Source of the DNA: a virus
Taxonomy: Duplodnaviria; Caudoviricetes
DNA length: 33,780 nt
IMG/VR virus record: IMGVR_UViG_3300039068_000052
Coordinates: 1-33,780 of that record
Strand: one strand, 5' to 3'
Position 1 is the first letter of the stretch; every line of letters starts with the position of its first letter. The notes beneath the pieces are model-generated. The model was not told the origin of the DNA and made no database searches. It saw nothing but the letters and a program-made list of their open reading frames with translations. A program made the translations under genes and the position numbers. Positions 1 through 33,780 of the stretch are shown here, in pieces.

Positions 1-62
1 GTGGCGCACGCGCCCAGGGCCAGACACGCGAGCGCAACGCCCGCGATAAGCAAACGCTTCAT
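1..62 (-). CDS. Lipoprotein, 5' part only (runs off the window); candidate spanin or lysis lipoprotein
   Basis: Hand translation from ATG at 62: MKRLLIAGVALACLALGACA..., with an LGAC lipobox and an AAGGAG RBS upstream. Directly downstream of the endolysin. Not in the ORF track. Confidence 0.7.
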   Translation of the reverse strand, partial: MKRLLIAGVALACLALGACA

Positions 63-187
63 GGTGGATCTCCTTGTGGAGAGTGCCGAGGGACCGCCCC
101 GGCGCGGTTAGAAGCATCCGCGAGAGTTGCGGATAACCGAGAGGCCTTCGGTTGCCGCCACGGGCCATGCGCGGTGGCAAAGCCCGC

Positions 188-571
188 TCAGGCCGGGTAC
201 TTGGCCCAAGGCAGTTCCCAGTGCGGCCCGTCCTTGAATTTCCAATCACCCCCCCAGGTGATCGGGACGCCCACATCCTTCGCAGCTTCCTTCACGGCGG
301 CGGCGAGGCGGTGATAGAGCGGCCAATCCCAAGAGACCTTTCCGCCGATGACGGGCGCCAGGTCTACGGCATGGCCGGTCAGGTGGCGGCTGTTCATCGT
401 CTTGGTGGCGCCCTTCGCGAACAGCTCCTTTTGCCGCTCCGCAGTCCGCAGGCCTTCCAAGACGGTGAAGTCGATGGGCGTGATCTGGATGGCGCGCTTG
501 ACGACCTTCTGAAGGTCTGGATGCACGTGTTGAAGCCGCGCGAGCGAGGTCGCGCCGAGGACGTAGGTCAT
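188..571 (-). CDS. Endolysin, M15-family (L-Ala-D-Glu type) zinc peptidase
   Basis: EGLRTAERQ, SRHLTGHAVD (SxHxxGxAxD) and DGPHWE motifs; position in lysis cassette. Confidence 0.92.
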   Translation of the reverse strand: MTYVLGATSLARLQHVHPDLQKVVKRAIQITPIDFTVLEGLRTAERQKELFAKGATKTMNSRHLTGHAVDLAPVIGGKVSWDWPLYHRLAAAVKEAAKDVGVPITWGGDWKFKDGPHWELPWAKYPA

Positions 572-589
572 CGGGTTCCTTTCGGGAGG

Positions 590-1747
590 TCAGGCGGCGG
601 CGCGGCCGGTCGCGTGCTTGGCGCGCTTCCAGTTCAGGTATTCCGCCGCCTCTTCGAGCGAGAAGAAGGGCCGGATGTAGCGCACCGGATCATGGGCGAA
701 GGCCGGGTCGATCACCGCAGCCATGGATCGCGCCCAGTTGCCGTCCTGGAAGCCCTTCTCCTTGGCATATTTGTCGAAGTCCTTGTAGGTACCGACGCGG
801 AAGCCGTGGCAGAGGCGGCGCGGGTCGTTGTGCCAGACCGGGATGTAACCCGACGTGTGACGGTGGCCGCAGGCCATGATGTGGTCGCGGTGGCCGAACA
901 GGGTCTCACGGACCATCGCGTGAGCCGGGTTGAACTGCGAGCCGCCGGGGAAGTCGTGGCGGACGTGCATCCGCACCTGAGCGCCGGTCGGGAGATTGAG
1001 CTGAACGCGCGCGCCGGAACCCTCAAGGGCGCCGATGCTTCCGCCCAGCCGGTGGATGTAGTCGGCGACGTCGCCCTTCTCGCCGTTCCATTCGTCGTGG
1101 TTGCCCTTGATCCGAAGCAGCCAGGGGATCGAGGTCATGAGCCATTCGATCAGCTTGAGCGACTGCTTCGACGTGACCTCTTGGTTGGCGTAGAGCTTCA
1201 TGAGCCGGCCGACCCAGTTGTTGGAGTCGTCGCCGACGTCGACGGCGAAGAGGCCCGCCGTGTCGCGGCAGAGGCGAACGTCGCGCTCAAGGTCTCCCCA
1301 GGCGCATCCGGGGTCGTCAACGTGAGGGTCGCCGAAGAACGCCACCCCAACCGGGCCGTCGATATGGACATGGATGTTCCGCAGCTTGGCCGCATCTTCG
1401 ACCGCCTTGCGCTTGGCGTGGCGCGCGGTCAGGATCGCGATAAGCTCCTCGGCGTCGGGCTCGCCATCGTCAGGCAAGTCCTCGACCGTGAACTGGACCT
1501 GGGGGCGCTTCTGAACGAAAAGCCCCTCGTCGGGCTTTAGCCCGTATCGCAGCTCCGCTTGATGGATGCTGTGGCGGAAAGACTGAGACGTCACCCCCGC
1601 CCGCTTGGCCCCCTCCGAGATCGCACTAGGGCTCGCCCCAACCGCGCGCATGGGGAAGCCCTCCGAAAGGCACTCCTCGACAATCTCGATGCGCTGTTGC
1701 GCCTCTTCCCGCGACATGGGCTGGGCGCCGCCTTTTCGAAGCGTCAT
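590..1747 (-). CDS. Calcineurin-like metallophosphoesterase with N-terminal HTH-like extension
   Basis: Motifs GDPH, DVGDD, GNHD, RHD and GHRH in canonical order; ATGA overlap with the upstream gene. Confidence 0.85.
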   Translation of the reverse strand: MTLRKGGAQPMSREEAQQRIEIVEECLSEGFPMRAVGASPSAISEGAKRAGVTSQSFRHSIHQAELRYGLKPDEGLFVQKRPQVQFTVEDLPDDGEPDAEELIAILTARHAKRKAVEDAAKLRNIHVHIDGPVGVAFFGDPHVDDPGCAWGDLERDVRLCRDTAGLFAVDVGDDSNNWVGRLMKLYANQEVTSKQSLKLIEWLMTSIPWLLRIKGNHDEWNGEKGDVADYIHRLGGSIGALEGSGARVQLNLPTGAQVRMHVRHDFPGGSQFNPAHAMVRETLFGHRDHIMACGHRHTSGYIPVWHNDPRRLCHGFRVGTYKDFDKYAKEKGFQDGNWARSMAAVIDPAFAHDPVRYIRPFFSLEEAAEYLNWKRAKHATGRAAA

Positions 1748-2046
1748 GCTTTGGTCTCCGGTTCTGTCGTGGACCGCTGTCGGGCGATGTTGAAGGCCAT
1801 CGCCGCGCCGTAGATGGCCAGGCCAAGGGACACGCCCGCGACCAGCCAGTCAGGGACCTCGCCCTTGAGCATCCACCAGACGCCGGCCGGGACCATCGGC
1901 AGCAAGGCCGCGTCGATCGCGTACCGGATGAAGGCGGGCGCCTCTGGCCAGCCCCGGCCATGGTCCCCGAGAAGCCGCGCCCTGACGTGAAAGGCGAAGG
2001 CCGCGATAAGCAGCCCCGCCCCCCCGAGGAACGAGACTACCGTCAC
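1744..2046 (-). CDS. Small membrane protein with about 3 TM segments, holin or antiholin candidate
   Basis: GTG start at 2046 overlaps the upstream stop (GTGA). Hydrophobic stretches VSFLGGAGLLIAAFAFHV, AALLPMVPAGVWWML, WLVAGVSLGLAIYGAAMAF. The ORF-track start (2349) is over-extended. Confidence 0.65.
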   Translation of the reverse strand: MTVVSFLGGAGLLIAAFAFHVRARLLGDHGRGWPEAPAFIRYAIDAALLPMVPAGVWWMLKGEVPDWLVAGVSLGLAIYGAAMAFNIARQRSTTEPETKA

Positions 2047-2402
2047 GGCGCGACCTCCTCGACCTTCTTGCCCAAGATCCGCTCCAACTTGGTCAGGAGC
2101 GGCGGGCCAAGGTGGATGATCAGGACGGCCATCGTGACGGCGGCGACCGCATCGGAGACGTTCGGGTTGACCCCGACGAACTTCTCGATCACGCCGTTGA
2201 TGAACGCCGCCGCCCAGCCGGACGCGCCAATCCCGATCCCGCCGCCAAGGGCAGACGAGACGATGGCGTTGCCCAGGGCCAGCATCTTGCGCTGGCGCGT
2301 CGGCGGCGGCTCGGAGAACCACACCGCAAGGAGCCTCGGGAGGCCCCATAGCAAAACGAACCCAGCAGCCATCAGGCCACCGAGAAGGCGGGTCTTGTCC
2401 AT
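2043..2402 (-). CDS. Membrane protein with about 3 TM segments, holin candidate
   Basis: Three hydrophobic segments and a charged C-terminus (KLERILGKKVEE); GGAG RBS; first gene of the lysis cassette. Confidence 0.65.
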   Translation of the reverse strand: MDKTRLLGGLMAAGFVLLWGLPRLLAVWFSEPPPTRQRKMLALGNAIVSSALGGGIGIGASGWAAAFINGVIEKFVGVNPNVSDAVAAVTMAVLIIHLGPPLLTKLERILGKKVEEVAP

Positions 2403-2435
2403 AGGGACTCCAGATTGTCAGGAGGACGGGCGCCA

Positions 2436-2463
2436 GGGGTGTTGAGGGCTAGGTCAACACCCC
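2436..2463. terminator. Perfect 10-bp hairpin between spike gene and lysis cassette (terminator or processing site)
   Basis: GGGGTGTTGA-N8-TCAACACCCC; no clear U tract. Confidence 0.4.
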
Positions 2464-2488
2464 ATCCGTTGATGGGAGGGTGTGGGGG

Positions 2489-4339
2489 TTACGATGTCTT
2501 GGTCAGGTCGCTTTGCAGTTTCCAAACCGATGCGTCAGCAATGACCGGCCCAGCCACACCCAGCGTTCCAACAGCCGCGTTGGTATTGTAGCAGCGATTT
2601 CCCTGGGCCTTCAGAATGCCCGTGGAGCTGACATCTACCAGGACTTCGTCGCTCTTGGGGTTGAGCGTTGGCGTACCCGAAACGATCACCCAGTCATTGA
2701 CTGTGCCAAGGCGCACGTTGCCTGTAGAGCGCAGGTTTACGACCGAAGCCCCTTGCGCCCGAACCACCCCCAGGTTCACGCCGCTCAACACGCTGTTTCG
2801 AACCAAGACATCGCAACTGACTTGAGCGTTGACGCCCGTCGGGCACTCCACTCGCATCCCATCAAAGACTATCTCTGGCACATTAGTAAAGAGCGCTGTG
2901 GAAACGACCGTGACGGCATGGTCGGCCTTTATGGCGCCATCCTTCAAGACGATCAGATCGCCAACTCCTGCGGTCGAGGTGCCATACTGCGTATTAAGGC
3001 GCACGGCTCGAAGCGATGCGTTGCAAGAGATTTGCGGATTGATATGCAGCGTATCAAAAGAGCCGTCGATGCGCGCGGCCCAGATGCCCCCGCCCGAGCC
3101 GTAGTTGGCATCGGCGAGGACCATTTTAAGATGAAGCTGCTTAGCGCGGCAGAAGTTGGAGTGCCAGAATACAGAGCCGAGAGAATTGTCAGTGGCGTCG
3201 ACTGCTGTCCGCGCCTCTTGAATTTCAAGGCAAAGCCGCTCCAGTACGAGAAACGCGCCGGAAGCGTTTTGCTTGGTGTATGCCGGCGGGCGCTTTGCCC
3301 TGATGGTTATGTCATTGACTTCGACGGTGCCCATGAGAGCAGTCGCGCCTGATGCGACATCGTTGTTCTGGGTCAGGCAAACGCCAGCAAACTGGGTCTG
3401 TCCATGCACGCCGGACATCCTGATATCGTCTAGGGCGTAACCAGCGGCGTTGCCGTAAAAAACCAACGCGCCCTGCCCGCCATCCGTGCTGCCCCGGCTG
3501 AAGATATTGCCGCCACGCACCCCAACAATAGGGCCAAAGCTGGTGGCGTTGTTGAGAAACGCAGTCGCTTCCAGAGGTTGAAAGCTGAGTAGGTCGTCAC
3601 CGACAAGACCGTCAACCCCAACGATTTCACCCCGGAAGGCCGGGCCATACACCTTGACGCCATCCGAGCGGGTTTCAGGAAATAGCGCCCTGATCCGATA
3701 GTCCGCGACGGCGCTGACGCACAGTCCGTATTTGAAGGCTTTCTTGGCGACGATATCGACATCAAGATGATCGACACCAACAAGGACGACGGCGTGACTA
3801 TCGACCGACGCAGTTCCATCATTGTTGTTGGGCCAGTCGTAGTCGACCTTGGCCTTCACCACCATGTTCTGATCCGCCAGCACCATTGTAATCGTGCCAG
3901 TCGGTGAGGTTGTTGGCGTCAGCTCCAGCCGCACAACGAAGGTATCCGCTGTAGGGACATCGACGATGCGGAACACGCCAAGGTACTGTGGCTGGTTAGC
4001 GCCTCTTAGCCAGACCGCTTGCCCCTCCGCGAGACCGTGCGCCACCTTAGTGACGGTAGCCTCTCGACCGGCCGACCATGCAAGTGTGACCGCTTCGGGG
4101 TTGGCAAGATACGCTGAGTTGACCACGAGTGGCTTTACGGTCCCCGCCGCCAGCTTCAGCTCAACATCGCCAGTATCGAACGACCCGGAGATTACAAGGC
4201 TGTCGTTGATATAGGCGACGCCACTGCCGCCAAGCATCGCGGAAGCGCCAGAGTTAAGCATTGCCTGGATGCGCGTGGTATTAGCCGCCGCCGCAGCTTC
4301 ACTGCCGAGAGTGGGGTAAATGATATTGAGGGCGCTCAT
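2489..4339 (-). CDS. Spike/receptor-binding protein with probable pectin-lyase-like beta-helix (polysaccharide binding or depolymerase)
   Basis: N-terminal ANTTRIQAMLN...G.AYINDSL motif typical of beta-helix spikes; RSDGVKVYGP and GDDLLSF motifs like polygalacturonase-type DG/DD motifs; visibly more AT-rich codon usage than neighbouring genes. Confidence 0.75.
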   Translation of the reverse strand: MSALNIIYPTLGSEAAAAANTTRIQAMLNSGASAMLGGSGVAYINDSLVISGSFDTGDVELKLAAGTVKPLVVNSAYLANPEAVTLAWSAGREATVTKVAHGLAEGQAVWLRGANQPQYLGVFRIVDVPTADTFVVRLELTPTTSPTGTITMVLADQNMVVKAKVDYDWPNNNDGTASVDSHAVVLVGVDHLDVDIVAKKAFKYGLCVSAVADYRIRALFPETRSDGVKVYGPAFRGEIVGVDGLVGDDLLSFQPLEATAFLNNATSFGPIVGVRGGNIFSRGSTDGGQGALVFYGNAAGYALDDIRMSGVHGQTQFAGVCLTQNNDVASGATALMGTVEVNDITIRAKRPPAYTKQNASGAFLVLERLCLEIQEARTAVDATDNSLGSVFWHSNFCRAKQLHLKMVLADANYGSGGGIWAARIDGSFDTLHINPQISCNASLRAVRLNTQYGTSTAGVGDLIVLKDGAIKADHAVTVVSTALFTNVPEIVFDGMRVECPTGVNAQVSCDVLVRNSVLSGVNLGVVRAQGASVVNLRSTGNVRLGTVNDWVIVSGTPTLNPKSDEVLVDVSSTGILKAQGNRCYNTNAAVGTLGVAGPVIADASVWKLQSDLTKTS

Positions 4340-4485
4340 TGGACAACCGCTCCATACAAACGACCGCCCTCGAAGTCGAAGACCGGATTGCCCTCAAAGT
4401 CAGAGAGCCACGCGAAGCCAGCAGGAGCCCCACCACCCTTAGAGAGGGCGGCAAGGCCCATTCCCATGCCTAGAGAGAGGGCCAT
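4336..4485 (-). CDS. 49-aa adaptor peptide with GTA head-fibre-like N-terminus
   Basis: MALSLGMGMGLAALSKGGG...; ATG at 4485 just after the upstream stop; ATGA overlap with the 616-aa gene. Confidence 0.6.
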   Translation of the reverse strand: MALSLGMGMGLAALSKGGGAPAGFAWLSDFEGNPVFDFEGGRLYGAVVQ

Positions 4486-4487
4486 GG

Positions 4488-4811
4488 TTAGGCGTCCTTC
4501 AGGGCGAGCTTTTCGCCAACTTCGGTGGCGGCAATGTCCAGTGTGCCCCCGGCGGCTTCGGCCCAACCGGTATTAGGCCCGGCCTCCGGGTTCGGGCCGG
4601 TCTTGGCGAAGACGTTGCTGTCCAGCGGCTTAATTCGCCACATCGCGCCGTTGTCGATGTGAGCCTGGGTGATAACGATGTCCGACTGCACCGAGGAGCT
4701 GGAGGTCGTGACCGTGTCGGCAACGGCCTCAGTCGAGAGGTAGACCGGAAGCTGGGCGCCTCCGACCGTGCGGGCTTTGGAGTACGCAAGGGTGACGTGG
4801 ACGGTGCCCAT
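4488..4811 (-). CDS. Small beta-rich virion protein, candidate head-spike base
   Basis: AAGGAG RBS; 107 aa; immediately precedes the MxLxLGxGxG peptide. Confidence 0.55.
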   Translation of the reverse strand: MGTVHVTLAYSKARTVGGAQLPVYLSTEAVADTVTTSSSSVQSDIVITQAHIDNGAMWRIKPLDSNVFAKTGPNPEAGPNTGWAEAAGGTLDIAATEVGEKLALKDA

Positions 4812-4832
4812 GGGGCGGCTCCTTCAGGACAT

Positions 4833-4861
4833 GAAAAAGCCCGGGCCGTTGGGCTCCGGGC
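4833..4861 (-). terminator. Intrinsic terminator after the tail-fibre module
   Basis: Minus strand GCCCGG...CCGGGC followed by TTTTT. Confidence 0.75.
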
Positions 4862-4887
4862 GGGCGTTGGGTGGGTCGTGGGGACGG

Positions 4888-5184
4888 CTAGGCCGTGACG
4901 GTGGCGATCTGTTCTTCGCTCAAGTCCAGCGCGTCGAGGAAGGCCAGAAGGCCGTCGTCATCGGCGAACACGTTGGGCCAATCCGGCGAGAACCAGCGCC
5001 CCCAGGCGACGGCATTGGCGTCCAGGGCGGTCTTTGCCTCATCGGCCTTGCCAAGGGCCACCAGGCGCGCCCAGACGGTGCTCTTGGGGATGGTGCGGCG
5101 CGTGGCGCGGGAAGCCTCGAAAGCGGCCTCCTCTTCGGTGGTCATTTCGACCAGCTCGCCGTTAACGTAGTGCATCAGGGCCAT
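4888..5184 (-). CDS. Tail fibre assembly/chaperone-like protein
   Basis: VNGELVEMTTEEEAAF N-terminus typical of small genes following phage fibres; likely start ATG 5184. Confidence 0.6.
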   Translation of the reverse strand: MALMHYVNGELVEMTTEEEAAFEASRATRRTIPKSTVWARLVALGKADEAKTALDANAVAWGRWFSPDWPNVFADDDGLLAFLDALDLSEEQIATVTA

Positions 5185-5189
5185 GGCGA

Positions 5190-6416
5190 TCAGTCCTCGA
5201 TCCAAAGTTCGAACGTGCCGGCGTCGATCGACCCGGCCGCGAATTGCGCGCGAATGGCCGAAAGCGCCGCGCTGTTGGGGATCACCTGCACCGCGCCGGC
5301 CTGGGCCGCGCTGAACGCCCCACCGACCGCGACCCAGTTGGGCGATACGTAGTGATGCACGAGGACCTTGCCCGACACCGTCGCCGCCGCCGCAACGCTA
5401 TCGCTCGGCAGGTAAGGGCCGACATAGCTTGAGCCATCGTTGCTGAAGCTGACGCCCAGCGTCGTGTTGGAGCCGTTGTTGTGGCTGGCGCCCTTGATCT
5501 CCAGCGCCAGGTTGCGGGCGGTCTGCGGCAGGCCGGTGAAGGCCACCGAAGCGACCGGCGAGGCGACGGCTGTGGTCGACCACAGCCGCCAGTTGCCGCT
5601 CTTGATCGGCACGTAGTGATAGCTGGTCCCGTCGCTCTGAACGATCACCACGTCGCCCGGGTGGAAGCGGTACGTGACGCCAAGGCCATCGACACCGCCC
5701 GCAAGGGTCAACACAGCCGTGGTCGAATTGCGGATCACGGAATAGAAGTTGGCGCCCAGCGCAGCCGCCGAGGCGAAGGTGATAAGACCCGTTCCGCTGG
5801 TGTAGTCGATCAGCTTGCCCACATCGAACGCCGTAAGCCCGCCCGAAACCGCCCGCGCCTCATAAGGCATGGTCGGCGTCCCGGTATTGCCCACCGCCGA
5901 GTAGCCAACCGCCGTCAGGGCGTCGTCGGTGAACCCACCCGAAGATCCGGCGACGAATGACACGGTGAACTGGCGATAGCCGGTCGGCGAGGTGATGCCG
6001 GTGACGGCAAAGATCGCGTACTTGCCGCTTACGCCCTGACGGAAGAACAGATAGCTCTTGATCGTGCTGGTGCTCGAAGCGGCGCCGGCCAGCCAGCCGG
6101 TCAGGTCGTTGCCCGCGTTGTCCGAGAGGTCGATTGCGATGCTCGTCACAAATGCGAGCGTCGGGTTGTTGAACAGGATCTTTCCGGCGCCAGGGTCGGC
6201 GATGGTCGTCGGGTTGTCGAACGTCATCAGCACCGGCGCGGCGACCGAGGCGGCCTCCAGGGCGTTGGCGTATGCGTTCTGCGCCAGGGCGTCCATTTCG
6301 TCGCCGAACGTCTCCTGGGCCGCCGCAAAGGCTTCGGCGCGGACGGCGAAGTTGGGACGGTCGGATTGGCTCGGAGCGGTCGGAAGTGGCGTGTGCGGGG
6401 TCGGTGCGGTGGCCAT
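5190..6416 (-). CDS. Tail fibre / tail tip protein
   Basis: N-terminal PLPTAPSQSDRPNFAVRAEAF anchor; Gly/Ser/Thr-rich beta modules; ends GSIDAGTFELW. Confidence 0.75.
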   Translation of the reverse strand: MATAPTPHTPLPTAPSQSDRPNFAVRAEAFAAAQETFGDEMDALAQNAYANALEAASVAAPVLMTFDNPTTIADPGAGKILFNNPTLAFVTSIAIDLSDNAGNDLTGWLAGAASSTSTIKSYLFFRQGVSGKYAIFAVTGITSPTGYRQFTVSFVAGSSGGFTDDALTAVGYSAVGNTGTPTMPYEARAVSGGLTAFDVGKLIDYTSGTGLITFASAAALGANFYSVIRNSTTAVLTLAGGVDGLGVTYRFHPGDVVIVQSDGTSYHYVPIKSGNWRLWSTTAVASPVASVAFTGLPQTARNLALEIKGASHNNGSNTTLGVSFSNDGSSYVGPYLPSDSVAAAATVSGKVLVHHYVSPNWVAVGGAFSAAQAGAVQVIPNSAALSAIRAQFAAGSIDAGTFELWIED

Positions 6417-7564
6417 TACATGCCCTCAATGGTTCCCGAGACGATCAAGTTCTCGGGATGGGTCAGGTTGACTTTCAGGTCGGTGTAGATGCCGAAGACC
6501 GTCACGGCGGGGTAATAGCCGTCTTCGTCATCCTCGATGCCCTCCCAGAAGGCGGGGACGGCGTTCAGGTCTTCGATGACGTTGAGAATTGCCTGGGTCT
6601 GGGCCTTCTCGGCCGACGCCGTGAAAGACGCGCGCGGCACGGATCGCTTGCGGACCAACGTCAGGTTTCCGTCTTCGTCTCGCGTGACCTTGGAGTAATT
6701 CACAGCGCCCCGCTCGGGGTTGTACTGCGTCTTTCCGATCTCGACGGCGCGGCCCATGACGATCCGGCCGGTGTTGATGGCCGAAGTGCTGGTCAGGGTG
6801 ATTTCGTAGGTGGCCGACGTGTAGCCAGGCAGGCCGAAAAAGCCGTTGATGTCGCGATAGCGGAACTCGCCGAAGTACCAGTCATCCCAGTTGTTCACGA
6901 CGCGGTTCAAAAGGTCCGAGGTCAGGGTCTGGACCGTGACGCCGCCAACCTTGATCAGCACCTCGATCGCTTCGGCCTCAATCCCCGCGAACCCGATGAA
7001 ATCCACCCGATCGGCAGGGACAATGGTCATGGTCAGGGGCGATGTCCCGACCGATCCGAGGTTCCGGTCGAGGTCGAAGGCGGCGAACTTGTTGGTCGGC
7101 CCGATGTCCAGCCAGCGCGTGCCGTCGTCGGTCGCCGGGTCGTAGTTGATGTTCAGGAGGGAGGAGCCGGTGTGGACGCCGGTTGGCGTGCCCGTCAGGT
7201 CGATCGCCACACCGCCGTTGGTCGCGGAGACCTTGAAGGAGTTGGCCGCGATGTCCCGAACGAAGTAGGTCGTGCCCGCCGTGATCCCGCTGGGCAAGCC
7301 GCCCGTGGTCGAGAACTTGACCCGCTGCCACTGGATGAGGCCGTGAGCGGTCCAGTTGACCACATCGGTGGCGGTGTCGAACGTCACCGTCGCCACCGCG
7401 CCCATCAGGTTCTGATACTTCCGGTGGGAAGTGGTCGAGATCACCTCATCGTCTAGGGCGTAGGCGGCCGAATTGGACCAGGCGGTTTCGCCGCTCCCCG
7501 GTTCAGAGAGCGACGAGGCCGTGACCATCGCCGCCGTGATCGTCATGGGCTTGCCGACGCGCAT
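6416..7564 (-). CDS. Distal tail / tail tip protein with inserted small beta domain
   Basis: Directly follows the tape measure gene with 1-nt overlap. Insert AHGL...VKFSTTGGLPSGITAGTTYFV resembles the FCCH-like domain common in phage virion proteins. Confidence 0.7.
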   Translation of the reverse strand: MRVGKPMTITAAMVTASSLSEPGSGETAWSNSAAYALDDEVISTTSHRKYQNLMGAVATVTFDTATDVVNWTAHGLIQWQRVKFSTTGGLPSGITAGTTYFVRDIAANSFKVSATNGGVAIDLTGTPTGVHTGSSLLNINYDPATDDGTRWLDIGPTNKFAAFDLDRNLGSVGTSPLTMTIVPADRVDFIGFAGIEAEAIEVLIKVGGVTVQTLTSDLLNRVVNNWDDWYFGEFRYRDINGFFGLPGYTSATYEITLTSTSAINTGRIVMGRAVEIGKTQYNPERGAVNYSKVTRDEDGNLTLVRKRSVPRASFTASAEKAQTQAILNVIEDLNAVPAFWEGIEDDEDGYYPAVTVFGIYTDLKVNLTHPENLIVSGTIEGM

Positions 7565-10500
7565 TATGCGGCCTCCGAGGTCGTGATCAGGGCCTCACCG
7601 CCTTGCGACACGCGGTCGATGTTGCGGGCCATCTGGGCGATGTCCCTGGCCATGCTCGCCATGCTGCGGTTGAGTTGGGCGACCTCCTCGCGAAGGGCCG
7701 GGTCGCCCCCACCGCCGGCCGGCGTCACGCTCACCTTTTCGCCGTAGTTCACGCGCGCGACCGGGACGTTGTTCAGCGAGAGGAGGTTCTGGTCGAGGCC
7801 GGTGTTGCCGCCGACCATGAACTCGCCGCCGTTGGCCATGGCCGGGAGGCCCGACCAGTCGGTGCGAAGGGTCGGCATGACCGGACCAGCGGCGGCGAGC
7901 TGTTGGTCAATGGCCGCTCGCAGCCAGCCCCCCACCGTCGAGGCGCTGGCGATTGCGGAAACCGCCGACGACGCGGCGATGGCCGCCGCCTCGCTCGCCC
8001 GGCGCTGAACGATCAACTGGTCCGCCTGATAGCGGGCCGAGCCCTCGCCATAGATCGACTTCGACGCCTCAAGGAAGGCCTGGCCAGACGTGATGACGCC
8101 CTGCCCGCCCGACGTGAACAGGCTGTTGCGCGCCGCAAGGTAGCTCGCCGACGACGCCCTTCCGCCGACGGAAAGGCCGATCGAGTCCGCGAAGTCCTTC
8201 AGGCTCGTCGAGAGCGCGTTGAACTGGTCCGCAGCCTCTTGGCCGTAGTTGACCACGCCGACCAAGGAAGACGCCAGGTCGTTTGCCGCGCCCGTCGCCT
8301 GCGCCATCTGGGCTTGGGCTTGGGTTTCGACCGTGCCCAAAAACGAGAGATAGCCTTCAGTGGCGCGGCCGGCGGCCTCGTTAGCGGCGTCCTGGGAGGC
8401 CTTCTGTTTGGCGAGCGCATCCACCTCGTCCTCGCGCGCCCAGATGATCGTCTGCAGCGCCTTGCCGGTAGCATCCAGCTTGGCCAGCTCGTCGGCCCGG
8501 GCCGCGTCGCGAGCGCTCGTCGTGCCGAGCACCGCATCGTCCATAGCGTTGAGCTGGCGCATCAGCCCGATGTTGGCTTCCTGATAGCCCCTCGCCGCCT
8601 CGGCCTGCTTGGCCATAGCTTGGCCTTCGTCAAGCCGCGCCCAGTAGATCCGCTTGAGCTCCTGCGAGGTCGCGTCAAGCGCCGCCAACTCGATCTGGCG
8701 AGCCGCGAGCACGGCGCTGTTGCCGCCCGTGACCGCATCGTCCAGGGCCATGAGGTCGAGGCCGATCTTCTGCTGGTCCTGCTGCGCCTTGGCCGCTTCG
8801 GCCGCCCACCGAGCCTGTTCTTCGGCGGCCTTGGCGGTGGCGGTGGCGACTTCCTCAAGAGCCCACAGCCGTTCTTGCAAGTCGACGGCGGCCTGCGAGA
8901 TGGCCGATAGGCGGGCGCGCTCCTTATCGCGCTCCATGTTCGTCGCCTGCAAGGCGATAGTGGCGGCTTCTGCCTCCTTGCCGCTGGCGCGCAAGGCCTC
9001 AGCTTGGGCGCGCAGATATGCGACATTGAGGCCGAACTCGGTATCCACAATGGTCTGCTGGCGCTGCGCCTCTTCGGCCGCGCGTTGGGCAGCTTCTTGG
9101 GCGCGCTGTTGCTTCTTGGCCTTCGAGGATCCGAACAGGCTGCTGACCAGACCCAGACCGCCACCGATGACCGCGCCGACCGGCCCGCCAAGTTGGAAGC
9201 CAGTCAGAGCACCCGACGCCGTGGCGCTGATAGCCGAACCAGTGGACCCGCCGACGATGTTGCCGACACCTTGAGCCAGGGCCGCCGCCGCTTGGAACTT
9301 CGTCGCCGAGTCCGCGCCCTGCTTGAAGGCGTTCTGGACCTGGACAAGCACGCGGGCGAGGCTGGCGAACGCGCTCGTCCAGTCGTTGCGGTTGATCGCG
9401 TCGGCGATGTCTTCGATGTCGAAGCGCAGCCCGCGCGCTTGGCCAGAGGCGTCCTCAAGCACCGTTGCCAGGTTCTCAAGGTCACTCGGGATCCGCACAT
9501 TGCCCAGAGAGCGGTCGAGGTTCTGAGTGGCGTCGTTGAGCGCCTTGACGCGCGCCTCGCTCGCTTGGACAACCTCGGCCATGTACGGCCAGACCTCCTC
9601 GCTGGCCTTAATGAGCGCGTCTTCGTTGAACGCGGCGGCGCGGCGGTAGTCTTCGGTCGCCACGGTAGCGGTGCGGATTGCCGTCGTGGAGCGGTTGACC
9701 GACTCCGTCTGTTTGCCGAATGCCAGGTCTGGCGCTTGGCCCTGCTGAACAACGCGACGGCGAGCCTCCTCGGCCGCCTTCGTTGCCTCCTCAAGGTTCT
9801 TGGCGGCCTTCTTGTAGAGTTCGGTTTCCTTGTTGATCGCGCCGCCAGCCGAGATGGTGGAGAAGCCACCAACGCCAGTCGAGAAGCCAGAGCGGGCGCC
9901 AGGACGGTTGAGCCGGTCAAACTCCTCTTGTGCCTTGCGAAGGTTCTCACCGGCCTTCAGCGCAGCCTCGTTCGTCTGGTTGAGCGCGGCCGCACGTTGA
10001 AGGCGGATTTGCTCGGCGAGCGAGGTGTTCGTCTTGCGGATCCACTCGTCAAAGTTCCGCTGGCCCTCGGCCGCCAGGTCGGCGCTGGCCTTGGCCTGCG
10101 AAAGCAGCGGCGAGATTTGACCGAGCGCCTTATCTTGCTCCTGGAGGCGCTTGGTGGTGTCCTCGATCGCCTTGGCCTGCTTCTGGTAGGCGTCATAGAC
10201 GACCCAGGCCGCCGCGCCGATAGCGGTAAGGCCGGCGATCCACGGGGCGAACGTCACCAGGAGTCCGCGCGCGGCGAGCGCCGTTTCGGCGATGATGGCC
10301 TTGAGGCCCACCCCTTGCGTCTTGGCCATCGCTAGGGCGTCGGCAACCTGCGGGCCCTGCTGAATGAGGATCAAGAGCGGGCTTTGGCCGCCGGCAAGCT
10401 GGACGCCAATGTCCGTGAACTGCCGACCGAGGTTCAGCGTCGCTTGGTTCAGCGCCGCCGTGTTCTTGATCGCCGTGCCGTGAAGGCTGTTCAGGCGGTC

Positions 10501-10740
10501 TTGCGTGCGGGCGACGGCGGCCTGTTCGTCGGCGAGATGGCTGAACACGCCCATCGCGCGTTGCGCCTCTTCGGCGACAGCCTTCTCGGCGGCAGAGAGC
10601 TTGCGCGATGATCCGGCGAGGTCGTTGGCGGCGACCTCGGCCTTGCCGGCGGCGCTGGTGAGTTGGTCAAGAGCGACGGCGGCCTTGGCCGGATCAGTGG
10701 CGTCAACCTTGAGGCCAAGCGGCGCGATGAACTCTTCCAT
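7564..10740 (-). CDS. Tape measure protein (lambda-type N-terminal TMP motif)
   Basis: NLGRQFTDIGVQLAGGQSPLLILIQQGPQ motif; Ala/Gln/Glu-rich helical body; C-terminal PAMANGG motif; true start ATG 10740 after AAGGAGG. Confidence 0.93.
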   Translation of the reverse strand: MEEFIAPLGLKVDATDPAKAAVALDQLTSAAGKAEVAANDLAGSSRKLSAAEKAVAEEAQRAMGVFSHLADEQAAVARTQDRLNSLHGTAIKNTAALNQATLNLGRQFTDIGVQLAGGQSPLLILIQQGPQVADALAMAKTQGVGLKAIIAETALAARGLLVTFAPWIAGLTAIGAAAWVVYDAYQKQAKAIEDTTKRLQEQDKALGQISPLLSQAKASADLAAEGQRNFDEWIRKTNTSLAEQIRLQRAAALNQTNEAALKAGENLRKAQEEFDRLNRPGARSGFSTGVGGFSTISAGGAINKETELYKKAAKNLEEATKAAEEARRRVVQQGQAPDLAFGKQTESVNRSTTAIRTATVATEDYRRAAAFNEDALIKASEEVWPYMAEVVQASEARVKALNDATQNLDRSLGNVRIPSDLENLATVLEDASGQARGLRFDIEDIADAINRNDWTSAFASLARVLVQVQNAFKQGADSATKFQAAAALAQGVGNIVGGSTGSAISATASGALTGFQLGGPVGAVIGGGLGLVSSLFGSSKAKKQQRAQEAAQRAAEEAQRQQTIVDTEFGLNVAYLRAQAEALRASGKEAEAATIALQATNMERDKERARLSAISQAAVDLQERLWALEEVATATAKAAEEQARWAAEAAKAQQDQQKIGLDLMALDDAVTGGNSAVLAARQIELAALDATSQELKRIYWARLDEGQAMAKQAEAARGYQEANIGLMRQLNAMDDAVLGTTSARDAARADELAKLDATGKALQTIIWAREDEVDALAKQKASQDAANEAAGRATEGYLSFLGTVETQAQAQMAQATGAANDLASSLVGVVNYGQEAADQFNALSTSLKDFADSIGLSVGGRASSASYLAARNSLFTSGGQGVITSGQAFLEASKSIYGEGSARYQADQLIVQRRASEAAAIAASSAVSAIASASTVGGWLRAAIDQQLAAAGPVMPTLRTDWSGLPAMANGGEFMVGGNTGLDQNLLSLNNVPVARVNYGEKVSVTPAGGGGDPALREEVAQLNRSMASMARDIAQMARNIDRVSQGGEALITTSEAA

Positions 10741-10751
10741 CTTGGCCTCCT

Positions 10752-11117
10752 TCAGGTCTTCTTGGGGGACATGGCCGCGACGAAAGCCGCGTCGAGCGCC
10801 AGGATGGCCCGCCGCTCCCATGGATGCAGGCAAACGCCCTCGTCGCGCTCCCAGGCCTGGATCTCAGTGCGAGGGATGCGGCAAAGGCTCATGCCATTAG
10901 ACGGCCGGGTTGCGGAGAGATCGCAGAACCAGCGCCAGACGTGCGCGACATGCTGGGATAGCGGCGGGGGATTGGCGAGGCGCCAGGCGGACTCGATACC
11001 GCCCTGCCTGGCGTCGCTTTCTAGGTGGACGCGAAGAGGCGTCCCGTCGTCGGCCAGGGCGGCAAGGGCGAACTGCTCCTTGCCGTACTCGATCAGGCCT
11101 CCGATGAGGCCTTCATA
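10752..11117 (-). CDS. Tail assembly chaperone T segment, expressed as a G-T fusion via -1 frameshift
   Basis: Open -1 frame with no dedicated start at its 5' end: YEGLIGGLIEYGKEQF...VWRWFCDLSATR...EIQAW...PWERRAILALD...*. Preceded by slippery A-AAT-TTT at 11117-11123. Confidence 0.85.
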   Translation of the reverse strand, partial: YEGLIGGLIEYGKEQFALAALADDGTPLRVHLESDARQGGIESAWRLANPPPLSQHVAHVWRWFCDLSATRPSNGMSLCRIPRTEIQAWERDEGVCLHPWERRAILALDAAFVAAMSPKKT

Positions 11118-11524
11118 AAATTTCCAAGGTCGTTGCTGGCGTCCAGAACCTGCTTGGAAATGTCAGGGTGGCGGCTGACCAGCTTGTGGGCGCCCTCAGG
11201 GGTGAACGGCGTCTTGAGGTTCCAGCCGACGACGCGAACGGCCGCCAAGCGATGCCCGAACGCGATGTCGTCCTCGACCGTCACCACCGGAGTCGCGCCG
11301 ACGCCGATGCGGGAGGCCATAGCTTCGGCCTGCGCCTGCTGCTTCCGGCGCCCGTTCACCAGCTTGTTGATCTCGGCTTGAACCTTCTCGCACTCAGAGC
11401 CGAGGACCTTCAGGACCAGCCCGTCCTCGGAGCCGTTGCGCTTCAGCACCTTCAGTTCGAAAGGCGTGTCGCTGGCGGCGACGGCGTCATAGTAGTCGAG
11501 ATCGCGGTCAAGAAGTTCGGTCAT
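11093..11524 (-). CDS. Tail assembly chaperone G
   Basis: Between tail tube and tape measure genes; VVGWNL...FTPE...LV motif; ends DLGNFMK over the slippery site. Confidence 0.85.
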   Translation of the reverse strand: MTELLDRDLDYYDAVAASDTPFELKVLKRNGSEDGLVLKVLGSECEKVQAEINKLVNGRRKQQAQAEAMASRIGVGATPVVTVEDDIAFGHRLAAVRVVGWNLKTPFTPEGAHKLVSRHPDISKQVLDASNDLGNFMKASSEA

Positions 11525-11648
11525 GTCGTTGTCCTTGAAAAGGACGCCCGGGCGCGACCACGGGCGTTGAAGTTTGCAGAGGGAGGGGATTGCCGCGATG
11601 AACTGCCCTCGCGGCCAAGGCTACCGGCTAGGCCGGATGGTCGGCCGC

Positions 11649-12866
11649 TTAGGCGGCGGCGCTGTCCTGATAGGCGAAGATCGTCTGTTCCGACGACGTA
11701 CCCGAGCCGCCCGCGCTGTTGTATTGCGCCTCGAAGGGGTAGGTGCGGACGATCGCCGTCTCACCGTCGTTGGCGCTGTCGTTGGTCAGCTTGAGGGTCG
11801 GGATGACCAGCACGATGAAGTTGGCGTCGGCCGAGCCGTCTTCGGTGATGACCAGGATCAGCGAAGTGGTCGTGCGGTTGTCGTAGATGGTCTGCAGGGT
11901 CGTGCCGTCGAACTTGGCCGAGAACTGGCCAGAGACCGACACCCGGCCGCGCTGGAGGTCATCCACGATGTTGGAGCCCACGACCGCATCCGAATGGGTC
12001 GTGTTGCCGTTGACGGTGATCTGGGCGGCCGTGACGTTGGCCACCGGAGCGCCATCGACCATCACCACGCCGTTGACGGCGGCGAGCGGGTCGGTCGTGG
12101 TTTCGGCGGCCGGCGAGGTCAGGACTTGCGAGCTGCCGAGCGTGCGCTGGCGGCCCGGCGCGTCGAGCTGGATGGTCGCGTTGCCCGTGGCCGGGAGGTC
12201 GAACGAAGCCTGGGCGATCTGACAGTCGGTGAAGGTCTCCGACTTGGTGAGGTCCGAATAGTACTCTTCGAACGTGTAGTAGTCGGTCGTGTGGCCGGTG
12301 GCCGGGACGTAGGACTTCTTGCCCGGCGCGGTGATCGTCGCCGATGCGATCGGGCCCTCGGCCGTCAGAGCGGTGCCGTTGACCACCTTGACCGTCAGGA
12401 CCGTGCCCGTCATCGAGACGATGAGCAGGTTCTTGTCCTTGGTCCCCGCCGTGAACGTGCCCGCCGTGATGCGGACCACGTTGCCGACCTTCAGCCCATC
12501 GGTGATGAACGAGCCCGACGCGCGGGTGATCGTGTAGTTGGAGCCCGACGTGGCGATCGTCAGGGACAGGCCGGTCAGGGCCGTGACGCTGGTCAGATCC
12601 TTGCGGAGCAGCGAGGCGACAAGGGCCGCATAGGTGCCCGGCGACAGGATGCCGTTGATCTGGCCCGCCGGCTTGACGACGCCGTGGGTCACGCCCGTCG
12701 ATTGCTGGTGAGAGACGATCTCGTTGTTGGTGTAGGTGTCGGCCGGCGCCGAAAACGACGAGGTCTCACGGCGCAGCTTTTGGCCGCCCGAACCGCTCGC
12801 CGCCGTGCCGAGGCCCGACTGCTTCTTGTAGGCGAGAGTTTTGTTGATGCCCTGGGCGACAGCCAT
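11649..12866 (-). CDS. Major tail tube protein
   Basis: 405 aa, Thr/Ser/Gly-rich; LAYKKQSGLG and YYTFEEYYSD motifs; position before the chaperone. Confidence 0.85.
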   Translation of the reverse strand: MAVAQGINKTLAYKKQSGLGTAASGSGGQKLRRETSSFSAPADTYTNNEIVSHQQSTGVTHGVVKPAGQINGILSPGTYAALVASLLRKDLTSVTALTGLSLTIATSGSNYTITRASGSFITDGLKVGNVVRITAGTFTAGTKDKNLLIVSMTGTVLTVKVVNGTALTAEGPIASATITAPGKKSYVPATGHTTDYYTFEEYYSDLTKSETFTDCQIAQASFDLPATGNATIQLDAPGRQRTLGSSQVLTSPAAETTTDPLAAVNGVVMVDGAPVANVTAAQITVNGNTTHSDAVVGSNIVDDLQRGRVSVSGQFSAKFDGTTLQTIYDNRTTTSLILVITEDGSADANFIVLVIPTLKLTNDSANDGETAIVRTYPFEAQYNSAGGSGTSSEQTIFAYQDSAAA

Positions 12867-12894
12867 CGGGGTTCTCCATAGTCAAGGGACGAGG

Positions 12895-12923
12895 AAAACC
12901 GCCGGGCGGGATGCCTCGGCGGT
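12895..12923 (-). terminator. Hairpin with short U tract upstream of tail tube gene
   Basis: Minus strand AACCGCCG...CGGCGGTTTT. Confidence 0.45.
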
Positions 12924-12947
12924 TGGTTTCTGTCGGCTGTCTGGCCG

Positions 12948-13343
12948 TCAGGAAGCGGTGAAGGGGATGCGGACGGGCGTGACGAAGAACGAGCCGTCGA
13001 CCTGGCCGGGAAGAACAGTCGGCGTCCGGTTGACCGTGACCGTCGTGGAGCCGTTGGTGAAGCTCTGGCCACGGGCGAAGGTCACGCGAAGGGCGTCGAT
13101 CCGCGTCATGGTGTCGTCAAGCGAGCTGTTAACCGGGTAGCAGAGCCCGACCTGAAGGAAGCCGCGCTCCTGCCAGTTCGAGCCGAACTCAGCGTTATCC
13201 GGTTCGGCGAAGAGCACGTCGGCTCGCTGATAGGCTTGGCCCACGGTCGGGCTGTACTTCGTGTTGGTGCTAGCGACCGGCAGCGAGGGCGTCATGGCCC
13301 CCAGGGCGGCCAGGAGCGCCGCGCGGGCTTCAGATGCGGCCAT
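12948..13343 (-). CDS. Tail terminator-like protein (DUF4128-type)
   Basis: GFLQVGLCYP...F.RG...PVRIPF pattern; position immediately before tail tube. Confidence 0.75.
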   Translation of the reverse strand: MAASEARAALLAALGAMTPSLPVASTNTKYSPTVGQAYQRADVLFAEPDNAEFGSNWQERGFLQVGLCYPVNSSLDDTMTRIDALRVTFARGQSFTNGSTTVTVNRTPTVLPGQVDGSFFVTPVRIPFTAS

Positions 13344-13346
13344 CCC

Positions 13347-13772
13347 CTACCCTCCGACGACCCCGAGCCCGTCGCGCGCCTCACGGGCGGCGGTGGACAC
13401 GATCGAGTTGAACTCCATGGCCGTGATCCCGACCATCCCCAGCGGCGCTTGCTTGGACCATCCCGTTTCGAGGCGGTTCGCATACGGAAGATTGTTCGTG
13501 ATCCAGATCACCTTGCCGATCCCGGCCGCCGAGACGTTGGGCGTTTCAGGGCGAGGTGCGCGGTTCTCGCTGGTCCAGTTTCCCGACACGACGCCGCGCG
13601 CCCTGGCGTTGACGCTGTACTGCCAGTTCCGGCGAAAGGCGCCCGTATCAACGGGGCTCTTGTCGATCAGTCGCGCCCAGAGGTCGAGCGTGACCTTGCG
13701 GACCACCAAGTCGGCGTTTTCCTTCGCCTGGCTCGCCCATTCGGCGACGCGAAGCTCAAAGGTCCCGGCCAT
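13347..13772 (-). CDS. HK97 gp10-like tail completion protein
   Basis: SPVDTGAFRRNW, NNLPYANRLETGWSKQAP.GMV motifs. Confidence 0.85.
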   Translation of the reverse strand: MAGTFELRVAEWASQAKENADLVVRKVTLDLWARLIDKSPVDTGAFRRNWQYSVNARARGVVSGNWTSENRAPRPETPNVSAAGIGKVIWITNNLPYANRLETGWSKQAPLGMVGITAMEFNSIVSTAAREARDGLGVVGG

Positions 13773-14110
13773 TATCGGCGAAGCTGCAGGGTGTATAGGA
13801 CGGCGGTGTCAGCCGGGCTCACGGGCATGACCCGTTTGACCATCCAGACCGTGCCGTCCGCATAGGTGACAGTGTCCGCGTCGGCCTCGGGCTTTTCCAC
13901 CGCAGCGCCGGCCGTGCTGGTGACGGCCATGTGAAGCTTCACGTCGCCAACCTCGACCACCCGGCCGTCGATCGACTTGTCCTCATAGGCCTCTTCGAGC
14001 GCCTTGACGGTCTGAGATCCGCCAGCCGCGCGCGTCAGGGTGACGCTCTTGCCGTACTTCTCCAGAAGATCGGCCGCGCGCGAGGCGAAGCGGCTATAGA
14101 GGGCCGTCAT
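13772..14110 (-). CDS. Head closure / head-tail joining protein
   Basis: LLEKYGKSVTL...GDVKL...P...VLYTLQLRR pattern; neck position. Confidence 0.75.
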   Translation of the reverse strand: MTALYSRFASRAADLLEKYGKSVTLTRAAGGSQTVKALEEAYEDKSIDGRVVEVGDVKLHMAVTSTAGAAVEKPEADADTVTYADGTVWMVKRVMPVSPADTAVLYTLQLRR

Positions 14111-14637
14111 CCGCGCGCCAGCCTGATTTGACCGCTGTTGGCGACCATGAACGGGGCCAGCAGGCCCTCAACGCTGCGATAGTTGGTGCCGGCCGTCGTG
14201 GCGTCCTGATATTCGATCTCGAGCGGGCCGACCTTCTCGCGCTTCACGGCTTGCGAGCCATCCGCGACCAGATCGCCCGACGCGGCCTTGAGCGCCAGTT
14301 CGGCGCAGGCGCGGGCCACGGCGGCCGGAACGCTGTCACTGGCGTAGTAGCTGACACCGCCATAGTCGAACGCGCCCGGCCCGTCCGTCATCGGCACGTC
14401 GTAGCGGGGCCAGTCGAGCGCCTGAGTGGACGAGACGCGCACGCCAGCCCAGCGCCCGCGATAGGCCTGGAGCATGTAGTCGGTCGCCTTGCGAAGCAGT
14501 TGCTCGCGGACGGTGTCGGAGGCCAGGGCGGCCCATGCGGCGTTGCCGCGCGCGGTGTGATAGGCGCTCGCGTCCGCAACCGAGATGTAGGACTCGGCGT
14601 CCGAACGCGCGCTCCCGGTTTCGACAACGAGCGCCAT
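14107..14637 (-). CDS. Head-tail adaptor (family often annotated as DnaT-like ssDNA-binding)
   Basis: MALVVETG...AESYISVADA, QALDWPR, REKVGPLEIEY motifs. Confidence 0.85.
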   Translation of the reverse strand: MALVVETGSARSDAESYISVADASAYHTARGNAAWAALASDTVREQLLRKATDYMLQAYRGRWAGVRVSSTQALDWPRYDVPMTDGPGAFDYGGVSYYASDSVPAAVARACAELALKAASGDLVADGSQAVKREKVGPLEIEYQDATTAGTNYRSVEGLLAPFMVANSGQIRLARG

Positions 14638-14640
14638 CGC

Positions 14641-15108
14641 TTAAGCCACCGTCGCCAGCATCGCAGCCAGGTCCTCGACCGTCGCGCCCGCTTCCCATTC
14701 CACGCCGGCCTTGGTCAGCTTGTCATGGGCTTCGCGGATCGACAGGCCGCCAAGGGCCTCTTGCGGCTCCTCGCGGCGGCGGTGCTCGATGATGTCGGAA
14801 ATCCAGCCGTTGGCCTGTTCGGCGCTCGGCTCGCCATCGACCCAGCCCAACTCCTTGGCCAGGGCGACGCGCTGTTTCCAGTGCAGCTCCCTCCAGTCGT
14901 CAGGGATGGCCAGCGGAAGGGCCTCGCCCTCGCCCGTACCGGCGAGCGGAGCGCTCAGGGCGACGGCTTCGGATTGGCCACCGGCAGCGGCCTTCCACCC
15001 CAGCTTTTCAAAGGCGGCCACGTCGTCAGGCCGAACGTTGGCCTCAAAGCTTTCCGGGAACTCGTTCTCGTCGCGCACCATGCAGACGCGGTCGTCTTGT
15101 TCGCTCAT
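14641..15108 (-). CDS. Acidic hypothetical protein after capsid gene (packaging/FI-like position)
   Basis: 155 aa; GAGGG RBS; IPDDWRELHW and C-terminal L...GVEW...AT...L small helical motifs. Confidence 0.6.
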   Translation of the reverse strand: MSEQDDRVCMVRDENEFPESFEANVRPDDVAAFEKLGWKAAAGGQSEAVALSAPLAGTGEGEALPLAIPDDWRELHWKQRVALAKELGWVDGEPSAEQANGWISDIIEHRRREEPQEALGGLSIREAHDKLTKAGVEWEAGATVEDLAAMLATVA

Positions 15109-15124
15109 GATTTCCCTCTCTGCG

Positions 15125-15169
15125 AAAACACGAAGGGCCCAGAGCGTTGAAGCTGCCGAGCCCTTCGTG
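15125..15169 (-). terminator. Intrinsic terminator after major capsid gene
   Basis: CACGAAGGGC...GCCCTTCGTG followed by TTTT on the minus strand. Confidence 0.7.
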
Positions 15170-15191
15170 GGTCAGTGGTTGTTGAGGCCGA

Positions 15192-16361
15192 TTAGCCCAG
15201 CAGGGTCGCGACGTGCCCGGACTTCACGCCCGCGACACCCCAGGCCAGACCGACCTCGATCTTCACGCGGCGGTACTGGCGGTACATCGCCACTTGGAAG
15301 ACCAGACCCGAGATCGGGTCCGTCACCAGCATGACGTCGTCGGCGTTGTCGCCGCCTTCCGGCATGGCCGGGACGCGGGCGGCCAGGATCAGCGCATTGG
15401 CCGAGAAGCCGATGTTGGGCGTGTAGCTGTTCCCGATGGTGACGGCATCGTTGTTGGCAGCGGCGACCAGAAGGCCCGGGTTGCCGATCACGATGTCGCC
15501 GGCCGTGGCGACCAAGCCAGTGTTGACGACGTACTTGTTCGCCGAGTCGCTCGCGTGGGTGACGATGTCGCCAGCCAGGATGCCCGTGGTGTTCACGGTG
15601 ATCGTGTCCAGCGTCAGGGTCGTTTGACCAACGCCCTCATTGGAGGCGTTGTCGATCAGCGCACCGGTCGCCGCGCCCTTGGTGTGCAGGGTCAGGCCGG
15701 CCGAATAGCCCATGGTGAAGCCCTGGAGCTGGCGCATCTGGCGTTGGCGCAGCATGGCGCCGGCGTCGCCAGCCTCGTTGACCTTGAACAGTTCCGAGTG
15801 CTTGCCTTCCAGCTTCGCACGGGCGGCCGAGTTCAGGATCATGACGCGACCAGTCGCCGGGGCGCCGTTGTCGTCGAGGATGCGGTTGATTTCGGCCAGG
15901 TCCGACAGGTCGCCAGCGGTCGCGAAGGGCGTGGTGCCCGCCGTGCCGTAGGCGCGCGAGGCGCGTTGCTTGGCGATCGTGGCCAGATCGGTTTCCACCG
16001 CGTTCGCCAGCGCGCGGAAGGCTTGCTGGAATTGGCCGGCGAGGATGGTGTTGTACTGGCCGAACTGGCTCACCGAGAGCTGCTCTTCGCCGGTCCAGCG
16101 GATCGGAGCGACCTTCGACTTGGTGATCGTCACGTCGGCGTAGCCGATGGTCTGATCGCCGCTATCGGCGGGGGTCGCGCCGGGGGTGACGTCTTCCAGG
16201 CTGGTGGCCGGGGCGATCGGCGAGCGAACGGTCTGGTTGACCGCGCCGCTTTCCGAACGAGCGTCACGCTGGACGTTCGGGATGAAGCCGATCTGTTCGC
16301 GCGAGACGACATCAAGGGCGGTGTAGATGGTCGGGATAAGACCCGTCAGGGTATTGCTCAT
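15192..16361 (-). CDS. Major capsid protein, P22 coat (gp5) family
   Basis: MSNTLTGLIPTIYTALDVVSRE.IGFIP start; TDPISGLVFQVAMYRQYR and AWGVAGVK end motifs. Confidence 0.92.
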   Translation of the reverse strand: MSNTLTGLIPTIYTALDVVSREQIGFIPNVQRDARSESGAVNQTVRSPIAPATSLEDVTPGATPADSGDQTIGYADVTITKSKVAPIRWTGEEQLSVSQFGQYNTILAGQFQQAFRALANAVETDLATIAKQRASRAYGTAGTTPFATAGDLSDLAEINRILDDNGAPATGRVMILNSAARAKLEGKHSELFKVNEAGDAGAMLRQRQMRQLQGFTMGYSAGLTLHTKGAATGALIDNASNEGVGQTTLTLDTITVNTTGILAGDIVTHASDSANKYVVNTGLVATAGDIVIGNPGLLVAAANNDAVTIGNSYTPNIGFSANALILAARVPAMPEGGDNADDVMLVTDPISGLVFQVAMYRQYRRVKIEVGLAWGVAGVKSGHVATLLG

Positions 16362-16468
16362 GTCATTGTTTCCGTGTAAGTTTGCCTAATGGACGATGTG
16401 CTTGGGTTTCCAACCCGAACGCCATTTGGCATCCGCCGCATGGCAACAACCCTCGAAGGATCGAAGGC

Positions 16469-17062
16469 ATGACCGTGTGCTCTGTTGAGGGCTGCTTCCG
16501 CAGCTCTCTGCACAAGGACAGTGGGAAGCGCGGGATGTGCTCACTGCACTATCAGCGCTTTAGAAAGCATGGGGACGTGACGAAGATCGGTCGCGCCCCC
16601 TCTCCAGCCTTGGACTGGATTAAGGACCACGCAAGCCATGCAGGTGACGATTGCCTAGCCTGGCCGTTTCACGTTGGTTCCGATGGATACGGCCGCGTTC
16701 ATCATCCAAGCGATCAACGGCTGACGACGGCCTCATTCTACATGTGCGAAGTCGTTTATGGTCCGCGACCGACGCCAAAGCACGAGGCCGCACATTCTTG
16801 CGGCCGAGGAAATCAGGCCTGCGTCAACCCAAAGCATCTGCGATGGGCCACGCCATCTGAAAACCAGGGTGAACGCGCCGACCACGGGACAAGCAACCGT
16901 GGCGCCCAGCAATGGAACGCCCGCCTAACAGACGACGACGTTCGAACAATTAGGCGGCTGAGCGCCACTCAGACCGGAGCCTCTATAGCTAAGCTGTACG
17001 GCCTCAATCAGTCTTACGTTAGCCAGATCATAAACCGCAAACGTTGGGGCTGGTTGGACTAG
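16469..17062 (+). CDS. HNH (Zn-binding, His-Cys-box-like) homing endonuclease
   Basis: CSVEGC...MCSLHYQRFRKHG N-terminus; CLAWP, GYG, HSCGRGNQACVNPKHLRWATPSEN; C-terminal HTH. Antisense to flanking genes, stop overlaps scaffold stop (CTAG). Confidence 0.9.
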   Translation: MTVCSVEGCFRSSLHKDSGKRGMCSLHYQRFRKHGDVTKIGRAPSPALDWIKDHASHAGDDCLAWPFHVGSDGYGRVHHPSDQRLTTASFYMCEVVYGPRPTPKHEAAHSCGRGNQACVNPKHLRWATPSENQGERADHGTSNRGAQQWNARLTDDDVRTIRRLSATQTGASIAKLYGLNQSYVSQIINRKRWGWLD

Positions 17063-17814
17063 TCGACGACGGTGAACCCGTCAGTCGTGACCTTGCTGCG
17101 CTGAGCGTCGGGGCTCAGCTTGTTGAACTCGGCGCGCGAGATGGTCTTGGAACCGCCGCTGCCGCCGCCACCTTGAGGCGCGCCACCGCCGGGCGAGACC
17201 GTGCCCTTGAGGATGTGGTCCTTGTAGGGGTCCGCCGAGATGAGGATTTCCAGCGCCTCGTCGAACGAGGCCAGCTCGCCAGGGTTGGCGCGGCTGTAGA
17301 TCTTCTGGCCGTTGGCGTCGTAGCCGACGAGCCGGTTGTCTTCTTCCTTGAAGGACGAGCCGTAGGTCTTCTGCAGGAACGGAACCGGGATCGCGATCTT
17401 GTCGGCGACGAACTTGGAACTGGTAAAGGCGTATTCGCGGCGCAGATCGGACGTCTCGCCCGTCTTGGCGCTCAGCTTGCCCGTCAGCTCGTCGATCTGA
17501 GCCTGGAAGCCCTTGGAGATTTCAGCCTTGACCTTCTCGACCTCGCCCGCGTCGATCAGCTTCTTGGCGTCGATGTTGCCGAGCTTGTCGATCGCCTCGC
17601 GCGCGGCGGCAGGGTCCAGGCCTTCGAAGACCTTGAGGGCGGCTTCGGCCTTTTCCTTGGCCTGGCGGTGGCCTTGGGCCTCGCCGTTCAGTTGGCTGAT
17701 CTTGGCGACAGCGCCGGGAGCGTCGAAGGGGACCTCCTTGCCATCGTCGTGGACATAGACGGGCTTGCCGTCCTGAACGACGACGTTGCCGTTCTCGTCA
17801 GTCTTGAGCTTCAT
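17059..17814 (-). CDS. Capsid scaffolding protein (DUF6651-type)
   Basis: MKLKTDENG...GKPVYVHDDGKEVPFD, YSRANPGELASFDEALEILI motifs; between minor head and coat genes. Confidence 0.85.
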   Translation of the reverse strand: MKLKTDENGNVVVQDGKPVYVHDDGKEVPFDAPGAVAKISQLNGEAQGHRQAKEKAEAALKVFEGLDPAAAREAIDKLGNIDAKKLIDAGEVEKVKAEISKGFQAQIDELTGKLSAKTGETSDLRREYAFTSSKFVADKIAIPVPFLQKTYGSSFKEEDNRLVGYDANGQKIYSRANPGELASFDEALEILISADPYKDHILKGTVSPGGGAPQGGGGSGGSKTISRAEFNKLSPDAQRSKVTTDGFTVVD

Positions 17815-17823
17815 GGGTACCTC

Positions 17824-17877
17824 TGGGCTTCCGCCCGGCTGGTGGGCTTCCGCCCGGTGCGCCCCGCCCTTCCTGGC
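17824..17877 (-). promoter_or_regulatory. Tandem GGA-loop hairpins in the scaffold 5' leader
   Basis: 15-bp direct repeat TGGGCTTCCGCCCGG at 17824-17838 and 17843-17857 (GGGC-GGAA-GCCC on the mRNA), plus GCC-AGGAAG-GGC at 17866-17877. Confidence 0.6.
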
Positions 17878-17885
17878 TGCGGGCC

Positions 17886-17917
17886 AAAAGAAAAGCCGCC
17901 CTGGTGAGGAGCGGCTT
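17886..17917 (-). terminator. Intrinsic terminator after the zinc-finger gene
   Basis: Minus strand AAGCCGC...GCGGCTT followed by TTCTTTT. Confidence 0.65.
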
Positions 17918-17953
17918 GGTCAGCGGCCTTGGGGCCGGTGATGGTGTTTCAGG

Positions 17954-18211
17954 CTACCAGACGACGAATTCGCCGGCCTGCAGGCATGTGACGCAGACGA
18001 GTTGGCGCTGGCCTCCGCTGGGCTTTCGGTCCTTGCGGTAGGTCATGCCCAGGCGGACCTCGATGAACGCGAGGCCCGTGCAGCGGTGACAGCGGACTTG
18101 GTTCGGCGGGCCAGCCTGAGAGCGCAGGCGCTTAAGCACCCGCTCCTTCGGAGTGTCAGGCGCCGGCGCTCCGTCGATGACGACGAACTTCCGATCGGGC
18201 GGCTTGTCCAT
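17954..18211 (-). CDS. Small CxxC...CxxC zinc-ribbon protein (moron-like)
   Basis: CHRC and CVTC pairs; inserted between minor head and scaffold genes. Confidence 0.65.
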   Translation of the reverse strand: MDKPPDRKFVVIDGAPAPDTPKERVLKRLRSQAGPPNQVRCHRCTGLAFIEVRLGMTYRKDRKPSGGQRQLVCVTCLQAGEFVVW

Positions 18212-18220
18212 TCTGAGCCA

Positions 18221-19336
18221 TTATAGCCCAGCCCGCTTGAAGGTCTCCGCATATTTCGCGCGAAGCTGTTCAATCGTCAGATAGGCGCCCCGATCGCTGT
18301 AAAGCTCATCGACCGGTAGCTTGCCGTCGCGGACCAGCGCGGCGCGGGTCACGCCCAGGATCTCCTCTTGCCTGGCGCGCGACTGGCGTTGAAGCCACTT
18401 CGAATAGGTCAGATCGGCCGACACTTGCCCATCCATAGATGCGCGGGTCGAAGGCGCCAGCTCGTCCATGTCGATCCCAAGCTCGCGCCACGACTTCGTC
18501 ACGGGCGCCTGGGTAGAGCGGCAACAGAAGTGCAGGCGGCCGGGTCCTTGAAGCCAGGGGACCTTGTGGCCGATCGGCTTGTGATCCTCTGGGGTGTAGG
18601 TCTTGCCGTCGCGGACCCGACAAAGCTCCGAGGTGCGGCTATCGAGGGTCGAGACCCAGCGCACCGCCTTGATCAGGTCCCCGTTGGCCTCCAGCGCCTT
18701 TTCGCGGGCCATCTCAGCGGTATGCGACAGCGCCGTGCGAACCACGCTCTCGACCTCGCGCCGACTGCGGTCGATCACCCCGTCGCGGTAGCCCTTGGCC
18801 TTGGTCCCCATGACCTTGCGGACGATCTGGTCCGTGGTCTGGCCTTGGACGTAGCCTTGGCGGATGGTCTCGCGCACCTTGGCCGCGCGGGACGCCTCCA
18901 GCGATTTGGTCCAGTCGCGAAGGAGGCCGCCTTGAAAGGGCCTGGCCATCGCGGCGGCGTAAGCCTGCTCTGGCGTGACCCGCTGGAATTGGATCAACGC
19001 CTGGGCGTCGGCCGGGTAAGCCTGTTGCAGCGACGCCACCTGAAACGCGGCCTCGAAGTCGGAAAGGTCGCGCATCTCGCCCTGAAGCGCCGCCTCAACC
19101 TGCATCATCGCCGAGAGGTTCAACTGGCGAACCGAGCCCAGCAATTCCTCTAGGCGCTGGACCGTGAAGCTATCAGCCGGGAGGCGAAGCAGGGCCTCGA
19201 CGATCGCGGCCTGCAGTTCGGAGTCGGTCCTGTTCAGCAGCGCCACGACGCGGCGAACCGCGCCATTGGAAAACCGGTGGAGGTCAATCGCGTGGTCAAC
19301 CGCCTCGTCGATCAGCTTCTCGTTGACGGTGGCCAT
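18221..19336 (-). CDS. Minor head / head morphogenesis protein (SPP1 gp7 / Mu F family)
   Basis: VRTA...WVSTLDSRTSELCRVRDG...PGRLHFCCRS motif. Confidence 0.9.
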   Translation of the reverse strand: MATVNEKLIDEAVDHAIDLHRFSNGAVRRVVALLNRTDSELQAAIVEALLRLPADSFTVQRLEELLGSVRQLNLSAMMQVEAALQGEMRDLSDFEAAFQVASLQQAYPADAQALIQFQRVTPEQAYAAAMARPFQGGLLRDWTKSLEASRAAKVRETIRQGYVQGQTTDQIVRKVMGTKAKGYRDGVIDRSRREVESVVRTALSHTAEMAREKALEANGDLIKAVRWVSTLDSRTSELCRVRDGKTYTPEDHKPIGHKVPWLQGPGRLHFCCRSTQAPVTKSWRELGIDMDELAPSTRASMDGQVSADLTYSKWLQRQSRARQEEILGVTRAALVRDGKLPVDELYSDRGAYLTIEQLRAKYAETFKRAGL

Positions 19337-19339
19337 GGC

Positions 19340-20797
19340 TTACGCCGCCTGGACTTGCGGGTCCTGCTGCGGAGGGGCGGCCGGTTCCGTCATGGTGCCC
19401 AGCGAAGGCCCCTCTTCGGCGATCTTCACCGCCTCAAGCTCCGCTGTGATCTCCGGCGTGAGTTGGCCGCGACGCTTCAGCTCGTTGATCGCCGTCTCAC
19501 GCGAGATCAGGGCGCCTTGCCACCACTCGAAGACAAGAGCGGCCGACGCGCTGTCCAGCGAGCCGGAGCCGAAGTCCTTGAACAGCGTGACGTTGCCGCC
19601 CGTGGGCAGCTTGGCGACCTGGGCCATGATCGCGAGCGCTTGGTCAAGGGCGTCTTCGAACGTCTCGGCCATGCGCTGCAGGTCGCACTTGTTGGCCTCG
19701 GCGTCGTTGTTGCTCTCCGTCGCCGTGCGCGTGCCGGGCTTCTTGACCAGCAGTTCCGCGCCGGCCTGGATCATCTGGCTTTCGAGGGCTTCGAGGGCGC
19801 TCTGACCCGCACCAATCGCCGCGCCGGTGTGCTCGACATACTTGATGTCCGCGCCCTTGGGCAGTTGGACCGCCGACGAGGCCCCGATCGTCAGTTGGAA
19901 GGGGACCGGCTTGCCAGATGCGTCCGTGTTCCCGTTGTCCGCCCCGATCACCGCCAGGACCGGAACCCGGGCGACGTGGAGGATCGTGTCTTGGTCGCTC
20001 TGGCTCTGCCAGTGCTTGACGTTGAGGTAAGCCAGGTCCTCCAGCGGAGGCTCGCCGTCCATGAAGCCCTCGCGAAGGCCATAGATCGGCACGACGCCCA
20101 AGCCGGGGATTTCGCGCGGTCCCTGCTCGTGAAGGGTCCACTCTTCCTTGGCCGTCTCGGAGACCTTGGTCTTGCGGTAGGTCGCCCAGCGGCCCGCCGT
20201 CAGGACGCGGATCTGCTCGACTTCCTTGGCCCCAAACTCGCCATCGGGCTCGGAGACCTTCTCGGAGTAGCGGAACATGGTGATGACGGGGCGTCCGGCC
20301 TGCATCTCGACGCGCCAGCCGCGAAGCTGGTCGTGCTTGATGCGGACCAGGTAGGGGCGAAGGCCGGCGGCGTCCTGTTGCGCCTTGGTCATCACCGCGC
20401 CAGGGGCAACCGAGACGCGGGGCACGTCCACCAGGATCGCGGCCAGGCCGAAGAACGACTCCTCGAACATCTCCGAGGCGAAGGCGTGGAGGTTCACGCC
20501 CTCAAGGTCGATGTCGTCGCACCAATCGCGAAGCTGAGGCGGGACGTTTTCGCTCAACGTGATCGGCTTGGAGAACGGCTTGCCCGCCATGACCCGAACC
20601 GTCCGACGATAGGCCGGGAACAGCGTCGCGGTGTCGATCCGCGCCTTGTGAGCCTTCACGTCCTCATTGGGGAAGCGCGGCATGAGCTTCTCGCCCGCCT
20701 TACGCATCTTGCGCGTGCCGCCCATGAGGGCGCCGAGCATTTCCCAGGTCTCGCGCATTTCCGCCACTTCTGGGCAGTCGTCGGCAACGTTCGACAT
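19340..20797 (-). CDS. Portal protein (DUF4055 type)
   Basis: LMGGTRKMRKAGE.LMPR, PPLEDLAYLNVKHWQSQSDQ motifs; follows terminase. Confidence 0.9.
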   Translation of the reverse strand: MSNVADDCPEVAEMRETWEMLGALMGGTRKMRKAGEKLMPRFPNEDVKAHKARIDTATLFPAYRRTVRVMAGKPFSKPITLSENVPPQLRDWCDDIDLEGVNLHAFASEMFEESFFGLAAILVDVPRVSVAPGAVMTKAQQDAAGLRPYLVRIKHDQLRGWRVEMQAGRPVITMFRYSEKVSEPDGEFGAKEVEQIRVLTAGRWATYRKTKVSETAKEEWTLHEQGPREIPGLGVVPIYGLREGFMDGEPPLEDLAYLNVKHWQSQSDQDTILHVARVPVLAVIGADNGNTDASGKPVPFQLTIGASSAVQLPKGADIKYVEHTGAAIGAGQSALEALESQMIQAGAELLVKKPGTRTATESNNDAEANKCDLQRMAETFEDALDQALAIMAQVAKLPTGGNVTLFKDFGSGSLDSASAALVFEWWQGALISRETAINELKRRGQLTPEITAELEAVKIAEEGPSLGTMTEPAAPPQQDPQVQAA

Positions 20798-20806
20798 CTG
20801 CTCTCC

Positions 20807-22048
20807 CTAGAGACGAAGGGTGGAAACGGCCGATACGCGCTGGGCGACCGGGTAGCGGTAGGCGATGAAGTAGCCCAGAGCGTCGAGAAGGTGGTCGAGG
20901 CCCGCCGTCTTGTCGGGCTCGCCGTTCTTGTCGTAGGCCTGCTTTTCCAGCCCCTCGACGAGGCCGGGACAGCGTTCCCCATTCACCAGAAGCTTGCGCT
21001 CGCCGGCCGAATGAAGCGCCTGTTGCACCGACAGGACCCGATCCTTGACCGCAGGGTTCGACGGGTTGTTCAGGACCGTGAAGCCCGCCGCCTCCAGCAA
21101 GGAGATGTCCGACAGCGAGGCGTTGTTGCTTTTGCGATTGCCGCCCGAGGCGTCGGGATAGACAAAGATCGAATGGCCAGGGTAGCGCGCCTTGATAGCG
21201 GCGATCATGGCTGGCGTGTCCAAGAGCTTCGACAGCTCCGCGACCGCCCGGGGCTTCCAATCCCTCACGACGCAGACAACCGCCGCCATCTGGCCAACGT
21301 TGAAGTCCATGCCGATGTGCAGCGCGTCGTCGGGCTTCACCATGTCGCTGGTCGCGTTCAGCGCCCGGTCAAACTCGGTGTAGACGCTTCCCGAGGTCAG
21401 GTTGACGAACTCGCCGTCGAGATAGGCGGCCAGGAGGTTGGTCGGGTAGCTGGCCTGCAAGCTCTCGATGTAGCCGACCGGAAGGTGTTTTGCGTTGCTC
21501 TGGGTCGTGGCCTTGATCAGCCGATAGCCTGGCGCCGCGTTCTTCTTCCACCGATCGTACACGAAACGGAAGCCTTCGGGCGTCGTCACCACGCCAACCG
21601 TGTTCAGCGAACCGTCAGGCTTCTTTTGCCGGTTGCGGCCGATGATCTTGTTCCAGACCTCGCGCGCCTTCTCGGTCGGCAGCGTGTCCAGCTCGTCGGC
21701 GATGCTGTCGGCAACCTCATACGCGACGATGCGCGCCGGGTTGTCCATCGTGCGAAAGATGATCTGCCCGCATCGCTCAATCTCGATCAGAGCCTCGTTC
21801 TTGTTGGTCTTGAACGGGAGCCTGACGTTCTCCAGCGTCTCCTCAAAGCGAGGGATGCCGGTTCGCGCGACAAGGTCATAGGTCGGCAGGTAGTACGCGA
21901 CGTTCTGCTTCGGGTAGGCCAGCTTCTTGGTCAGAAGGCGCCAGATCCCGGCGTGCGTCTTCCCAGCGCCAAAGCCCGCGATGAGGGCCGGGAACTGCTC
22001 GCCAGCCTCGACAAAGTCGAACTGCGGCCCGCTTAGCTCAACCCTCAT
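20807..22048 (-). CDS. terL: Terminase large subunit
   Basis: Walker A AGFGAGKT, Walker B SIADE, TTPEG coupling motif, nuclease IGMDFN and DHLLDALGY. Confidence 0.95.
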   Translation of the reverse strand: MRVELSGPQFDFVEAGEQFPALIAGFGAGKTHAGIWRLLTKKLAYPKQNVAYYLPTYDLVARTGIPRFEETLENVRLPFKTNKNEALIEIERCGQIIFRTMDNPARIVAYEVADSIADELDTLPTEKAREVWNKIIGRNRQKKPDGSLNTVGVVTTPEGFRFVYDRWKKNAAPGYRLIKATTQSNAKHLPVGYIESLQASYPTNLLAAYLDGEFVNLTSGSVYTEFDRALNATSDMVKPDDALHIGMDFNVGQMAAVVCVVRDWKPRAVAELSKLLDTPAMIAAIKARYPGHSIFVYPDASGGNRKSNNASLSDISLLEAAGFTVLNNPSNPAVKDRVLSVQQALHSAGERKLLVNGERCPGLVEGLEKQAYDKNGEPDKTAGLDHLLDALGYFIAYRYPVAQRVSAVSTLRL

Positions 22049-22307
22049 CCCGAACGATCTGGATTACAGGCGGCGTGAACGAGATGTTAGCGTCCAGGTC
22101 CACGCCCTGCTTCGCCTTGCCAAAGCCACGGTCGAACAGCTCTTTGATCGCGGCGACACGGGCGGCTTCGCTTTCGGCGCCAGTCGCGAGCCGTGCAAGC
22201 TCCTTCATGGCGTCTTCGGCGTGCTTCATGGCCAAAGCCTTGATGTCGGCCGTGGCCTTGTTGGGCGTACCCTTCTGCCGGCCGCCGGTTTTCCGGCCTG
22301 CGGCCAT
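22038..22307 (-). CDS. Terminase small subunit (putative)
   Basis: KTGGRQKGTPNK and ELFDRGFGK motifs; overlaps terL start. Confidence 0.75.
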   Translation of the reverse strand: MAAGRKTGGRQKGTPNKATADIKALAMKHAEDAMKELARLATGAESEAARVAAIKELFDRGFGKAKQGVDLDANISFTPPVIQIVRDEG

Positions 22308-22407
22308 GACGAACCTCGTCTGTTTCTGTCTAGTTTAGAACCACTCTCACCTCCCCCGCTCTGGCCTTCGCCGTAGCTCCGAACACATGCGGGGTGGGTG
22401 GGGTTGG

Positions 22408-22674
22408 TTACTCCGCCGCTTCCGTGAGCGCGTGGCCCAGGACAACGGACGCGATGGCGATTTGGCCAGCGGCGCGACCCTCGCAGGCTTCTCGCACCAG
22501 CCAGGACGGCAGGACGTTTGCCTCAGCGTCACTCAGCACGAACACGAGGCTTTGCGGGGCATGGCCGAACTTCTCGACAAACCCCTCGATGTTGGCGGCG
22601 AGGACCCGCTGAAACTCAGCGCTCGCATCTGCATCGACAGCCTTGCCGCCAAGGCGAACCACGTTCCCGTCCAT
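22408..22674 (-). CDS. Hypothetical protein
   Basis: AAGGAGG RBS; abuts upstream stop. Confidence 0.6.
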   Translation of the reverse strand: MDGNVVRLGGKAVDADASAEFQRVLAANIEGFVEKFGHAPQSLVFVLSDAEANVLPSWLVREACEGRAAGQIAIASVVLGHALTEAAE

Positions 22675-23118
22675 CTACCGCGCCTCCTTGGTCTTGACGC
22701 GCTTGGCGTTGCGGGCCTTCAGCTCGTCGGGCGCGCAGAGGTCTAGCCAGGCCTGATAGAGGCTCTGGAAGATCGACTGCATAGCGTAGGCCTCGAACTC
22801 TTTGGACGGCTCGTCTTCGGCCATGTTCTTTCGGACGGCCTGCCAGACGTGGGTCGCTTCATGGCAGAGAAGGCCGGCGATCTCGACGCGGGTCACTTCC
22901 CGGCGGCCGACGTTGAGCGTCACGATGAGCGACAGGCCCTCAGACTTGTCGTCGAAGCTGGTCACGCATCCGGCGTGCTTGGGATAGGGGCAATCCTTGA
23001 CGCCCATCCGCTTCATTTCGCGGCGCCAGGCCTTGGCCGATGGGCAGAAGCCGATATGGGCCGGTTGCCAGCCTCGGTCTATCCATCGGACGTGGTCGGC
23101 GTCGCTGGAGCGCTTCAC
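22675..23118 (-). CDS. Hypothetical protein with HExxH motif (metallopeptidase-like)
   Basis: LLCHEATHVW followed by EFEAY; GTG start overlapping upstream stop. Confidence 0.7.
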   Translation of the reverse strand: MKRSSDADHVRWIDRGWQPAHIGFCPSAKAWRREMKRMGVKDCPYPKHAGCVTSFDDKSEGLSLIVTLNVGRREVTRVEIAGLLCHEATHVWQAVRKNMAEDEPSKEFEAYAMQSIFQSLYQAWLDLCAPDELKARNAKRVKTKEAR

Positions 23119-23228
23119 AGAACCCCCAGGGCTCGCTTGGTCGCGGCGATCGCCACGGCGCCAACGATGCAGCAGATGGCCATGAGGATCAGGAAGCCGA
23201 CGAGGACGCAGATGGCGAGGGCCTTCAT
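23115..23228 (-). CDS. 37-aa single-TM peptide
   Basis: Hand translation MKALAICVLVGFLILMAICCIVGAVAIAATKRALGVL*; coupled to both neighbours; not in ORF track. Confidence 0.55.
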   Translation of the reverse strand: MKALAICVLVGFLILMAICCIVGAVAIAATKRALGVL

Positions 23229-23229
23229 C

Positions 23230-23319
23230 TCAGCGGAGGCCGGCGAGGTGGTTCAGCATCATGAGCGCCGCCACGATGGTGACGACGGATGCGATATGGA
23301 CCGGAGAGCGCTTGAACAT
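23230..23319 (-). CDS. 29-aa hydrophobic peptide
   Basis: Hand translation MFKRSPVHIASVVTIVAALMMLNHLAGLR*; AGGAG RBS; not in ORF track. Confidence 0.55.
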   Translation of the reverse strand: MFKRSPVHIASVVTIVAALMMLNHLAGLR

Positions 23320-23610
23320 GCCGTTCTCCTATGGGTTCGCGTCCCGGCCCGCCCTTGGTCAAGGCCTCGCTATGAGATGTGACGGCGGACGCGATGGGGT
23401 TGCCGTTGGTCCCGGGGCTTATTGGGCAACCGGGCGGGCCAGGGCTGGTTCGCCCTGACAAAGCGCAATCACTCCCGGCGAGTGTTCGAAGTCGTCCGGG
23501 GTAAGAGGCGCAGACGGCGATGGGTTTCCCCGCCCCTGTGATCACTGAGGGGGCTCGTCTCACCGGAACACTTGAGATGAGCGGGGAAGCGGGGGTTGGC
23601 CAGGGGCCAG

Positions 23611-23705
23611 AAACTCGAAAGCCCCGAACGTTTCCGCCGGGGCCTTGGCGCTAAGCGCCGATCATTCATTTCGCTAGCTTTTGCGCTGTTCGCGATATTC
23701 GTCAA
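23611..23705 (-). promoter_or_regulatory. Candidate late promoter followed by early terminator (lambda pR'/tR'-like arrangement)
   Basis: TTGACG at 23705-23700 with a weak -10; then hairpin GCCCCG...CGGGGC with TTTCGAGTTTCT at 23643-23609. Confidence 0.5.
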
Positions 23706-23745
23706 GGGGTGGTGCGCGACCAGATCGCCGCACACCACATCTTAC

Positions 23746-24567
23746 CTACGTAACCGGTACGCTCTTGCGGCGCACCTTGACCACCTCCAATACGGGCTCG
23801 CCGGTCGGGCTGACGTACTGGATAGTCTCTCGCACCTTAGGGCCTGGAATGGGTGTGATCTCTCCATCCCGCACGGGCGCCGGCTCGATCGTGTCGACTC
23901 GGAGAGCCGCGCGGACCTGCTCACACGCCTGGACGAGGAGGTCATAGCGCTCGTTCCACCTCTCGTCGCGGCAGCGCTCCAACTTAACTTTCTCTTCGTG
24001 GGTAGGCTCGCGCTTTTCGGCCTTGATCCGGCGCTCAATCGATCGGGCCGCGACGCGCTGGTTGATCCATTGCGGCCAGTCCTGACCCACCGTGACTGCA
24101 TACAGTTCGCGGCGTGCGACAGGATCGAGGCCGTCGTTGATCTTTTTCCAAAGCCTCATCGCCCGTTCGTTGTCATCGTCGGTCGCAGGGCCGCCGCGCG
24201 AAAGCGCCGAGTCCCAGACCTTGGCCACCTCGGACGCCGGCATGTCGCGGAACTCAATGCCGCGCGCGTCGACGGCGCTGGATGGCGTCGAAAGGTCCAT
24301 GGCGCGTGGAAGGCCGGGGCCGGCCTTTGAGACCTGAATGGCTAGCCCCTCGAACAAGCACGCCGCGCGATGGTGCTCGGGCTTAAGCCAGCCATTCGCC
24401 AAGGCCGCGTCGATGGGGCAGCTCGCCTTGGTGATGTCTTCGCAGATTTCAGCGCGGCGGCGCAGGACGATCTTGTTCTTGACGGCCGGTGGCTTCAGGC
24501 GACCGTTTGGGTACCGGGCGCCATCCTTGCGCGGACGACCACGACGGGATTTCTTGTGCTTACTCAT
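23746..24567 (-). CDS. Putative late-gene regulator (Q-position protein) with N-terminal AT-hook-like motif
   Basis: Start MSKHKKSRRGRPRK...RYPNGRL at ATG 24567 (ATGA overlap); last early gene before the candidate late promoter. Function is inferred from position only. Confidence 0.55.
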   Translation of the reverse strand: MSKHKKSRRGRPRKDGARYPNGRLKPPAVKNKIVLRRRAEICEDITKASCPIDAALANGWLKPEHHRAACLFEGLAIQVSKAGPGLPRAMDLSTPSSAVDARGIEFRDMPASEVAKVWDSALSRGGPATDDDNERAMRLWKKINDGLDPVARRELYAVTVGQDWPQWINQRVAARSIERRIKAEKREPTHEEKVKLERCRDERWNERYDLLVQACEQVRAALRVDTIEPAPVRDGEITPIPGPKVRETIQYVSPTGEPVLEVVKVRRKSVPVT

Positions 24568-24953
24568 GCGGAGGCCTCGGCTAGGTCTGAAAGCATCTGG
24601 AAACGGTGCGCGGCGGGGGCGGTCGGCGCGCGGTAGGCTATGCGGCGCTCGCCCCGGCAAGAGGGCGGGACCTTGGAGGGGTGAAGCTCCTCGAAGCGGC
24701 GCAGGCCGTAATGGATGGTGGTGTGGTCCAGGCCGCCGAACCAGTTCCCGATCTGCTTAAGGCTCGGCTTTACACCCGATGCCTGCGCCTCGTTGCGGAT
24801 GCGGTAGAAGGCTTCGAACCGCACGTGGGAGACCCGGTGGGTGTGGTTCTCGGTGCAAAGCAGTTCCAAGACGCCGACCTTGTGGAACTCCGACACCTCG
24901 CGGATGATGCTGGCGATGCGCGGGGGGATATCGCGGATGCTGGGGGCGCTCAT
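24564..24953 (-). CDS. Stand-alone DnaA C-terminal (domain IV) HTH protein, copy 1
   Basis: IIREVSE...VSHVRFEAFYRIR...SLKQIGNWFGGLDHTTIHYG matches the DnaA domain IV signature. Confidence 0.85.
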   Translation of the reverse strand: MSAPSIRDIPPRIASIIREVSEFHKVGVLELLCTENHTHRVSHVRFEAFYRIRNEAQASGVKPSLKQIGNWFGGLDHTTIHYGLRRFEELHPSKVPPSCRGERRIAYRAPTAPAAHRFQMLSDLAEASA

Positions 24954-25231
24954 GCCGTCACCGCCTGGGCTTGCTTGGCCCTGAACGCAGCCAGGCGCTC
25001 GGAAAGCTCATCGTCACGGTCACGACCGGCGTTCGACGTGCGCGGCGCCATGTCCTCCAGTTCAGCCATCCGGCGGCAAAGCAGGGGCCAGGTTGCGAAG
25101 GCGTCCGTCATGCAGGCTAGGGCCTGGGCTTGGTCAGCCCTTGGCGTGGTGGCCTTCAAGAGGCTTGCGGCCATGTTTTGCGCCAAGAAGGCGCACGTCG
25201 TAGCGGCGTCGCGGATCTGGTCGGCGCTCAT
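24950..25231 (-). CDS. Hypothetical protein
   Basis: ATG 25231 and stop both in ATGA overlaps with neighbours. Confidence 0.6.
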   Translation of the reverse strand: MSADQIRDAATTCAFLAQNMAASLLKATTPRADQAQALACMTDAFATWPLLCRRMAELEDMAPRTSNAGRDRDDELSERLAAFRAKQAQAVTA

Positions 25232-25836
25232 GCACAAAGCCCCTGTTTGGCAGCAGCCACCACGGTCACGTTGTGCTTTTCGAGCCACTTCCGCAGCTCG
25301 CGACGCAGTTCATCGGCCGCAAAGCCGGTGCGCGCGATAAGGGTCCGGTTGAGCGCATCCCACCGGCAATGGTCGATGTACTTGATCGCGAAGGGCTCGC
25401 CCGCGAACTTGGCGGCAGAGGCTCGAAGCTCGGGAGGCCCGTCAAACTCAGACGCGACCTTTGGGCTTGTCGGGAAGGTTGAGATGGTTGCGGTCTTAGG
25501 CGCGCGGGCTATCGCGACGATGACCCAATTACGCCAAGCCATGCCCCAATCCCGGCAGCGGCGATCGTTCTGGCCAGCGTGCGCGGTGAACTTCTCAGCC
25601 TCTAGGCGGGCGTCGATGTTGCGGCCCTCGGAGCGGATCTTCGCCTGGGCTTCGGCAATGGCCTTGTCGTCTGGATAGCCGGGAGGAATAGCCGTCTCAG
25701 GCTTGCGGCGCGAGACCTTCCCGCGCACTGGCTCAAGAAGCCCCTCCCCCGCCTCATGCGCTTTGATGGCGGCTAAAATCGTCTGGCGATCAGCCCCGGC
25801 GTCGAAAAGCGCCTCAACCACTGACGAGAGCGTCAT
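25228..25836 (-). CDS. Replication initiator-like protein (DnaT-like C-terminal motif)
   Basis: IPPGYP...EAEKFTAH...RDWGMAWRNWV motif typical of phage O-like/DnaT-like proteins. Confidence 0.6.
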   Translation of the reverse strand: MTLSSVVEALFDAGADRQTILAAIKAHEAGEGLLEPVRGKVSRRKPETAIPPGYPDDKAIAEAQAKIRSEGRNIDARLEAEKFTAHAGQNDRRCRDWGMAWRNWVIVAIARAPKTATISTFPTSPKVASEFDGPPELRASAAKFAGEPFAIKYIDHCRWDALNRTLIARTGFAADELRRELRKWLEKHNVTVVAAAKQGLCA

Positions 25837-26129
25837 GCGGCCTCCCGCAGTTCAGCAGGACCGCAGCCGATCGCGCCGATGCGCTGCAAGCCGTTCTTGA
25901 TGGTTGAGAAGTCACGTCCACCAAACCAGCGGCCGATCTGGTGATAGGAGGGGGGAGCACCCGAGATTACGATCCGCTCACGGATGCGCGCCCATGCGTC
26001 GTAGCGGGCATGGCAAAGCGCCTTGCGAGACAGATGGCCAACAAGGTCCTCTGGCGTGAAGCCGTGTTCTTCGGCGACCTCTTGGATGATCTCGCGGACA
26101 CGGGGCGGGATGCCAGACATGGAGGTCAT
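25833..26129 (-). CDS. Stand-alone DnaA C-terminal (domain IV) HTH protein, copy 2
   Basis: IIQEVAEEHG...LCHARYDAWARIR...SYHQIGRWFGGRDFSTIKNG. Confidence 0.85.
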   Translation of the reverse strand: MTSMSGIPPRVREIIQEVAEEHGFTPEDLVGHLSRKALCHARYDAWARIRERIVISGAPPSYHQIGRWFGGRDFSTIKNGLQRIGAIGCGPAELREAA

Positions 26130-26827
26130 GCGGCCTCACCTCCACCGAAGAGGCTTTCCTGAACAGGCTTGTTAGCTGGCTCGTCGGCGAAAAGGCGGGG
26201 CTGCTTGTAGGCCTCTTCGATACGGCGGCAGGCGATGTCGAAGTAAGACGGCTCGCGCTCGATGCCGATGAAGGATCGGCCCAGGTTGACGCAGGCCACG
26301 CCGGTAGTGCCAGAGCCCATGAAGGGGTCTAGGATTGTGTGAGCATCAGGCACGAAGCCGAGGCACCACTGCATAAGGTGCAAGGGCTTTTGGGTGGGGT
26401 GTCCATTTCCACAAGCAACCCGCTCAAGGCCCGTCGCACTGATCGAATAGCGGTAATATCCGCTGTTGCGGTTGATATTGGTCCACGCCAGCTCAACCGG
26501 CGAAAGACTTGGCGCAATGTCGGGCTTATGCCAAACCAACCAGCAACGGGAGGCAGGCAAGCCAAAGTAGTTTCCACCCCAAACAATTGATTGTTGGGCG
26601 GCGGCGACAAAAGGCTTCACATCCGGCGCCACCTTGTCCCAATCATTCTGTCGATACTTAGTCGCGGCGGGTCGGTTTTTGCCGACAACGGGGGCAGAAG
26701 AATAGCCGATGCCATACGGCGGGTCCGTCACAACCGCGTCCACCTTGCCAAGCGTCGGCAGGATGTCCCGGCAGTCGCCAAGCAGAAGGGTGCAATCCCC
26801 GATGATCTCTTTGCGGGTGTAGGTCAT
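26126..26827 (-). CDS. Orphan N6-adenine/N4-cytosine DNA methyltransferase, beta class
   Basis: TDPPY (motif IV) before HPTQKP and LDPFMGSGTT (motif I). Confidence 0.93.
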   Translation of the reverse strand: MTYTRKEIIGDCTLLLGDCRDILPTLGKVDAVVTDPPYGIGYSSAPVVGKNRPAATKYRQNDWDKVAPDVKPFVAAAQQSIVWGGNYFGLPASRCWLVWHKPDIAPSLSPVELAWTNINRNSGYYRYSISATGLERVACGNGHPTQKPLHLMQWCLGFVPDAHTILDPFMGSGTTGVACVNLGRSFIGIEREPSYFDIACRRIEEAYKQPRLFADEPANKPVQESLFGGGEAA

Positions 26828-27171
26828 GCGCCCTCCTCGCTAAACAGGGCCTCAGCGGCTTTACGGGCAGACGTGCGCCCGCCCTTGATGTCGGCGTTGA
26901 GGGTGTTGGACAGCTCGCCCAGGAAGCTGGCGACGCCGGGTCCGTCCTCCAGTGCCTTCAGGCGCGAGGCGAACTCACGGATGACGGACTTGGCCGCGTC
27001 GGGCTGGAGGTGGACCGCATAGCCGTTCAGCACCCCATCGGCCGTTGACTTGGCCTTGGCGGCGAAGTGCTCCCGGCGCGCACGCTCGCGTTCGGCCGTG
27101 ACGCCGCGCGACTTGGCCTTGTCGATCTTGGCGAGCTGCTGGTCTTCGATGCGAGAGGCTCGGGCTGTCAT
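26824..27171 (-). CDS. Hypothetical protein
   Basis: ATGA overlaps on both sides. Confidence 0.65.
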   Translation of the reverse strand: MTARASRIEDQQLAKIDKAKSRGVTAERERARREHFAAKAKSTADGVLNGYAVHLQPDAAKSVIREFASRLKALEDGPGVASFLGELSNTLNADIKGGRTSARKAAEALFSEEGA

Positions 27172-27461
27172 GCCTTGCGAGCCCCCTTGATGACTTCAAG
27201 GGCTTCAGCGGCCTTGAGGCCATGCGAGCGGATCAAAGCCTTGTAAGCAAGGCGCTCCTCTTCTGTGATCCCGACGCGCTCACAAAACGCCTTGAGCTGG
27301 ATTTGCCGCATGTGCTGCCGCCCCTCCTCGCTCATCGGCGGCTTGCGGTGGCGCCCACGCATATCCAGGCGCTTGCGGATGGACATGCGGCTGAAATGCT
27401 GGGCAAGCACCCACGCGGCGGTTTCAGGCGACACGGCGCGGAAGTTGTCGCCCTGCATCAC
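27168..27461 (-). CDS. Hypothetical basic protein
   Basis: GAGG RBS; overlap-coupled to both neighbours. Confidence 0.6.
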   Translation of the reverse strand: MMQGDNFRAVSPETAAWVLAQHFSRMSIRKRLDMRGRHRKPPMSEEGRQHMRQIQLKAFCERVGITEEERLAYKALIRSHGLKAAEALEVIKGARKA

Positions 27462-27934
27462 GGCGCCACCTCTTCGAGGTAGTCGCGGCCGGCGTCCGTG
27501 ATGGTGACGAGGCCGTTGTAGCCGCCGCCGTCCTTGCTCGCGCGGGACTTCTCGACAAGGCCGTTGGCGTCCATGCCGAGCACTTGCTTTTCGACCGCAT
27601 CAACCGGGAGGTCGGTGATTTCCCAGAGGCGGCCAAGGAACTGACTGCCGCCGCTCTCCACCAACGTCCGAAGGATCATCTGGCGGATGCCCTCGTTGCG
27701 CTCTTCGAGCACCTGGGTTCGGCTTTTCGGGAGCGCCAGCCGTTCGCGCTTGGCCTCCAGCTTAGCCAGACGCTCGCGAGCCAGGGCGCGTCGCACGGCC
27801 ATATCGCCAGGGCCATCGTTGGGCCGAACCACGACCTTGCGGTCCCGGCGCCGGTCAACGTCCGTCATGCGGAACATCGGGCGGTAGGTGTCGCGCTCCA
27901 CGGCGCGGGCGGTCACGTCGATGACGATGGTCAT
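27458..27934 (-). CDS. Hypothetical protein with C-terminal winged-helix-like domain
   Basis: True start MTIVIDV at 27934 (ATGA overlap); ILRTL...LW...VEKQV..M..NGLVEK...ITDAGRDYL resembles wHTH. Confidence 0.6.
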   Translation of the reverse strand: MTIVIDVTARAVERDTYRPMFRMTDVDRRRDRKVVVRPNDGPGDMAVRRALARERLAKLEAKRERLALPKSRTQVLEERNEGIRQMILRTLVESGGSQFLGRLWEITDLPVDAVEKQVLGMDANGLVEKSRASKDGGGYNGLVTITDAGRDYLEEVAP

Positions 27935-28329
27935 GCGGCCTCCAACGGGATCACGGTCACGCGGACCATGGGATTTGCGGGATAGACGGGCGCGGTGCAG
28001 GGCGAGGACCACTCGACGGTCATCCCCTCGTTCCACCGGTCGTCGGTGATGACCTCGGCCTTCTTGAGGAGGTCGAGAAGCGCCTTGATCCTGCCGTCCA
28101 GATCGGCGCGGTTGCCCTTGTCGGGACGGTCGAAGATCAGACCCAGGCGGAACCAGTGAGGCGCGACGCGCTTGGCCGCGCGCGGGACCAGCCAGCCCGC
28201 CGCTTTCTGCCACGCCCGGTATTCCGACGAGGTGACGCGCTTTGGCCCCTTCGCCGTCATGACGGTCGGATAGAGGTTGTTCACGCTCGGAGGCATGGGG
28301 AGCGAGAAGGTGATGCGACCCAGCGTCAC
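27931..28329 (-). CDS. rusA: RusA-family Holliday junction resolvase
   Basis: LPMPPSVNNLY, DLDGRIKALLDLL...ITDD motifs. Confidence 0.88.
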   Translation of the reverse strand: MTLGRITFSLPMPPSVNNLYPTVMTAKGPKRVTSSEYRAWQKAAGWLVPRAAKRVAPHWFRLGLIFDRPDKGNRADLDGRIKALLDLLKKAEVITDDRWNEGMTVEWSSPCTAPVYPANPMVRVTVIPLEAA

Positions 28330-28622
28330 GACGCCGCCTCCCGCTTCCAGCGCCGGACGGTCGCGTCGTGAACGCCGAACTCGTATGCAGCTCGCTTAAC
28401 ACCGATCAAGCGCGCCGCTTTCAACGCGGCGTGTCGGATGTGGTCAGGCGCTCCCCGCGTCTCAAAGCCTCTTCGCGCGCCGCGCTTTTCGCAGAGACCG
28501 GCTCGGCTCCAAACGCCAATGACGGCGTTGCGCGTGCATCCGACAAGTTTCGCGATTTGAGCCGCGCTCATCGTGCCGCGAAGTTCGCAGATGCGCTTGT
28601 TGCGCTCGGTCTGTTCACGCAT
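28326..28622 (-). CDS. GcrA-like N-terminal HTH fused to a second HTH
   Basis: MSAAQIAKLVGCTRNAVIGVWSRAGL resembles the GcrA N-terminal motif; C-terminal VKRAAYEFGVHDATVRRW is a second HTH; true start ATG 28622. Confidence 0.7.
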   Translation of the reverse strand: MREQTERNKRICELRGTMSAAQIAKLVGCTRNAVIGVWSRAGLCEKRGARRGFETRGAPDHIRHAALKAARLIGVKRAAYEFGVHDATVRRWKREAAS

Positions 28623-28906
28623 CACGCCACCCCCGGCGGTAGCGGCTTGCCGGTCGCAGCAGCCAGGCCCCGAAGGGTCGCGGCCTTGACCGCCTTCCGA
28701 GCGGCCTTGCAACCGGGAAGGCTCGTCGCGGCGAGCGCACGGATGCGGGCGAACTCGTCGGGCGCGGCCGGCGCCGCCTTGCGCGACAGGTCGATCGTCG
28801 CAAAGGACCAGGGCCAGCGCAGTTCGGCGCTAAAGCCCTTCATCCATGCGATGAAGCCGCCGTCCAATCCTGAGACGGAAGCCTTGGGGTGTTGGGCGGC
28901 GGCCAT
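28622..28906 (-). CDS. Hypothetical protein
   Basis: Tightly packed between gapR and the GcrA-like gene. Confidence 0.55.
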   Translation of the reverse strand: MAAAQHPKASVSGLDGGFIAWMKGFSAELRWPWSFATIDLSRKAAPAAPDEFARIRALAATSLPGCKAARKAVKAATLRGLAAATGKPLPPGVA

Positions 28907-28909
28907 GGG

Positions 28910-29176
28910 TTAGATCTCGCCGATGGCCGACAGATAGAGGTCCATGATGGCGTCCTCTTCCTGGCGCTTGGCGCGGTCCTGCTTTCGGATGCGGACCACC
29001 TTCTTGAGCACCTTCGCGTCGAAGCCGTTGCCCTTGGCTTCGGCGTAGACCTCCTTGATCTGCTCCATGATCTCGGCCTTCTCGACCTCCAGGCGCTCGA
29101 TCCGGTCAATGACCGACTTGAGTTGCGCTTGGGCGGTCTGGCCAAGAACGTCGGTGTGGGGAATGGCGTCGCTCAT
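28910..29176 (-). CDS. gapR: Nucleoid-associated protein GapR (DUF2312)
   Basis: DAIPHTDVL..TAQ.QLKS.I.RIERLEVEKAEIMEQIKEVYAEAKGNGFD.KVLKKVVRIRKQDRAKRQEEDAI.DLYLSAIGEI closely matches Caulobacter GapR as I recall it; start ATG 29176. Confidence 0.92.
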   Translation of the reverse strand: MSDAIPHTDVLGQTAQAQLKSVIDRIERLEVEKAEIMEQIKEVYAEAKGNGFDAKVLKKVVRIRKQDRAKRQEEDAIMDLYLSAIGEI

Positions 29177-29460
29177 CGCGAGTACACCACGCGGCATTCG
29201 CCTTCGAGCGAGGTCAGACGACCGTTGGCCGCGTCGACGAAGCTGATCCGGCCACCCTCGTCGTAGATCACTTTGCCGGTCGAGAGACCGTTGAAGGTGA
29301 GCGTGCCGTATGCGTAGCAGGTGACGGCGGCAGGCTTGTCGCTGTAAAGCGCATCGCGGCTCGCCTTATAGGAGTCGGTGGCGTAATAGCCATCGCAGGC
29401 CGCAAGAGACGCAGCAACAGCGGCAAGCGCGGCAATGGGGAAGAACTTAGACTTGGCCAT
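29173..29460 (-). CDS. Predicted lipoprotein
   Basis: MAKSKFFPIAALAAVAASLAAC lipobox; GAGGGG RBS; two further Cys. Confidence 0.7.
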   Translation of the reverse strand: MAKSKFFPIAALAAVAASLAACDGYYATDSYKASRDALYSDKPAAVTCYAYGTLTFNGLSTGKVIYDEGGRISFVDAANGRLTSLEGECRVVYSR

Positions 29461-29518
29461 TATCGGCCCCCTCTGCATATGCGCCGGACGTGATGGCCCC
29501 GGCGCTTGGCCAGGACCG

Positions 29519-29680
29519 TCAGCGCAAAGAGCGGACGGCGAAGATGATCAGAGCCCAGAGGCCAGCCGACAGAAGAGCGGCGATGGTCAGGCCATGGAGA
29601 ATGGAGAGCTTGCCAGAGCGTCCGGGAGGCGAGCCGATCGGCTTCCCGGGCCTAACGGTGTTGCGGATGGCGGCGCTCAT
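29519..29680 (-). CDS. Small protein with C-terminal TM helix
   Basis: GLTIAALLSAGLWALIIFAV; ATGA overlap; GGGAG RBS. Confidence 0.5.
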   Translation of the reverse strand: MSAAIRNTVRPGKPIGSPPGRSGKLSILHGLTIAALLSAGLWALIIFAVRSLR

Positions 29681-29835
29681 TGCAGCCGCTCCCAAATCCA
29701 AAGGACGCAGAGCGAAACCAAGATGGCGTCACCAAGCCACGGCTTGCTTTCGCGGTGATGGCGCAGAACGCGGCTGAACCACATCAGCGCACAGACAACG
29801 CAGCCGAGGATGTAGAGCTGATCAGCCTCGCTCAT
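29677..29835 (-). CDS. Small two-TM protein
   Basis: LYILGCVVCALMWF and AILVSLCVLWIW; TGATG coupling to upstream gene. Confidence 0.5.
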   Translation of the reverse strand: MSEADQLYILGCVVCALMWFSRVLRHHRESKPWLGDAILVSLCVLWIWERLQ

Positions 29836-30245
29836 CACCCCACCGCCTTCGGCAGGGCGCGGCCGCAATCCATGATCTCGACCAGGGCGGTGGCGAACTT
29901 GTCGTTCAGCGAGCGGGCCTTCAGCGGCGTGATGTTCTCGCCGGCCTGACGGGCCTCGCTCTGAAACAGAGCAGCCGCTTCCGTCGCTTCGGACGTTTCA
30001 GTCGCCAGAGACCCAGGCGCAGGCTCGTCGCCGTCCAGCAGCAGGGCGGCGAAAGCGGCGCGCTCGCTCGCGTTGGCGACAAGGCGGATGCGGTGGAAGC
30101 CGATCGTCGTATCGGGGTGATCGTCGGAGCAGTATTGCGACCACACGCCCGGCGAGACATTGGCCGCGAAGGCGGCGGCCTTGCCCGAACCGTAGCGGGC
30201 TTCGATCCGGCGACAGAGCGCCTTGATTAGCATGGTCTGAGCCAA
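29835..30245 (-). CDS. CII-position regulatory protein
   Basis: LIKALCRRI...G.GKAAA...VSPGVWSQYC HTH-like N-terminus; GGAGG RBS before TTG; downstream of cro. Confidence 0.6.
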   Translation of the reverse strand: MAQTMLIKALCRRIEARYGSGKAAAFAANVSPGVWSQYCSDDHPDTTIGFHRIRLVANASERAAFAALLLDGDEPAPGSLATETSEATEAAALFQSEARQAGENITPLKARSLNDKFATALVEIMDCGRALPKAVG

Positions 30246-30534
30246 ATTTAGGCCTCCTCAATTTGGGTGCGCTTGATCGCCGCAGAGCGCATGTTCCCCG
30301 TCGTCAGGCAGGCGGGCTTGACGGTTGAGGGCGCGTCATGGGGATGTTCGAAGACGGCGCCGGGGGTCAAAGCCCCTGGGCGCTCGCAATTCAGTTCGCG
30401 ATCGCCGCAGGGCGAAACCGCGCGAAGGCAAGGGAGCTTGGCGGCTCGCCGGGCCTGATCAAGGTGGCCGACCGGGCCAGCGTCAACGTGCGGATCGCGC
30501 TGGGCGAAGGCATGGCCGACCTTCTGATAGGTGG

Positions 30535-30695
30535 GGGGCGCCAGGACGCGGGAGAACGTCCCGGCGCCGATCGCGACGCGCTCGGAGGGGGAGGATGAGC
30601 GGTCTAGCGATAGACCGGCGCGCGCACGCCCTTCGTTACGCACGCGCGCCGCAGCAGGACCCGCACCGGGGGGAAGGTGCTGGTGGGTCCTGCCG
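30535..30695 (-). ncRNA. Array of five adjacent GC-rich hairpins, three with CU-rich loops (cuckoo/alpha-r14-like)
   Basis: Hairpins at 30654-30693, 30617-30650, 30601-30616, 30580-30600 and 30537-30568; minus-strand loops TTCCCCCC, ATCCTCCCCCTCC, TTCTCCCG. Confidence 0.45.
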
Positions 30696-30844
30696 ATCTG
30701 AATGTGTTGAGCGCCGCCGATCACGGTTCGCACCCCAAGCCGGGGACATTAACCACGCGGTTTGTGTGGTCATGGTTGAAAGCGCTACCAAGCGCGACCT
30801 TGAGGGACTCGATTTCGACCGTCCCGGCGCCGTATCGGGCGCGC

Positions 30845-31081
30845 ATGACCGAACCCGAGATTTCCGCACCCACCGCCATATGGCTCGGAGCCATCCGACA
30901 AGCCGCGCTACTGGAGTACCTGGGGATCGACACGCCAGAGGCCCGCGACCACTTCGCCGGGTGCCTCTTGCGCGCCGCGACCACGATCAGGGACCGCGAC
31001 GGGGCCGACCCGGCGACCGAGGCCGCATACGCAATCGTTCGCGAAGAGGCTTGCCAGCTCATGACCTCACGAGAGGCTTGA
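30845..31081 (+). CDS. Hypothetical protein, antisense to the early operon
   Basis: 78-aa helical-looking ORF from ATG 30845 with GC-rich third positions; no clear RBS. Confidence 0.5.
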   Translation: MTEPEISAPTAIWLGAIRQAALLEYLGIDTPEARDHFAGCLLRAATTIRDRDGADPATEAAYAIVREEACQLMTSREA

Positions 31082-31165
31082 CGGCGCCCGACCTTGCCCC
31101 CGTAAATGCGCTTAAGGTTGTGCGTTTGGGGATTACCAGTGACCTTTGTGTACGACGTGCCGCGC

Positions 31166-31513
31166 ATGATCGAGGCAGGGCGGAAGGCGGCGGCGGAGTG
31201 CTCGCAACCGTTAACGCCACGTCCGTTTGTGGCGCAGGAAACGGCAACGTTCGCGGCCATGCCGCAACGCGCCGAAGTGCTTCCCTTCCCGTCCGAAAGA
31301 TCAGATGCGCCGGCCGTGCGCTTGGCCCTGGCGTCGATCCTGGCCACCGGGAAACCAACGCAGCTCGAAGTGGCCCGGTGCAGCGTCAACATGCGGCGCG
31401 CGGTGGCGGGCCTGAAGGCGCTCAAGCCTCGCGAGGGCGCTCCCTCCCCGATCAAGGCGATCGAGGAGCTGCAGCGCGCCTGTTCAGCTTGTGCAGCCTG
31501 CCGGGGCATTTAG
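31166..31513 (+). CDS. Hypothetical protein, antisense to the early operon, ending in CSACAAC
   Basis: Open frame whose stop overlaps the cro stop; start uncertain (31148 GTG or 31166 ATG). Confidence 0.45.
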   Translation: MIEAGRKAAAECSQPLTPRPFVAQETATFAAMPQRAEVLPFPSERSDAPAVRLALASILATGKPTQLEVARCSVNMRRAVAGLKALKPREGAPSPIKAIEELQRACSACAACRGI

Positions 31514-31743
31514 GCCGCCTTGGCCAAGACGCGCTCAACGGCGCGAATGTCACGGTCGGAGGCATTGACGAGCGGACCAACCTTGACGCCAGTGCGCTGC
31601 CAGATTTTCAGCGCCGTCTCAGGCGATGTCGGGCAACCGCGCTCAATGCGCGAGAGCTGGCTTTTCGTCAGACCGAAATCAGCGGCGAGAGCTTCCAGTG
31701 AAAGGTCTCGACCAGTCCGGTAAGTGCGAAGCGGGTGTTCCAT
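31510..31743 (-). CDS. Cro-like XRE HTH repressor
   Basis: MEHPLRTYR...LSLEALAADFGLTKSQLSRIERG; divergent from the cI-like gene. Confidence 0.85.
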   Translation of the reverse strand: MEHPLRTYRTGRDLSLEALAADFGLTKSQLSRIERGCPTSPETALKIWQRTGVKVGPLVNASDRDIRAVERVLAKAA

Positions 31744-31750
31744 ACCGCTT

Positions 31751-31801
31751 GTTGTACCCGACACAACATTGCATGGCAAGCAACGTTGTACCCGGCGACG
31801 T
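31751..31801. promoter_or_regulatory. OR-like operator cluster overlapping the pR-like promoter
   Basis: Abutting 17-bp sites GTTGTACCCGACACAAC (31751-31767), ATTGCATGGCAAGCAAC (31768-31784), GTTGTACCCGGCGACGT (31785-31801); minus strand TTGCCA-N17-TACAAC ends 7 nt before the cro ATG. Confidence 0.75.
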
Positions 31802-31835
31802 CGGAAAAATTTGTCGCGCACTGCACAATAGCGGG

Positions 31836-32174
31836 ATGATCAAGGAACGCATCATTCCCCAGCGGGCGCGCACCTACCTCAAGGAGTGGCGCAGGCACCG
31901 GGACATGAGCCTAGACAAGGTGATTGATCGCCTTGAGCTGGAAGTCGGCTTTCCCTTCTCGAAGGGTCAGCTCTCGCGGGTTGAGCGCGGCGAGCAGCCT
32001 TACAACCAGGATCTCTTGGAGGCCCTGGCGAAAGTGTACGGTTGTGACAGCGGCGATTTGATCAAGCGCGACCCGGCAGATCCGGAGCTGATCTGGGATC
32101 TCTACGACAAGATGACCGCGACGCAGCGCGTACAGGCCGCCGAAGTGATCAAGGCCTTGATGAAGGTCAGCTAG
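31836..32174 (+). CDS. CI-like XRE HTH repressor without S24 peptidase domain
   Basis: YLKEWRRHRDMSL...SKGQLSRVERGEQPYNQDLLEALA; 112 aa; likely start ATG 31836. Confidence 0.85.
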   Translation: MIKERIIPQRARTYLKEWRRHRDMSLDKVIDRLELEVGFPFSKGQLSRVERGEQPYNQDLLEALAKVYGCDSGDLIKRDPADPELIWDLYDKMTATQRVQAAEVIKALMKVS

Positions 32175-32244
32175 GCGGTTGCATGTATGTGTTGACGCCG
32201 CTTAAGGTAGCGCGCCGCCGCGTTGGCGGTTGGGAGGGCTTTCC

Positions 32245-32634
32245 ATGAAAATCGTACTGGTGGCCGCGTGCTGCCTTATGCTTGGCGCGTGCGCGACCGT
32301 GACGCGCGGATCTTCGGACGCTTGGCAGATCGACAGCGACCCGCAGGGCGCCAAGGTCGAGACGACCAACGGCCATTTCTGCAATGCCACGCCGTGCGCC
32401 ATCAAGATGAAGCGCAACAGCGAGTTTACCGCGACCGTGACCAAGAAGGGCTACAAGCCCGGCACGGTGCAGGTCACGAACAAGATCGCGGGCCAGGGTG
32501 GCGCGGCGCTGGCCGGTAACGTGCTCGTCGGCGGCGTGATCGGGCTTGGCGTCGACTCCATCACGGGCGCGTCCAAGGACCTCGTTCCGAACCCGGCTTT
32601 CGTGAAGCTGGAGCCGGAAGAGGCCCCCAAGTAG
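32245..32634 (+). CDS. Lipoprotein with PEGA-like domain
   Basis: LGAC lipobox; IDSDPQGAKV...TPC...KKGYK; AGNVLVGGVIGLGVD..TGA..DL.PNP glycine-zipper-like C-terminus. Confidence 0.8.
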   Translation: MKIVLVAACCLMLGACATVTRGSSDAWQIDSDPQGAKVETTNGHFCNATPCAIKMKRNSEFTATVTKKGYKPGTVQVTNKIAGQGGAALAGNVLVGGVIGLGVDSITGASKDLVPNPAFVKLEPEEAPK

Positions 32635-32681
32635 AACTGGCGGGAGGGCCTAGCGCCCTCCCCTTACCCCTGGAGGGGTGA

Positions 32682-32933
32682 ATGACTGACCAAGAACGGA
32701 TTGCACGGCTGGAGCGGGAAGTTGAAAGCCAGCTCGGCATCATTGCGGGATTGACCAGTGTCGTCACTGCGCTGGTCAGGTCTCACCAGGACGCCGACCG
32801 TTTAAAGGGCGAGGCGACCAAGGCAATCGAGCTTATGGACGTGGGCTCGATTGGAAAGACCATGACCGAAAAGCAGCGGCGAATTGCTAGGGAGTTTGCT
32901 GAGCAGGCCCTTCGGACGGACCCGACCCGTTAG
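32682..32933 (+). CDS. Hypothetical protein
   Basis: GGAGGGG RBS; 83 aa helical. Confidence 0.6.
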   Translation: MTDQERIARLEREVESQLGIIAGLTSVVTALVRSHQDADRLKGEATKAIELMDVGSIGKTMTEKQRRIAREFAEQALRTDPTR

Positions 32934-33090
32934 ACCTGGCGTCCAGCCGATCGCCAAAATCCGGCAACGCGGCGACGAAGGCTTCGGCTCGGCTTTCGAA
33001 GTTTGCAAAGTCATGACGGTCCGGCGGCTTAACATCAGATCTCCGAGCGCGCTCCAGTTGCTCTTTTACCCGCCGCTTAAAACCAAACAT
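32887..33090 (-). CDS. Hypothetical 67-aa protein downstream of a long structured RNA
   Basis: Strong AGGAGG RBS; 3' end overlaps the convergent gene by 47 nt. Confidence 0.45.
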   Translation of the reverse strand: MFGFKRRVKEQLERARRSDVKPPDRHDFANFESRAEAFVAALPDFGDRLDARSNGSGPSEGPAQQTP

Positions 33091-33094
33091 CTCG

Positions 33095-33430
33095 ACCTCC
33101 TGTTTATCCTCTGTCTGAGGATCTGGGTTGTTTCTCTAGCTTCTGACCATTGGTGAAGCTGAGGTTTCGGGCATAGGACCACTCCCGAGCGGCCCGGGCC
33201 TAACTCGGGGCGGTCCTACTCGGGGCTTTCTGACCACTGGAGCCAGCTTCGGCCTGCGAGCCCTTGCCTGCCGATGCGGCGACAAGGTTGGGGGCTGCGT
33301 TCAGCGCTGCATCGCACTGGCGACCGGGGCTCCCCCTTTCGGACTCCCCTTTGGCTTTGGCCGCATCCAACAGTAGCCATGTCCCCCGCGCCGCTGCCGT
33401 TATCCAACCAGGCCATCAGGGTAAGCGGCG
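33095..33430 (-). ncRNA. Candidate large structured RNA (about 330 nt)
   Basis: No credible ORF; at least six stems including a GAAA tetraloop on the minus strand; see findings. Confidence 0.5.
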
Positions 33431-33479
33431 ATATAGAGAAGATTGATTGAAGACGCATTTGACATAGGGTAGAACCTAT

Positions 33480-33580
33480 ATCGTTGTTTCTTCACAACCG
33501 GGCTCGGTCTCGCCGCGAAACGATAGAGCCTGTTAGGCCGCCGTTCTGATCCTCCTGGGGTTGGTCGGCGGCCTTTTTCG
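33480..33580 (+). ncRNA. Candidate ~100-nt sRNA ending in an intrinsic terminator that carries CCTCCT
   Basis: TTGACA at 33459 and TTGAAG-N17-TAGAAC upstream; GGCTC...GAGCC stem; AGGCCGCCG...CGGCGGCCT-TTTT terminator. Confidence 0.45.
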
Positions 33581-33608
33581 TTCTCCCCCTACATGCCCGA
33601 TTTCGTTT

Positions 33609-33660
33609 GTTGCGCCAAGCACAACTTTTCTGTTGCGGCCCGCGTTGTACCTGATACAAC
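33609..33660. promoter_or_regulatory. OL-like operators and pL-like promoter
   Basis: GTTGCGCCAAGCACAAC (33609-33625) and GTTGTACCTGATACAAC (33644-33660) match the OR sites; TTGCGG-N16-TACAAC faces right. Confidence 0.75.
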
Positions 33661-33685
33661 AGTTACATCGAACGGGAGACGCCAC

Positions 33686-33780
33686 ATGGCCTCGCAAGAA
33701 CAACTCGCCGCCGCCCTCGCGAACCTGGACAGCGCGTTTGCTGGCCGCGCGATCACGGCGCCGAAGGCTTACGCCGCGCA
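33686..33780 (+). CDS. First gene of the pL-type early operon, 5' part only
   Basis: GGGAG RBS then MASQEQLAAALANLDSAFAGRAITAPKAYAA..., open to the window end. Confidence 0.6.
   Translation, partial: MASQEQLAAALANLDSAFAGRAITAPKAYAA

Follow-up and report, generated by a model that had tools for sequence, protein, structure and literature searches.

A covarying structured RNA family of temperate phages and capsid-forming satellites as a candidate RNA-driven replication origin

Structured RNAs with repeated boxes are known from phage immunity regions, where the P1 c4 and P4 CI antisense RNAs require complementary boxes. In the bridge RNA of IS110, the left and right arms of a loop covary with a DNA site. 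In ColE1, an internal stretch of RNA pairs with downstream template DNA. ColE1 has no element-encoded initiator, and the persistent RNA-DNA hybrid of its structured transcript RNA II opens and primes the origin (PMC5043065). In capsid-forming PICIs (cfPICIs), a primase-replicase is described as part of the core (PMC10085698).

The RNA described here is encoded on a DNA stretch of 33,780 nucleotides (the window), a temperate phage record (66% complete) whose genes included terminase, capsid and tape-measure genes and a cI/cro pair. As in ColE1, satellites with this RNA had no element-encoded initiator (0/16), whereas some full phages kept one. Unlike RNA II, the RNA showed no sequence match to plasmids (three members searched) or Rfam, is shorter (~290 nt versus 550), has a putative guide that is two-armed, ~24 nt long and variable between members, and was found in integrating phages and satellites, where it alternates with initiator genes. 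The satellites resemble the pri-rep-ori arrangement of capsid-forming PICIs in their integrase, HNH, terminase, capsid, portal and adaptor genes and in a slot before the packaging genes, but the RNA sat in this slot, and searches of those elements revealed neither a primase nor an initiator gene. In contrast to the IS110 bridge RNA, the two arms would share a single strand as their target, the site lies at the end of the element itself, and no partner recombinase or nuclease was common across contexts; the flank clusters and scanned satellite ORFs contained no IS110 recombinase. The boxes differ from those of c4 and CI in being direct and having no complement on the same strand, and no such Rfam model was matched. 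Retron, DGR and group II intron RNAs were rejected as candidates, with no reverse transcriptase family among the scanned ORFs and no match in Rfam.

Fold, extent and distribution of the RNA

The RNA site lies on the minus strand, convergent with cI, and is flanked on one side by the cI operon and on the other by the beginning of the early-left arm; the early-left arm itself is absent from the window. Caulobacter and Phenylobacterium were the best genomic relatives of the window, and its lipoprotein gene showed 94% identity to the counterpart in Caulobacter phage DMCA. Operator-like palindromes (Table 1) suggest repressor control and hence transcription of the RNA only in the lytic phase. Their pattern, which was derived from the same sites and is therefore not blind, had 3 matches in the window against 0.34 expected (0/100 shuffles). 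A search for sigma-70 promoters in 32600-33780 found none, and GC skew near the element was uninformative.

Some further features of the window were noted. The gene at 25228-25836, a lead only, lies ~7 kb from the RNA; its protein matched neither Pfam HTH_36 nor a PHROG, reached Atlas feature scores of 0.86-0.87 against DnaA_N clusters, under the bar of 0.9, and no iteron array was found near it. Two short paralogous genes (24564-24953 and 25833-26129) have a common 64-nt stretch with 70% identity; by eye we take them to resemble the DnaA C-terminal domain, with no family match of that name. A short element at 32628-32695, between the lipoprotein gene and an 83-aa gene, recurred in DMCA and, sometimes twice per contig, in unrelated contigs from several runs.

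Table 1. Positions of features in the window (unless a locus is named) and of second-scaffold loci. X2, X3, X6 and X13 are sequencing runs.
Feature	Position	Strand	Remarks
cI-like repressor	31626..32174	+	HTH_31 and HTH_3, repressor PHROGs; convergent with RNA
Two operator-like palindromes	33609..33660 (starts 33609, 33644)		match cI-cro palindrome 31751-31767
Terminator-like GC-rich hairpin with T run	33535..33582	+	common to DMCA, X2, X3, X6
Possible helicase-loader-like protein	25228..25836	-	DnaA_N-like C-terminus
Whole element, structured RNA and 3' target copy	33142..33430	-	intact in X13
5' domain	33353..33423	-	P1 33412-10/33390-92; pseudoknot 33397-94/33370-73; helix 33378-76/33353-55
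Core helices	within 33290..33364	-	33364-59/33320-25, 33349-46/33326-29, 33319-14/33302-07; covariation
Core loop and pseudoknot	within 33290..33364	-	C-GAAA-G 33341-36; pseudoknot 33335-32/33291-94; covariation
Variable hairpin	33262..33287	-	33287-81/33262-68; covariation, two compensatory changes in X13
Internal copy, putative guide	33231..33255	-	identity covariation with 33167-33144
Make-up of guide	33255-45, 33238-31	-	left arm with tandem GA, near-invariant GGCUCC, right arm
Long stem	33170..33218	-	conserved CCUAUG (33177-72) at end; covariation
3' copy	33144..33167	-	left arm, TCA-CC, right arm; complementary strand is the putative target
Purine-rich tract past 3' copy	33091..33143	-	70% A+G; putative hybrid-extension zone
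Local expression cassette	33088..33122	-	ATCCTC/GAGGAT hairpin, AGGAGG RBS (33101-96), ATG
67-aa ORF, exchangeable cargo	32887..33090	-	replaced past ATG in X2, X3, X6, DMCA
Second scaffold	L338:789-1172		further loci L393, L397, L398, L370, L417, L418, L419, L427, L431, L435, L444, L446, L449, L450, L453

Folding of the window sequence alone gave a modestly unusual result (minus strand z -2.42, with 3/100 shuffles as good; plus strand z -0.49). Covariation among homologues confirms that the structured RNA is real. A structure of 50 pairs was 78.5% paired in 36 members against 59.2% in shuffled sequences, and its covariation was 0.521 against 0.198 shuffled and at most 0.145 in slid registers; these values are partly circular, as the structure was derived from a set overlapping the 36 test members. 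About ten helices including pseudoknots were supported by covariation, measured as mutual information and pair counts. Core pairs had mutual-information z values of 14-33, four pseudoknot positions were paired in every member and 24 alignment columns were at least 97% conserved, while the long 3' stem and parts of the variable hairpin aligned poorly. On the minus strand, G-U cells exceeded A-C cells by 328 to 75 (pair counts leaving out an out-of-register helix of nine pairs), which supports this strand as the functional one.

An initial annotation of the window had proposed a large structured RNA here, with G-U pairs and a GNRA loop favouring the minus strand. Every motif that it quoted was located on that strand, and pairing above shuffles, covariation and the G-U excess bear out both points. 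Not all of its helices held up. The pseudoknot drawn between GGGGG in the first loop and a downstream CCCCC, scored together with the AGCTTC/GAAGCT hairpin, paired at chance level (41.9% vs 41.4%), and the partner of CCCCC (33290-94) was not this GGGGG but the G run past the GAAA loop (33335-33332). From the tetraloop hairpin GGGG..TCC-GAAA-GGG..CCCC the GAAA loop survived, whereas the closing stem was reduced to one conserved C-G pair.

We set the bounds of the element at 33142-33430 because the isolate sequencing run X13 retained exactly this stretch with both flanks foreign. The same run carried compensatory changes at 33287/33262, 33279/33271 and 33204/33189, the first two in the variable hairpin. 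Of the originally annotated span 33095..33430, the part 33430-33142 was thus retained, and the remainder with the ATCCTC/GAGGAT hairpin and the RBS fell outside. The cassette at 33088..33122, common to DMCA, X2, X3 and X6 and missing from X13, is judged by this comparison to be outside the RNA family. In four sequencing runs from four studies, 33088-33582 was preserved with high identity, either wholly or for the most part; three of these runs had a different ORF after the ATG, and one run also replaced 33433-33509. Control of the 67-aa ORF, as suggested in the initial annotation, is not supported: the RNA is retained next to swapped ORFs, and an RBS with ORF was found within 150 nt of the RNA in only 40/77 members. 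The sole PHROG match of the 67-aa ORF was weak (E 0.0034), and a homologue search with its protein returned one match, which was unrelated. Two other readings were dropped: an intron in a GIY-YIG-like gene, as relatives replace both putative exons, and a type I toxin-antitoxin system, as the downstream ORF varies.

In DMCA, the slot of the window RNA held a different hairpin-rich sequence of 400 nt (L001:3040-3480) between the same flanking hairpins. Its loops included GNRA and UUCG types, and a hydrophobic ORF of 36 codons came next. On comparison, this sequence was rejected as a member of the family.

A pattern-based search yielded covarying homologues, and after clustering the family comprised at least 108 non-redundant members with a median identity of 55%, in phages and capsid-forming satellites. 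A first RNA pattern scan gave no matches, the three matches to the RBS-hairpin pattern were all due to chance, and the RNA was absent from loci anchored on the lipoprotein gene (4 viral, 58 genomic). The 401 genomes of the family to which the Caulobacter sample belongs contained two distant copies, from which search patterns were then built. True members made up 21/22, 3/8 and 119/119 matches in viral contigs and 14/99 in metagenomes; the others (85/99 metagenome, 5/8 and 1/22 viral) were discarded. The pattern was present in 1/401 alphaproteobacterial genomes and copies in chromosomal satellites were reached via the profile of a marker gene, which together indicates a feature of mobile elements. 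No RNA run was among those listed as holding the element, and three labelled RNA were probably DNA, with the element on contigs.

An Rfam scan gave no window match at threshold, in agreement with the earlier statement that no known family fits, and none of 20 tested members reached the threshold. Below it, window positions 33332-33423 matched Betaproteobacteria-1 (RF02932) with 19.9 bits, the gathering cut-off being 49.4; none of 30 records exceeded this cut-off (best 36.4), and in the six located by coordinates the matches mapped onto the 5' end of the RNA. In the window and several members, the first 90-110 nt aligned to the whole model of 120 positions, which does not reach as far as the guide, the long stem or the 3' copy and was matched at 19.9 bits in the window and at most 36.4 elsewhere. 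The 5' domains of the two may be related, judging from this alignment. The word 'Betaproteobacteria' is absent from the main text of the paper on that motif, whose supplement may hold more (PMC5737381), and the text available to us of a recent non-coding survey mentioned no terminase, satellite, prophage or R-loop (10.64898/2026.10.21.760802). A literature search, with most subscription journals outside its coverage, found no published description. The RNA family is real and apparently undescribed, and its self-targeting signature is unusual.

The internal copy and the 3' end of the element

A 12/13 direct repeat had been annotated at 33141-33153 and 33228-33240. It is indeed present, but it is not a plain repeat, since its letters covary as a pair of guide and target. 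The internal loop and the 3' end remained identical within members although their letters varied between members, and the strongest non-pairing signal of the alignment was the identity of 33247-45 with 33159-57 and of 33237-33 with 33150-46 (z 10-27). The family search pattern had left these letters free. Identity of guide and copy was 0.91 within members against 0.52 when shuffled across members, with a maximum of 0.57 in 1000 shuffles (103 rows, some of them mis-parsed). Family conservation ended directly after the 3' copy; in the next 40 nt the mean purine content was 0.68, compared with 0.57 upstream (100 members). Base 33178, preceding the CC of CCUAUG, stayed identical to 33343 across the family.

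Arms were counted in 71 unique arm sets from 100/108 members, the eight others having unparsed motifs (L080, L085, L100, L107, L137, L245, L301, L316). The guide had G where the copy had A at 46/202 positions, U where the copy had C at 2/252 and A where the copy had G at 3/191, counts that are not phylogenetically independent. Loop G against end A was thus the only common mismatch. At one offset, GA stood opposite TC in 57/100 members, as tandem GA against the complement, and the other members mostly showed identity or G-for-A there. No same-strand complement of the guide was found, own arms giving same-strand helices no longer than those of foreign arms (6.0 vs 6.02), and the search for additional target copies in the flanks gave 2 weak cases among 103.

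The identity covariation and the single common mismatch are most simply explained if the internal loop base-pairs with the strand opposite the 3' copy. What the loop reads would then likely be the complement of the 3' end, probably template DNA. Cas9 R-loops were reported to tolerate rG-dT and not rU-dG (10.1101/696393). The argument for a DNA partner is weakened by another study, in which rU-dG and rG-dT both ranked highest in stability among RNA-DNA mismatches (PMC3875578). On the mismatch pattern DNA is still favoured as the partner; alternatively, the guide G could be retained for folding.

Genomic contexts and replication genes

Flanks were sufficient for analysis at 72/107 loci. The satellite slot, recognized by a 75-aa gene upstream and/or a terminase downstream, accounted for 38/72 loci and a convergent cI-like gene as in the window for 12/72; the RNA followed a helicase or primase at 5/72 and preceded an O-like initiator at 5/72, and 12/72 were left unassigned. 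In full phages, replication genes thus adjoined the RNA at 10/72 loci. At the 12 cI loci, the convergent cI was the nearest recognised gene and in several directly abutted the RNA. The orientation of the RNA was that of lytic transcription, and in satellites neighbouring recognised genes pointed the same way. Three types of terminase were found downstream, so that the RNA is not bound to one packaging machine. HTH_36 was matched in 3/26 RNA-bearing records (2 over the cut-off, Shpa counted twice) and in 0/3 RNA-free controls, so that it does not distinguish the two groups.

In phage Shpa a helicase and a primase lay directly before the RNA, which the replication passages of the Shpa paper do not mention (PMC5135824). 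This copy (L412:33035-33291) overlapped the annotated short hypothetical genes gp47 and gp48, and gp47 is probably not a real gene. At another locus (L085), a cI-like frame on the opposite strand entered the 3' end of the RNA and, by eye, stopped inside.

In satellites, the RNA and replication genes were mutually exclusive. A set of 80 terminase-anchored elements contained 58 with at least 1 kb before terL, of which 0/16 RNA-bearing and 28/42 RNA-free elements had a replication gene (Fisher p 2e-6; the replication queries were derived from RNA-free loci). Two more O-like initiators and one helicase/primase raised the RNA-free count to 31/42. When 134 further plus-strand ORFs of 17 RNA-bearing loci were compared with PHROGs, only two weak and short replication-family matches appeared, both at L334. 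A quick TerL tree built from 49 rows required 9 swaps between RNA and replication gene, at least 6 of them forced by well-supported branches, against 14.4 with shuffled labels. Four whole satellites encoded integrase and head genes, with no primase or initiator among the scanned ORFs. One satellite record with the RNA also carried, at its edge, a gene for RNase H (L328:12661-13491) that may belong to the host.

The marker gene encodes a family-less 75-aa protein (L118:2828-3052 and relatives) that sits before the RNA/Rep slot in many satellites; in Atlas it fell into hypothetical clusters only, and its fold weakly resembled a portion of a protein from the RNase H family. With its profile, in which 19/20 rows came from RNA-bearing loci, 401 and 151 chromosomes around a Paracoccus genome were searched, resulting in 47 loci, some of which duplicate viral loci. 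The slot behind this gene held the RNA in 17 loci, a second scaffold in 11, a third ORF-free element in 6, a protein gene in 10 and something else in 3. Of the ten proteins, 4 were O-like initiators and 1 was a helicase/primase; 3 belonged to a PHROG with the label 'DNA topoisomerase', and 2 were unnamed. A protein of ~300 aa belonging to phrog_6247, so labelled, occurred in or near the replication slot at L445, L447, L451, L362 and L367 and is possibly an unrecognised primase or initiator. Behind 28 chromosomal RNA loci, 41 ORFs had no match to replication families (a scan that took 68 of ~116 ORFs), and terminase or HNH came next after the RNA in 24/28.

The second scaffold (Table 1) was ~350-400 nt long and occupied the same satellite slot at 16 loci, of which two were identical, including 5/17 RNA-bearing terminase-anchored loci. 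Its 5' part was different, and its module of guide and 3' copy was the same as in the first RNA. Rfam gave no real match at the six loci scanned, only chance or unrelated ones. The third element, conserved, ORF-poor and ~450 nt long, lay directly behind the 75-aa gene (L430, L432, L433, L455, L456, L459); it had no Rfam match and no recognisable guide module.

An RNA-driven origin and other candidate functions

We consider it probable, with some reserve, that the element is a ColE1-like RNA-driven replication origin. The comparative evidence argues strongly for a role in replication, since in satellites the RNA occupies the slot where related elements carry a replication-protein gene. From the observed fold, guide/copy identity, G-for-A bias, purine tract and exclusion between RNA and replication genes in satellites, we infer transcription, a DNA rather than an antisense RNA partner, an R-loop and priming or helicase loading. 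The RNA would be transcribed and fold during transcription, and the long stem would peel its 3' part off the template. The guide loop could then pair with the template DNA strand at the element's own 3' copy and hold the duplex open, and the purine-rich continuation would stay hybridised as an RNA-DNA hybrid or R-loop. Host RNase H and Pol I might prime from this hybrid, or a helicase loader might use the bubble, with no need for a Rep protein. In full phages the element would serve as an origin for lytic growth under repressor control, with the same orientation as the lytic genes, and would act together with, or in parallel to, helicase, primase or loader proteins of the phage. Against an origin speak the initiator or primase retained by some full phages (e.g. 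the helicase and primase of Shpa), the position beside cI and away from replication genes in the window and 12/72 loci, the missing plasmid match for three members, and the two weak replication matches of L334.

The slot itself could also be read as a place of transcriptional control. A put-like antiterminator, pause or terminator could act in cis, its guide gripping the template and altering RNA polymerase so as to control the packaging or cargo genes that follow. Such a device could use the same template pairing, the RNA is oriented with lytic transcription, and terminase or HNH lies behind it in 24/28 chromosomal loci, but the absence of replication genes alongside the RNA would stay unexplained and a convergent cI, several times abutting, is nearest in 12 loci; we regard such a device as unlikely. 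Occupation of the Rep slot, two variable arms around a near-invariant unpaired core and the 24 columns at 97% conservation or more would suit a guide-directed DNA-nicking ribozyme as well, whose arms clamp the complementary strand, whose GGCU/TCA bubble is cut and whose 3'-OH starts rolling-circle replication in place of Rep. The alternating proteins, however, are O-like initiators and helicase/primases, none of them named a nicking Rep, and known ribozyme models of Rfam had no match in the window, so this possibility appears quite unlikely. That a folded single-stranded DNA acts as origin or priming signal seems improbable. Covariation is blind to the difference between RNA and single-stranded DNA, no RNA run was listed as a holder and the slot exchange fits equally, yet the C-GAAA-G loop in nearly all members and the several pseudoknots are hallmarks of RNA, and G-U cells exceed A-C cells by 328 to 75 on this strand.

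The partner of the guide might instead be an antisense RNA, for example from read-through of the cI operon, which would be regulated or cut. The convergent cI operon in the window and 12/72 loci could supply this strand, and tandem GA pairs are an RNA motif. An RNA target should, however, tolerate U-G like G-U, yet U faced C at only 2/252 positions; in satellites the neighbouring genes run in the direction of the RNA and its exchange with Rep would be left unexplained, which makes this reading very improbable. Sharp ends with foreign flanks, several contexts and the L085 copy that apparently cuts a cI-like frame short are reminiscent of a selfish mobile element that encodes an RNA, depends on a protein in trans for its movement and uses the guide to read its own end. 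We see hardly any chance for this, as flank clusters and satellite scans had no common transposase or reverse transcriptase and the element stayed within one functional slot and turned up in 1/401 alphaproteobacterial genomes. Least credible is a riboswitch or leader of the 67-aa ORF: the hairpin and RBS do follow 20-50 nt behind the element, but the ORF is swapped in relatives, DMCA has the RBS without the RNA, and 37/77 members have no RBS with ORF nearby. Membership among riboswitches was likewise rejected because downstream genes differ or are absent, with no consistent related genes.

Returning to the RNA-driven origin, we tentatively extend it to a broader possibility, which we think rather doubtful: several RNA scaffolds may be protein-free, self-targeting replication initiators with a two-armed reprogrammable guide, swapped like cassettes for Rep and primase genes in satellites and phages alike. 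Their guides might invade, and perhaps nick, their own DNA; two scaffolds share the module and a third fills the slot. The guide-target rule permits a clean test by compensatory mutations. If the origin reading is true, temperate phages and phage satellites would join ColE1-type plasmids, the main known case, in starting replication from an RNA, here one that is unrelated and has a variable guide. The copying of capsid-forming satellites that lack primase or Rep would then be explained, a function could be assigned to the orphan Betaproteobacteria-1 motif, and a protein-free origin or DNA-invading RNA of 300 nt would be a useful tool in Alphaproteobacteria.
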